This document shows, one piece after another, positions 1 to 64,000 of a DNA stretch of 64,000 nucleotides. Both the position numbers and the translations under genes were made by a program. Under the pieces are notes generated by a model. That model searched no databases. It was not told the DNA's origin and saw nothing but the letters and a program-made list of their open reading frames with translations. Origin of the DNA: Eledone cirrhosa. Taxonomy: Eukaryota. The stretch is taken from NCBI GenBank assembly GCA_964016885.1, contig OZ024742.1, positions 229,648,001 through 229,712,000 of the forward strand, in the 5' to 3' direction. Each line of letters begins with the position of its first letter. Positions within the stretch are counted from its first letter, which is position 1.

Positions 1-2219
1 TCCGTCCGTCAAGCGCCCGACGACGCTGTTGGACGGCATGGACCTGCCTCTCCAGGTTCCGAGCTGCAGGCCCACTGACTTTTCCTGGTTGATTATTGCT
101 CCTGTCACCGCTTCGTATTCTTTTAGTGTAGTGCCGATCGCCTCGATGTGTTTGGCGTTCGACACCACTACGGTGACATCGTCGGCATATGCTGACACGG
201 ATCTTCCGCATCCTAGTTTAGCGCGGGACCCCCCCCCCCCCTCAACGTCTCCAGTTTGTGTAGTAATGGCTCGAGAGTCAATACGTACAAGAGGGACGAG
301 AGGGGACAAACTTGGCGGACCGAGCGCATGATGTTGAACGGTTCCGAAAGGTGACCGTTCACTCTCACCACAGAGCAGATGTCGCTGTGCATGTCAGCGA
401 TCCAGCTTCTGAAGACGGGCCCAAAGCCAGCCGCCCTCAGGACTGCCGCTAGAAACGATGGTCGACTCTATCGAAAGCTTTCGACTGATCTAAATTGATC
501 AAGGACCCACCCGTGCCAGGTTCCTTAGCTACACTCTCTACGATGTATCGCATGAGGTGGAGGTTGTCGTGGATGGATCTGTCGGGAATGGCGCATGTCT
601 GCGCCTCTCCCACCAGCCCACCAACGACAAGCGCCAACCTATTTGCTAGCACCTTGGCCAAAATCTTGAACTCTGTGTTTAGCAGAGTTATGGGCCTAAA
701 ATTATCTATGTTATCCCCCTTGTTCGGATCCTTTCTCAGCAGCGCCACAACTCCTCGTCTCACAGAGCTGGGAATTCTCCCGTTCTGTTGCCAGTTGCAG
801 TAGACGTCCGCCAAGAACCCTCCGAAAAAGTCTGGCATCTGTACGTAAAGTTCATAGGGCAGACCATCCAAACCAGGCGATTTACCCCTTGTGCAGCTAG
901 TCATTGCCTCCCGTACTTCAGCGGCTGTTATCGGCTTTTCGCAACACTCCGCCTCAGTGGCCGAGAGCCGCGGCAGTTCGTCGAGGTAGACACTAAAGTC
1001 CATCCCTCGAGCTGGCTCGCCGCTGCCCCCGAACAACTGAGCGAAGTGTCGCTAAAAAGCTTCACACATTTTCCCGGGATCGAGTAGCATGCGCCCGTCG
1101 TGGTCCACCAAAGACCGGATCGTGGCTTTGTTGCCACGACGCGCCTCCGCCACTCGGGCCCATTGAACGGCTTTCGTTCCCTCATGTCTGAGAGCACGCA
1201 CCCTAGCTCTGACAACGCAGCCTTCGTGCTTTGCATTGAAGAATTGGTCAAGGGCCAATTTCGCCGCAAGTACGTCGGTGGCGATGCCTTTGCTAAGCGC
1301 CTCGTCTAATTTTCTAACTAATTCTCCCTCTGCTCTATTTTTCTCTATTGCTAATGCCTTACTAAACCTAAGGGATTTTATTCTAATTGCTCTTTTCAGA
1401 GCAAACCACCACTTGTTGTTGACGATGGCCCCCGTCAACGCCCGCTTAACTAGTTCGCTAATCCGGTCTCTGTAAGCCTTGCGCGCTGTTAAGGACGCGT
1501 TTAGCTTCCAGTAGCCGGGTCCTCGTCTATGAAGCCTATCTAAGTCAAGCACACAGATCACGAATTTGTGGTCCGTGTAGCTGACTATCTTGAATTGTGG
1601 ACAGCCTATGCTAGACCTATCTATTTCTCTACAAAATACTCTATTTGGATGACCCTATGCGATTTGTCCAAGTCCACATTGGGACATTCGGGAAATCCAA
1701 TCGGTACCTGTCAGACAGTTCAAAACACCTGAGCAGGTTGGTGAGGCTCTTGCGCCCTCCTCCCCTATCCGCTAACCCCACACAGTCCCAGCGTGCATCT
1801 AAGATTCCGTTCCAGTCGCCCACTAACACTAAAGAGCGGGACGTTCCAAGAAAGGTCTCCAGACGCCGGAAGAAATCAGGCCGCCCTGCTCCTGTCGGGG
1901 CATAGACGGCCACTAACCTAAAAGCTTGCCCGTCTCCACCAACTTACCTTCTGGGTCCAGGAAGATGGCCCGTAGGTGAGATCCAAACCTCTTCGAAGAA
2001 GCACAGCAACTCCACCCCCCCCCCCCCGATCCAGGACGGCTGGGAGATGCGTACACATCGTAGCCGCCGAAGATCGGTGCCAAGGCCCGTGCTTCGGAGA
2101 TTCTGGTCTCGCTGATGGCCACTACATCTATGTTTAGTGACCTGAGGTCGTTGAGTAGGTGGCTGCCATGACGACCCCAAGCCACGCGCATTCAAGCTGC
2201 CTATTCTGAGTGAGGTCAT
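1..2219 (-). pseudogene. LINE ORF2 (APE endonuclease + reverse transcriptase), disrupted
   Basis: MTSLRIGSLNARGL, VAISET, LVGDWN, DHK, GPGYWKLN, KSPGLDGLP, FRPITLLNTEFKILAK, DQSKAFDRVDH, and SAYADDV near 170-195; several frameshifts and a stop at 449. Confidence 0.92.
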
Positions 2220-2746
2220 GTTGAAATGGAGTGGAAAAGTTGGGAAAGACCACTTACCTTACTTCTCGTAGAGGAAGGACGGTTTCTCCATCCTTTTCAC
2301 TGTTTGTGGCCTCCTCGGGAATGATGTCCTTATAAATCCTCCTGGAGAGCGCTTGTCGGAAGTCTCCGATGTCTTTGGGGAATTTTTGTTTGTGTCGTGT
2401 ACGTTTTCTGTGTGATGCGAGTGATTTGTATGTGTGGAGGTGGTGTGAACTTTTGGGTTGATGTGTAGTCTTTTCTGTGATGCTGGTGTTGTGTTTGATG
2501 TAGTGTAATAATTGGTTGTTGTTCAAATTTAATGCTGTGTAGTGTGTATCGTTTTGGTTGTTTTGTTTTGTTTGCGTTTGTTTTGTTTTGTTTCTGTTTC
2601 GCTTTTTGGTGACTTTTGAGGTGTTGGTGATGGTGGTGTTGGGGTTAATGATGGTGATAGTGTTGGTGTTTGTGGTGATGGGGTTGGTGATGCTGGTGTG
2701 GATGGTGGCATATCTGTCCTAACTTTTTTGTTTGATAGTTTATTTG

Positions 2747-4175
2747 TTACCCTCTGTATTTTGTTTTTGGAGGGGTAGGAAGAGGATTTTTTCTTTTTTG
2801 GTTTCCTTTTCTTTTTTTCTTTTTCCTCTGATACTGTTTCCCACTCCTCGTCGTCACAATCTGTTTCCAGTTGTGATAGGTCGTGGAGTGGAAAATCCTA
2901 ACAGGCGTTGGTTTTGGTTGTGGTGTGGTGGATGGTGTAGGCGCTGGTGCTAGTTCTGGCGCGTTGGGTGGTGGTGGTGTTGGTTTTGCTACTGTTGCTG
3001 GGGTTGTTGCTGTTACAGTTGCTACTGTTGTTGCTGCTACCGTTGTTGCTGCCATTTTTGCTGCTGGTGGTGTTGATGGTTGAGTCACTGGGGTGAGTAA
3101 GAGAGGTGGCCTCAACCTTTTAGCCTGAGGGCAGAAAGCCCTTAGGTGGATTCCTTCACCACAAACGACACACCTAGGCCTTCTGCCCTCGACGATTACG
3201 GTGAGGTGGCTGCCGTCAGTCAGGTCTATTATCTCTGGGATCTCCTCAATGGTTTTTTGGTCCGCTTGGATCAGGAGCTCCATCCCAGATCTGGACCAGT
3301 TCTCCTGCTTTTCTTTCGCCATTTCGATTATCTTGGTGTTGGCTTCGATGCCGGCGAGGACGGTAACTATTAGACAAGGAATTTCGATGGCCGGTGGAAC
3401 GTGGGTCACCTCGATCTTCACTAGTTTCTGACCACAATAGCTTGGGACGTGTGTGAAGTCGTCACTTCTTAATGGGGCCATGGAGTGTTCTCTGGCCTCC
3501 TGTGGTGTTTCAAAGAACACGTCCACGGTTCCATATTTCTGCCCACGTCTGACGTGGGGCTTTTTTGCCCACACATGTCCCAAAGCTTTTTGGATTTGGG
3601 ACTCGGATACCCGTTCCACTCGGCGCGATTTTATGTTAATCGTCCGATAAGACACGGTGCATAGGCGCCGATGGTCCATTTTATTAGGTTGGGGGGGGGG
3701 GGGGGTTGCTGACCCTGTACCCATCTTTCTTTACCATTTTTTTGGCTTCTTCTAATTCCTCCTGAGTTACCTGGAATGCTTCGAATTTTTTTGATACTCT
3801 GGCAAAACTCAGGGTGGTTTTGTTAATTTCATTGTTGCTGTTGTTGTTATCGTTATTTTTGTTATTGTTAATTTTAGTTTCAGTTGTGATGCTGGTGATG
3901 GCGTCAGTGGTGTTCGATGTGGAAGAGTTCATTTTGGTTGAATTCATTTCGATATCACGAGTTAATTTATTTTTTTCTTTTGTTTCTGTTGTCGCTGTGG
4001 TGGCTTTAACACCTGCAGTCATTGGTAATGGCGGGAAATGAATGTCTGCCTGAGACAAATTTAAAATATTGCTACTGCTTATATTTTTAGAGTTGGCAAA
4101 CGTAGTAATATTTACAATGGTGGTGTCGGTGTGAGGTGTTAGTTTGTGAGGAAGGTGTGACTCTGAGTTGTCCAT
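2747..4175 (-). pseudogene. LINE ORF1 (gag-like), frameshifted
   Basis: ORFs 3684-4175 and 2747-3724 overlap at a G-run near 3690-3705; Cx2Cx4Hx4C knuckle CVVCGEGIHLRAFC; Pro/Thr-rich then basic C-terminus. Confidence 0.8.
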
Positions 4176-4397
4176 GATTTTTCAAAGAAAAATCTTTGTT
4201 TGATAATTATAAAAGTTTAGATTTTGGGCTCAAGGCCCCAATCCTTTTGAGTGTCCTTTTCAGAAAACAATGTATGTGCATATGTGCACTTATATAGAGT
4301 TAACAATAAAACATTTCCATAAATGGCAATTTTAAACAACTGAAAATAACAAACCTTTGCGGAGCTCACGATAATATGATTTACTACTTAGGTCGCC

Positions 4398-4451
<54 letters not shown>
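4398..4451. repeat. (AAT)n microsatellite
   Basis: Direct reading. Confidence 0.95.
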
Positions 4452-4681
4452 TCACTGATATGAAGATCCATTAGTGATTGCATTGAGGAATTGTGAAGGT
4501 ATGATGTAATAATGTTATTTAGATATTTGTTTTCGTTCATGTCACAAAAAATATAATTGAATAATGATGAAGGATTGATATATTCCTTTGTTTTTTTTTC
4601 GCACCTCGAATGATGATAATACTTTAGCAACACTCCTTTAATATAAATATAAGGTTAAATAAATGTTTTGCATTACAGACA

Positions 4682-4752
<71 letters not shown>

Positions 4753-4754
4753 TC

Positions 4755-4814
<60 letters not shown>

Positions 4815-7457
4815 GCCTAAATACGCCCCCCCCCCCCCATATATATATAATTTTATAGATTTACCGTATTTTGAAAGAAAATATAATTTAATGAGTCTCT
4901 AATCGGAAGATATATCTAATGTAGCTTGGAGCAAAAATTCAAACTGTATTGTAAATTAATTTTGTTTTCAGTCTTTACGATTCAAAATGGTGGCTACTAA
5001 TCGAGATAAGCTTATGGTTGGAAATTCTTTAAGTGTCTGTTTCATAATATCATATATCAGCTACGTTTATAGTGGTGTGTATATTAGCAGACCTGAAGTT
5101 AACAATTTTATGAAAATTTAACGAAAGTAGAAGACGAAAAAAAAAAAAAAATTGAATAAATAAATAAAAATAAATAATTAAAGAACGAAAAGCGAAACGG
5201 AAATAATTTTCTTTCGGAACATCAAGGAGAAAATTGACATTGCTCCAAGTGAAATTTATACGATCATTTTATATGAAAATGAAGACTCGTGTTTACGTCT
5301 TTACTATTGATATAGTTTAATAGTCATCCAGAATATGCAATATTGACCTAATCTTACTAGATAATACATATTGTAGAAAACGTATATGATAAAGATCTCA
5401 GTAAGAAATTCGGTGCCTCGTATTGACAGAGTCAGTTAGGGCATCGAATTATCTACCTCAGTATTTGATCCGAATCTCTGCCGTCTAAGTTGAAATCCTG
5501 TAGAAGTCAACTTTGCGTTTTCTTTTTCGAAGGTCGATAAATAAAGTAGCATTCCAGGGCCAGTGGATTGGAGGAATTGCTAGAGAGTCAAACAGAAAGA
5601 TTTGCAATGTCGTTTCTGGCTCTATGCGTTCTGAATTCAAATCTCATTTCTTTCTGCCAGGTGTCACGGCCGACAGACAGTATCAGCAATAGAAATACCA
5701 ATGCAAACACTCTTTCTCTGGTCCGATCAGACGATCGGCTCCTTTATTTATTAATTCATCTATTTCAGATTTTGGATACCTTCAACTTAATGCAAGACCG
5801 ATAAGAAAGCAAAACGAATCCTCGATCAGAGTGTACTTCTGAACCGGAATGATAGAGAAATTAATTACACATCATTTATTATGCAAACCTCTGTAGACAC
5901 AATATGGCTAAATAGGTAAGAAATTCTCTTCTTAATAATAAGATCCCGCATGCCGATCCCACCTTAGAGCTGCTGAAACAAATGTCTTTAACTATAACCT
6001 CGTGTCGACGCAAACCTTTTGAGTGAAATTGGAAAGAGGGGAAACTGTTTGAGTCTCATTAGATGGACTAATCTGTAATTCAAAGAACTGTACTTATGAA
6101 ACTATCGCATTTAATCTCCCCGAGATTAATTTATGGGTACACCTGACTATACCAAAAACAGGTTGATTTGACGAGCTTGCAGTTCCAGTGACCAACTGAC
6201 TGGAAAACTCTTCGTCGATATCAAAGGACGTTCATTCCATGTCCTCCTCCTACAATATATATGTGTAAAAGAGAAACAAAAGTGAAATCACATTGTATTT
6301 GACACAGACACTCAAACATATCTCAACATTAGAAATTGCCTTACAAGCATGAGATAATACATCCAGGAAAAAAAGGAAAACATTTAGAATCCTTTAGTTT
6401 AATTTCATAATGGTTCTTTAATACTGCCACTATTGAATATGTTAATTATCGTAATATTTTCGCTCTTCAAACGTATCCAACAGAACCAATCACGTTATAG
6501 GGGTGTTACATCTACGTGTTCATAGTCAGCTGTTGTTACTGGTCTCTATCTTCCGTCGTGTTCAAAATGATCGTAGTGTTGTGACCAGTCCAATTTCCAT
6601 GTTCTTGTTGGTCATTGATTTTCTTTACCTCCTCCGTCTTCTAATGTACCCTATGTATGGGAGGAAAACTGGATGCAGGGATTCATGGGTGGAAAACTGG
6701 TTGCATCATGCACCAGGCGAGCTGCAGTCTTTTAACCACCGTAAAGAGTGTTTACAGTCTGCTAATAGATCCAGTTTCAAACGTAAGTGTGTCAAATATA
6801 CCGATGTAGTTATATTCTGGCATATACTCAAAGAAGAAAACACATTTGAAAACAGCAAACATTGATTAGTTTTTCAGAGACTATATCTGCGAGGTGTTAG
6901 ACACAAACTTTAATATAATTGTTTTAGTACAATTACAAGTTTTATATATGTCTCTATACCCGACATTGTGGAAATATCTATATTGAAATTTCATGCGTAT
7001 GTTGTTCCTTTGTTCCAACAACTGAAATACTCATGGTCGAAACCGTCGTAGCTAAACTATTATGTGTCCTTTCAATACATGTTCAGCTTATTTATTACAT
7101 AAACCGATAACATACGGATATAAAATCTCGATTAAAGTATATCGATCATCATTAACTGATCTAAGATGTCATCAATTCTCGTAGCTACGTGTTCAATCTG
7201 AATAGATTCATAAGGCCATCGCATTAAACCCTTTAAATCTCCTGCTGAATACATTTTTAAACCTTTAAAACATACACCTTGTAATCCTCTTAGCATTGTT
7301 CAACAGCAGAGAAATAATATAAAGCACAGCTACCGAAATGTAAGTTATAATGATGTTGAAAGCCGAGTATATATTTCATTTACTACCATTTCATACGTTA
7401 TAGTAGTAGTTACACAACTAATTTTCTATCGTTTTCTTATATAACTTATAAATATAC

Positions 7458-7511
<54 letters not shown>

Positions 7512-7514
<3 letters not shown>

Positions 7515-7682
7515 GAAGGAAATGTGGTAAGGAACCAGATGGACCATAACGTACTAAAGTACTCAATACTTAGGGTAGTAGAGTGGGTAATAGGAACAAG
7601 TAGGACCCCAACGGCTGAGCTCAAGCCGTTTCGACGGCTAATTCTGGACTAAAAAGAGTCCAGAATTAGCCGTCGAAACGGG
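7512..7682. repeat. Palindromic (TA)n-embedded repeat family P
   Basis: About 100 bp unique arm plus hairpin ccgtttcgacggctaattctggact-aaaaag-agtccagaattagccgtcgaaacgg; homologues at 13241, 21597, 31170, 57594 and 59406. Confidence 0.8.
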
Positions 7683-8230
7683 CATTATAATAAATGTTCG
7701 GTGAATCCATACGTACATATATATATGTGTGCATGTATGTATATATATAAACATACTCCGGTACGTCTGTATACATATATGTATGTACGTATACATACTT
7801 ATATTTAAGTAAGAGCCGTACTAAGAGTGTGAAATGAAATTTCGTTTCATTTTTTCCGTTTATCGTCTTCGGTGCATCCAGCCGATTAACCCACTCGATA
7901 TGCAAATTAGGCTGCTCAGCCGTTAATATGCATAAGGAAAGTATATACTTTCAGACGTTAAATCATCTGGCAGGAAGGTATACGTTGCCGACGATAGCTA
8001 ATAAGCTTGAAACTAGTTCAGCGTTCCTTTGTCAGTGTTGAACAAACGAGCAACGATGGTTGCTAGACACTACGGCTTAATACGGGATGTTTGTTTACAA
8101 ACGCACCGAGCATTATAATAAAAGTTCGGTGAATCCATAGGTACATATATATATATATATATATATGTGCATGTATGTATATATATATATACTACTGTAC
8201 GTCTGTATGCATATATGTATTTACGTATAT
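7683..8230 (+). repeat. Diverged copy (about 1.3 units, period about 427 bp) of HHR repeat family A
   Basis: gcattataataaa...gttcggtgaatccat recurs at about 7682 and 8110; reverse-complement similarity to 33705-34836; octamer at 7900-7907. Confidence 0.85.
7982..8024 (+). ncRNA. Hammerhead ribozyme type I, degenerate (family A)
   Basis: ACGUUG-CCGACGA-UAGCU aaua AGCUU-GAAA-CUAG-UU-CAGCGU; core U4 changed to C. Confidence 0.7.
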
Positions 8231-8255
8231 ATATATATATATATATATATACACT

Positions 8256-8332
<77 letters not shown>

Positions 8333-8681
8333 GATAACAAGTTATCGTTATAGGTAATCCAGTTAGAGGTTTAGAGTGCTCTGCGTCGTAGATAGTTTTA
8401 GCAAGTGAATTATTTTCATATCTACGTACTCTGATGTTTTGACCATAGGTGAATAATGTATTGGAGATCGAATAACGCAACATCAAGCGATTACCGTACC
8501 CTAGAGCCGCATGATCAACGAAACAATTGTCAGTACTTTAAATAAATGTTTCTACTTTTGGCACAAGGCCAGCAAATATCCAGTGTATTACTGGTACTTT
8601 ATTTTATCGACCCTTTAAGGATGAAAGGCAAAGTTAAAGTCCTTATTGTACAGCCAACCATGTTAATCTTCATTCTTTAAC

Positions 8682-8722
<41 letters not shown>

Positions 8723-8729
8723 GTGTGTG

Positions 8730-8760
<31 letters not shown>

Positions 8761-9659
8761 GTGTGAATGTATGTATGTGTATACTTGTACATACACAGAT
8801 ACTTTCCTTTTTGTCGTTCCTGGAGAGTTGCGAAAATGATTGAAAGAGCCGTGGTTGTAATTTTCCTTTCGTGGTCTTTTCGGTGGAATTTGAACTCAGA
8901 GAGCAAATGAGCTAACCAGCACAACATTATATTTCAGCTATCACTCTAATGACCGTAACATACTGCCGTGTAGTGTGCTGGGCTATATAATTTGAATCAT
9001 TTGCATTATGGTAGTGATGCTTTCTAAAATTTCGAAGTAGTTTGAAAAAGAGTAAAGTTAGTTCAGAGGATTACGTGTGTTTGAAAAGCATTACAACTTA
9101 TTCAGCAGGGATTGAAAGGTGTTATATATAAGACCTTATAAATCTATTCAAATCGACCACGTAACTTCGATATTTGATCGGATCTTCGATTAATTAATAT
9201 CGACCGATACACGTTAATCGAGGTTTTAGCATATTTAACGTAAATTGTATAGCAGTGGATTTAAATCCATAATGAAGTACTGAAACACAAGCTATAATCT
9301 ATGTTTAACGTGAGAAATCATTGGTAACATGGTAGGCGGCGGCGCTGGATTGACAGAATCATTAAAACGTTGAATTAGTGGAGGCTTCACTTTCGGCTCT
9401 TCCCTTTGCGGGATCAAATCCCGCTCAAGTCACCGTTGTCTTTTACAAATCCGGTGACACATGGCATAAAATACAAGCCAATAACTCTCTTTTAGCGATA
9501 TTGGCAGAGGGTTGCGTAACTATTTATATCGCGAGTTGAAATTCCACTTAGGTAGAAGTGACAACCGCAGAGGCAAAAACATATATTACATGGTAGATTG
9601 GCGAAATTCATAGGTAATTCAACAAAATACTTTGTGGTTCTTTTCAATGGCTGATAATA

Positions 9660-10110
9660 CCTTACCGGTGTGGAAGTAGGACTTTCGTAAAGACTTGAAG
9701 ATCCGCCTCTTCGTTGCGACAGTGGAGTCTGTGCTACTGTACGGGTCTGAGACTTGGACACTGACCAAGAAACTCATTCAGAAGGTGGATGAGTGCCCCA
9801 CAAAAATGCTGAGGATGGCTCTGAACATTCATCAGTATACACTGAGGATGAAGAACTCAGAGATGTACGGGAACCTCCCAAAAATCAGCTCGAAATTAAC
9901 ACAAAGAAGACTGAGGTTAGCTGGACATGCTCACCAACATTCAGGTTTGACACTGCACTCAGTGCACCTGTGGGAGCCTCTACACGGACACACTAGAAGA
10001 AGGAGACCGAGGTTGCCATATGTTGATGAAGGTAGACGCAGGATATGGCGTTGATGATGAAGGACAGAGACCGCTGGAGAGAACTCATCCATGGATCTCG
10101 AGAATGTTAT
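9660..10110 (+). mobile_element. RTE-like LINE 3' fragment
   Basis: KIRLFVATVESVLLYGSETWTLTK...RRLRLAGH...LWEP.HG..RR.RP motifs typical of RTE ORF C-termini. Confidence 0.85.
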
Positions 10111-10216
10111 CCTCCTGAGATAGAAAGTTACTTTGTGATATTTGCTGGGCCTTTTATACTGAGAGTTCAATCACGCTACGGTTAACGTTAAGTTTCAAAC
10201 TTCTAGGATTGATAAA

Positions 10217-10402
10217 ATAATTGTTTCTACTTTAGGCACAAGGCCAGCAATTACCCAGTGCATTACTGGCACTTTATTTTATCGACCCCGTAAGGGTGAA
10301 AGGCAAAGTCAACCTCGGCGGGATTTGAACTCAGATCATAAAGGGACGTAACTATGCTGGAAAGCATGGCGTCCGACCCCCTACCGATACTGCCAATCCA
10401 CC
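10217..10402 (-). mobile_element. tRNA-derived SINE
   Basis: B-box GAGTTCAAATCC followed by cgccgaggttgactttgcctttcacccttacggggtcgataa core; many copies in the window. Confidence 0.8.
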
Positions 10403-11330
10403 GATAATGTCAGTTCAGAGCGGTTGAGTTGCCCAGATGGTTGAAAGTTGGACAAAATGAAATGTGGTATTTGTTCGGCGCTTCCTGTTATGCTTTCAAA
10501 TTGTGATTAGGTCAAGGTTATATACTTTCAAGGTTGATAAAATAAAGTAACAGTCCAAGACAGTGGATTTGCGGAATCATCATTGTTAGCTGCTACAACT
10601 CCCACAGGTTTAGTTGGCATATTACTTACGTTGCATCTCATAGGCTTCTCGTGTGTATTAAGGATACGTGTCCTAGTTCTATAGTATTGGAGTTATAGCT
10701 CACACATATGCAGGTTTAGCTGGTCTCATACGAGGTTGCATCATTAATGACAGGGGTCCCAGTTTTGTAATGTGGGTTTTACAGCTCACAGCTATATGTA
10801 GAGTTAACTGGCCATTACATGATTGCATCTCATAAATTTCTCTAATTAATTTTACAGCGTAAACCTACAGAGCTTTAACTGGACCCCCTATGGTATTAAC
10901 TCTCAGAGGAGGTTACTTGAGGGTTATAATGATATTGAGCCCTGCAATATCATAAAAAGCAGCATCTTGTTAAACATGCAATGTACTGCCATATGTGAAT
11001 TTAGATGTATTTTGTTGATTTTTTTGTATCGCTTACTGTCCACAATTTATGTGTATTAGCATACACAGACGTATACACACACAAACACACACTCACACAC
11101 ACTCAAACGCTGATACATACACACATCTATATATAATTAAAATACATGATAAATAATTATATATTTCCGTCATTTCATGAAGGTTGCAGATTAATCTCAA
11201 GAATATTAATCTGCAGTGATTTATAGTATACGATCATGAAACTTTGAGTTGCCAGAAGTTTAAATGATGTAAAGTACCTTTCCTAATTACAATTCACAAT
11301 CAGAGAACGATATATATATGTAGATACATA

Positions 11331-17200
<5,870 letters not shown>

Positions 17201-17208
17201 TATTCTTT

Positions 17209-17275
<67 letters not shown>

Positions 17276-17559
17276 ATATATGTATTTTAACGGCTTGCTT
17301 CTCTTCATCAACGTTGATTATAATTGCTCTGCTTAACTTCGCACAGTAAATATTAACGCCCCTAATATTTAACCCTGTTTGCAGAAGCATCGAGCACGAA
17401 TGCACCTGCTTTTGGCAAATAATCATCTGAATCGTTTCTCTCTATACCTCTTCTTTCCATCCTCTCCCACGATACTGTAACTTTTTATTTTATATATACA
17501 TATTTTTTTTTTACCCGGTCCATACATCCGGCTGAGGCCATTCTGGGGCACCGCCCTTG

Positions 17560-19903
17560 TTGCTACACGTTCTATCTCCAGCCTGTGTTGGCTGACCATT
17601 AGTGTAAGTGGGAGTTCTCGGCTGCTGCCCTTAGGTTTCCTTCGTACAGTTTCTTTCTGATGATTCGTTCTATGCCCTTACTGTTATGTGACGTCAGGTA
17701 ATTTTATTCATGTTGGTGAGTTTCACCAGGCTTCTGACATTCAACAGCAGCACTGGTGTGACATTTCGTGTGTTGGCAGCTATGGGAACATTTTTTTTTT
17801 TTAACATTAGCAGGGTGGGTCTAACTCAGTAGATATCGTGCAGTGTTTTGGTGGGAAACAAATAGACGGTTAATAGTGCCATTATACCTTGCACACTGGT
17901 ATACCTAATGCAGGAGGGCTGTTTTGGGGTGTGATGTAGAAGACTGTAGAGATTTGATGCTATTCATGTCCAAGTTGTATGTTCATAAGTTTAATTAATC
18001 TATGATGTTATTCGGCTTCAGGCAGTAGGTTCATAATATTATTTAAACCCATCCCAGCCAGGAGGAAGAATATAGCAGGGTGAGCCCAACTCAGTAGGTG
18101 CTGCTCAGCGTCCCGGTGGGAAACCGATGGGTGATTGATGGTGTCATTAGACGCTGCACATTGGTAAACCTACTGCAGGTGGGTCAGGCCAGGGTGCGAT
18201 GCAGAGAGCTGTAGGGATATGACTGTGCATTTATAGATTACGTTTCTAATCAAGCAGTAGCGTTGGAGCGGACAGTTGTTAGAGTTTCGGCAATTGCAGT
18301 GTTTATTGTTGCTATTTCTAAAATGGTGAGGACTGTTGCTAACCCTATTACTATCATTATCACCATCACCATTGTTACAATTGTTGCGGTTGGCATTATT
18401 GTAGTTATAGTCCTGCGAGATGGTGCTATCTTTATTGCTCGTATTAGAGCGCCTTCTACGGCCGTTGTTATCACTGCTATGGTATCTGACCTGGTCATCG
18501 ACCTCCCTACTAGTGCTGCGGTTAGTTTCTATGGTGTTACTATTGTAGACGCTACTGTTAATACTATGATTACTGTCCTGGTTACCATTACTGCTACTAT
18601 TCTGGGCAACGGAGTTGTTACGGTTAATCGGGTAGACATATTCACCAATGTTGGCATTACAGGCTGGTTTTATTCTAGTGAGCTTACTGGGGTTGCATAG
18701 TGCTATGATGTCTACTAAATTTGGTGTAGTAAAATAAGATATCTTGACATTATTGTTGTTGAGGATCTTGTGGTACCTGTGGTTAGGTGGGAAGTTCCTC
18801 TCTAAGGCATCGAAGAAGATTCTGGGTATGTTAGAGGCTAGGCTCATAGAGCAGGGGGGAAGAAACCATATGACATTACGCCAGCGTTTCCGTGTCGCCG
18901 CAGGGTTGGTGCGGACGTTTAGGACCTGGTGGGTGTTTCTACCAAGACGGTTGGGCTGCTGCCTATTGTGTGCTCTGCGCATATTAGCCCCATGTGCTAA
19001 CCTCTCTATAGTGAGTAGCATCTCACATATAACCTCGAGGCTGTCGGCCAACGAGGACCTCTTCGACCAAACCCCCGACTACTACAACAAAGCACTAGCT
19101 AATATGCGCATATTAGCCCCATGTGCTGGGTCTCTCTGGGTTACCCTATGCTTGCCGGTAGGTGTTGGTAAGATACTGTCACTATTATTAAGCCTGTATG
19201 CGGGGCAATTTTCTAGTAGCTTGCTGTTAATTCTATTGCCTGATCTAAGTTGGTACGGGTGTGGGATTTTTCTTGGCCCACCACCCTTGTTATGATGCCG
19301 GCCAAAGCTAGACGCATTACTAGTTCGACCCGTATGTTTCCCGTTAACAAGCCGCCTGTTGCTGTGGTTATTGGTGCAGCACGCTATTACACTGATCCTA
19401 AGGTAGGGGACCCAAGTAGAGCCTGCGTCATGGATGTACAAAATCCTGCTGCTATAACCTAAGTTAGCTAGTGCTTTGTTGTAGTAGTCGGGGGTTTGGC
19501 CGAAGAGGTCCTCGTTGGCCGACAGCCTCGAGGTTATATGTGAGATGCTACTCACTATAGAGATAAGTGTAGATTTGGGGTGATTATATGCTTTGTTGAT
19601 GTAAGACAGGACCTCACCTGGCTTGTGGTATGGTCTGTATAAGCCAGTATCTAATTGTAACGTTACATCCAGGAAGTTAACTTTAACTGTTTTATGGTTG
19701 TGGTCTATTGTAACTGAGAGGACGTATGTTTTAAAGAACTTATGTATATGCTTGTTGAGGTTTTCTATCCTACGTGGGCTGTGATTCCTAACAGTAAATA
19801 GTGCATCGTCCCGTTATACACCTCCTTGTAGTACAGGGATCTCGTCCCTGAGCTTGTGTAGGAGGTATATTCCAACCAGGTCGGTTACCTGCGAGTCACT
19901 CGA

Positions 19904-19905
<2 letters not shown>
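17560..19905 (-). mobile_element. Decayed Penelope-like element (RT C-terminus, Asn-rich linker, truncated GIY-YIG)
   Basis: DLVGIYLL...GV*RDDA (YRDD with stop), VNFLDVTL, YRPYHKP, RNVIWFLPP, CNCRNSNNCPLQRYCLIRNVIYKCTV. Confidence 0.85.
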
Positions 19906-19956
<51 letters not shown>

Positions 19957-20824
19957 GTAATAATAATAAATTTGACGACTAAAATCCAAAGAGGGCTCGA
20001 TAAGGGTGAAAGCACCGATTCTTTGCTTAAACTTTAATCTGTTATTTTAATAAATATATATATGCATATATATATATATATATATATATATAATGCAAAC
20101 AGGTTAATATGCGTGAGGTTAAGTATGTGTATGTGTGTGTGTGTACGTACGTAAGTATGTATCGAACGTATGTATGTGTAAATGTGCGTATGTATATAAG
20201 CATGTATATTTTATGTCTCTCTTTTATGTTTTTTTATGTTTTTATTATATTTCTTTTATTATATTTCTTTTTATTTCTAAATTTATAGATACATTTTTAT
20301 AAATATGCTGAGTCTGACACCCTCCTTTAATTACTTACTCACTTACCTCCTTTTAATTCTGCATCTAGATGTAAGTGTGTGTGGCCGTGTTTATGTGTGC
20401 GCCTCAATATCCATATAGTTATAATAATAATATATACGTATGTGTGTGTGTGCGTGTGTATATATATGTGTGTTCGTAGGTATGTGTGTGTTTATGTATA
20501 TATGCGTGTGTGTGTATGAATGTATGTATATGTGTGTATATATGTATGTATATATATATATGTATATGTATGTATATTTTGTCTGTGGATTATAAACATA
20601 CAGAGACATTAGCCCTAAATTTTTATATTTACATACACTTTTTCGACATGCGTATGCATGTGAACATACATTTTTATGCATATCTGTGAACGAAGTTACT
20701 TACATATATACACACACCTAACTGTATTTTCTTGATGAATGTTTATGTATTTCATTGGTCTATTTAAAATCTGTTCCCAAACAGACCTGTAATTTTGAAT
20801 TGTTGTTATTATCAATAAATATAC

Positions 20825-20967
20825 TTCATTATTTCTGAAGACAGCATATATATGTGATGGTATGTATATTCTCCTTGATAGTTTGTATAATTTTGTACAT
20901 AGATCTTTTGAATATGCATGCCAATTCTAACACATATATGTTCTAGAAACGATCGTTAAATAATGAA
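20825..20967 (+). ncRNA. Hammerhead ribozyme type I with about 100-nt stem-loop II
   Basis: UUCAUUAUUU-CUGAAGA-[cagcauauauaugug...cacauauauguucua]-GAAA-CGAUCG-UU-AAAUAAUGAA; perfect 10-bp stem I. Confidence 0.8.
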
Positions 20968-21021
20968 CTTTTTTTGTTTAATATAAGGAACTGTTTCTTT
21001 GTTTTATTCATTATTTTTTAA

Positions 21022-21756
<735 letters not shown>

Positions 21757-24700
21757 TTCATGAGACAGGTAGATCGGCACAGATCTTTAAAGGGTGATAT
21801 AGAATGTCTAAGCCAGTATTTTCAGATTATGTACTGCGGCATGACCATGTGCCGCTTTTGTCCCATGGGAACAACAAAAATATCTTTTTAGCCGAGTCGG
21901 AAAATGCAAGGATATTTATAAAAGTTTGAATATTATTAAAGTATCACACTGATGCATGTGTATTCCCACTTGGAAAATGATAATAATGTGTGCGTTAATC
22001 TGCTTTTAAAAATGGATTTAACTCACGCTAGTTATGTAATAGCATTTCTAAAAAATACTGTTTGTTACTATAACACTTTTAATTCTTTATTCAACGCGTT
22101 GTGAATCGCAAAAAGCGTAAAATATATCTGTTACAAGTGTATTTCATTATATTTCTCTATAGTATTGCTATAAATATAGTTAAATATATTTCCCAAGTGT
22201 TGTATCCACATAGTTATGGATACGTGATAAATAGGGACATTTTCCCCCATAAAATATTTACGGTAATTGCTTGTGTCTCTAAACCATTCCCATACTTTAT
22301 GAGATACCGACAAATACCATTTATGGACAGTAAATGTTGAGTAAATGATATACTCCATGAAGAACTTGAAATCGTGTCCGAATCTGCAATTATTATGCCC
22401 TACCATTTTTGTTTTACTTTGAATCATTACTCAGGTCTTAAGCCCATCAAATAAAATATACGCTATATATTTCATATTCTCAAAGTTATACCCATACTCA
22501 TCCATCGTGACACTTTGTAATGTGGCATTGGTTATTAGGATCTAATTATTTTTCTTTCGTTGAAGTTTCATACACAAACCGTTGTTAAAAGGACTACAAG
22601 TTCTATATAAAGATTTACATTTACCTTCCATACAGACGGGTAAATACGCACGGACGAAAAGGAGGAGAACGAAAGTGACATAAGAGAAGCCTGACGGAAA
22701 TCTCTCTCTTTATTTTGAAGGAGGATAGCTTTTTGTTTGGGATATTTGAGAATGCAAGTTTAATGTTGGACCGACCGATCTGTTGCTCATCAGAATGGTA
22801 TTGTGTATCAAGCTGTGAGAGAGAAGAGGTGATGTGATAGGGGAATTAATTAAAAGTCAGATGTGGAGAAAGAAAACAGACTATGTTAAAATTATATAGA
22901 GAGATCTCTGATACAAAAACACATGTAGCTGAAAAAGAGCTGAATTTGGTGGAGAGGTCGACAGCTGTTAGATGAATACATTGCTTACTTCGAATGAACG
23001 AAAAGAAGAACCTTTTCGCGAACGCCTGGAAAACACAATTGTGAACAATATTAAACGAGGCAATATTCGACCATTTTGGCTATTTGTCTGTTCGATTATA
23101 TTTATATATAACAACAGTATAAACACGCGTGATTACACCATTGGATCGTGATTTCGATTCCCTTGCCGTCTAGTTACTTCCTTGCAGAACACAATTTATA
23201 TTATGAAGGTCCAGTCTACTCAGATTTTAATATGTTTTGCGCCGACACTCTTGTCAAACTGAATTGGCTTTCACCTTTCTCTTAGACAACATCAGATCAT
23301 AGAGAAAGGAGTCTTATGTACATGAGTAACCGCCGGAGGTCTAAAAAACAATCTGATCTGTACAAGTTTGCACCTTGCCTTCAGGACGAAAATCGCAGAT
23401 GCAGAGGCATGGCCAATCATAATAGTACGCTTAGAAACCTCGACTACAAAAACGTCTATTTAGCAGTTTATACGCCTTAGATTTGAAGAATGAATACTTT
23501 TTGCTTGATTTAAATCCAGTCAGATGTTACCAAGTGCAATCAATTGTTATTTTATTAATCTTTGCGATTTGAAAACAATATCGGTAGCTGAACGCTATCA
23601 CAATGTGCTTTTTCAAGATTGATATATTCATCTCTATGCTAGTATGTTTATATTTTTATATATTTTCTTTTTATTATCGTTAACAGATAATTGTGGTCCT
23701 TTTTGTTAATTTTAATATTTCACTAAAGACACTTGTATCAGATGAATATTTTTTAGATTCACAATTGAAGCTCATAATCATCAAAGGTATTATGTTTATT
23801 AATGGCAATATCTTTGAAAGTTGCATTCTTTTGTCAAACCAATGTAAAACTGTTAAATCGAACAAATTATATTATAAAACATTTTTCAGAACAGGAGAGA
23901 AAAATGAATTAGGAAAAGTTACAATATGCTAACTCATACTTTTAATTCATATTTAGCTTTTTTTGTTTATCATGCATTCAATAGTTACGATGTTCAATAC
24001 CAAATACATTATTTTCATAATGTCTTTGGTGTTGAATATTTTAAAAAAACAACAACAAAACATGAATATGCGGAAGAATTAGAGCTAATTACACAAAGTA
24101 ACATGGAGTAAAAATTATATTTGGTTTTATTCTTGAAGAAACCTGAAACAAAATCAATTTTTTTTTTTATTAAATTTCTGCTCATGTGAGCATGTTAAGT
24201 ATTCAAATGAGTTATTCACCAATTCAATATGATTACATTTTTCTTTAGGTTTTGATCTGAAATGTAATGGAGCATACATATTATATTATATTATATTACA
24301 TATTATTATACTATAATACATCATATCATGTAGTTCACACTGTGTGACTGACAGGTTGCAAATGAAACAGTTTTTGTTTTGAACGAATTAAATATCATAT
24401 TTTCTTCCATCAACATTAGATAGACAAAATATATAGTAATAATGAGCCGATCGGCTATCTTTGAAATCAAAGACCACAAAGAAAAGAAATGCTTCATAGT
24501 TGACTTATCAATCCCAGCATACAACAATATATCTTTGAAGGAAATGGAAAAATATCTACAAATAAATATCTGGAGATAAGACAGCCTGAATGAGGATGAT
24601 GAAAGCAGAAACAATCCCTATAGTAATAGACGCGCTTTGAATAAAAACAACAACAAAAACATACAAAAAAAAATTATACCTACACACACACAACCAAAAT

Positions 24701-24897
24701 AAATACGGCATACAGAAAATAGTACTAATAAGTGCTGCACAGATATTTTGAAGCGTACCTTCAATACAAAAGAAACAGCAACATCAACAACAACACTCCA
24801 TACATTCTATGCCGACAAAGCTGTACTCAGTTATGCAGTAACCGCAGACAATAAAAAATGACTACTACTACTACTACTACTACTATTAGTAATGATA

Positions 24898-25035
24898 ATA
24901 ATTGTTTCTACTTTTGGCATAAGGCCAGCAATTACCGCGTGCATTACTGGTACTTTATTTTATCGACCCAGTAAGGATGAAAGGCAAAGTTAACCTCGGC
25001 GGGATTTGAACTCAGAATGGCAAGGGCCGTAACTC
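24898..25035 (-). mobile_element. tRNA-derived SINE (same family as 10217)
   Basis: B-box and gcctttcatccttactgggtcgataa core on the minus strand. Confidence 0.8.
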
Positions 25036-25054
25036 TATGCGTCAAAGCATGATA

Positions 25055-25760
25055 GTTATAGTTTGACTTATTGGTCACAAGGACCGACATATAGGGGACA
25101 ATACAAAAGACGGAGACAATGGGAGTTTTAAATACAAATCGAGTAAAAAATAAGAAAACAATAACAATAAACAAGAAAAATACAACGATGAAAAATGCCC
25201 CAATAGGGGGTTAACCACCTAGGGTCCACTCAGGTTCCCTACCAATCCTGATCCACCCGACGCTTCGAGGGCACCTCCTCTCCTCCTCAAATTCACCAGC
25301 CTACTCACACGGGTTATTCTCGCCACATACACCCAACTTTAGCAAATATACTGCGGGGAAGCACTTCTCTCTCCATCCTCACCTTCCTTTCCTAGTGAAA
25401 CTTGAAAACTTTGACGAGGGATTGGCCGAAAAGAAAAGTATCTCTCTTCAGTCCTTTCAACCTGGTCTACCATACAATCTGTTTCGCTACTGCCACCAGA
25501 CAGCAGAACATTGCTTGCCCTTCCTGGCAAAAAGGCTGGGTCCATATCCACAATGGACTTGGACAGTAGTTGGATCCGTTCTACACGCGACAACAGCTGT
25601 TCGACATAATTCACAAGTCAGTAATGCACGGACACTGGACTAGTGCGTGCAGAACGGTTTCGTCGTTCTGCGCGCATCTCGGGCAGTTCCGTCTGACTGT
25701 ACTTCCGTGCCTGTAAAGTTTATCTAGAACCGGCAGTGACCCACCCTCCCCTGGATGAGT
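25055..25760 (-). mobile_element. L1/Tx1-type LINE 3' fragment
   Basis: C-terminal zinc finger CPRCAQNDETVLHALVQC at about 25635-25686 on the minus strand, followed by a pyrimidine-rich 3' UTR. Confidence 0.8.
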
Positions 25761-26139
25761 GACTAAAATAAAATTTTGTACATATACATTTAAGGATATT
25801 GTATCTATTATATTTCATTAGGAGAAGAGTTATAGCTAAGTATTTGCGCTAATACGAATATTAAATCAATTACTGTCAACAGTGTCATCACTATGTTACC
25901 TCAACTTATATTTTTTCTATCGCAAATCTTGAGAATAATTTTTATCCTGGAAAACTGTAAGTCCGGTATTGAAAAAACAAAAATCACAAGGGATTGACAC
26001 TCCCAAATTCACTATTTTCCTTTTACTTTGCTCCACTTTTCAAATTAAATGACACGACGGTTCAGTTATATTCAAATATTGTAAGCGCGTCCATTGAGAA
26101 TATCGTCTATGACAAACTACTCAGTTGCTCGCATGTGTG

Positions 26140-28500
26140 CATGCTGAACTCTGGGTCTTTCCGTTGGGAACAACCCCTAGTCCCCCCCTCTTTTGTGTAC
26201 ATCCATCCATTCACTCATTCATTTACTGTCATTCTACCTTCCTGTGCCTCCCCCTCCATGCAGCCCCTTTTCGCTCTCGTTTTCTGGCACCTCCATATAT
26301 ATAGGTGAGCTATGCTGCCCTCTTACCAGCACTTTCCCTTCCACACACACACACCAGCCACCCACCCCTGATTCCGCTCGGTGCCCCGGTCCCCGGTCCC
26401 ACGCCCACCCCCACTCCTCCAAATCGACACCTGCAGCACTTGCGGCACCACTAACAAACGGAAGAGGGTCTGGAACTGTTTGGGGTGCGGCTGCTTCCAC
26501 CACCTCACCTGCGTTGGCTTGTCTCGTCGAGCTTCTAATGCCCTCGCAGCGTGGAGGTGGAGTAGCTGCCTCTTCCCCACGTCTTCCCAGCCACGGCCGT
26601 CTGGCACACCACCAGATGGGACAGCGAGCTTGCCTGACGCCCGACCCTCGCTGGTCAACATCGCTCGGCTCAGGGGGCTCCGGAAGGTCCTACTCAGGAT
26701 CCCGAGAGCGGCACGGGTGCCGGTAGCCGATGCCCTCGCTTCCTCGATTGAGAGCGCCCTAGACTCCAATCGAGCCAGTGACTGGGAGCGGCTGTTCTAT
26801 TTCGCCCCACTCGTCCTCGGCCTCCCAACTCTGGCGCTGACCGGGGCGGACGGTCAATAGCAGCCTTCGTCAAGGCCAATGTCTCGTCATTTGGGCGAGC
26901 GCCCATTCCAAGCGTGCCCAGGGACGCCACACACCCCAGCCTCAGGTACACCCTATCCTCAACCCCCGTGAGCAGCGCCAAGCGTTTGCGTGACCAGGTA
27001 AACGCAAAGCTTATCATGGGTGATGTCTCGGCCGCAGTCAGAGTTGTTGCCTCAGAGGACATTGTCCTCCAACCCACCGAGGAGATCCTGATTGCTCTGC
27101 GGTTCAAACACCCTCAGCCACCAACTGACCCATACCACCACTCGACCCCCACCTGCTCCTTGTGGCTACTGATGCAGATATCATGTCCGCCATCAGGTCC
27201 TTCCCAGCTAGCAGCTGCGGAGGTGTTGATGGTCCCAACCAGGCCACCTCAAGGAGTTGACATCCCCCCTCTCCGAGCCGACGGGGCTAGATTGACGGCC
27301 ACACAGCTCTCTTTCTGCTGAGGAACTGCTTCGCCATGCCGAAGCTCCTCTATACACTCCGAGGCGCTCCATGCTACAGCCAGACATCTCCCCTCGCTGA
27401 CCTCGATACTTGTATCCGAGCAGCAGCCGAGGGGATATGCAACGTCAAGTTTGACGACATAGGGTGGCAACAGGCCACTTTACCGGCCAGGTATGGCGGC
27501 CTAGGCCTCCGGTCCCCGATCTCGCTAGCTTTGCCGGCGTATCTTTCGTCGGTAACCTCGTGCCGCGTCCTCGTCAACAGGATTCTTCAAAACACAACAG
27601 AACCCTCTGTGTTCAGGGAACGTGAAGCCGCCTGTTAGACGTGGGACCGGCTGGGACTTATCCCAGTAGACGTCCCTCCCTCTTCTCCCCTTGTTGACGT
27701 CAACTCCCCTCAACGCACTTGGGATACCATCCAGTGCAGCCTGGCCTCAGACAGGCTCACGCGCCAGCTCGACCAGCACCGCCTTGCTTGTTTTCGTGCG
27801 GCCTCCAAACCCCACAGTGGTGCCTAGCTCCATGCTCTGCCCTCCTCCACTGGCACGCAGCTAGACAACCATAGCCTGCGAATCAGCGTTTCCCTGAGTC
27901 TCGGCCTCCGGATCTGCCAGCCACACCAATGTCGCTGCGGTTCCACCGTGGACTCTTGCGTCCTCCACCCGCGTTCCTGTCGCCACAGTGCAGGCCGCAA
28001 TCCACGCCATACTGCCCTCAGCGAGGTCATTAAGCATGGCTTGGACGCTGCAGGCTTCCCTTCCCAGCTCGAGCCGGTGGGGCTGGATCGAGGGGATGGC
28101 AAAAGGCCAAATGGCATTACCATCTTCCCGTTTGGTGGCAAACCCCTCGTCTGGGATGCCACTTGCACCGACACTTTCTGCAGCCGCAACCTGGTGCAGT
28201 CTGCGACTGACCCAGGTTCTGCTGCACGTCGGGCTGAGGGGGCCAAACTCCTCAAATACCGGTCGCTCTCCGACAGGTTTGCGGTCGTTCCTCTGGCAGT
28301 GGAAACTTCTGGTGTCCTCGGCCCCAGGGCTACCTTATTCACCACCATAGGCGCTGAGCTGGCCAGCCGTAGGTGTGAGCCCCGCGAGTTGGAGTGGCTT
28401 TTCCAGCGCGTCTCCCTTGCCGTCCTCCGGGGAAACGCCTTCTCCATTCTATCCGCCGGGGTTGTGGGTGGGCCCCATCGCGTACCAATACATTATTTAA
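26140..28500 (+). mobile_element. CRE-like non-LTR retrotransposon (RLE type), decayed, RT core deleted
   Basis: N-terminal PHD-like finger; VLLRIPRAAR; L..KHP; LLRNCFAMPKLLYTLR; QATLPARYGGLGLR; CRCG..VD...H...C zinc finger; EPVGLDRGDGKRPNG...LVWDATCTDT restriction-like endonuclease. Confidence 0.88.
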
Positions 28501-29215
28501 ATACCATTCTTTCATCTCATACGTATATATAACATATATCCATTTATTATTTCAGTTGTGGTTTTTAGCGTTGATAATATTTTTGTTGCAACGTAAATTA
28601 GATATAACATGAAATATAAGGTATGTTGTTTTTTTCACTTAAATATAATAATGTTATTGCTGTCCTATTGTTGTATCGGTAATGTTTCAAAAGTGATAAT
28701 TAGTGCATTACAGTAAACCCGAGCAACTAAAGTAAACATCATCAGATCAAAATAACTAATCTGATTAATCATATATAACAATCTCTTTCACACTTCTACC
28801 TTTCTTTGTTAGTTTTCTTAAGTTTCTCTACTAATGTGATGAACGTGTTTATCTCTTCTCCGCCATTTATTGTAATGGTTTACATTTTTAACACGTTATC
28901 TTATTTTCTTCTTGCCTTTTTTCCCTTTATTTCAGTCACGTTTGACTTGTTATGAGATGTACCGGACATTTTCCCTAACTCGTATGTGTTTTGTTGCTTA
29001 CTGGCTATAAATGAATGTTTTGTCTCTCGCCTCTTATTCCTTCAATGATGTTTGGCATTTGTCTAAGGCTGTGACAGAGGATGGGCTAGCAGAACGGTTG
29101 GTAGGGGTAGAAACTGCCCAGGTCCATCTCAACGGCCGTCAATTTTAAGGTTTCCCCTTAAAAAATTGCTTTTCGTTTTCTTTGGTTTCTGTTCGTTGTG
29201 TTGCCCTTTATATGT

Positions 29216-29345
<130 letters not shown>

Positions 29346-29459
29346 ATATATATATTTATAAACATTCTGCTTGTCGACAAATAAAATTATGTGTACATAT
29401 TAGCTTAATTGCCAAAAGTTATTGTTTTGTTTTGTCTCTTACTCCTCCGACAACGCGCC

Positions 29460-30430
29460 TTCTTCTTCTTCGCTCACTTATTCCGGTCAGGTTCGTGGGC
29501 GCAGGGTCCTCAATCACTTATGCCAGCAGGTCCTGTCACAAGCAACCGTCTCGAACTGACCAGGGATCCCCAAGCGAGACCAGCCAGGGAATTGAATGTT
29601 ATTTCACGGACATGCTTGGGGGTCTACCCCTGGGTCTCCTACCAGTTTGTTTTTCCCTTAAAGTCTGTCCAGCCATTCTTTCCTAAGACATTCTAACCCC
29701 ACTCATACGTATAGACACACCAGGGCAGACGATTGATCCCATATTCCTGCAGAACATTCCATTACAGGTCCCGAGAAACGCGGTCATATGCCCTTTCAAG
29801 GACGACAAACAAGAATATATCTCTAGGCAATACTCCCACGATTCTCGAAGATCTGCCGCATTGTGAATATTTATTTGGTTGGCTGTGCTGTGTCCATCAG
29901 CTTGCTTGGACTCAACAATCTCCTTGCATCTTTTTGCCAGACATTTAGCATTGACTTTACCGGGGAGACTTAACAAGGAGATCACTCTGTATTTCGAACA
30001 ATCTCCTTTGTCTCGCATTTTGAAAATCGGGATTATCACACCATGGCTTAAGTTCCTTTCCAGAGATCCAGGCCACCCGGCACATATGCGTCAGCCAGAG
30101 AATACCTTCTCTATTTAAGGTATTTAACACCTCGGGCAGAATTTCATCCGCCCCTGCGGCTTTGCCACATTTGAGCTCTTTAACTGGTCTTGTGACCTCA
30201 GCCTCTGAGAGATGAATTACCGCTCCAAGATATACCTCTTGTACATCCCAAGATGTTGTTGTGATCGGGTTTAGATCAACAAAATATTCTCTCCACCCTG
30301 TGACGATATACATTTCTGAAGAGAGAAGAACCCCAGACGCTTTCTTGATAGCATGTGTGACGGAGGGCTTCTTATTACGAAGTCGGCGGATGGTTTGCCA
30401 GAATACTTTATTTGCTGATCTGAAGTAAGA
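29460..30430 (-). mobile_element. RTE-clade LINE fragment with internal deletions
   Basis: FWQTIRRLR, KAAGADEILPE, IIPIFK..DKGDCSKYRVISLLSLPGKV motifs. Confidence 0.85.
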
Positions 30431-33400
30431 TTCCAGATTAACAACAAAGTCTTTAAAAATGAAAAAGTATAAATGTTTCGCCAATATAACAACGTAGGAA
30501 AAGAACAAACGATTCAACAAAATATTTGCATGAGTCAAACATATTGTCAAAGAATGGAAGGAATTTTTTTGAATGCCACGCAAAACTTCATCGATCTAAA
30601 CATCAGCTTCATAGATCAAAACAAAATTACTTCTAAAAAGTAGGTATTTTTGAGAAATGATTCAATTATGAATTGATAGAAGCCTACATCATTAGCCCCC
30701 AAAGATTCTCTCTGATTTGAGGTAAAACTAATTGACAATCAGTAGTTTTTCTCTTAATTCCACCCACTCTCCTCTGATATCAACACAATACGGTCGCATA
30801 TTTGCGTGAGACTACTCTCAGGCCAGGCTCATATCTGCATGGTTCTCCGATGCAGTCCACAACCAGGTCTTGACAAGCCTCTCTCTATCTTCCTACGTCC
30901 TCCATTCTGGCTTCACATGACTCCCCCCTCCCCACCACCTGTAATTCAAAGTAACAATCTTGACACGTACAGTTCCATACTGAATCACCATGAGCATTAC
31001 GTTAATGGTATATATATCTATGGAATTCTCAACGAATTGCACATTAATTTCACGAGCAGACTGTCCCATTAGTCGAATAATTGGAACACTCATCGTCGAA
31101 ACGGAAGGAAGTTCATTTACCTTTACATGTTTTATATATATATAAATAAGATAGAGTGAGGTAAAATACCAGGTGGAGCATAGCCCACCAGAGTACTCGA
31201 TACTTGGGCTAATAGCATCGGTAATATGGTGGGTCCTGAATCTTTTCATATATATATATATATATATATATATTACAGGTAAAGACATAGATACGAATAC
31301 AGTTGTATATATAGAAACGACTTCTACGGAACTAGAATTGCTTCATTCGTAAGAAATTGTCACAACGACTTTTACTATAAAACCAAACACCACCTGCTTG
31401 ACTTCATACTTATATTGCAACTATACACATCTGATCTAGACAAAAAATCTAAAAAAAAGTTCTCTAGTATTATTTGAATCCAACCGAAATTTCTAATCAC
31501 TCAGATACTGTTATATACTAGAAATCATTATTTTACACACTTTGGTCATGTTGGGGCGTCAGTTTCAATTTTTTTATAAATCATATCGACACCAGTGATT
31601 TAGGAAGTTAGCTATTATTTTATCAATCCAGTTTTACGAACCGCTAGTTTACGGGACAAACGCAATGAGCGACTGTAAAAAACGGCACACACGCAACTAC
31701 ACGTAAACACTTATATTACTCCAACTGTATTTCATTAAAAAAGTAATGGTCAATCAGAACCTATGACGAAGGCATCGCAAGAAATGGAACTCACGACATT
31801 ACGATCGTGTAAACGTGGACTTGAAATGAATACAACACGACTTTATATAGTGCCTTAGTATTTATTCCCGCTCACTAAGCTCTTAGTTCAAATCTCACGT
31901 TTACATTTCTTCATTTTGTGATCGATAAATACAGTACTATTAGTTATGTCTATTTTCCCTCTCTATTACCTTTTCTTTTTCATAGAAATCTGTTGTGTCG
32001 AGATCTGGTGATGGATGGATTCTGCCAGGTTTTAAATGCCCCAAATACGTCGTGAGTGATGACGGTTCATCAATGAATCCGCCAAGCGTTAACGGCTCTT
32101 TCCTTTCCTTTCAATAAGATGTAATTTCCAATATTTTTATTTGTGTAAATCATTTTATTTCACATTTAGGTTTTAATGACGACGTTAAACAGTAATTTAC
32201 ACACACAGAAAATATAAATATACACCCCGTCCCCTCAAAAAAAATATACCGTAAAACGTGCAATATATGATTTTCATATATCAAATATAATTTTAAAATG
32301 GATCTGTATGTAGAATAATGTTTATAGTATAGGAGTAGACTGATGAGAAACATTAAGAAAATATATATTAGCACTAAATTGATATTTTAGTGTAAGTCTT
32401 CGTGTTTATGATGCAAAGAGATAGTAATATATTGTAACTCAGGTAAAGTAGCTTCTCGCTTCTCTGAGTGAATAGTATGTAGATTCATGAATACCATTGA
32501 TTGATTTTTTTTTTTATTATTAATGTATTATGACTAAGCTATAATGTAGGCAATGTATTTTATTAGTTTCAAACATTTTGTATCACACCAATTAGAATTA
32601 ATCTCACCAATACTGGTGAGACGGGCATTGCTGAAGGGTAAAGTAGTCCAATTCACAATCATATAATCCCAGGTTCAATCCCACAGCATGACATCTCAGG
32701 CAAATGTCTTCATCATACCAAGGTCGCGTGAATAACATCGGGTAGATGTCTCCCTGGATGGGACACACCCCTTCGCAAGGCTAACTTCCAGCTACTGCTG
32801 GTTGTGAATTTCACCTGGGTGGACGAGATCAAAATGAAATAAAGTATTTTGATGAAAGACAATACGGACATCACTACCCAGTCTGAGAATTGAACACATT
32901 TATTATTGTGCTGACAACACGCCACCAAATAGGCCACATGCCTTCAAATTTCTCTAGACCGAACAATTCAAAATGAATGTTATAAGAGAAATTAGAATAT
33001 GTTGAACTGCTTAAAGAATGTAGAGCGATGGATTGGAAGAGTTATGAGAGCGTCGGATAAAAACGCTATGTAGTATTTAGTCACGGGACTTTTCGTTCTG
33101 AGTTCAAATACTCGAGAGGTCAGATATAGTTCTCATCTTTCTAGAGTCGATATAATAGAAAACTAGTAAAGTATTTGGGTTGATTTAATTGAGTTTCCCC
33201 CAAATTACGGTCATTGTACCTATGCTACAAACAATTATTTAGAGTTGCTTATCAAATTATTAATTCTAAAACAAATATCTATATTTAACCAAAATCCTCA
33301 GCTCTTATGTCAGCAAATACGAAATTGATTATTTATTTTAACGCCAACACGTTTGAGAAGAAAGAATTCGACATTTACACACAAGATGAGATCTTAGCAC

Positions 33401-33605
33401 ATATTAACTTCATCTATAGACAATATAATCATATTAGCAACAGGACTAGCGTAACGTGTTTCAATCATTATTTTTTTAAAGTGTGGTAGTAATTACATCA
33501 ATTCCTTTTTGTCGGACTGCTATGTAGCACGACATAAATACACATACAAACTTAAACACACACACACACACCACAAACACACACACACACACACACACAT
33601 TATGC

Positions 33606-33704
33606 ATAACTATAAATATATATATATAACTATAAATATATATATAACTATAAATATATATATATAACTATAAATATATATATATAACTATAAATATATA
33701 TATA
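33606..33704. repeat. 20-bp minisatellite (ataactataaatatatatat) x about 5
   Basis: Direct reading. Confidence 0.9.
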
Positions 33705-33815
33705 TTGTAATATAATGAAACGAAATTTCATTTCTCACTCTTAGTACGGCACTTACTTAAATGTAAGTATGTATGTATACGTACATACATATATGTATAC
33801 AGACGTACAGTAGCA

Positions 33816-33871
<56 letters not shown>

Positions 33872-34020
33872 CAGGTACACATATATATATGTACGTATCA
33901 GTTTAGCGGACGTTTATTATAACGGCCGCTTTGTCCGTTTGTAAACAAACGGACAGCCTGATTTATGCCGTACGGTGTTAAGGCAACCACGTCACCTTTT
34001 TGTTCGACACTGACACAGGA

Positions 34021-34063
34021 ACGATGTACTAGTTTCAAGCTTCTTAGCTATCATCAGCACCGT
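34021..34063 (-). ncRNA. Minimal type I hammerhead ribozyme (family A)
   Basis: Minus strand ACGGUG-CUGAUGA-UAGCU aaga AGCUU-GAAA-CUAG-UA-CAUCGU. Confidence 0.9.
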
Positions 34064-34137
34064 ATACCCTTCTGCCAGATGGTTGAACGTTCGAAAGTAT
34101 ATACTTTCCTTATGAAAATTAACGGCTGAGCAGCCTA

Positions 34138-34145
34138 ATTTGCAT
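34138..34145 (-). promoter_or_regulatory. Octamer motif ATGCAAAT, present in each complete family A and C monomer
   Basis: Exact octamer upstream of the HHR on the ribozyme strand; conserved at 7900 and 51847 despite divergence. Function is inferred. Confidence 0.5.
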
Positions 34146-34300
34146 ATCGAGTGAGTTCAGTCGGCCAGGCGTACCGAAAACGATAAGTTGTAATATAATG
34201 AAACGAAATTTCATTTTTCACTCTTAGTACGGTACTTACTTAAATGTAAGTATGTATGTATACGTACATACATATATATTTATAAAGACGTACAGTAGCA

Positions 34301-34384
<84 letters not shown>

Positions 34385-34533
34385 CAGGTACACATATATA
34401 TATGTACGTATCAGTTTAGCGGACGTTTATTATAACGGCCGCTTTGTCCGTTTGTAAACAAACGGACAGCCTGATTTATGCCGTACGGTGTTAAGGCAAC
34501 CACGTCACCTTTTTGTTCGACACTGACACAGGA

Positions 34534-34576
34534 ACGATGTACTAGTTTCAAGCTTCTTAGCTAACATCAGCATCGT
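34534..34576 (-). ncRNA. Hammerhead ribozyme (family A), A9>U core mutant
   Basis: ACGAUG-CUGAUGU-UAGCU...AGCUU-GAAA-CUAG-UA-CAUCGU. Confidence 0.75.
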
Positions 34577-34905
34577 ATACCCTTCTGCCAGATGGTTGAA
34601 CGTTCGAAAGTATATACTTTCCTTATGAAAATTAACAGCTGAGCAGCCTAATTTGCATATCGAGTGAGTTCAGTCGGCCAGGCGTACCGAAAACGATAAA
34701 TTGTAATATAATGAAACGAAATTTCATTCCTCAATCTTAGTACGGCACTTACTTAAATGTAAGTATGTATGTATACGTACATACATATATGTATACAGAT
34801 GTACAGTAGCATGCATATATATATATATATATATATACAAGGTTTAGTAAATAATGAAAAAGTTTCAAGATAAATTTAAAAAAATTGACTTTACCTACTA
34901 TAGTT

Positions 34906-34989
34906 ACCTTTACCGATCGGTTTCGAATCCCAAAAATAAAACGGAGACCATACGGCCTTCGTTGCAAAGAGAGATTCTCGTCAGAAGGT
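34906..34989 (-). ncRNA. Type I hammerhead ribozyme (family B)
   Basis: ACCUU-CUGACGA-GAAUCUC...GGGAUUC-GAAA-CCGAUCGG-UA-AAGGU. Confidence 0.92.
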
Positions 34990-35388
34990 TCTTTTCATTC
35001 AAAGAATATAAAATTCCTGAATTTAAATCACAAACTAGCGCTATCAAAAACTGTTCCTGGGATGAGAGTGGATGATGTAGAACAGGTTTATCAAGGGCCG
35101 TAGCAAAGATAGAGGCAAAAGGAGGTAGGTCAAACTAGCCACCGCTGTTGCCAGCAGCAGTCGGAATGACCCGGTTTGTTCTCAACGTTAGTGGAGGTAG
35201 TAGTAATATGAAATACGTCCCTACACGCACAAGGCGCCAAGGTACGCATGTATTGTCCAACCAAGTGCCAATGTGGTTCAATGGCCGGTTAATAAATTAA
35301 CGAGCCAGAACAAATATAAACAAGGTTTAGTAAATAATGAAAAAGTTTCAAAATAAATTTTAAAAAATTGACTTTACCTACTATAGTT

Positions 35389-35472
35389 ACCTTTACCGAT
35401 CGGTTTCGAATCCCAAAAATAAAACGGAGACCATACGGCCTTCGTTGCAAAGAGAGATTCTCGTCAGAAGGT
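35389..35472 (-). ncRNA. Type I hammerhead ribozyme (family B)
   Basis: Same motif as 34906-34989, offset +483. Confidence 0.92.
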
Positions 35473-35871
35473 TCTTTTCATTCAAAGAATATAAAATTCC
35501 TGAATTTAAATCACAAACTAGCGCTATCAAAAACTGTTCCTGGGATGAGAGTGGATGATGTAGAACAGGTTTATCAAGGGCCGTAGCAAAGATAGAGGCA
35601 AAAGGAGGTAGGTCAAACTAGCCACCGCTGTTGCCAGCAGCAGTCGGAATGACCCGGTTTGTTCTCAACGTTAGTGGAGGTAGTAGTAATATGAAATACG
35701 TCCCTTCACGCACAAGGCGCCAAGGTACGCATGTATTGTCCAACCAAGTGCCAATGTGGTTCAATGGCGGGTTAATAAATTAACGAGCCAGAACAAATAT
35801 AAACAAGGTTTAGTAAATAATGAAAAAGTTTCAAAATAAATTTTAAAAAATTGACTTTACCTACTATAGTT

Positions 35872-35955
35872 ACCTTTACCGATCGGTTTCGAATCCCAAA
35901 AATAAAACGGAGACCATACGGCCTTCGTTGCAAAGAGAGATTCTCGTCAGAAGGT
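35872..35955 (-). ncRNA. Type I hammerhead ribozyme (family B)
   Basis: Same motif as 34906-34989, offset +966. Confidence 0.92.
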
Positions 35956-36363
35956 TCTTTTCATTCAAAGAATATAAAATTCCTGAATTTAAATCACAAA
36001 CTAGCGCTATCAAAAACTGTTCCTGGGATGAGAGTGGATGATGTAGAACAGGTTTATCAAGGGCCGTAGCAAAGATAGAGGCAAAAGGAGGTAGGTCAAA
36101 CTAGCCACCGCTGTTGCCAGCAGCAGTCGGAATGACCCGGTTTGTTCTCAACGTTAGTGGAGGTAGTAGTAATATGAAATACGTCCCTTCACGCACAAGG
36201 CGCCAAGGTACGCATGTATTGTCCAACCAAGTGCCAATGTGGTTCTTTGCTACGGCCCTTGATAAACCTGTTCTACATCATCCACTCTCATCCCAGGAAC
36301 AGTTTTTGATAGCGCTAGTTTGTGATTTAAATTCAGGAATTTTATATTCTTTGAATGAAAAGA

Positions 36364-36447
36364 ACCTTCTGACGAGAATCTCTCTTTGCAACGAAGGCCG
36401 TATGGTCTCCGTTTTATTTTTGGGATTCGAAACCGATCGGTAAAGGT
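36364..36447 (+). ncRNA. Type I hammerhead ribozyme (family B, inverted arm)
   Basis: acctt ctgacga gaatctc...gggattc gaaa ccgatcgg ta aaggt read directly on the plus strand. Confidence 0.92.
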
Positions 36448-36846
36448 AACTATAGTAGGTAAAGTCAATTTTTTAAAATTTATTTTGAAACTTTTTCATT
36501 ATTTACTAAACCTTGTTTATATTTGTTCTGGCTCGTTAATTTATTAACCCGCCATTGAACCACATTGGCACTTGGTTGGACAATACATGCGTACCTTGGC
36601 GCCTTGTGCGTGAAGAGACGTATTTCATATTACTATTACCTCCACTAACGTTGAGAACAAACCGGGTCATTCCGACTGCTGCTGGCAACAGCGGTGGCTA
36701 GTTTGACCTACCTCCTTTTGCCTCTATCTTTGCTACGGCCCTTGATAAACCTGTTCTACATCATCCACTCTCATCCCAGGAACAGTTTTTGATAGCGCTA
36801 GTTTGTGATTTAAATTCAGGAATTTTATACTCTTTGAATGAAAAGA

Positions 36847-36929
36847 ACCTTCTGACGAGAATCTCTCTTTGCAACGAAGGCCGTATGGTCTCCGTTTTAT
36901 TTTGGGATTCGAAACCGATCGGTAAAGGT
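36847..36929 (+). ncRNA. Type I hammerhead ribozyme (family B, inverted arm)
   Basis: Same motif, one T shorter in the stem II insert. Confidence 0.92.
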
Positions 36930-37287
36930 AACTATAGTAGGTAAAGTCAATTTTTTAAAATTTATTTTGAAACTTTTTCATTATTTACTAAACCTTGTTT
37001 ATATTTGTTCTGGCTCGTTAATTTATTAACCCGCCATTGAACCACATTGGCACTTGGTTGGACAATACATGCGTACCTTGGCGCCTTATGCCTGAAGGGA
37101 CGTATTTCATATTACATATATATATATATATATACATACAGGTACACATATATATATGTACGTATCAGTTTAGCGGACGTTTATTATAACGCCCGCTTTG
37201 TCCGTTTGTAAACAAGCGGACAGCCTGATTTATGCCGTACGGTGTTAAGGCAACTACGTCACCTTTTTGTTCAACGCTGACACAGGA

Positions 37288-37330
37288 ACGATGTACTAGT
37301 TTCAAGCTTCTTAGCTATCATCAGCACCGT
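37288..37330 (-). ncRNA. Minimal type I hammerhead ribozyme (family A)
   Basis: Same motif as 34021-34063. Confidence 0.9.
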
Positions 37331-37565
37331 ATACCCTTCTGCCAGATGGTTGAACTTTCGAAAGTATATACTTTCCTTATGAAAATTAACGGCTGAGCAG
37401 CCTAATTTGCATATCGAGTGAGTTCAGTCGGCCAGGCGTACCGAAAACGATAAGTTTTAATATAATGAAACGAAATTTCATTTCTCACTCTTAGTACGGC
37501 ACTTACTTAAATGTAAGTATGTATGAATACGTACATACATATATGTATACAGACGTACAGTAGCA

Positions 37566-37683
<118 letters not shown>

Positions 37684-37834
37684 TACAGGTACACATATAT
37701 ATATGTACGTATCAGTTTAGCGGACGTTTATTATAACGCCCGCTTTGTCCGTTTGTAAACAAGCGGACAGCCTGATTTATGCCGTACGGTGTTAAGGTAA
37801 CTACGTCACCTTTTTGTTCAACACTGACACAGGA

Positions 37835-37877
37835 ACGATGTATTAGTTTCAAGCTACTTAGCTATCATCAGCACCGT
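37835..37877 (-). ncRNA. Hammerhead ribozyme (family A), stem III mutant
   Basis: Core intact; GAAACUAAUA replaces GAAACUAGUA. Confidence 0.75.
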
Positions 37878-38112
37878 ATACCCTTCTGCTAGATGGTTGA
37901 ACGTTCGAAAGTATATACTTTCCTTATGAAAATTAACGGCTGAGCACCCTAATTTGCATATCAAGTGAGTTCAGTCGGCCACGCGTACCGAAAACGATAA
38001 GTTGTAATATAATGAAACGAAATTTCATTTTTCACTCTTAGTACGGCACTTACTTAAATGTAAGTATGTATGTATACGTACATACATATATGTATACAGA
38101 CGTACAGTAGCA

Positions 38113-38158
<46 letters not shown>

Positions 38159-38680
38159 CATACAGGTACACATATATATATGTACGTATCAGTTTAGCGG
38201 ACGTTTATTATAATATGATAATATATATCAAAGGTATACATTGAGTTAGAAACTCAAAATAGTCTCTTACAATTAAATAACTCAAAGAAAGAGATATTTC
38301 TGAGCCGTGCAACATAATTGAATATAAAAGAGAGATAAACACAGATATAAACATACATGTGTTCAAATTGTAAGGGACCAAGTTCGCTAGGTGCAAAAAT
38401 ACTAACTCTTAACAATATGGTTTGCCAGAATCAATTTAAAATAATAAATGAAGAAAAAGAAGTACAAACCATATTGGGCAACTGCCTGAACATCCAGACA
38501 GCTTTGGTAGCTGTTTCACAATTTTAGCGAAGGAAATTACCAATTATCTGCTCATCAGTGGGTGTAAAATTAGTAATCCCTTCACTTCTAAGTATCTCCA
38601 AAGAATTGGTCTCTTACGATTTGAACCCATATATGTTTATATCTGTGTTTATCTCTCTTTTATATTCAATTATATGTATA

Positions 38681-39670
<990 letters not shown>

Positions 39671-40135
39671 CATAAATATAGAGTGGTGGACTAGGTCTAA
39701 AAATATTGGTTGCCAGGAGATGCCTGTAACACATTGGTACCAAACATTATTTGGTCAGTAGTTCATGTGTATGTGTAAGTATATATATATATATATGGGT
39801 GGGTGTGAATGTGCATGCCTAAATGAATACACTGAGCTTTAGATTTAGTTGAATGTACAACCACTGATTACAGCTATTTGCACTATCATATTGTTTGGTT
39901 AATATTAATTCCCTGGGGTTGACCAAATGCTTTGCTTAATTATATTATTTATTTAAAATAAACAACTTATTCTTTCTCTAAGACTTTAGTTATTTTTTGA
40001 AAGTTAAGCATTACCCCCTAAATCACTACAATGGACCCAGCAATGCTACTGCGGGGCCCGGCAATGATACCGTGGGCCCCATGGGGACCACTTGCCATTG
40101 GATAACCTGGCAAGCTGGCCAGTCCACCACTGCAA

Positions 40136-40177
<42 letters not shown>

Positions 40178-40314
40178 ATTAGAATACTGGAGCGTGTTTG
40201 AGTCAAACACCCTCTTCGTATTATAGAAATGACAGTAAAAGGTATAGCTCAATGCAGTTAAACAGAGCCAAAAAATTAAGAGAGTAAAACAAAGAATCCT
40301 TTAATACATCAAAA

Positions 40315-40371
40315 GTTTTTATTAGCCGACAATGTTTCGTCCTATTAAGGACTCATCAGGGCAATCAAAAC
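40315..40371 (-). ncRNA. Type I hammerhead ribozyme (left arm of inverted repeat)
   Basis: Reverse complement of 43270-43326. Confidence 0.9.
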
Positions 40372-40697
40372 AACAAGAGGTAATATCGGCAGATACAAGC
40401 CAGAAACTCTGAAGAATATGGAGTGTACATACACTAATGTCTTGCAAAGATATACGATAATAAAAATGAAAATAAAGATAAAAATAATAAAATTATAATA
40501 ACTAAGGATGTAGATAACATTAAGAACCATATTACAAATATAGTCCAAAGCCACCAACCTAAATCTAAACAAAATTGGTTATATAGAGCAGGAATTATAT
40601 ATAACACAATATAATACATTATAATAATAATATATTTATACCAACATTAAAATTCCAAATTAAAAATCAAAAGATACAATATATACATGTATATATG

Positions 40698-40735
<38 letters not shown>

Positions 40736-43269
40736 ACAATACACATATCTATGTTCTATTACACAGAAATTAAGCCCTATTAGAAGTTTGAATATTAAAA
40801 ATAAGCATGGTAATAGTGAAAATAATACTAATACATCTACCCAATATACATGAGGCAATAATATGATATAATTACAAGAAACACTTATAACAAATAATAA
40901 ACAACAAAATTATATAATTCAATACAATATAATAAAGTAGAATAGATAATCCCCGGTTAATTTACAGAAACAATATAGATGTCACAATGAAATACAATGA
41001 TAAAATGTTAACATTATATTAACAATTACCATAAACAATATGTACAAAATGATTCATACTGGGTTACATAATAAATGAGGAAATATAAATCATATAATAT
41101 AATACTAAAAAAAACTATAATGGTACAGGGAACAATTATGATGTTACAGAAAAAATATGATGTTACAGAAAAAAATATACAGACATCTAACATGATATGT
41201 AAAGTCTAAATATCATAATGTTACATATTACAATATTAAAATATTAAAAAATCCAGACATCTTACATGATATATAAAGTTTAAATATCATAATGTTATAT
41301 ATAATAAACGGTAAGTAATAAGGATCTATATCATAATGTAATATATTTTAAAATTGGCATACAATATATAAATACTTATAATTACAAGGTTAGTAGACAG
41401 ACATGTGTGGATGAGTGAGCGAAGCCAGACAGTGAATAGTAAATAGAATATAGAATAAAACAAATAAATACAATCAACCGGAAATTACAAAACAAAAGCA
41501 AATGTATACACATTTAGGCCTCGCGTGCATTAAGAAATTAGGTAAACACCAAGGAAAGCGATCATTTTAAATGACTCCAAACCCTATCTGATAAATTAAT
41601 ATTAAAAATATCAAACCCGTCCGATAAGGTAGTATAATATTAGCTATAGTTTAAGTCATTAAAGTATATAAACTTTAATGTATCATTACAAATGTTTACA
41701 AAAAGGAATAAAATTACACTATCATATACGCAACGATATCTAAAAAACTGACTTATATTTAACCCCCCCCCCTCTTTTATGCTCTGTTCTATTATTTATT
41801 ATAGTATATCGAATATATTTTATGCCACTTCGCACCCTCCATATATTTTGTCAATTCTGTCCCCATTAGCCTACCTTAACTCTACTTAAGTCAGTTTTTT
41901 TAGATATCGTTGCGTATATGATAGTGTAATTTTATTCCTTTTTGTAAACATTTGTAATGATACATTAAAGTTTATATACTTTAATGACTTAAACTATAGC
42001 TAATATTATACTACCTTATCGGACGGGTTTGATATTTTTAATATTAATTTATCAGATAGGGTTTGGAGTCATTTAAAATGATCGCTTTCCTTGGTGTTTA
42101 CCTAATTTCTTAATGCACGCGAGGCCTAAATGTGTATACATTTGCTTTTGTTTTGTAATTTCCGGTTGATTGTATTTATTTGTTTTATTCTATATTCTAT
42201 TTACTATTCACTGTCTGGCTTCGCTCACTCATCCACACATGTCTGTCTACTAACCTTGTAATTATAAGTATTTATATATTTTATGCCAATTTTAAAATAT
42301 ATTACATTATGATATAGATCCTTATTACTTACCGTTTATTATATATAACATTATGATATTTAAACTTTATATATCATGTAAGATGTCTGGATTTTTTAAT
42401 ATTTTAATATTGTAATATGTAACATTATGATATTTAGACTTTACATATCATGTTAGATGTCTGTATATTTTTTTCTGTAACATCATATTTTTTCTGTAAC
42501 ATCATAATTGTTCCCTGTACCATTATAGTTTTTTTTAGTATTATATTATATGATTTATATTTCCTCATTTATTATGTAACCCAGTATGAATCATTTTGTA
42601 CATATTGTTTATGGTAATTGTTAATATAATGTTAACATTTTATTATTGTATTTCATTGTGACATCTATATTGTTTCTGTAAATTAACCGGGGATTATCTA
42701 TTCTACTTTATTATATTGTATTGAATTATATAATTTTGTTGTTTATTATTTGTTATAAGTGTTTCTTGTAATTATATCATATTATTGCCTCATGTATATT
42801 GGGTAGATGTATTAGTATTATTTTCACTATTACCATGCTTATTTTTAATATTCAAACTTCTAATAGGGCTTAATTTCTGTCTAATAGAACATAGATATGT
42901 GTATTGTTATATGTGTGTGTGTGGGTGTGTGTGTGTGTGCGCACATATATACATGTATATATTGTACCTTTTGATTTTTAATTTGGAATTTTAATGTTGG
43001 TATAAATATATTATTATTATAATGTATTATATTGTGTTATATATAATTCCTGCTCTATATAACCAATTTTGTTTAGATTTAGGTTGGTGGCTTTGGACTA
43101 TATTTGTAATATGGTTCTTAATGTTATCTACATCCTTAGTTATTATAATTTTATTATTTTTATCTTTATTTTCATTTTTATTATCGTATATCTTTGCAAG
43201 ACATTAGTGTATGTACACTCCATATTCTTCAGAGTTTCTGGCTTGTATCTGCCGATATTACCTCTTGTT

Positions 43270-43326
43270 GTTTTGATTGCCCTGATGAGTCCTTAATAGG
43301 ACGAAACATTGTCGGCTAATAAAAAC
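43270..43326 (+). ncRNA. Type I hammerhead ribozyme (right arm of inverted repeat)
   Basis: GUUUUgAUUGCC-CUGAUGA-GUCCU uaau AGGAC-GAAA-C auu G-UC-GGCuAAUaAAAAC; predicted cleavage after C43313. Confidence 0.92.
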
Positions 43327-43365
43327 TTTTGATGTATTAAAGGATTCTTTGTTTTACTCTCTTAA

Positions 43366-43997
<632 letters not shown>

Positions 43998-44600
43998 TAT
44001 CTAGGGAGTGTAACTTGGAGTTACTGCAGGTTCACCCGGGTGAACACTCGAGATTTAGGTTCACTTCTGTGTTGAGGTGTAGAGCTATACAGAGTGTAAT
44101 ATTTTGAAAGGATAACAAGGACGATTGGTTACTCCTTCATTACATTTATTGGTAGGTGACGCGCGTTTCGCCACTTATTAGCTCAAGGTTCGATCTGTGT
44201 CGATCTTTCCCGACTCTATAATCGGCAGCTCGACGGACCCTTTAAAATACTAGTAGAAAATGAATACATGCTATATGATAAAGTCAGAAGTTCATATGTT
44301 GGTCACTATGGATTGTTTTGATTGGTGGAATAGATCATAGGGATGTTTTCACCTGTAGTGTATGTCGGGGTGGATGTGATGGCAAGATGTTTGGTGACGG
44401 TCGCTGGCTGGGTTGGGCTGTGGTGTGTGTGTGGGAGGTGGGGGTGGGGATGGGGGTGGAGGGGGGATTGTCGGTAGACAGATTAGCGTATATTTGTGGC
44501 TGATTATTGTGTGTGGTGTGGGTGTGGTGTTGTTGTTTATGGTGGTGTGGTGGATGTGGTGGATGTGTCAAATAAATATATATATTCATATCTCTCTTTC
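43998..44600 (-). mobile_element. PLE 3' end (pLTR) fragment, same family as 11390-14340
   Basis: Homologous to about 13840-14340 and, beyond the HHR, to 11390-11510. Confidence 0.8.
44154..44240 (-). ncRNA. Hammerhead variant (core CCGUCGA), homologue of 14210-14296
   Basis: GGGU-CCGUCGA-GCUGC...GUGGC-GAAA-CGCGCG-UC-ACCU. Confidence 0.62.
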
Positions 44601-44727
44601 CCTACATAACTCTCTCTATATATATATATAGAAAGAGAGGGATATATGGAGAGAGATAGAGGCGTGTATATAATAATTGGTGTGTACTTGCGTTTGCTTG
44701 CATGTGTATGAGTATGTATACATATGC

Positions 44728-44778
<51 letters not shown>

Positions 44779-44919
44779 ATACAATAACAGAGATAGTTTA
44801 AAGCTAAACTCTGACTGGTAACCATCTCACTCAACAAACATTAGGTTATATTTAAATGTAAACCCAATTTAAGTGTTTGGGTGCTAATAATATGTATAAT
44901 GTGGAAAAACCAGTTGTAT

Positions 44920-44957
<38 letters not shown>

Positions 44958-45480
44958 CTGGAATGGACACATATGTAAGCGAACATAAACAACTATCGAT
45001 TACAAGCATCCGTTCACTTCCTCTACCTCACCATGGAAAAACAATTTCGTAGATTATGCTGAGATTGTATAACTTTAACAAGGTCGTTCAGCGTCTTAAA
45101 TGATTGTTGGTCGCCGGACAGAGTCTTAAAACTACACAACAAGCGAACTGAACAGAAATTAAACAATACAGCTGAATAGAAATGAGTTGCTCTAATCTAA
45201 CAACAGATACAAAAATGTCTATTCGATTTGTGAAAAGACAAAAGTTTAAGTTGAATATGTAATAATGGAAAGACAGGAAACAAAGAAGCGTTCGTCCAAA
45301 TAGACTTTCAGTTCAATTGTTTTGTCATATACAACTTTCAGTTGCTTAAAAGAATTGTTAAGGGGTTGCAGATGTGGCAACAGAGGAGCATAGACGCTTG
45401 TCCTCGTTTAACGTCTATGTCCGTTTTTCCATACGAATATTATACACACAAACACACACACACAAACACAAACACAAACA

Positions 45481-45601
<121 letters not shown>

Positions 45602-45602
45602 T

Positions 45603-47865
45603 TATTGTTATACTTTGGGAGGGTCATGTTGCCAGTAAGAAACACACGCACCAGTTGCTTTCACTTCAATTTATTATAATAAATTTATAAATTTCCGGTT
45701 GGTTGGTTGGTTCCGCAACCAGATGGTTGTTTATATATTGTCAAAGTTCTTTCGTCACACATTCTGTGACCTCTTCAGTGACTGTGGATTCTTTTCTTTG
45801 TTTTTGTGCCTCTCCTTTGTTCTGTCCTACGCCATCTTGTTTCTGTGTGTGTGTTGTGTACTCAGTCTGCGCATGCGCCACATCCGAGTGTCTGTGTGTG
45901 TTTATATTCGTTTATTTATTTGTTTATTTACATGTTACTGGTTGTTTGTTTGTTCTATGTGCGTGTGTGTTTTCATTTTATCCTTAATTGTAAGTTGTGT
46001 TGTTGCTGTTCCACTCATGTATTCTATTTAATTTTGGTTGTAATTCTTTTATGTTTATTGCCTCTGTGATTTGTCTAAACATTGCGTCTTTTCTGTGTGA
46101 AGATTCTATTTTTATGTCTATGTTCTCTAATTTACCCTTATGTTCTATTTTAGCATGTTGGAAGAGTACATATGATTCTTTACTATCTTGAAGGTCTCGC
46201 TATTGTTCATTTATCCGTTCCCCTACACTACGAGCTGTCTCACCTATGAACACTATATTTATATCTCTACATTGTCCTTCAGTACATCTTATGCTATATA
46301 CTACATTTCTAGTTTTACAGTTAATATGGGGGCTTAATTTAAAGGTTATACATTTCTTATCTATACAGCGGGGTCTTTGAAAAGGGTATGTCTTGCTAAT
46401 CAGTGTTTTTATGGAGGTACCTGGTCTTTCTACTATCTTAATATTGAGTTGATGTTTATCTAGGGCCCTTCTAAATTTGTAAGCTAATTCACCTCTAGGG
46501 GTTGTATCGATGAACATTACACTCTGGTATTTATTGCTATCATACCATGAGTTTATTCTATTAGCCTTATTCCTAGTTCTTTCTATTCTATTCCAAAATC
46601 TGCTCCTATACAAGGGGTAGGTCCCATTTGTGTCATTATTTACCATTTTTTCCCATTTGGTTCTGGCTCCTCTATACACTCTGATTTTATCTCTCTGATT
46701 GTAACCAGAGAACTGCATACGGTGGATGGAGTATTGTATGTGTCTCTCTAGTCCTTCGGGGTTGCACATGCGGGCCACGTTTCTCATCACCCGTACCAAA
46801 TCCGCAATCAGTATGTTGATTTTGGTACGGTCCGAAACAGCTGAGTTTCGGTGGATCAGATATTTGAAAGTCATGGGTTTGGCATAATGGGAATGGAGGA
46901 TTTGTTTTTTGTTATTAATGGTATCTAACCAGAGCTCTGTGTCTAGTACAGGTAATCGATGGTTGGAGTGTTTGCTTGGGTAGTCTATAGTAACTCTAAT
47001 ACTCTGGTGAAAGGAGTTAGCTATTTGCTGGATGCTTTCCATTGTGTTTTTCTCTAATTCCTGACTGTTCTCTAGTGGGGGTGTTTTAACTACGATGTTT
47101 ATATCATCAACGTAGCGGGAGTACATTAGTAGGATTAAGGGGTCTTCTAATTGTTCTTTAAGTTTAAGTTTAAGTCTACTGTCCCACCATACCATGAATA
47201 AGTTAGCTATGTCGCCTCCAATGACTGCTCCCTCCTCTTGGGCATATGTTTTTCCATTAAATTTGAACATATGTTCCTTAAGAGTTAATTTTATGCTGGC
47301 CCCCACCGCATGTGCAATCATTTTCTTTAGTTCATCGTGGTTTTCGGGTGTCCGTATGGCTCTGGTCCACCTTGGCCATTGAGGTAATGGTAGGTAGTCT
47401 GCCTCTTGCTGGTCTTGTAGGGCACAGGTTGCTAAGGTCATATATGTCTAGATAATTATTACTATAGGTAAGTTTAAGTAGGAGTACAAGCTCACCGGTA
47501 TCAATCCCACGGAACTCAACATTGCTCTCACTGATCATTTCTACGCATTTCTCCACAGCAAAATCCACCTCAATAGATGTGGCATACTTAGGCGGCCGTT
47601 GTAATACAGATAATTCATCAGATTCGACCGTAGTGTTGCCGTATATATTTGTGTTGTTGTTGTTGAATTCATCTGTTAATGAGATGTCGGCCATATTTAT
47701 ACCGTCAATTTTGTCGGGATATCTATTGATATTCTCTAAAGTATTTTGATTTAGTTTTATCTGTTTAAGCCACTTTAGTTTCTTGTTAAAGTGCTTATCA
47801 CATTCTTGAACAATGTACTCTTCTTCAGGACGTATAAGGTTTATAAATATTAGTTTTTCTCTTGG
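45603..47865 (-). mobile_element. Penelope-like element, inverted internally deleted copy
   Basis: 413-aa ORF with YSRYVDD and NVVYSIRC...FIGETARSVGER; jumps from PPKYAT directly to SI.VDFAVEK at about 47578. Confidence 0.92.
45740..45782 (-). ncRNA. Minimal hammerhead ribozyme in PLE 3' end
   Basis: Reverse complement of 51058-51100. Confidence 0.7.
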
Positions 47866-47875
47866 TGTGGTGATC

Positions 47876-50800
47876 TACGGTCGACTCTGATGAATTATCT
47901 GTATTACAACTGCCGCCTAAGTATGCCACGTTCAATAAGGTAAATATGATAGATGTTTGTCAGAAATAGAAAAATCATTTACAAAATTACGTTGGAGCCT
48001 CAAAAACAAAAAAAACAACAAAAGTAACAACATACGCACACACATATACAACACGCATCCCAACAACAACAGACACACAGACACACACAACAATAACAAC
48101 ACACACAACAATAATAACATACACTTAGACAACAACAACAACACACATCAACAACAGCACACATCGACAACAACAACAGCACACACATTCAATGCCTCTC
48201 ACCACCACCACCACAATCTTAACAAACACACAGACACAGAAAACAGGTAATGGCAGTAGCACAGAAATAAGAGGAGGTAATAGGATTGAAAGGAGAAGGG
48301 AGACTATGGACAGAGACGAACACACAGACACACAAAATATAGTAGATAATAACAATGAGCCAGAGTAAAGAGACAGGCGTAATAATGAGAGACATAGAAA
48401 CAACCATGAGGCTGTTGGTGGAAATAGAAATAGAAACAACACAACTAACAATAACAATAGCACTAGTACACGTAAAGCAGCAGCCTGGAACTCTACTTTT
48501 TATAATCCCTCCGATAAGTCGTTCGACCTGCGACGAGTCCACGGCACGACTCTAGCTTTTAACAAACGCACGCAATTGCCGTCGCAGGTCGATGAACAAA
48601 CAGAAGCACAATTTAGTATAGCTAGATCTAAACTTAGAAATATTATAGAACAGTATAGCAAGAAGCATAATAGAATGGAGGCCCAGCAACTGGGAGAAAA
48701 ATATGCAAATGGCTTGCGTAAGCTCATGCAGCGCTCGCGTAATGGAGAGATAGCATGCTTTCCAACAGACAAGTCTGGCAGAATGTCGGTTGACAGTCTG
48801 CCAAACTACATCCAGGCAATGCAACCCCACATCACCAACACAAGAGAAATAGCACCACAAGAGCATGAGGATAGTGAAAAATCCCTCAATGCCCATATGG
48901 TGATGTGGACAAATATAATGCAGCCAATCTAAAGGACTGCCAACAACTTCCAGGCCTGGAACAATGATGTGCCAGCGTTGTATGGGCTTCGAAAAGACCA
49001 TAAAACGGGCAGTGACCTTGTCAAGGGACCACCAACACGGCCAGTCTGTGGAGCTAACGTTGCTAGTAACTATAGACTGTCCTACTTCCTCTCCCTGATC
49101 ATACGCCCCATCATTGAAATGTCCCCAGATGTATGTGACAGCACGGAGGACCTCCTCAGCAGAATCGGCGAGAGTAACCGATCTAGGGACCTAACAAACT
49201 GCATAATAGGTAGTATGGATGTTGGGTCCATGTATCCATCTATTGACGTGGATTTTGCTGTGGAGAAATGCGTAGAAATGATCAGTGAGAGCAATGTTGA
49301 GTTCCGTGGGATTGATACCAGTGAGCTTGTACTCCTACTTAAACTTACCTATAGTAATAATTATCTAGACATATATGACCTTAGCAACCTGTGCCCTACA
49401 AGACCAGCAAGAGGGAGACCACCTACCATTACCTCAGTGGCCAAGAAAACCCACACAGATAGATGGAACGGGTGGACCAGAGCCATACGGACACCCGAAA
49501 ATCACGATGAACTAAAGAAAATGATTGCACATGCGGTGGGGGCCAGCATAAAATTAACCCTTAAGGAACATATGTTCAAATTTAATGGAAAAACATATGC
49601 CCAAGAGGAGGGAGCAGCCATTGGTGTTAGCATTGCAGGCGACATAGCTAACTTATTCATGGTATGGTGGGACAGTAGACTTAAACTTAAACTTAAAGAA
49701 CAATTAGAAGACTCCTTAACCCTGATAATGTACTCCCGCTACGTTGATGAAATAAAAATCGTAGTTAAAACACCCCACTTGAGAACAGTCAGTAATTAGA
49801 GAAAAACACAATGGAAAGCATCCAGCAAATAGCTAACTCCTTTCACCAGAGTATTAGAGTTACTATAGACTACCCAAGCAAACACTCCAACCATCGATTA
49901 CCTGTACTAGACACAGAGCTCTGGTTAGATACCATTAATAACAAAAAACAAATCCTCCATTCCCATTATGCCAAACCCATGACTTCCAAATATCTGATCC
50001 ACCGAAACTCAGCTGTTTCAGACCGGACCAAAATCAACATACTGATTGCGGATTTGGTACGGGTGATGAGAAACGTGTCCCGCATGTGCAACCCCGAAGG
50101 ACTAGAGAGACACATACAATACTCCATCCACCGTATGCAGTTCTCTGGTTACAATCAGAGAGATAAAATCAGAGTGTATAGAGGAGCCAGAACCAAATGG
50201 GAAAAAATGGTAAATAATGACACAAATGGGACCTGCCCCTTGTATAGGAGCAGATTTTGGAATAGAATAGAAAGAACTAGGAATAATTCTAATAGAATAA
50301 ACTCATGGTATGATAGCAATAAATACCAGAGTGTAATGTTCATCGATACAACCCCTAGAGGTGAATTAGCTTACAAATTTAGAAGGGCCCTAGATAAACA
50401 TCAACTCAATATTAAGATAGTAGAAAGACCAGGTACCTCCATAAAAACACTTATTAGCAAGACATACCCTTTTCAAAGACCTCCCTGTATAGATAAGAAA
50501 TGTATAACCTGTAAATTAAGCCCTCATATTAACTGTAAAACTAGAAATGTAGTATATAGCAAAGATGTACTGAAGGACAATGTAAAGATAAAAATATAGT
50601 GTTCATAGGTGAGACAGCTCCTAGTGTAAATGAACACTAGCGAGACCTTCAAGATAGTAAAGAATCATCTGTACTCTACCAACATGCTGAAATAGAACAT
50701 AAGGGTAAATTAGAGAACATAGACATAAAAATAGAATCTACACACAGAAAAAACGCAATGTTTAGACAAATCACAGAGGCAATAAACATAAAAGAATTAC

Positions 50801-51248
50801 AACCAAAATTAAATAGAAAAGATGAGTGGAACAGCAACATTACAACTTACAATTAAGGACAAAATGAAAACACACCCGCACATAGAACAAACAACCAACC
50901 AGTAACATGTTAATAAACAAATAAATAAACGAATATAAACACACACAGACACCCGGATGTGGTGCATGCGCAAACTGAGCACACAACACACACACAGAAA
51001 CAAGATGGTGTAGGACAGAACAAAGGAGAAGCACAAAAACAAAGAAAAGAATCCACAGTCACTGAAGAGGTCACAGAATGTGTGACGAAAGAACTTTGAC
51101 AATATATAAACAACCATCTGGTTGTGGAACCAACCAACCGGAAACTTATAAATTCCTAAATGTATAAATTTATTATAATAAATTGAAGTGAAACAACTGG
51201 TGCGTGTGTTTCTTATTGACAACATGACCCTCCCAAAGTATAACAATA
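47876..51248 (+). mobile_element. Penelope-like element (RT + C-terminal GIY-YIG + pLTR), disrupted ORF
   Basis: PPKYAT, KLRW, PTDKSG, LYGLRKDHK, TRPVC, SMDVGSMYPSI, QEEGAAIG, YSRYVDE, LPVLD, NVVY...FIGET; several stops and frameshifts. Confidence 0.95.
51058..51100 (+). ncRNA. Minimal hammerhead ribozyme in PLE 3' end
   Basis: GUCA-CUGAAGA-g-GUCACA gaaug UGUGAC-GAAA-G aa C-UU-UGAC; one extra G after the core; about 150 nt from the element end. Confidence 0.7.
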
Positions 51249-51454
51249 TCGGTTTCAACACACGTTTTCAGATAAAGAATCTTGCTAAACAAATTCAGAA
51301 ACGAAATATATATATTTAAATATATAGGAAAGACAAACGACTAGGCGTGAAGTATAGAATAGCAGTGAAGACTTTAATCAAAGTCCATTCTTTAACACTT
51401 GTTTAGATGATACACACTTTCATAATACATATATGCATATAAATTATATACATA

Positions 51455-51501
<47 letters not shown>

Positions 51502-51716
51502 GTTAAAAATGTATATCCACATATGTATACTGAAATACTAGTATGCATATGAATACACACACGTATACATATGTAGATGTACCGAGTTTTTCACTGGTCA
51601 CTTTACTGTGAGTGTCCAGCTATTCTGTATGTAAACACACAGACAAACCGGTTTTTAGAGTCATACTGGTTTTTGAGGAAACACCTTTCCTCTATTCTTC
51701 AGAAAGCCAGGCAAGG

Positions 51717-51761
51717 AATATTGAACTAGTTTCGATGTTGTTACATCTCATCAGCAATATT
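51717..51761 (-). ncRNA. Minimal type I hammerhead ribozyme (family C)
   Basis: AAUAUUG-CUGAUGA-GAUGU aaca ACAUC-GAAA-CUAG-UU-CAAUAUU. Confidence 0.93.
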
Positions 51762-52223
51762 TACCTATCTTCCGGCCTCTCTAGAGAATCGTAAAAGCAC
51801 ATATCGTTATATGCTTTTTCTATGAAAATTAGTAGTGGGCAGACTAATTTGCATAGAGCGTGAGTACGTACCGGTTCAACGGAGACGATAAAAACAAATA
51901 ACGAAACGAAATTAAATTTCGTTTCGTTTGTAACTCACTTTTGTATGACTGACGCTTAAACAATTAAGTTAAAAATGTACATCCACATATGTATACTGAA
52001 ATACTAGTATGCATATGAATATTGTTTAAGCGCCAGTCATACAAAAGTGAGTTACAAACGAAACGAAATTTAATTTCGTTTCGTTATTTGTTTTTATCGT
52101 CTCCGTTGAACCGGTACGTACTCACGCTCTATGCAAATTAGTCTGCCCACTACTAATTTTCATAGAAAAAGCATATAACGATATGTGCTTTTACGATTCT
52201 CTAGAGAGGCCGGAAGATAGGTA

Positions 52224-52268
52224 AATATTGCTGATGAGATTTAACAACATCGAAACTAGTTCAATATT
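52224..52268 (+). ncRNA. Minimal type I hammerhead ribozyme (family C, inverted arm)
   Basis: aatattg ctgatga gattt aaca acatc gaaa ctag tt caatatt; one stem II mismatch. Confidence 0.9.
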
Positions 52269-52556
52269 CCTTGCCTGGCTTTCTGAAGAATAGAGGAAAG
52301 GTGTTTCCTCAAAAACCAGTATGACTCTAAAAACCGGTTTGTCTGTGTGTTTACATACAGAATAGCTGGACACTCACAGTAAAGTGACCAGTGAAAAACT
52401 CGGTACATCTACATATGTATACGTGTGTGTATTCATATGCATACTAGTATTTCAGTATACATATGTGGATGTACATTTTTAACTTAATTGTTTAAGCGTC
52501 AGTCATACAAAAGTGAGTTACAAACGAAACGAAATTTAATTTCGTTTCGTTATTTG

Positions 52557-52657
<101 letters not shown>

Positions 52658-52761
52658 TTGTGTGTGTATTCGTGCATGCTTATATGCATCTGAAATATGT
52701 CGAAATATGTGTTAAAATTATGCGCGGTAGTATAAATAAAATAGCGCATAAATTAGTATGA

Positions 52762-53078
52762 AAGCACGTGGGTTAGTGATTGAGGTTCCTGACACTGTAT
52801 TTTCGGGCCATGAGTTCCATATCTGGTGGTGCGTTGTGTCGTTGAACAAGACACTTCATATTTCTCTCACACTGCTCCTATCGACTCAGCTTCCAAATAT
52901 TAATTGTACTTGCAATTGAATGAGCTAGGCATGTTACTCATTGAATCTACCTGAGAACACCTTCAAAGCTGTGCCTAGCTCTTGAATGCTCATATGTCTG
53001 CAGCTTAATTTAACAAACAGCTGTTCTGTTGACCGAACAAATTGAACACGCGTCGTCGTAATGGACGGAGATCCAACA
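52762..53078 (+). mobile_element. Degenerate SINE, second family
   Basis: tRNA-like head, gtgtcgttgaacaagacactt core, and a 3' gtcgtaa..gacggag motif also seen at about 63208. Confidence 0.5.
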
Positions 53079-53724
53079 CATATTTGAGTATATAAGCGTT
53101 ACATTATGTTAGCGATTAAAATTATGAAATGGTGGATAAACCACACCCTTGAATACATGTTTGTGCTTAGTCTTACAAATGCAGTTGTATACACTGCTGT
53201 TGTATAATTTACTGATAACGAAACACACATATTTAGTCAATACTGTATATATACTTCATTGTTTCACTCACGTCCGATTTCTATATTCTACCTGCAGGCT
53301 AGATTCCTTATCATTGGAAATAATTATCAGGAAATATCTTTATGAGAATTCAAAGATAATCGTCTTTCGATAAATTCTATATTGTCAACACTAGCTGTCG
53401 ATGCCAGTCAATAAAGTCCTATTATTGAATAAATACTTCCGAGTTTAAAATATTTCAAATCCTGTCATATCATAACCAGCATGAATAAATATGCTGTTAG
53501 TAGGTGAGATAATCACATATGCGTACATAGGAGAAACTACCGATGGGAATGTCTATATGGTTTCAGTAATGACACAAACACATATACAGATGTATTAGGA
53601 TTTTCACACTTCATACGATACAACATAGACATGAAAACGCACGCACATATGCACTTACATGTATCCTTATACATGTATACACACATGTATATCTTTATAT
53701 ACACACACATACACACACACGCAC

Positions 53725-53756
<32 letters not shown>

Positions 53757-53871
53757 ATATATGTATATATACATGTATATATACATGTATATATATATAC
53801 AAGTATATATATATATATACATGTATATATATATGTCCATTTGTTTGTGATCGAATCGTAAGAAAGTAGAA

Positions 53872-53925
<54 letters not shown>

Positions 53926-54062
53926 TGTATATGTATATATATATATATATAGTTATTCCGGGTTGAATCGGAGGTAACCACAGTAAGTAAGGTACTCAAT
54001 ACATAGCATTCTAAAGAATGAAACAGTTCTAGTCCTGTAGAATCTCATCTCTATCTCTCTCT

Positions 54063-54111
<49 letters not shown>

Positions 54112-54636
54112 GAATGCAAGCATATATGTATGCATGCATGTGGGTACGCAAGTATGTATATATGTTTGTAAGTATGTAGGTATGTATGAATATATGTATC
54201 TCTGTATGCATTTATGTTGTTAGGCAGTTATACACATATAACTATGCATACATGTATATATGTATGTATGTATGTATGTATCTATGGTGTATGTATGTGT
54301 GTATGGATACATGTATGTATGTTTAGGTAGATAGATACGTGGACAGGGCTGGTGACATTTTGAATACGAGTTTAATACAAACATGCTGCGATGGGATTAC
54401 AGCCGCCCTGTTTTTCAATGGAGACACAATGCATACAAGCGACTAATTCCAATCAGTATTAATTCTGTCCCTTTCTTTCCCCTCCACTCCCACCTCCTCC
54501 ACCACCTTTATATTATCTATTTTCCCACGCCCCTCCCCACGGTCACTGCCCCATTGTAGTCATAGCCATTGACAAAACAAACATCTCCGACAGCAACAAC
54601 AGTAGAAATTACATCTTCTGGTGATAGGCCATCAGC

Positions 54637-57050
54637 CATACACACACATACATATTTACGTAAACACACGCATACATACACATGCAGACACATACACATA
54701 TACAGAGAAGCACATATGCATACAGAGACGTTCAGATAAACACACACACACATACACATTCACAGAATCACACGCACACATATACACACGCATACATACA
54801 CATGCACACATATACACATACATACAGAGAAGCACATATGCATACAGAGACGTTCAGATAAACACACACACACACATACACATTCACACAAACACACGTA
54901 CACATATACACACGCATACATACACATGCAGACATATACACATATACAGAGAAGCACATATGCATACAGAGACGTTCAGATAAACACACACACACACATA
55001 CACATTCACAGAATCACGCGCACACATATACACACGCATACATACACATGCACACATATACACATAAATACAGAGAAGCACATATGCATACAGAGACGTT
55101 CAGATAAACACACACATACACATTCACAGAATCACGCGCACACATATACACACGCATACATACACATGCACACATATACACATAAATATAGAGAAGCACA
55201 TATGCATACAGAGACGTTCAGATAAACACACACACACACATACACATTCACAGAATCACACGTACACATTTACACACGCATACATACACATGCACACATA
55301 TACACATAAATACAGAGAAGCACATATGCATACAGAGACGTTCAGATAAACACACACACACATACACATTCACAGAATCACACGCACACATATACACACG
55401 CATACATACACATGCAGACATATACACATATACAGAGAAGCACATATGCATACAGAGACGTTCAGATAAACACACACACACACACACACATACACATTCA
55501 CACAAACACACGTACACATATACACACGCATACATACACATGCAGACACATACACATATACAGAGAAGCACATATGCATACAGAGACGTTCAGATAAACA
55601 CACACACACACATACACATTCACAGAATCACGCGCACACATATACACACGCATACATACACATGCACACATATACACATAAATACAGAGAAGCACATATG
55701 CATACAGAGACGTTCAGATAAACACACACATACACATTCACAGAATCACGCGCACACATATACACACGCATACATACACATGCACACATATACACATAAA
55801 TATAGAGAAGCACATATGCATACAGAGACGTTCAGATAAACACACACACACACATACACATTCACAGAATCACACGTACACATTTACACACGCATACATA
55901 CACATGCACACATATACACATAAATACAGAGAAGCACATATGCATACAGAGACGTTCAGATAAACACACACACACATACACATTCACAGAATCACACGCA
56001 CACATATACACACGCATACATACACATGCAGACATATACACATATACAGAGAAGCACATATGCATACAGAGACGTTCAGATAAACACACACACACACACA
56101 CACATACACATTCACACAAACACACGTACACATATACACACGCATACATACACATGCACACATATACACATACAGAGAAGCACATATACATACAGAGACG
56201 TTCAGATAAACACACACACATACACATTCATACAAACACACGTACACATATACACACGCATACATACACATGCACACATATACACATAAATACAGAGAAG
56301 CACATATGCATACAGAGACGTTCAGATAAACACACACACACATACACATTCACAGAATCACACGCACACATATACACACGCATACATACACATGCACACA
56401 TATACACATAAATACAGAGAAGCACATATGCATACTGACACATTCAGATACACATACACACACATACACATTCACATGAACGCACGCATACATACACATG
56501 CACACATATACATGCACACATATACACACATACACATTCACATAAACACACGCACACATATACACACGCTTACATACATGCACACATATTCATATAGAGA
56601 TATTCAAATACATATAACACATACACATTCACATAAACAAACGCATACATACACATGCACATATATACACATAAATACATATGCATACAGACACATTTAG
56701 ATACACACACACATACACATTCACATAAACACACGTATACATACACAAGCACACATATACACATATGTACAGAGAAGCACAAATGTATACTGACATGTTC
56801 AGATACACATACACACATACACATTCTTCACATAAACACATGCATACATACACAAGCACACATATACACATACATATAGACACACGCATATATACACATG
56901 CACACAGAAATACAGAGAAGCACATATGCTTACAGATACATTCAGATACATATACACACACATACACATACATATAGACAGGCATACACACATATACACA
57001 CGCATACACTCATATATACACACACATATATGCCCACACACATATACATA
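54637..57050. repeat. About 122-bp CA-rich minisatellite, about 14 regular units plus degenerate tail
   Basis: Recurring cagagaagcacatatgcatacagagacgttcagataaa anchor. Confidence 0.95.
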
Positions 57051-57517
57051 CAGATGGTAGATTCACCTCCGCTATATATAATACCATAGGCACCATAAAA
57101 GATACCAACCAAATCTGCTCCATCACATCTTCTGCACTCCCATCGAAGCAGTTCACAACCTGCCCTTCCCCTTCAAATCTATACCATACTACTACATGCT
57201 GTTCTCTTTCATTTATCTATTGAATTTCTTCGCTCCCTAACACGCACACTAACACGAGGACCACTCCTCTGCATATACGTATCTCACTTAAGTATGAATA
57301 TATACGTACATACATATATATATATATATATGTATCCGGGAGCTTCCAACAGTAATGGTTGCATTTTTTAAGGGTATGTCAATGATGTTTATTTATGAAA
57401 CTGATCTATATTGTATTTTGTCTGATGAAAGCACACCATAATTTAACGTGGTGTCCTTGAAATATGTATAATAAAATAAATATGGTTTTATAAATATAGT
57501 TTCCATTTGTTAATATC

Positions 57518-57593
<76 letters not shown>

Positions 57594-57594
<1 letters not shown>

Positions 57595-57797
57595 ACGAAG
57601 GAGTTGTGGTAAGGGACCAGATGGCCCATAACGCTCCAGAGTACTCAATAGTTAGGGTAGTAGAGTGGGTAATAGCAGAAAGTATAACCCCGACGGCAGA
57701 GCACAAGCCGTTTCGACGGCTATTTCTGGACTAAAGTAGTCCAGAAATAGTCGTCGATACGGCTTGAGCTCTGCCGTCGAGGTCATATTTTCTCCTA
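57594..57797. repeat. Family P palindromic element, most complete copy
   Basis: Unique arm plus about 60-bp imperfect inverted arms centred on ggacta-aag-tagtcc; (TA)n on both sides. Confidence 0.82.
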
Positions 57798-57944
57798 TAT
57801 ATATATACATACATATACACACATACATATACATACATATATGCACACATAAATACAGACACAGACACACACAAACATACGCACACACACACACTCACAC
57901 ACACATTTATGTACATATAATCTCATGTTTGTATTACGGCAATT

Positions 57945-58260
57945 GACACACTTTCTGCAGCCGCAACCTGGTGCAGTCTGCGACTAACCCAGGTTCTATT
58001 GCACGTCGGGCTGAGGAGGCCAAACTCTTCAAATACCGGTCCCTCTCCGAGTTGTTTGTGGTTGTACCCTTAGCAGTGGAGACTTGTGGTATCCTCGGCC
58101 TAGGGCTACCTCCCTACTCACTACCATAGGCGCTGAGCTGGCCAGCCGCAGGTGTGAGCCCCGTGAATTGGATTGGCTTTTCCAGCGCGTTTCCCCTACC
58201 GTCCTTCGGGGAAACGCCTTCTCTATTCTGTCCGCCCGGGCTGTGGGGAGCCCACCAATA
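57945..58260 (+). mobile_element. 3' fragment of the CRE-like element at 26140-28500
   Basis: High similarity to 28170-28490 (DTFCSRNLVQSA...AFSILSA). Confidence 0.9.
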
Positions 58261-59237
58261 TGATTGACTGACTAGTCATTTTATCAGTCAGATGTCTCTA
58301 GACCCGTTGCGTCATTACATATACTCATGGATTATCAATTGACACTGTTTTTCTATCAGCCTATTGCTATTATATTTAAATCTCTCCATTATATTTTCTA
58401 AACGCCGTTTGTCTATTGTTGTTCACCTTAATAAAGGCATTCCTTTTAATAGATAATTAGAAAACGATATGTATAACATGACAAAGACCCATTATTTCGA
58501 GAAACAGCAATGTCATGACCATTGAGTATGTGAAAGTCCGTGGGACTAACGTTCTAATATGTCAGGTTCTATCTCTGAACCGCGTGCTACTTTTAATTCC
58601 TGATCAGCGCATCTCATTTCAGGTTCCTCCCGGTCCAAGCATGTTCCAAAAAAGAGATAGTGACCAGTAGCATCAGCTAGGCATTTAACAGTAACAATGC
58701 TAGTGTACCAATATTCCTCTCAGTGACTTGGTGACTTCAGCTTTACTTGTGTGACATTTTTTGTATTAACAATGGATGTGAGCTACATGACTTGCTCTTG
58801 TGACCAATCTGCGCATATCACCTTCCCATTGACATACATTCAATAACTGTCACACAAGGAATAGCTCGTAAGGACAAGACTTTCTTGATTTTCCTATATT
58901 TTATGAAATGTTTCTAATCGAAATAATATGAAATATAGAAGAGAAAGTATTTTTTGTCACACTTAATTTACACAATTCTAGTCTCCCCCTTGTTTCCTAT
59001 TCGCATTCTACCGGCACTTTCAATAAATACTTAATTATAATCCCAAACGCAAAAATGAACAGTAGCCACAGTCGAATGTTGTAAACTATTGCTGAGGAAA
59101 GCGGGTAGAGTACCCTATAGACGGAGAAAAATGTGTCAGCTGTCGCTACGTACAATGGAACTCCATAATTCTTAAATAGTGGATCAGTGCATTAGCGTTT
59201 GATCTAAACGGTTTCTAAAAAGTAAGCCAGTCTAAAT

Positions 59238-59281
<44 letters not shown>

Positions 59282-59405
59282 GAGATTTTAAATATATATA
59301 TATACATATATATGTATTCTCTCTCTCTCTATATATATATATATAAAGAGAAAGCGAGAGAGAGAGATAAATCTCTCTCTCTCTGTCTATATATATATAT
59401 ATATA

Positions 59406-59510
59406 ACGAAGGAGTTGTAGTAAGGAACCAGGTGGACCATAACGCACTAGAGTACTCAGAAATAGGCGGCGATACGGCTTGAGCTCTGCCGTCGGGGTCA
59501 TACTTTTCCC
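59406..59510. repeat. Family P internally deleted copy
   Basis: Left end acgaaggagttg...gagtactca fused to right arm gaaataggcggcgatacggc...cttttccc. Confidence 0.8.
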
Positions 59511-59959
59511 TATATATATATATATATAGATATAGATATACACACATAAATATAAATATATATTGGCAACATGACCCTCCCAAAGTATAACAGTATATAT
59601 ATATATACATCTAAATATATATATATATATATTTATTTATTTATTTATATACAGCTTTGTATGCAAGCAACATTGTAAATATGAAATATATAAACGGTTG
59701 TTTAGATTTCAAATTCTGAGATTTGTGTATACTTATATACATACATATATAATATTATTCTAGTTGAAGACATTAATTAATTTCCTGTGTTCCTGAAGAA
59801 TATAGTCTTCTTTTGTCAGTTTTTAATGGTGTAGTCGAAATGTAGTCACAATTCTTAGTGTTACCCTGTGTAATTTTGCTAATTAACTTAACTTGTAGTT
59901 GAACAGAGGACTAGAACAACTAATGATAGATATTACCAGTCCTGTTTTAAGTATTTTTG

Positions 59960-60180
59960 CATGAGTTTGCTGTATCGGTAGAGCATCGGACAACATGCTT
60001 TATAAAATAGGTTTACCCCTCTTCAGGATCTGAGTCCCAATCCTGCCGAGGTTTGTTTTGCCTTTCATCCTTACGTGGTCGATAAAATAAAATACCAGTA
60101 ATGCACTGGGGTCTATTAAATCGACTTTCCCCTCTCCCAAAATTGTTAGCTTTGTTTCTAAATCAGAAACCAATATTATT
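59960..60180 (+). mobile_element. tRNA-derived SINE
   Basis: gccgaggtttgttttgcctttcatccttacgtggtcgataaa core. Confidence 0.72.
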
Positions 60181-61456
60181 TGAAAACGAGTCTTTTCCAA
60201 GTCTCTCTTATTCATTATATAGCGCGTTATGTGTATTATTCTTTTTGCATTAATGCTTCCTTCGAATTTTCTTTTCAGTTTAATGTTTTTCTAATCTGAA
60301 TTTCCTGTCGAGGCGGCGAATTGGCCGAATCTTTAGAACGTCGGTTAGGATGCTTTGCGTTATTCATCTTGCTACGGTCAAATTTGTTTTGCTCCTTTCG
60401 AGGTCGTTACATAAGTACCAGTTCTTTACTGAGGATGGTATGTTCTCTCCTTTGCCTTTCCCTCTCTCTCTCTTCTGGAAGAAATCGACGGTGTGATAGG
60501 CCCCACCAAGTTTAAATGCCCGAGATACGTAGCACGTTCCTACGACACCCCATAGACTCCATCAAGAGTTCTGGGCCGATGGTTGGGTGGCATGGAATTT
60601 CATCTGGTTTCCTTTGCAGAATACACGACATACTGTATTACAGCTTGATGTTAACAATATACAAGAGATGTATGGTTGTCATACCATACTATTTGTATCC
60701 AATTTCATTTGATAGGTCACTTGAAACTTTAGTTATCAGAATCTTAATGAAATGCGTTCTTTTGAAAATAAACAGGATTGGATGAATTTAGTAATATAAT
60801 AATTATTTTTTAAATTATCCATCTGGTGTTCTGAGCATAATTTTACAAAGGTTCTTATATTAAATTATGGCTGTTTTTTTTTTGTTGTTTTTTTAGGTAA
60901 ATATATAAACTTTATATTAAACAGTTTTGTACCCGAGAACCAGGGGGCGATTTCACGGGGTTTTCGTATCAATGAGGTTACGGGGCTAGAGCTAGGCAAA
61001 TCATTACTACTATGGTGGTATTTATACTTATAATTCCTTTTTTGTTTGTATTTTCAGAAATGTTTTGCGTTTACCTATGACGTGTGGCTTGTACTTAATT
61101 GAAATTAATGCTGATGATGATAGATCCTCAGTCAGTTTTAATGATGAACATTTAGTTGTTTGATTAACTGGATGTTCAATACGTGAAGTAAGTGTACATT
61201 ATTAAGTATTCACAATATGTGACAAAGATCGACCTGTGAATTAGGTTTACAATCAAAACAACGGGTTTCCATACAACCTCTGTCAAGTCATTTTAACTGA
61301 CAAGACTTTGGTGAACTCAAGTCTACGGTAAAGGCACTTACTAATGTTTCCACACACACATACACTAATAGTGATATTACACTCATACGCATACACACAC
61401 ACACGCACACACACGCACACACACGCACACACACACACACACACACACATACACAT

Positions 61457-61487
<31 letters not shown>

Positions 61488-63609
61488 CAAAGCACACGCA
61501 TATGATTCCGTTTTCACGTATGTATATGACTGAGTGTGTGTTTGCGTGTGTACGAATATCGATGTATGTGCCAGTTTGTACGTCTGCCTATGTCTGTGTG
61601 TTAGTTTGTGTTTGAGTGTATGTCTATGTGTTTATGTGTTTATGTGTGAATGATTGTGTCTGTGCGCCTGTGTGTGTGTGATTTTAACACTGCAAGTCAT
61701 GTGGATAAGTGTGTCTGGTGTCTTGACTGGGAAGTACGTTGAACCAGACATACACATGTTTTCTTGTTCTTCTCAGTCCTGAACACAGCTTTGTTTTTAG
61801 TATTAATGAAATATCAGTTAATTATATCAGACCGTATATTTATTGTAACTCAGTCCAATGACTTTATTTATTGAAGAAGCGAGCCAAAGTTTTCTACCAT
61901 ATAAATTGCACAAAAATATGTTGAAAACATTTTTATAAAACAAATGAAAACACACACACAAACAAACAAAACAATAGCTATTATTACTGCCTTTAGCAAT
62001 ATAACTTTTAGCTAATATTCCAGTAGGAATCGTGTTTTTTTCCTCTTTTAACACATCGTAACACACACTGATTTGTAACACATTGACATTTAATGGGTCT
62101 TTCTAAAAATAAAAAAATAAAAAAAATGTAATAGCATTCCGATCTAGGCAAATGAGTTTTTGTCATAAAATATTATTATTCCCTGCGATGTTATTAGGAG
62201 TTGTCTTACATATTATTTTATATTTATTTTATTTTACATTTACAAAAAAAAAAAAAAAAAATTGATAAAGTCTATTGCTTATACAGCATTACATGTATAA
62301 TTTCAGGTAAGCTAGCAGTAGGTATAGCTCGGAAACTACTTTCGGTTTCAGATTAAAGTGATTTATGTTATTGATATATAATCGTGTAAGCCGCTAGATG
62401 GTCGGACGGAATACTAATGATATTCGTCCGATTCTTTGGGCTCCGAGTTCAAATCCCATTGTGGAGTCGAACATTTCTTACTTTCTCTTTGACTCCTAAT
62501 TTTCTGCAAGAAATCCGCTGTATTCAGACCTAGAGACGAATGAGCTCCATTAGATTTAAATACCCAAGTCGGCCCTTTTAAGACACCACATGTAAAAAAA
62601 TCATATAATATTATTGATGCATGCATGGCAGGCAAGTTAAGATGTATAGGTCGCAATCGAGAATTCCTAGGCTAGATACTACTGCATGACTTCTTGTACC
62701 AGTGTTTTATACCTTAGTCTTTTGAGTGAAATTGAGCTGATGGAAATTGTGCGGATGATTAAAGGTACACGTAATTGTCGAATACTTAACCACTCGCGCT
62801 TTAATTCGTACGTCGGACGTTCAGTAGCTCAAACAGCTGCATATTCATCGCAGAAACCAGGGGAGGATCTATCATAACATAAATGTATATTTTAAGCATT
62901 TGAGCGAGTAAAAACCTTTTGTACCTCTAATTCAAAGTTTAGATGTTGTGTTACACTGATTCTGCTTGAGAATTATTTGAAGGTCTCATATGCTTGTTGT
63001 ACTTGTAGAATACTTAAAATTATATACACCTTAATACAAGTTGAATATACATGTAATTCAAAGTTCATCTGTGTCACATATTTTGTCATATTACTACTGC
63101 GTGAGAATTATTTAAGGTTAAGTGCAACGTGTCTGCAGAATAGTAAACCCCTTACACGTTAATTGCTGTTTCGGCCATTTAGTCGATCGAAAGATTAAAA
63201 GATTAACGTCGTAACCGACGGAGGATCTGTCTTAGAATTGTGATAAATATAAGAAAGATGCAACTTAGCCTTGTTCACTTCCGCTTAAGTACAGCATACC
63301 GAAGAATATCAAATGTGTGTCGTTTATAATGATAAACGTTTATGTTAGAGAGATAACCTGTTTTGCAGTGGATGGTGGATTAACAGAATCAGTTGATCCT
63401 CGGACAGAATAGTTTTTTTCAGATCTTTACCTACTAAGCTCAAATATCAACACTGGTCGACATTGAATTTCATTTCCTGAAGACTAGAAAATGAAGGAGT
63501 TCGATTTGCAGCCTAGTAGTTTCGAGTTCAGTGCAACTGTTCGACAATATAGGGAAGGCCGGACTGAAAAATTTACTTGAGAATTTTAATTCCGCGAAAG
63601 CACTATACA

Positions 63610-63758
63610 TATTTCGCTGACGTAGCCCTATTATCAGATTCTGAGTTCAAATCCCGCCGAGGTTAACTTTGCCTTTCATCCTTACGGGGTCGATAAATTA
63701 AAGTACCTGTAATGTACTGGTAATTGCTGGCCTTGTGCCTAAAGTATAAACAATTATC
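63610..63758 (+). mobile_element. tRNA-derived SINE
   Basis: ctgagttcaaatcccgccgaggttaactttgcctttcatccttacggggtcgataaa. Confidence 0.8.
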
Positions 63759-64000
63759 AGATGCATCACTAGCCGATTTCATCAAGTGGTATTTGCGAAA
63801 TTATATAATAGGTATACGTTGAACCCAAACAAAAAATAGAAAATAAAACATTGAAAATAGAAAAGAATGGACCGGTTGGATTCGGTGACAGCCTGCTAAT
63901 TCGTGATATATCAGTGGCAGGCGGTTCCACTCACTAGGCCATCAAAATATGCGGTATCAAAAGACTTAAGTAAATTTTTCAGTCCAGCCTCCTGTTTTTG

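Follow-up and report, generated by a model that had tools for sequence, protein, structure and literature searches.

The window, by which we mean the whole 64,000-nt stretch of Eledone cirrhosa DNA that was analysed, carries at positions 34837-37115 what is very probably one insertion of a dispersed, non-coding non-LTR retrozyme, likely mobilized in trans by the RT/GIY-YIG protein of a Penelope-like element (PLE). The class is a known one and the 483-nt repeat is a new member of it: its units are non-coding, lie in tandem with a hammerhead in each, have a GC content below 50% and are dispersed, and its insertions show the inverted truncated copy, the tail at one end and the microsatellite target of PLE insertions. 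The repeat is likely a non-autonomous PLE that integrates by priming on both strands of its target. We regard it as a non-autonomous client because none of the copies sampled is contiguous with a PLE ORF; its mobilizing partner is a candidate only, with the donor protein most likely coming from a Neptune-like family.

The array had been recognized in a first-pass annotation, made from the letters alone, as retrozyme-like: five near-identical hammerheads with a CUGACGA core, a GUA site and a palindromic stem III, spaced 483 bp apart in each arm and accompanied by no credible ORF. These points are all borne out below. The annotation was silent on the orientation of the arms and on the TA run inside a second repeat that adjoins both of their 3′ ends, and its reading was made without the Penelope-like insertion signature, which points to the likely mobilizing machinery. 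The features of the locus, together with a diverged relative elsewhere in the window, are as follows.

33705..38213, minus strand: host repeat, tandem units of ~500 bp; every unit contains a TA run and a minimal hammerhead-like motif of its own
34815..34837, no strand: (TA)n target, left half (from the sequence)
34837..36245, minus strand: left arm, 2.9 units of the 483-nt retrozyme (TRF, arm mapping)
34906..34989, minus strand: type I hammerhead 1, core 34984, predicted cut after 34911
35389..35472, minus strand: type I hammerhead 2, core 35467, predicted cut after 35394
35872..35955, minus strand: type I hammerhead 3, core 35950, predicted cut after 35877
36244..36245, no strand: head-to-head arm junction, a 2-nt overlap (microhomology), not palindromic
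36244..37115, plus strand: right arm, 1.8 units of the 483-nt retrozyme (self-BLAST, arm mapping)
36364..36447, plus strand: type I hammerhead 4, core 36369, predicted cut after 36442
36847..36929, plus strand: type I hammerhead 5, core 36852, 1-nt deletion in loop II, predicted cut after 36924
37005..37115, plus strand: segment at the 3′ end of the right arm
37116..37134, no strand: (TA)n target, right half (from the sequence)
14453..14830, plus strand: relative with a single arm, diverged (80%); hammerhead core 14678; terminates at site A and is followed by a TA run

The 483-nt unit thus occupies 34837-37115 as 2.9 minus-strand and 1.8 plus-strand copies. TRF reports 34831-36245 as a repeat of period 483 (2.9 copies, 99% matches), and self-BLAST identifies 36244-37115 as an opposite-strand copy. 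The arms meet head-to-head with their 3′ ends facing out. With unit positions counted from 36368, the left arm ends 3′ at position 155 (site A), 80 nt past the cut site, and is truncated 5′ at position 190; the right arm ends 3′ at position 263-266 (site B) and is truncated 5′ at 360. Because the host repeat, whose hammerhead-like cores lie at 34057, 34570, 37324 and 37871 (minus strand), keeps one orientation on both sides, the arms are to be read as an insertion into a TA run, and for the same reason of target a duplication of the site is unreadable. The insertion is young, since the eight substitutions and one deletion that distinguish its units are all unshared. A read-through RNA across the inverted locus would fold as a long hairpin, which tells against the retrozyme scenario given below. 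The host repeat is itself a retrozyme-like element nested with the 483-nt repeat, and has an 80% relative at 7717-8296.

A structure-aware scan found exactly five type I hammerheads at the locus, all with a palindromic stem III and a GUA site. Core-to-core distance is 483 in either arm, and cut-to-cut distances are 483, 483 and 482, the short interval arising because the last hammerhead lacks one U in loop II. Each motif has a 5-bp stem I, a canonical core, a branched stem II of ~53 nt and a 3-bp stem III with a palindrome. The palindrome is weak as a hairpin (-0.9 kcal/mol) and far stronger as a 10-bp self-duplex (-16.6), so that cleavage as a dimer is likely from the modelled energies; a point on the other side is that the lowest-energy fold of the isolated hammerhead retains stems I and II and has no stem III (z -0.62). 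Cleavage as a dimer has been reported for axolotl retrozymes (PMC7229834). A scan of the window at Rfam gathering thresholds returned no matches, probably on account of the ~53-nt stem II. Among genomic copies, three stem II pairs show double changes, one of them occurring as A-U, G-C and U-A (20 sequences); the search pattern fixed stems I and III and the core, leaving stem II alone informative. These compensatory changes suggest that the hammerhead fold is under selection.

The 483-nt RNA as a whole is predicted to be moderately structured, with 57% of the monomer paired (z -2.1 linear, -2.0 circular). Its GC content is 0.40, and the longest ATG ORF of the circularized unit is 39 aa on the hammerhead strand and 44 aa on the other. 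The copies are pure unit arrays between TA runs, apparently without LTR/PBS/PPT architecture.

The unit is a genome-wide dispersed repeat and not a local satellite. It has 1,310 candidate places in the 3.0-Gb genome, which is rich in PLE fragments and TA microsatellites, and the full-length matches among the 40 scored places are 98-100% identical. On genome-wide copy number, a check that the annotation had proposed, exact patterns give 246 ends followed by TA at site A (unit position 155) and 79 at site B (263), against no matches for reversed-pattern controls; a gapped hammerhead-core pattern matches 1,743 times, diverged subfamilies included. The subfamilies, which are 72-92% identical, and a sister family with a 488-nt unit are likewise non-coding and end at corresponding sites. 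In the sister family (L300-L329) the ends lie at 165 and about 270. A separate sister retrozyme is seen as a pair with 459-nt spacing (L293:8257-8716). The subfamily at 72-77% identity (L330-L335) has a different palindromic stem III.

The insertion ends are unusually regular. We classified 154 insertions at 152 loci. The A ends supplied the first 100 of the 246 in the list, the 79 B ends another 33 loci, and BLAST its 20 best loci, which are biased toward long arrays. The counts leave out overlapping fetches, arms below 90% identity and fragments with neither an A nor a B end. L152 contributes one exact duplicate that was likewise dropped: there a two-armed insertion is present twice, 3.4 kb apart, through either segmental duplication or an assembly repeat. 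An inverted 5′-truncated copy flanks 94 of the 154, and in these two-armed insertions the ends are A+B in 88 cases, A+A in one and B+B in none, with one odd end in the other five. For those located through their A end, B lies opposite in 61 of 63. The two sites are fixed and 108 nt apart, which gives a 108-nt tail at one end only. Among the 60 single-armed insertions, at least five A loci and at least one B locus hide a very short second arm, opposite in orientation and of the other type. A TA run adjoins 109 of the 114 3′ ends that had not been chosen by pattern. The 5′ truncation points vary between insertions; arm lengths have medians of 404 nt (A) and 232 nt (B) and a maximum of 4,270, and arm junctions most often overlap by 0-2 nt. 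L1-style twin priming of separate parts of one linear monomer was rejected, since in 80 of 89 simple two-arm loci the stretches of the unit copied by the two arms overlap.

These ends suggest the following scenario. The multi-unit arms would be transcribed, and a fraction of the resulting RNA would be cleaved by its hammerheads, which would probably act as dimers via their palindromic stem III. Both strands of a TA run would be nicked by a dimer of the PLE protein, and reverse transcription would be primed internally, at site A on one strand and at site B on the other. The two cDNAs would continue through one or several units before being joined at their truncated ends, and array length would thereby be set at integration. 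The template is most likely a monomer circle, either ligated or held shut by the hammerhead stems, at roughly an even chance. Uncut multimers would also serve at some loci; that they are the main template seems somewhat less probable. The complete model, in which a PLE enzyme dimer reads a ribozyme-made 483-nt RNA circle repeatedly from two start sites, one per strand of the TA target, and tandems are made at integration and not later, we hold tentatively, at a little under an even chance. If it is true, the 483-nt family records in DNA how animal retrozymes spread.

The principal alternative, which we consider possible but somewhat on the doubtful side, keeps the same element and the same PLE machinery and takes the template to be always a linear read-through multimer, with circles, if any form, as by-products. 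For an anole PLE in vitro, uncleaved RNA is reported as the dominant substrate (PMC11167929). Within the arrays, rare variants at sites covered at least twice fall into 252 confined to a single unit, 23 present in all units and eight present in some. Loci where only part of the units carry a variant are L151, L110, L121, L026, L027 and L028, which tells against a pure monomer circle. The eight partial variants, and above all L151, where two variants mark a single unit in both arms, require either a heterogeneous multimer template or gene conversion. At L121 and L028 the first and third units share variants that the second is without, an arrangement that fits a dimer template or a dimer duplication. 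A linear copy, however, can neither outgrow its source nor carry a new variant into every unit. As a rule each locus has one haplotype, and among 37 well-covered arrays 24 different haplotypes run through a whole array, one of these being an artefact of the chimeric L131; arms reach 8.8 near-identical units, and the 423 exact internal A sites against 246 terminal ones imply no giant donor array in the assembly, which may have collapsed one. Read as reverse-transcription passes, 229 of 243 cross the hammerhead cut site, and there are no insertions at that site in 287 segments. Together, the haplotypes and the clean passes favour repeated passage through a monomer and re-multimerization at integration, the outcome expected of a circle, closed or nicked. 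The circular template that the annotation had proposed is therefore partly sustained, by the haplotypes and the passes, and partly called into question by the unit-specific variants at a few loci.

If some templates began at a hammerhead cut, as the linear reading allows, an excess of 5′ ends is expected near it, and unit positions 69-76 hold 14 ends against 4.45 expected; other 8-nt windows, however, also show an approximately 3-fold excess. At 74-76 there are five of 79 B arms (0.66 expected) and none of 162 A arms, a split that was made post hoc, and such stops are compatible with a nicked circle as well. The modest excess hints at cleavage in vivo, and fits both circle and multimer models. 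At L131 (G000:C3:159223270-159227000) the two arms are different haplotypes, which implies that two templates were used and is a further point against a pure monomer circle; its B arm covers one full unit and then breaks off precisely at the cut site. Contigs in three of four listed runs, of unstated kind, that span the unit and join unit end to start were set aside, because tandem DNA gives the same join.

It is improbable that the unit is what remains of a PLE terminal repeat, multiplied in place through unequal crossover, as in a model proposed for other retrozymes (bioRxiv 10.64898/2026.07.22.740005). Variants common to adjacent or alternating units (L026, L027, L121, L028) are in keeping with such amplification, as is a pooled unit mismatch of 0.48% within an arm against 0.93% between opposite arms of a locus (2.36% between loci), but a within-locus comparison over 35 loci gives no significant difference (Wilcoxon p=0.24). 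Moreover, fixed start sites end both arms at nearly all loci, nine of the 23 all-unit rare variants span both inverted arms, there are 252 single-unit variants to eight partial ones, and the units in the window share none of their eight substitutions. The haplotypes and the insertion-free passes also disfavour local crossover as the main route. The recent amplification that had been inferred from high identity between units accordingly stands as dispersal by retrotransposition and not as local growth of the array.

Slightly less probable again is an origin of the inverted structure from fold-back self-priming on an antisense template, which has been suggested for rotifer PLEs (PMC3846280). Near-palindromic arm junctions do exceed expectation (8 of 89 against about two), but the other 81 are non-palindromic, including that of the window (positions 190 and 360), and fold-back alone gives no account of one A end paired with one B end.

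Priming at two sites on opposite strands, the reading that we prefer, has its closest parallel in the PLEs. Inverted truncated copies, a one-sided tail and a TA bias are described as PLE hallmarks (PMC8557442, PMC3846280), and in the anole system both target strands are cut and extended in vitro, and the tail is bounded by two internal sites at which reverse transcription starts (PMC11167929). Young, intact RT and GIY-YIG ORFs are found in the same genome, in families that appear Neptune-like from their C-terminal endonuclease and cysteine linker rather than from a tree. Two coding families follow the same rule. One, of 784 aa, has A+B ends in 15 of 15 divergent pairs and a 38-nt tail; the other, of 938 aa, has A+B ends in 7 of 7 (overlapping fetches included) and a 68-nt tail. 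In the 938-aa family the first end lies 82 nt after the hammerhead-like cut, against 80 in the 483-nt repeat, and the minimal motif has stem I, the GUA site and a palindromic stem III in common with it.

The least probable alternative is that the unit is the pLTR of a coding PLE and the arrays its truncated copies: hammerhead type, target and end structure do match those of coding PLEs, and only 150 of 10,597 GIY-YIG candidates were scored, but PLE protein matches occur in just 15 of 246 fetched loci (some overlapping) with none joined to an arm 5′ end, the 60 single-arm insertions have no common non-repeat 5′ flank, the arms wrap round the unit and never run into an ORF, and no GIY-YIG locus examined has the unit as its terminal repeat. 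That the unit might be the LTR of a known coding element, which the annotation had named as grounds for abandoning its reading, thus finds no instance among the sampled loci. A partner search by GIY-YIG family and protein yielded no pLTR in common with the unit; in alignments to the pLTRs of three coding families, the 938-aa one among them, 87-92 of 200 shuffles score at least as high as the unit.

Several candidates for a coding partner were considered. At L197 the PLE ORF upstream of a copy belongs to a separate element joined through a TA run, the flank at L067 is locus-specific, and another candidate flank proved to be a non-coding subfamily of 72-77% identity. A full-length Neptune-like element between two pLTRs (L292, G000:C1:145868000-145877900) is a candidate partner; in its minimal hammerhead-like motif the core pair U3-A8 replaces C3-G8, in what we take to be the applicable numbering. 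The window itself contains, at 15237-17134, a two-armed, truncated member of a very young Neptune-like PLE family that has many genomic copies with an intact 784-codon frame, and whose hammerhead-like motif reads GCAA where GAAA is expected.

Among known systems, an account of metazoan non-LTR retrozymes (PMC7229834) describes non-coding tandem units with one type I hammerhead each, GC below 50% (40% here) and co-occurring PLEs, and the short stem III with a palindromic loop resembles axolotl motifs. The 483-nt unit is longer than the 150-450 bp given there, and differs in its long, branched stem II and only moderate self-pairing. That source proposes PLE mobilization; insertion ends are not described in the parts available. 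A second account (bioRxiv 10.64898/2026.07.22.740005) treats retrozymes as non-autonomous PLEs, mostly in arrays of few units as here, and our unit falls inside its 51-972 bp range. Its frog retrozymes have sequence homology to pLTRs and are proposed to amplify locally; here, in contrast, homology to the sampled pLTRs is undetectable, and the insertion signature argues for multimers formed at integration.

With EN+ Neptune-type PLEs (PMC8557442, PMC3846280, PMC11167929), the repeat has in common the inverted 5′-truncated copy, the one-end tail, the (TA)n bias, two internal RT starts and an upstream hammerhead. It differs in having no ORF and several whole units per arm, and its tail, at 108 nt, far exceeds the 30-40 bp on record for PLEs. 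Non-autonomous Chlamys elements such as MRC1 are also non-coding, multicopy, head-to-tail and PLE-mobilized, but resemble their autonomous partner at the 3′ end, unlike the 483-nt repeat, and most Chlamys elements are without canonical hammerheads (PMC8557442). Neither the 483-nt family nor a counted A+B rule is described in the literature searched; the family may be present in Repbase, Dfam or supplements.

These observations bear on which enzyme moves animal retrozymes, and on whether tandems originate by rolling-circle reverse transcription or by local amplification. A Penelope signature that hardly varies is found in hundreds of young copies, in a genome with intact young PLE ORFs, and the RNA measures only 483 nt. 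Such regular ends make the proposed retrozyme-PLE partnership testable: start sites A and B, one per strand, are defined predictions that an in vitro assay already in use could address. That A and B ends pair so strictly in the retrozyme and two coding families sharpens the model of PLE inverted copies and tails. Because long-stem-II hammerheads escape Rfam thresholds, families of this kind may be under-counted.

Finally, we note further elements in the window. Large head-to-head inverted insertions lie at 45603-51248, encoding broken PLE RT/GIY-YIG frames, at 40275-43366, and at 51496-52489, with one hammerhead per arm (52231, plus strand; 51754, minus strand). An AC-rich tandem array of about 15 copies of a 122-bp unit spans 54664-57030. 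Additional type I hammerhead candidates lie at 39239 and 57422 (both plus strand), and motifs resembling the latter recur in L246, L252, L256 and L266.
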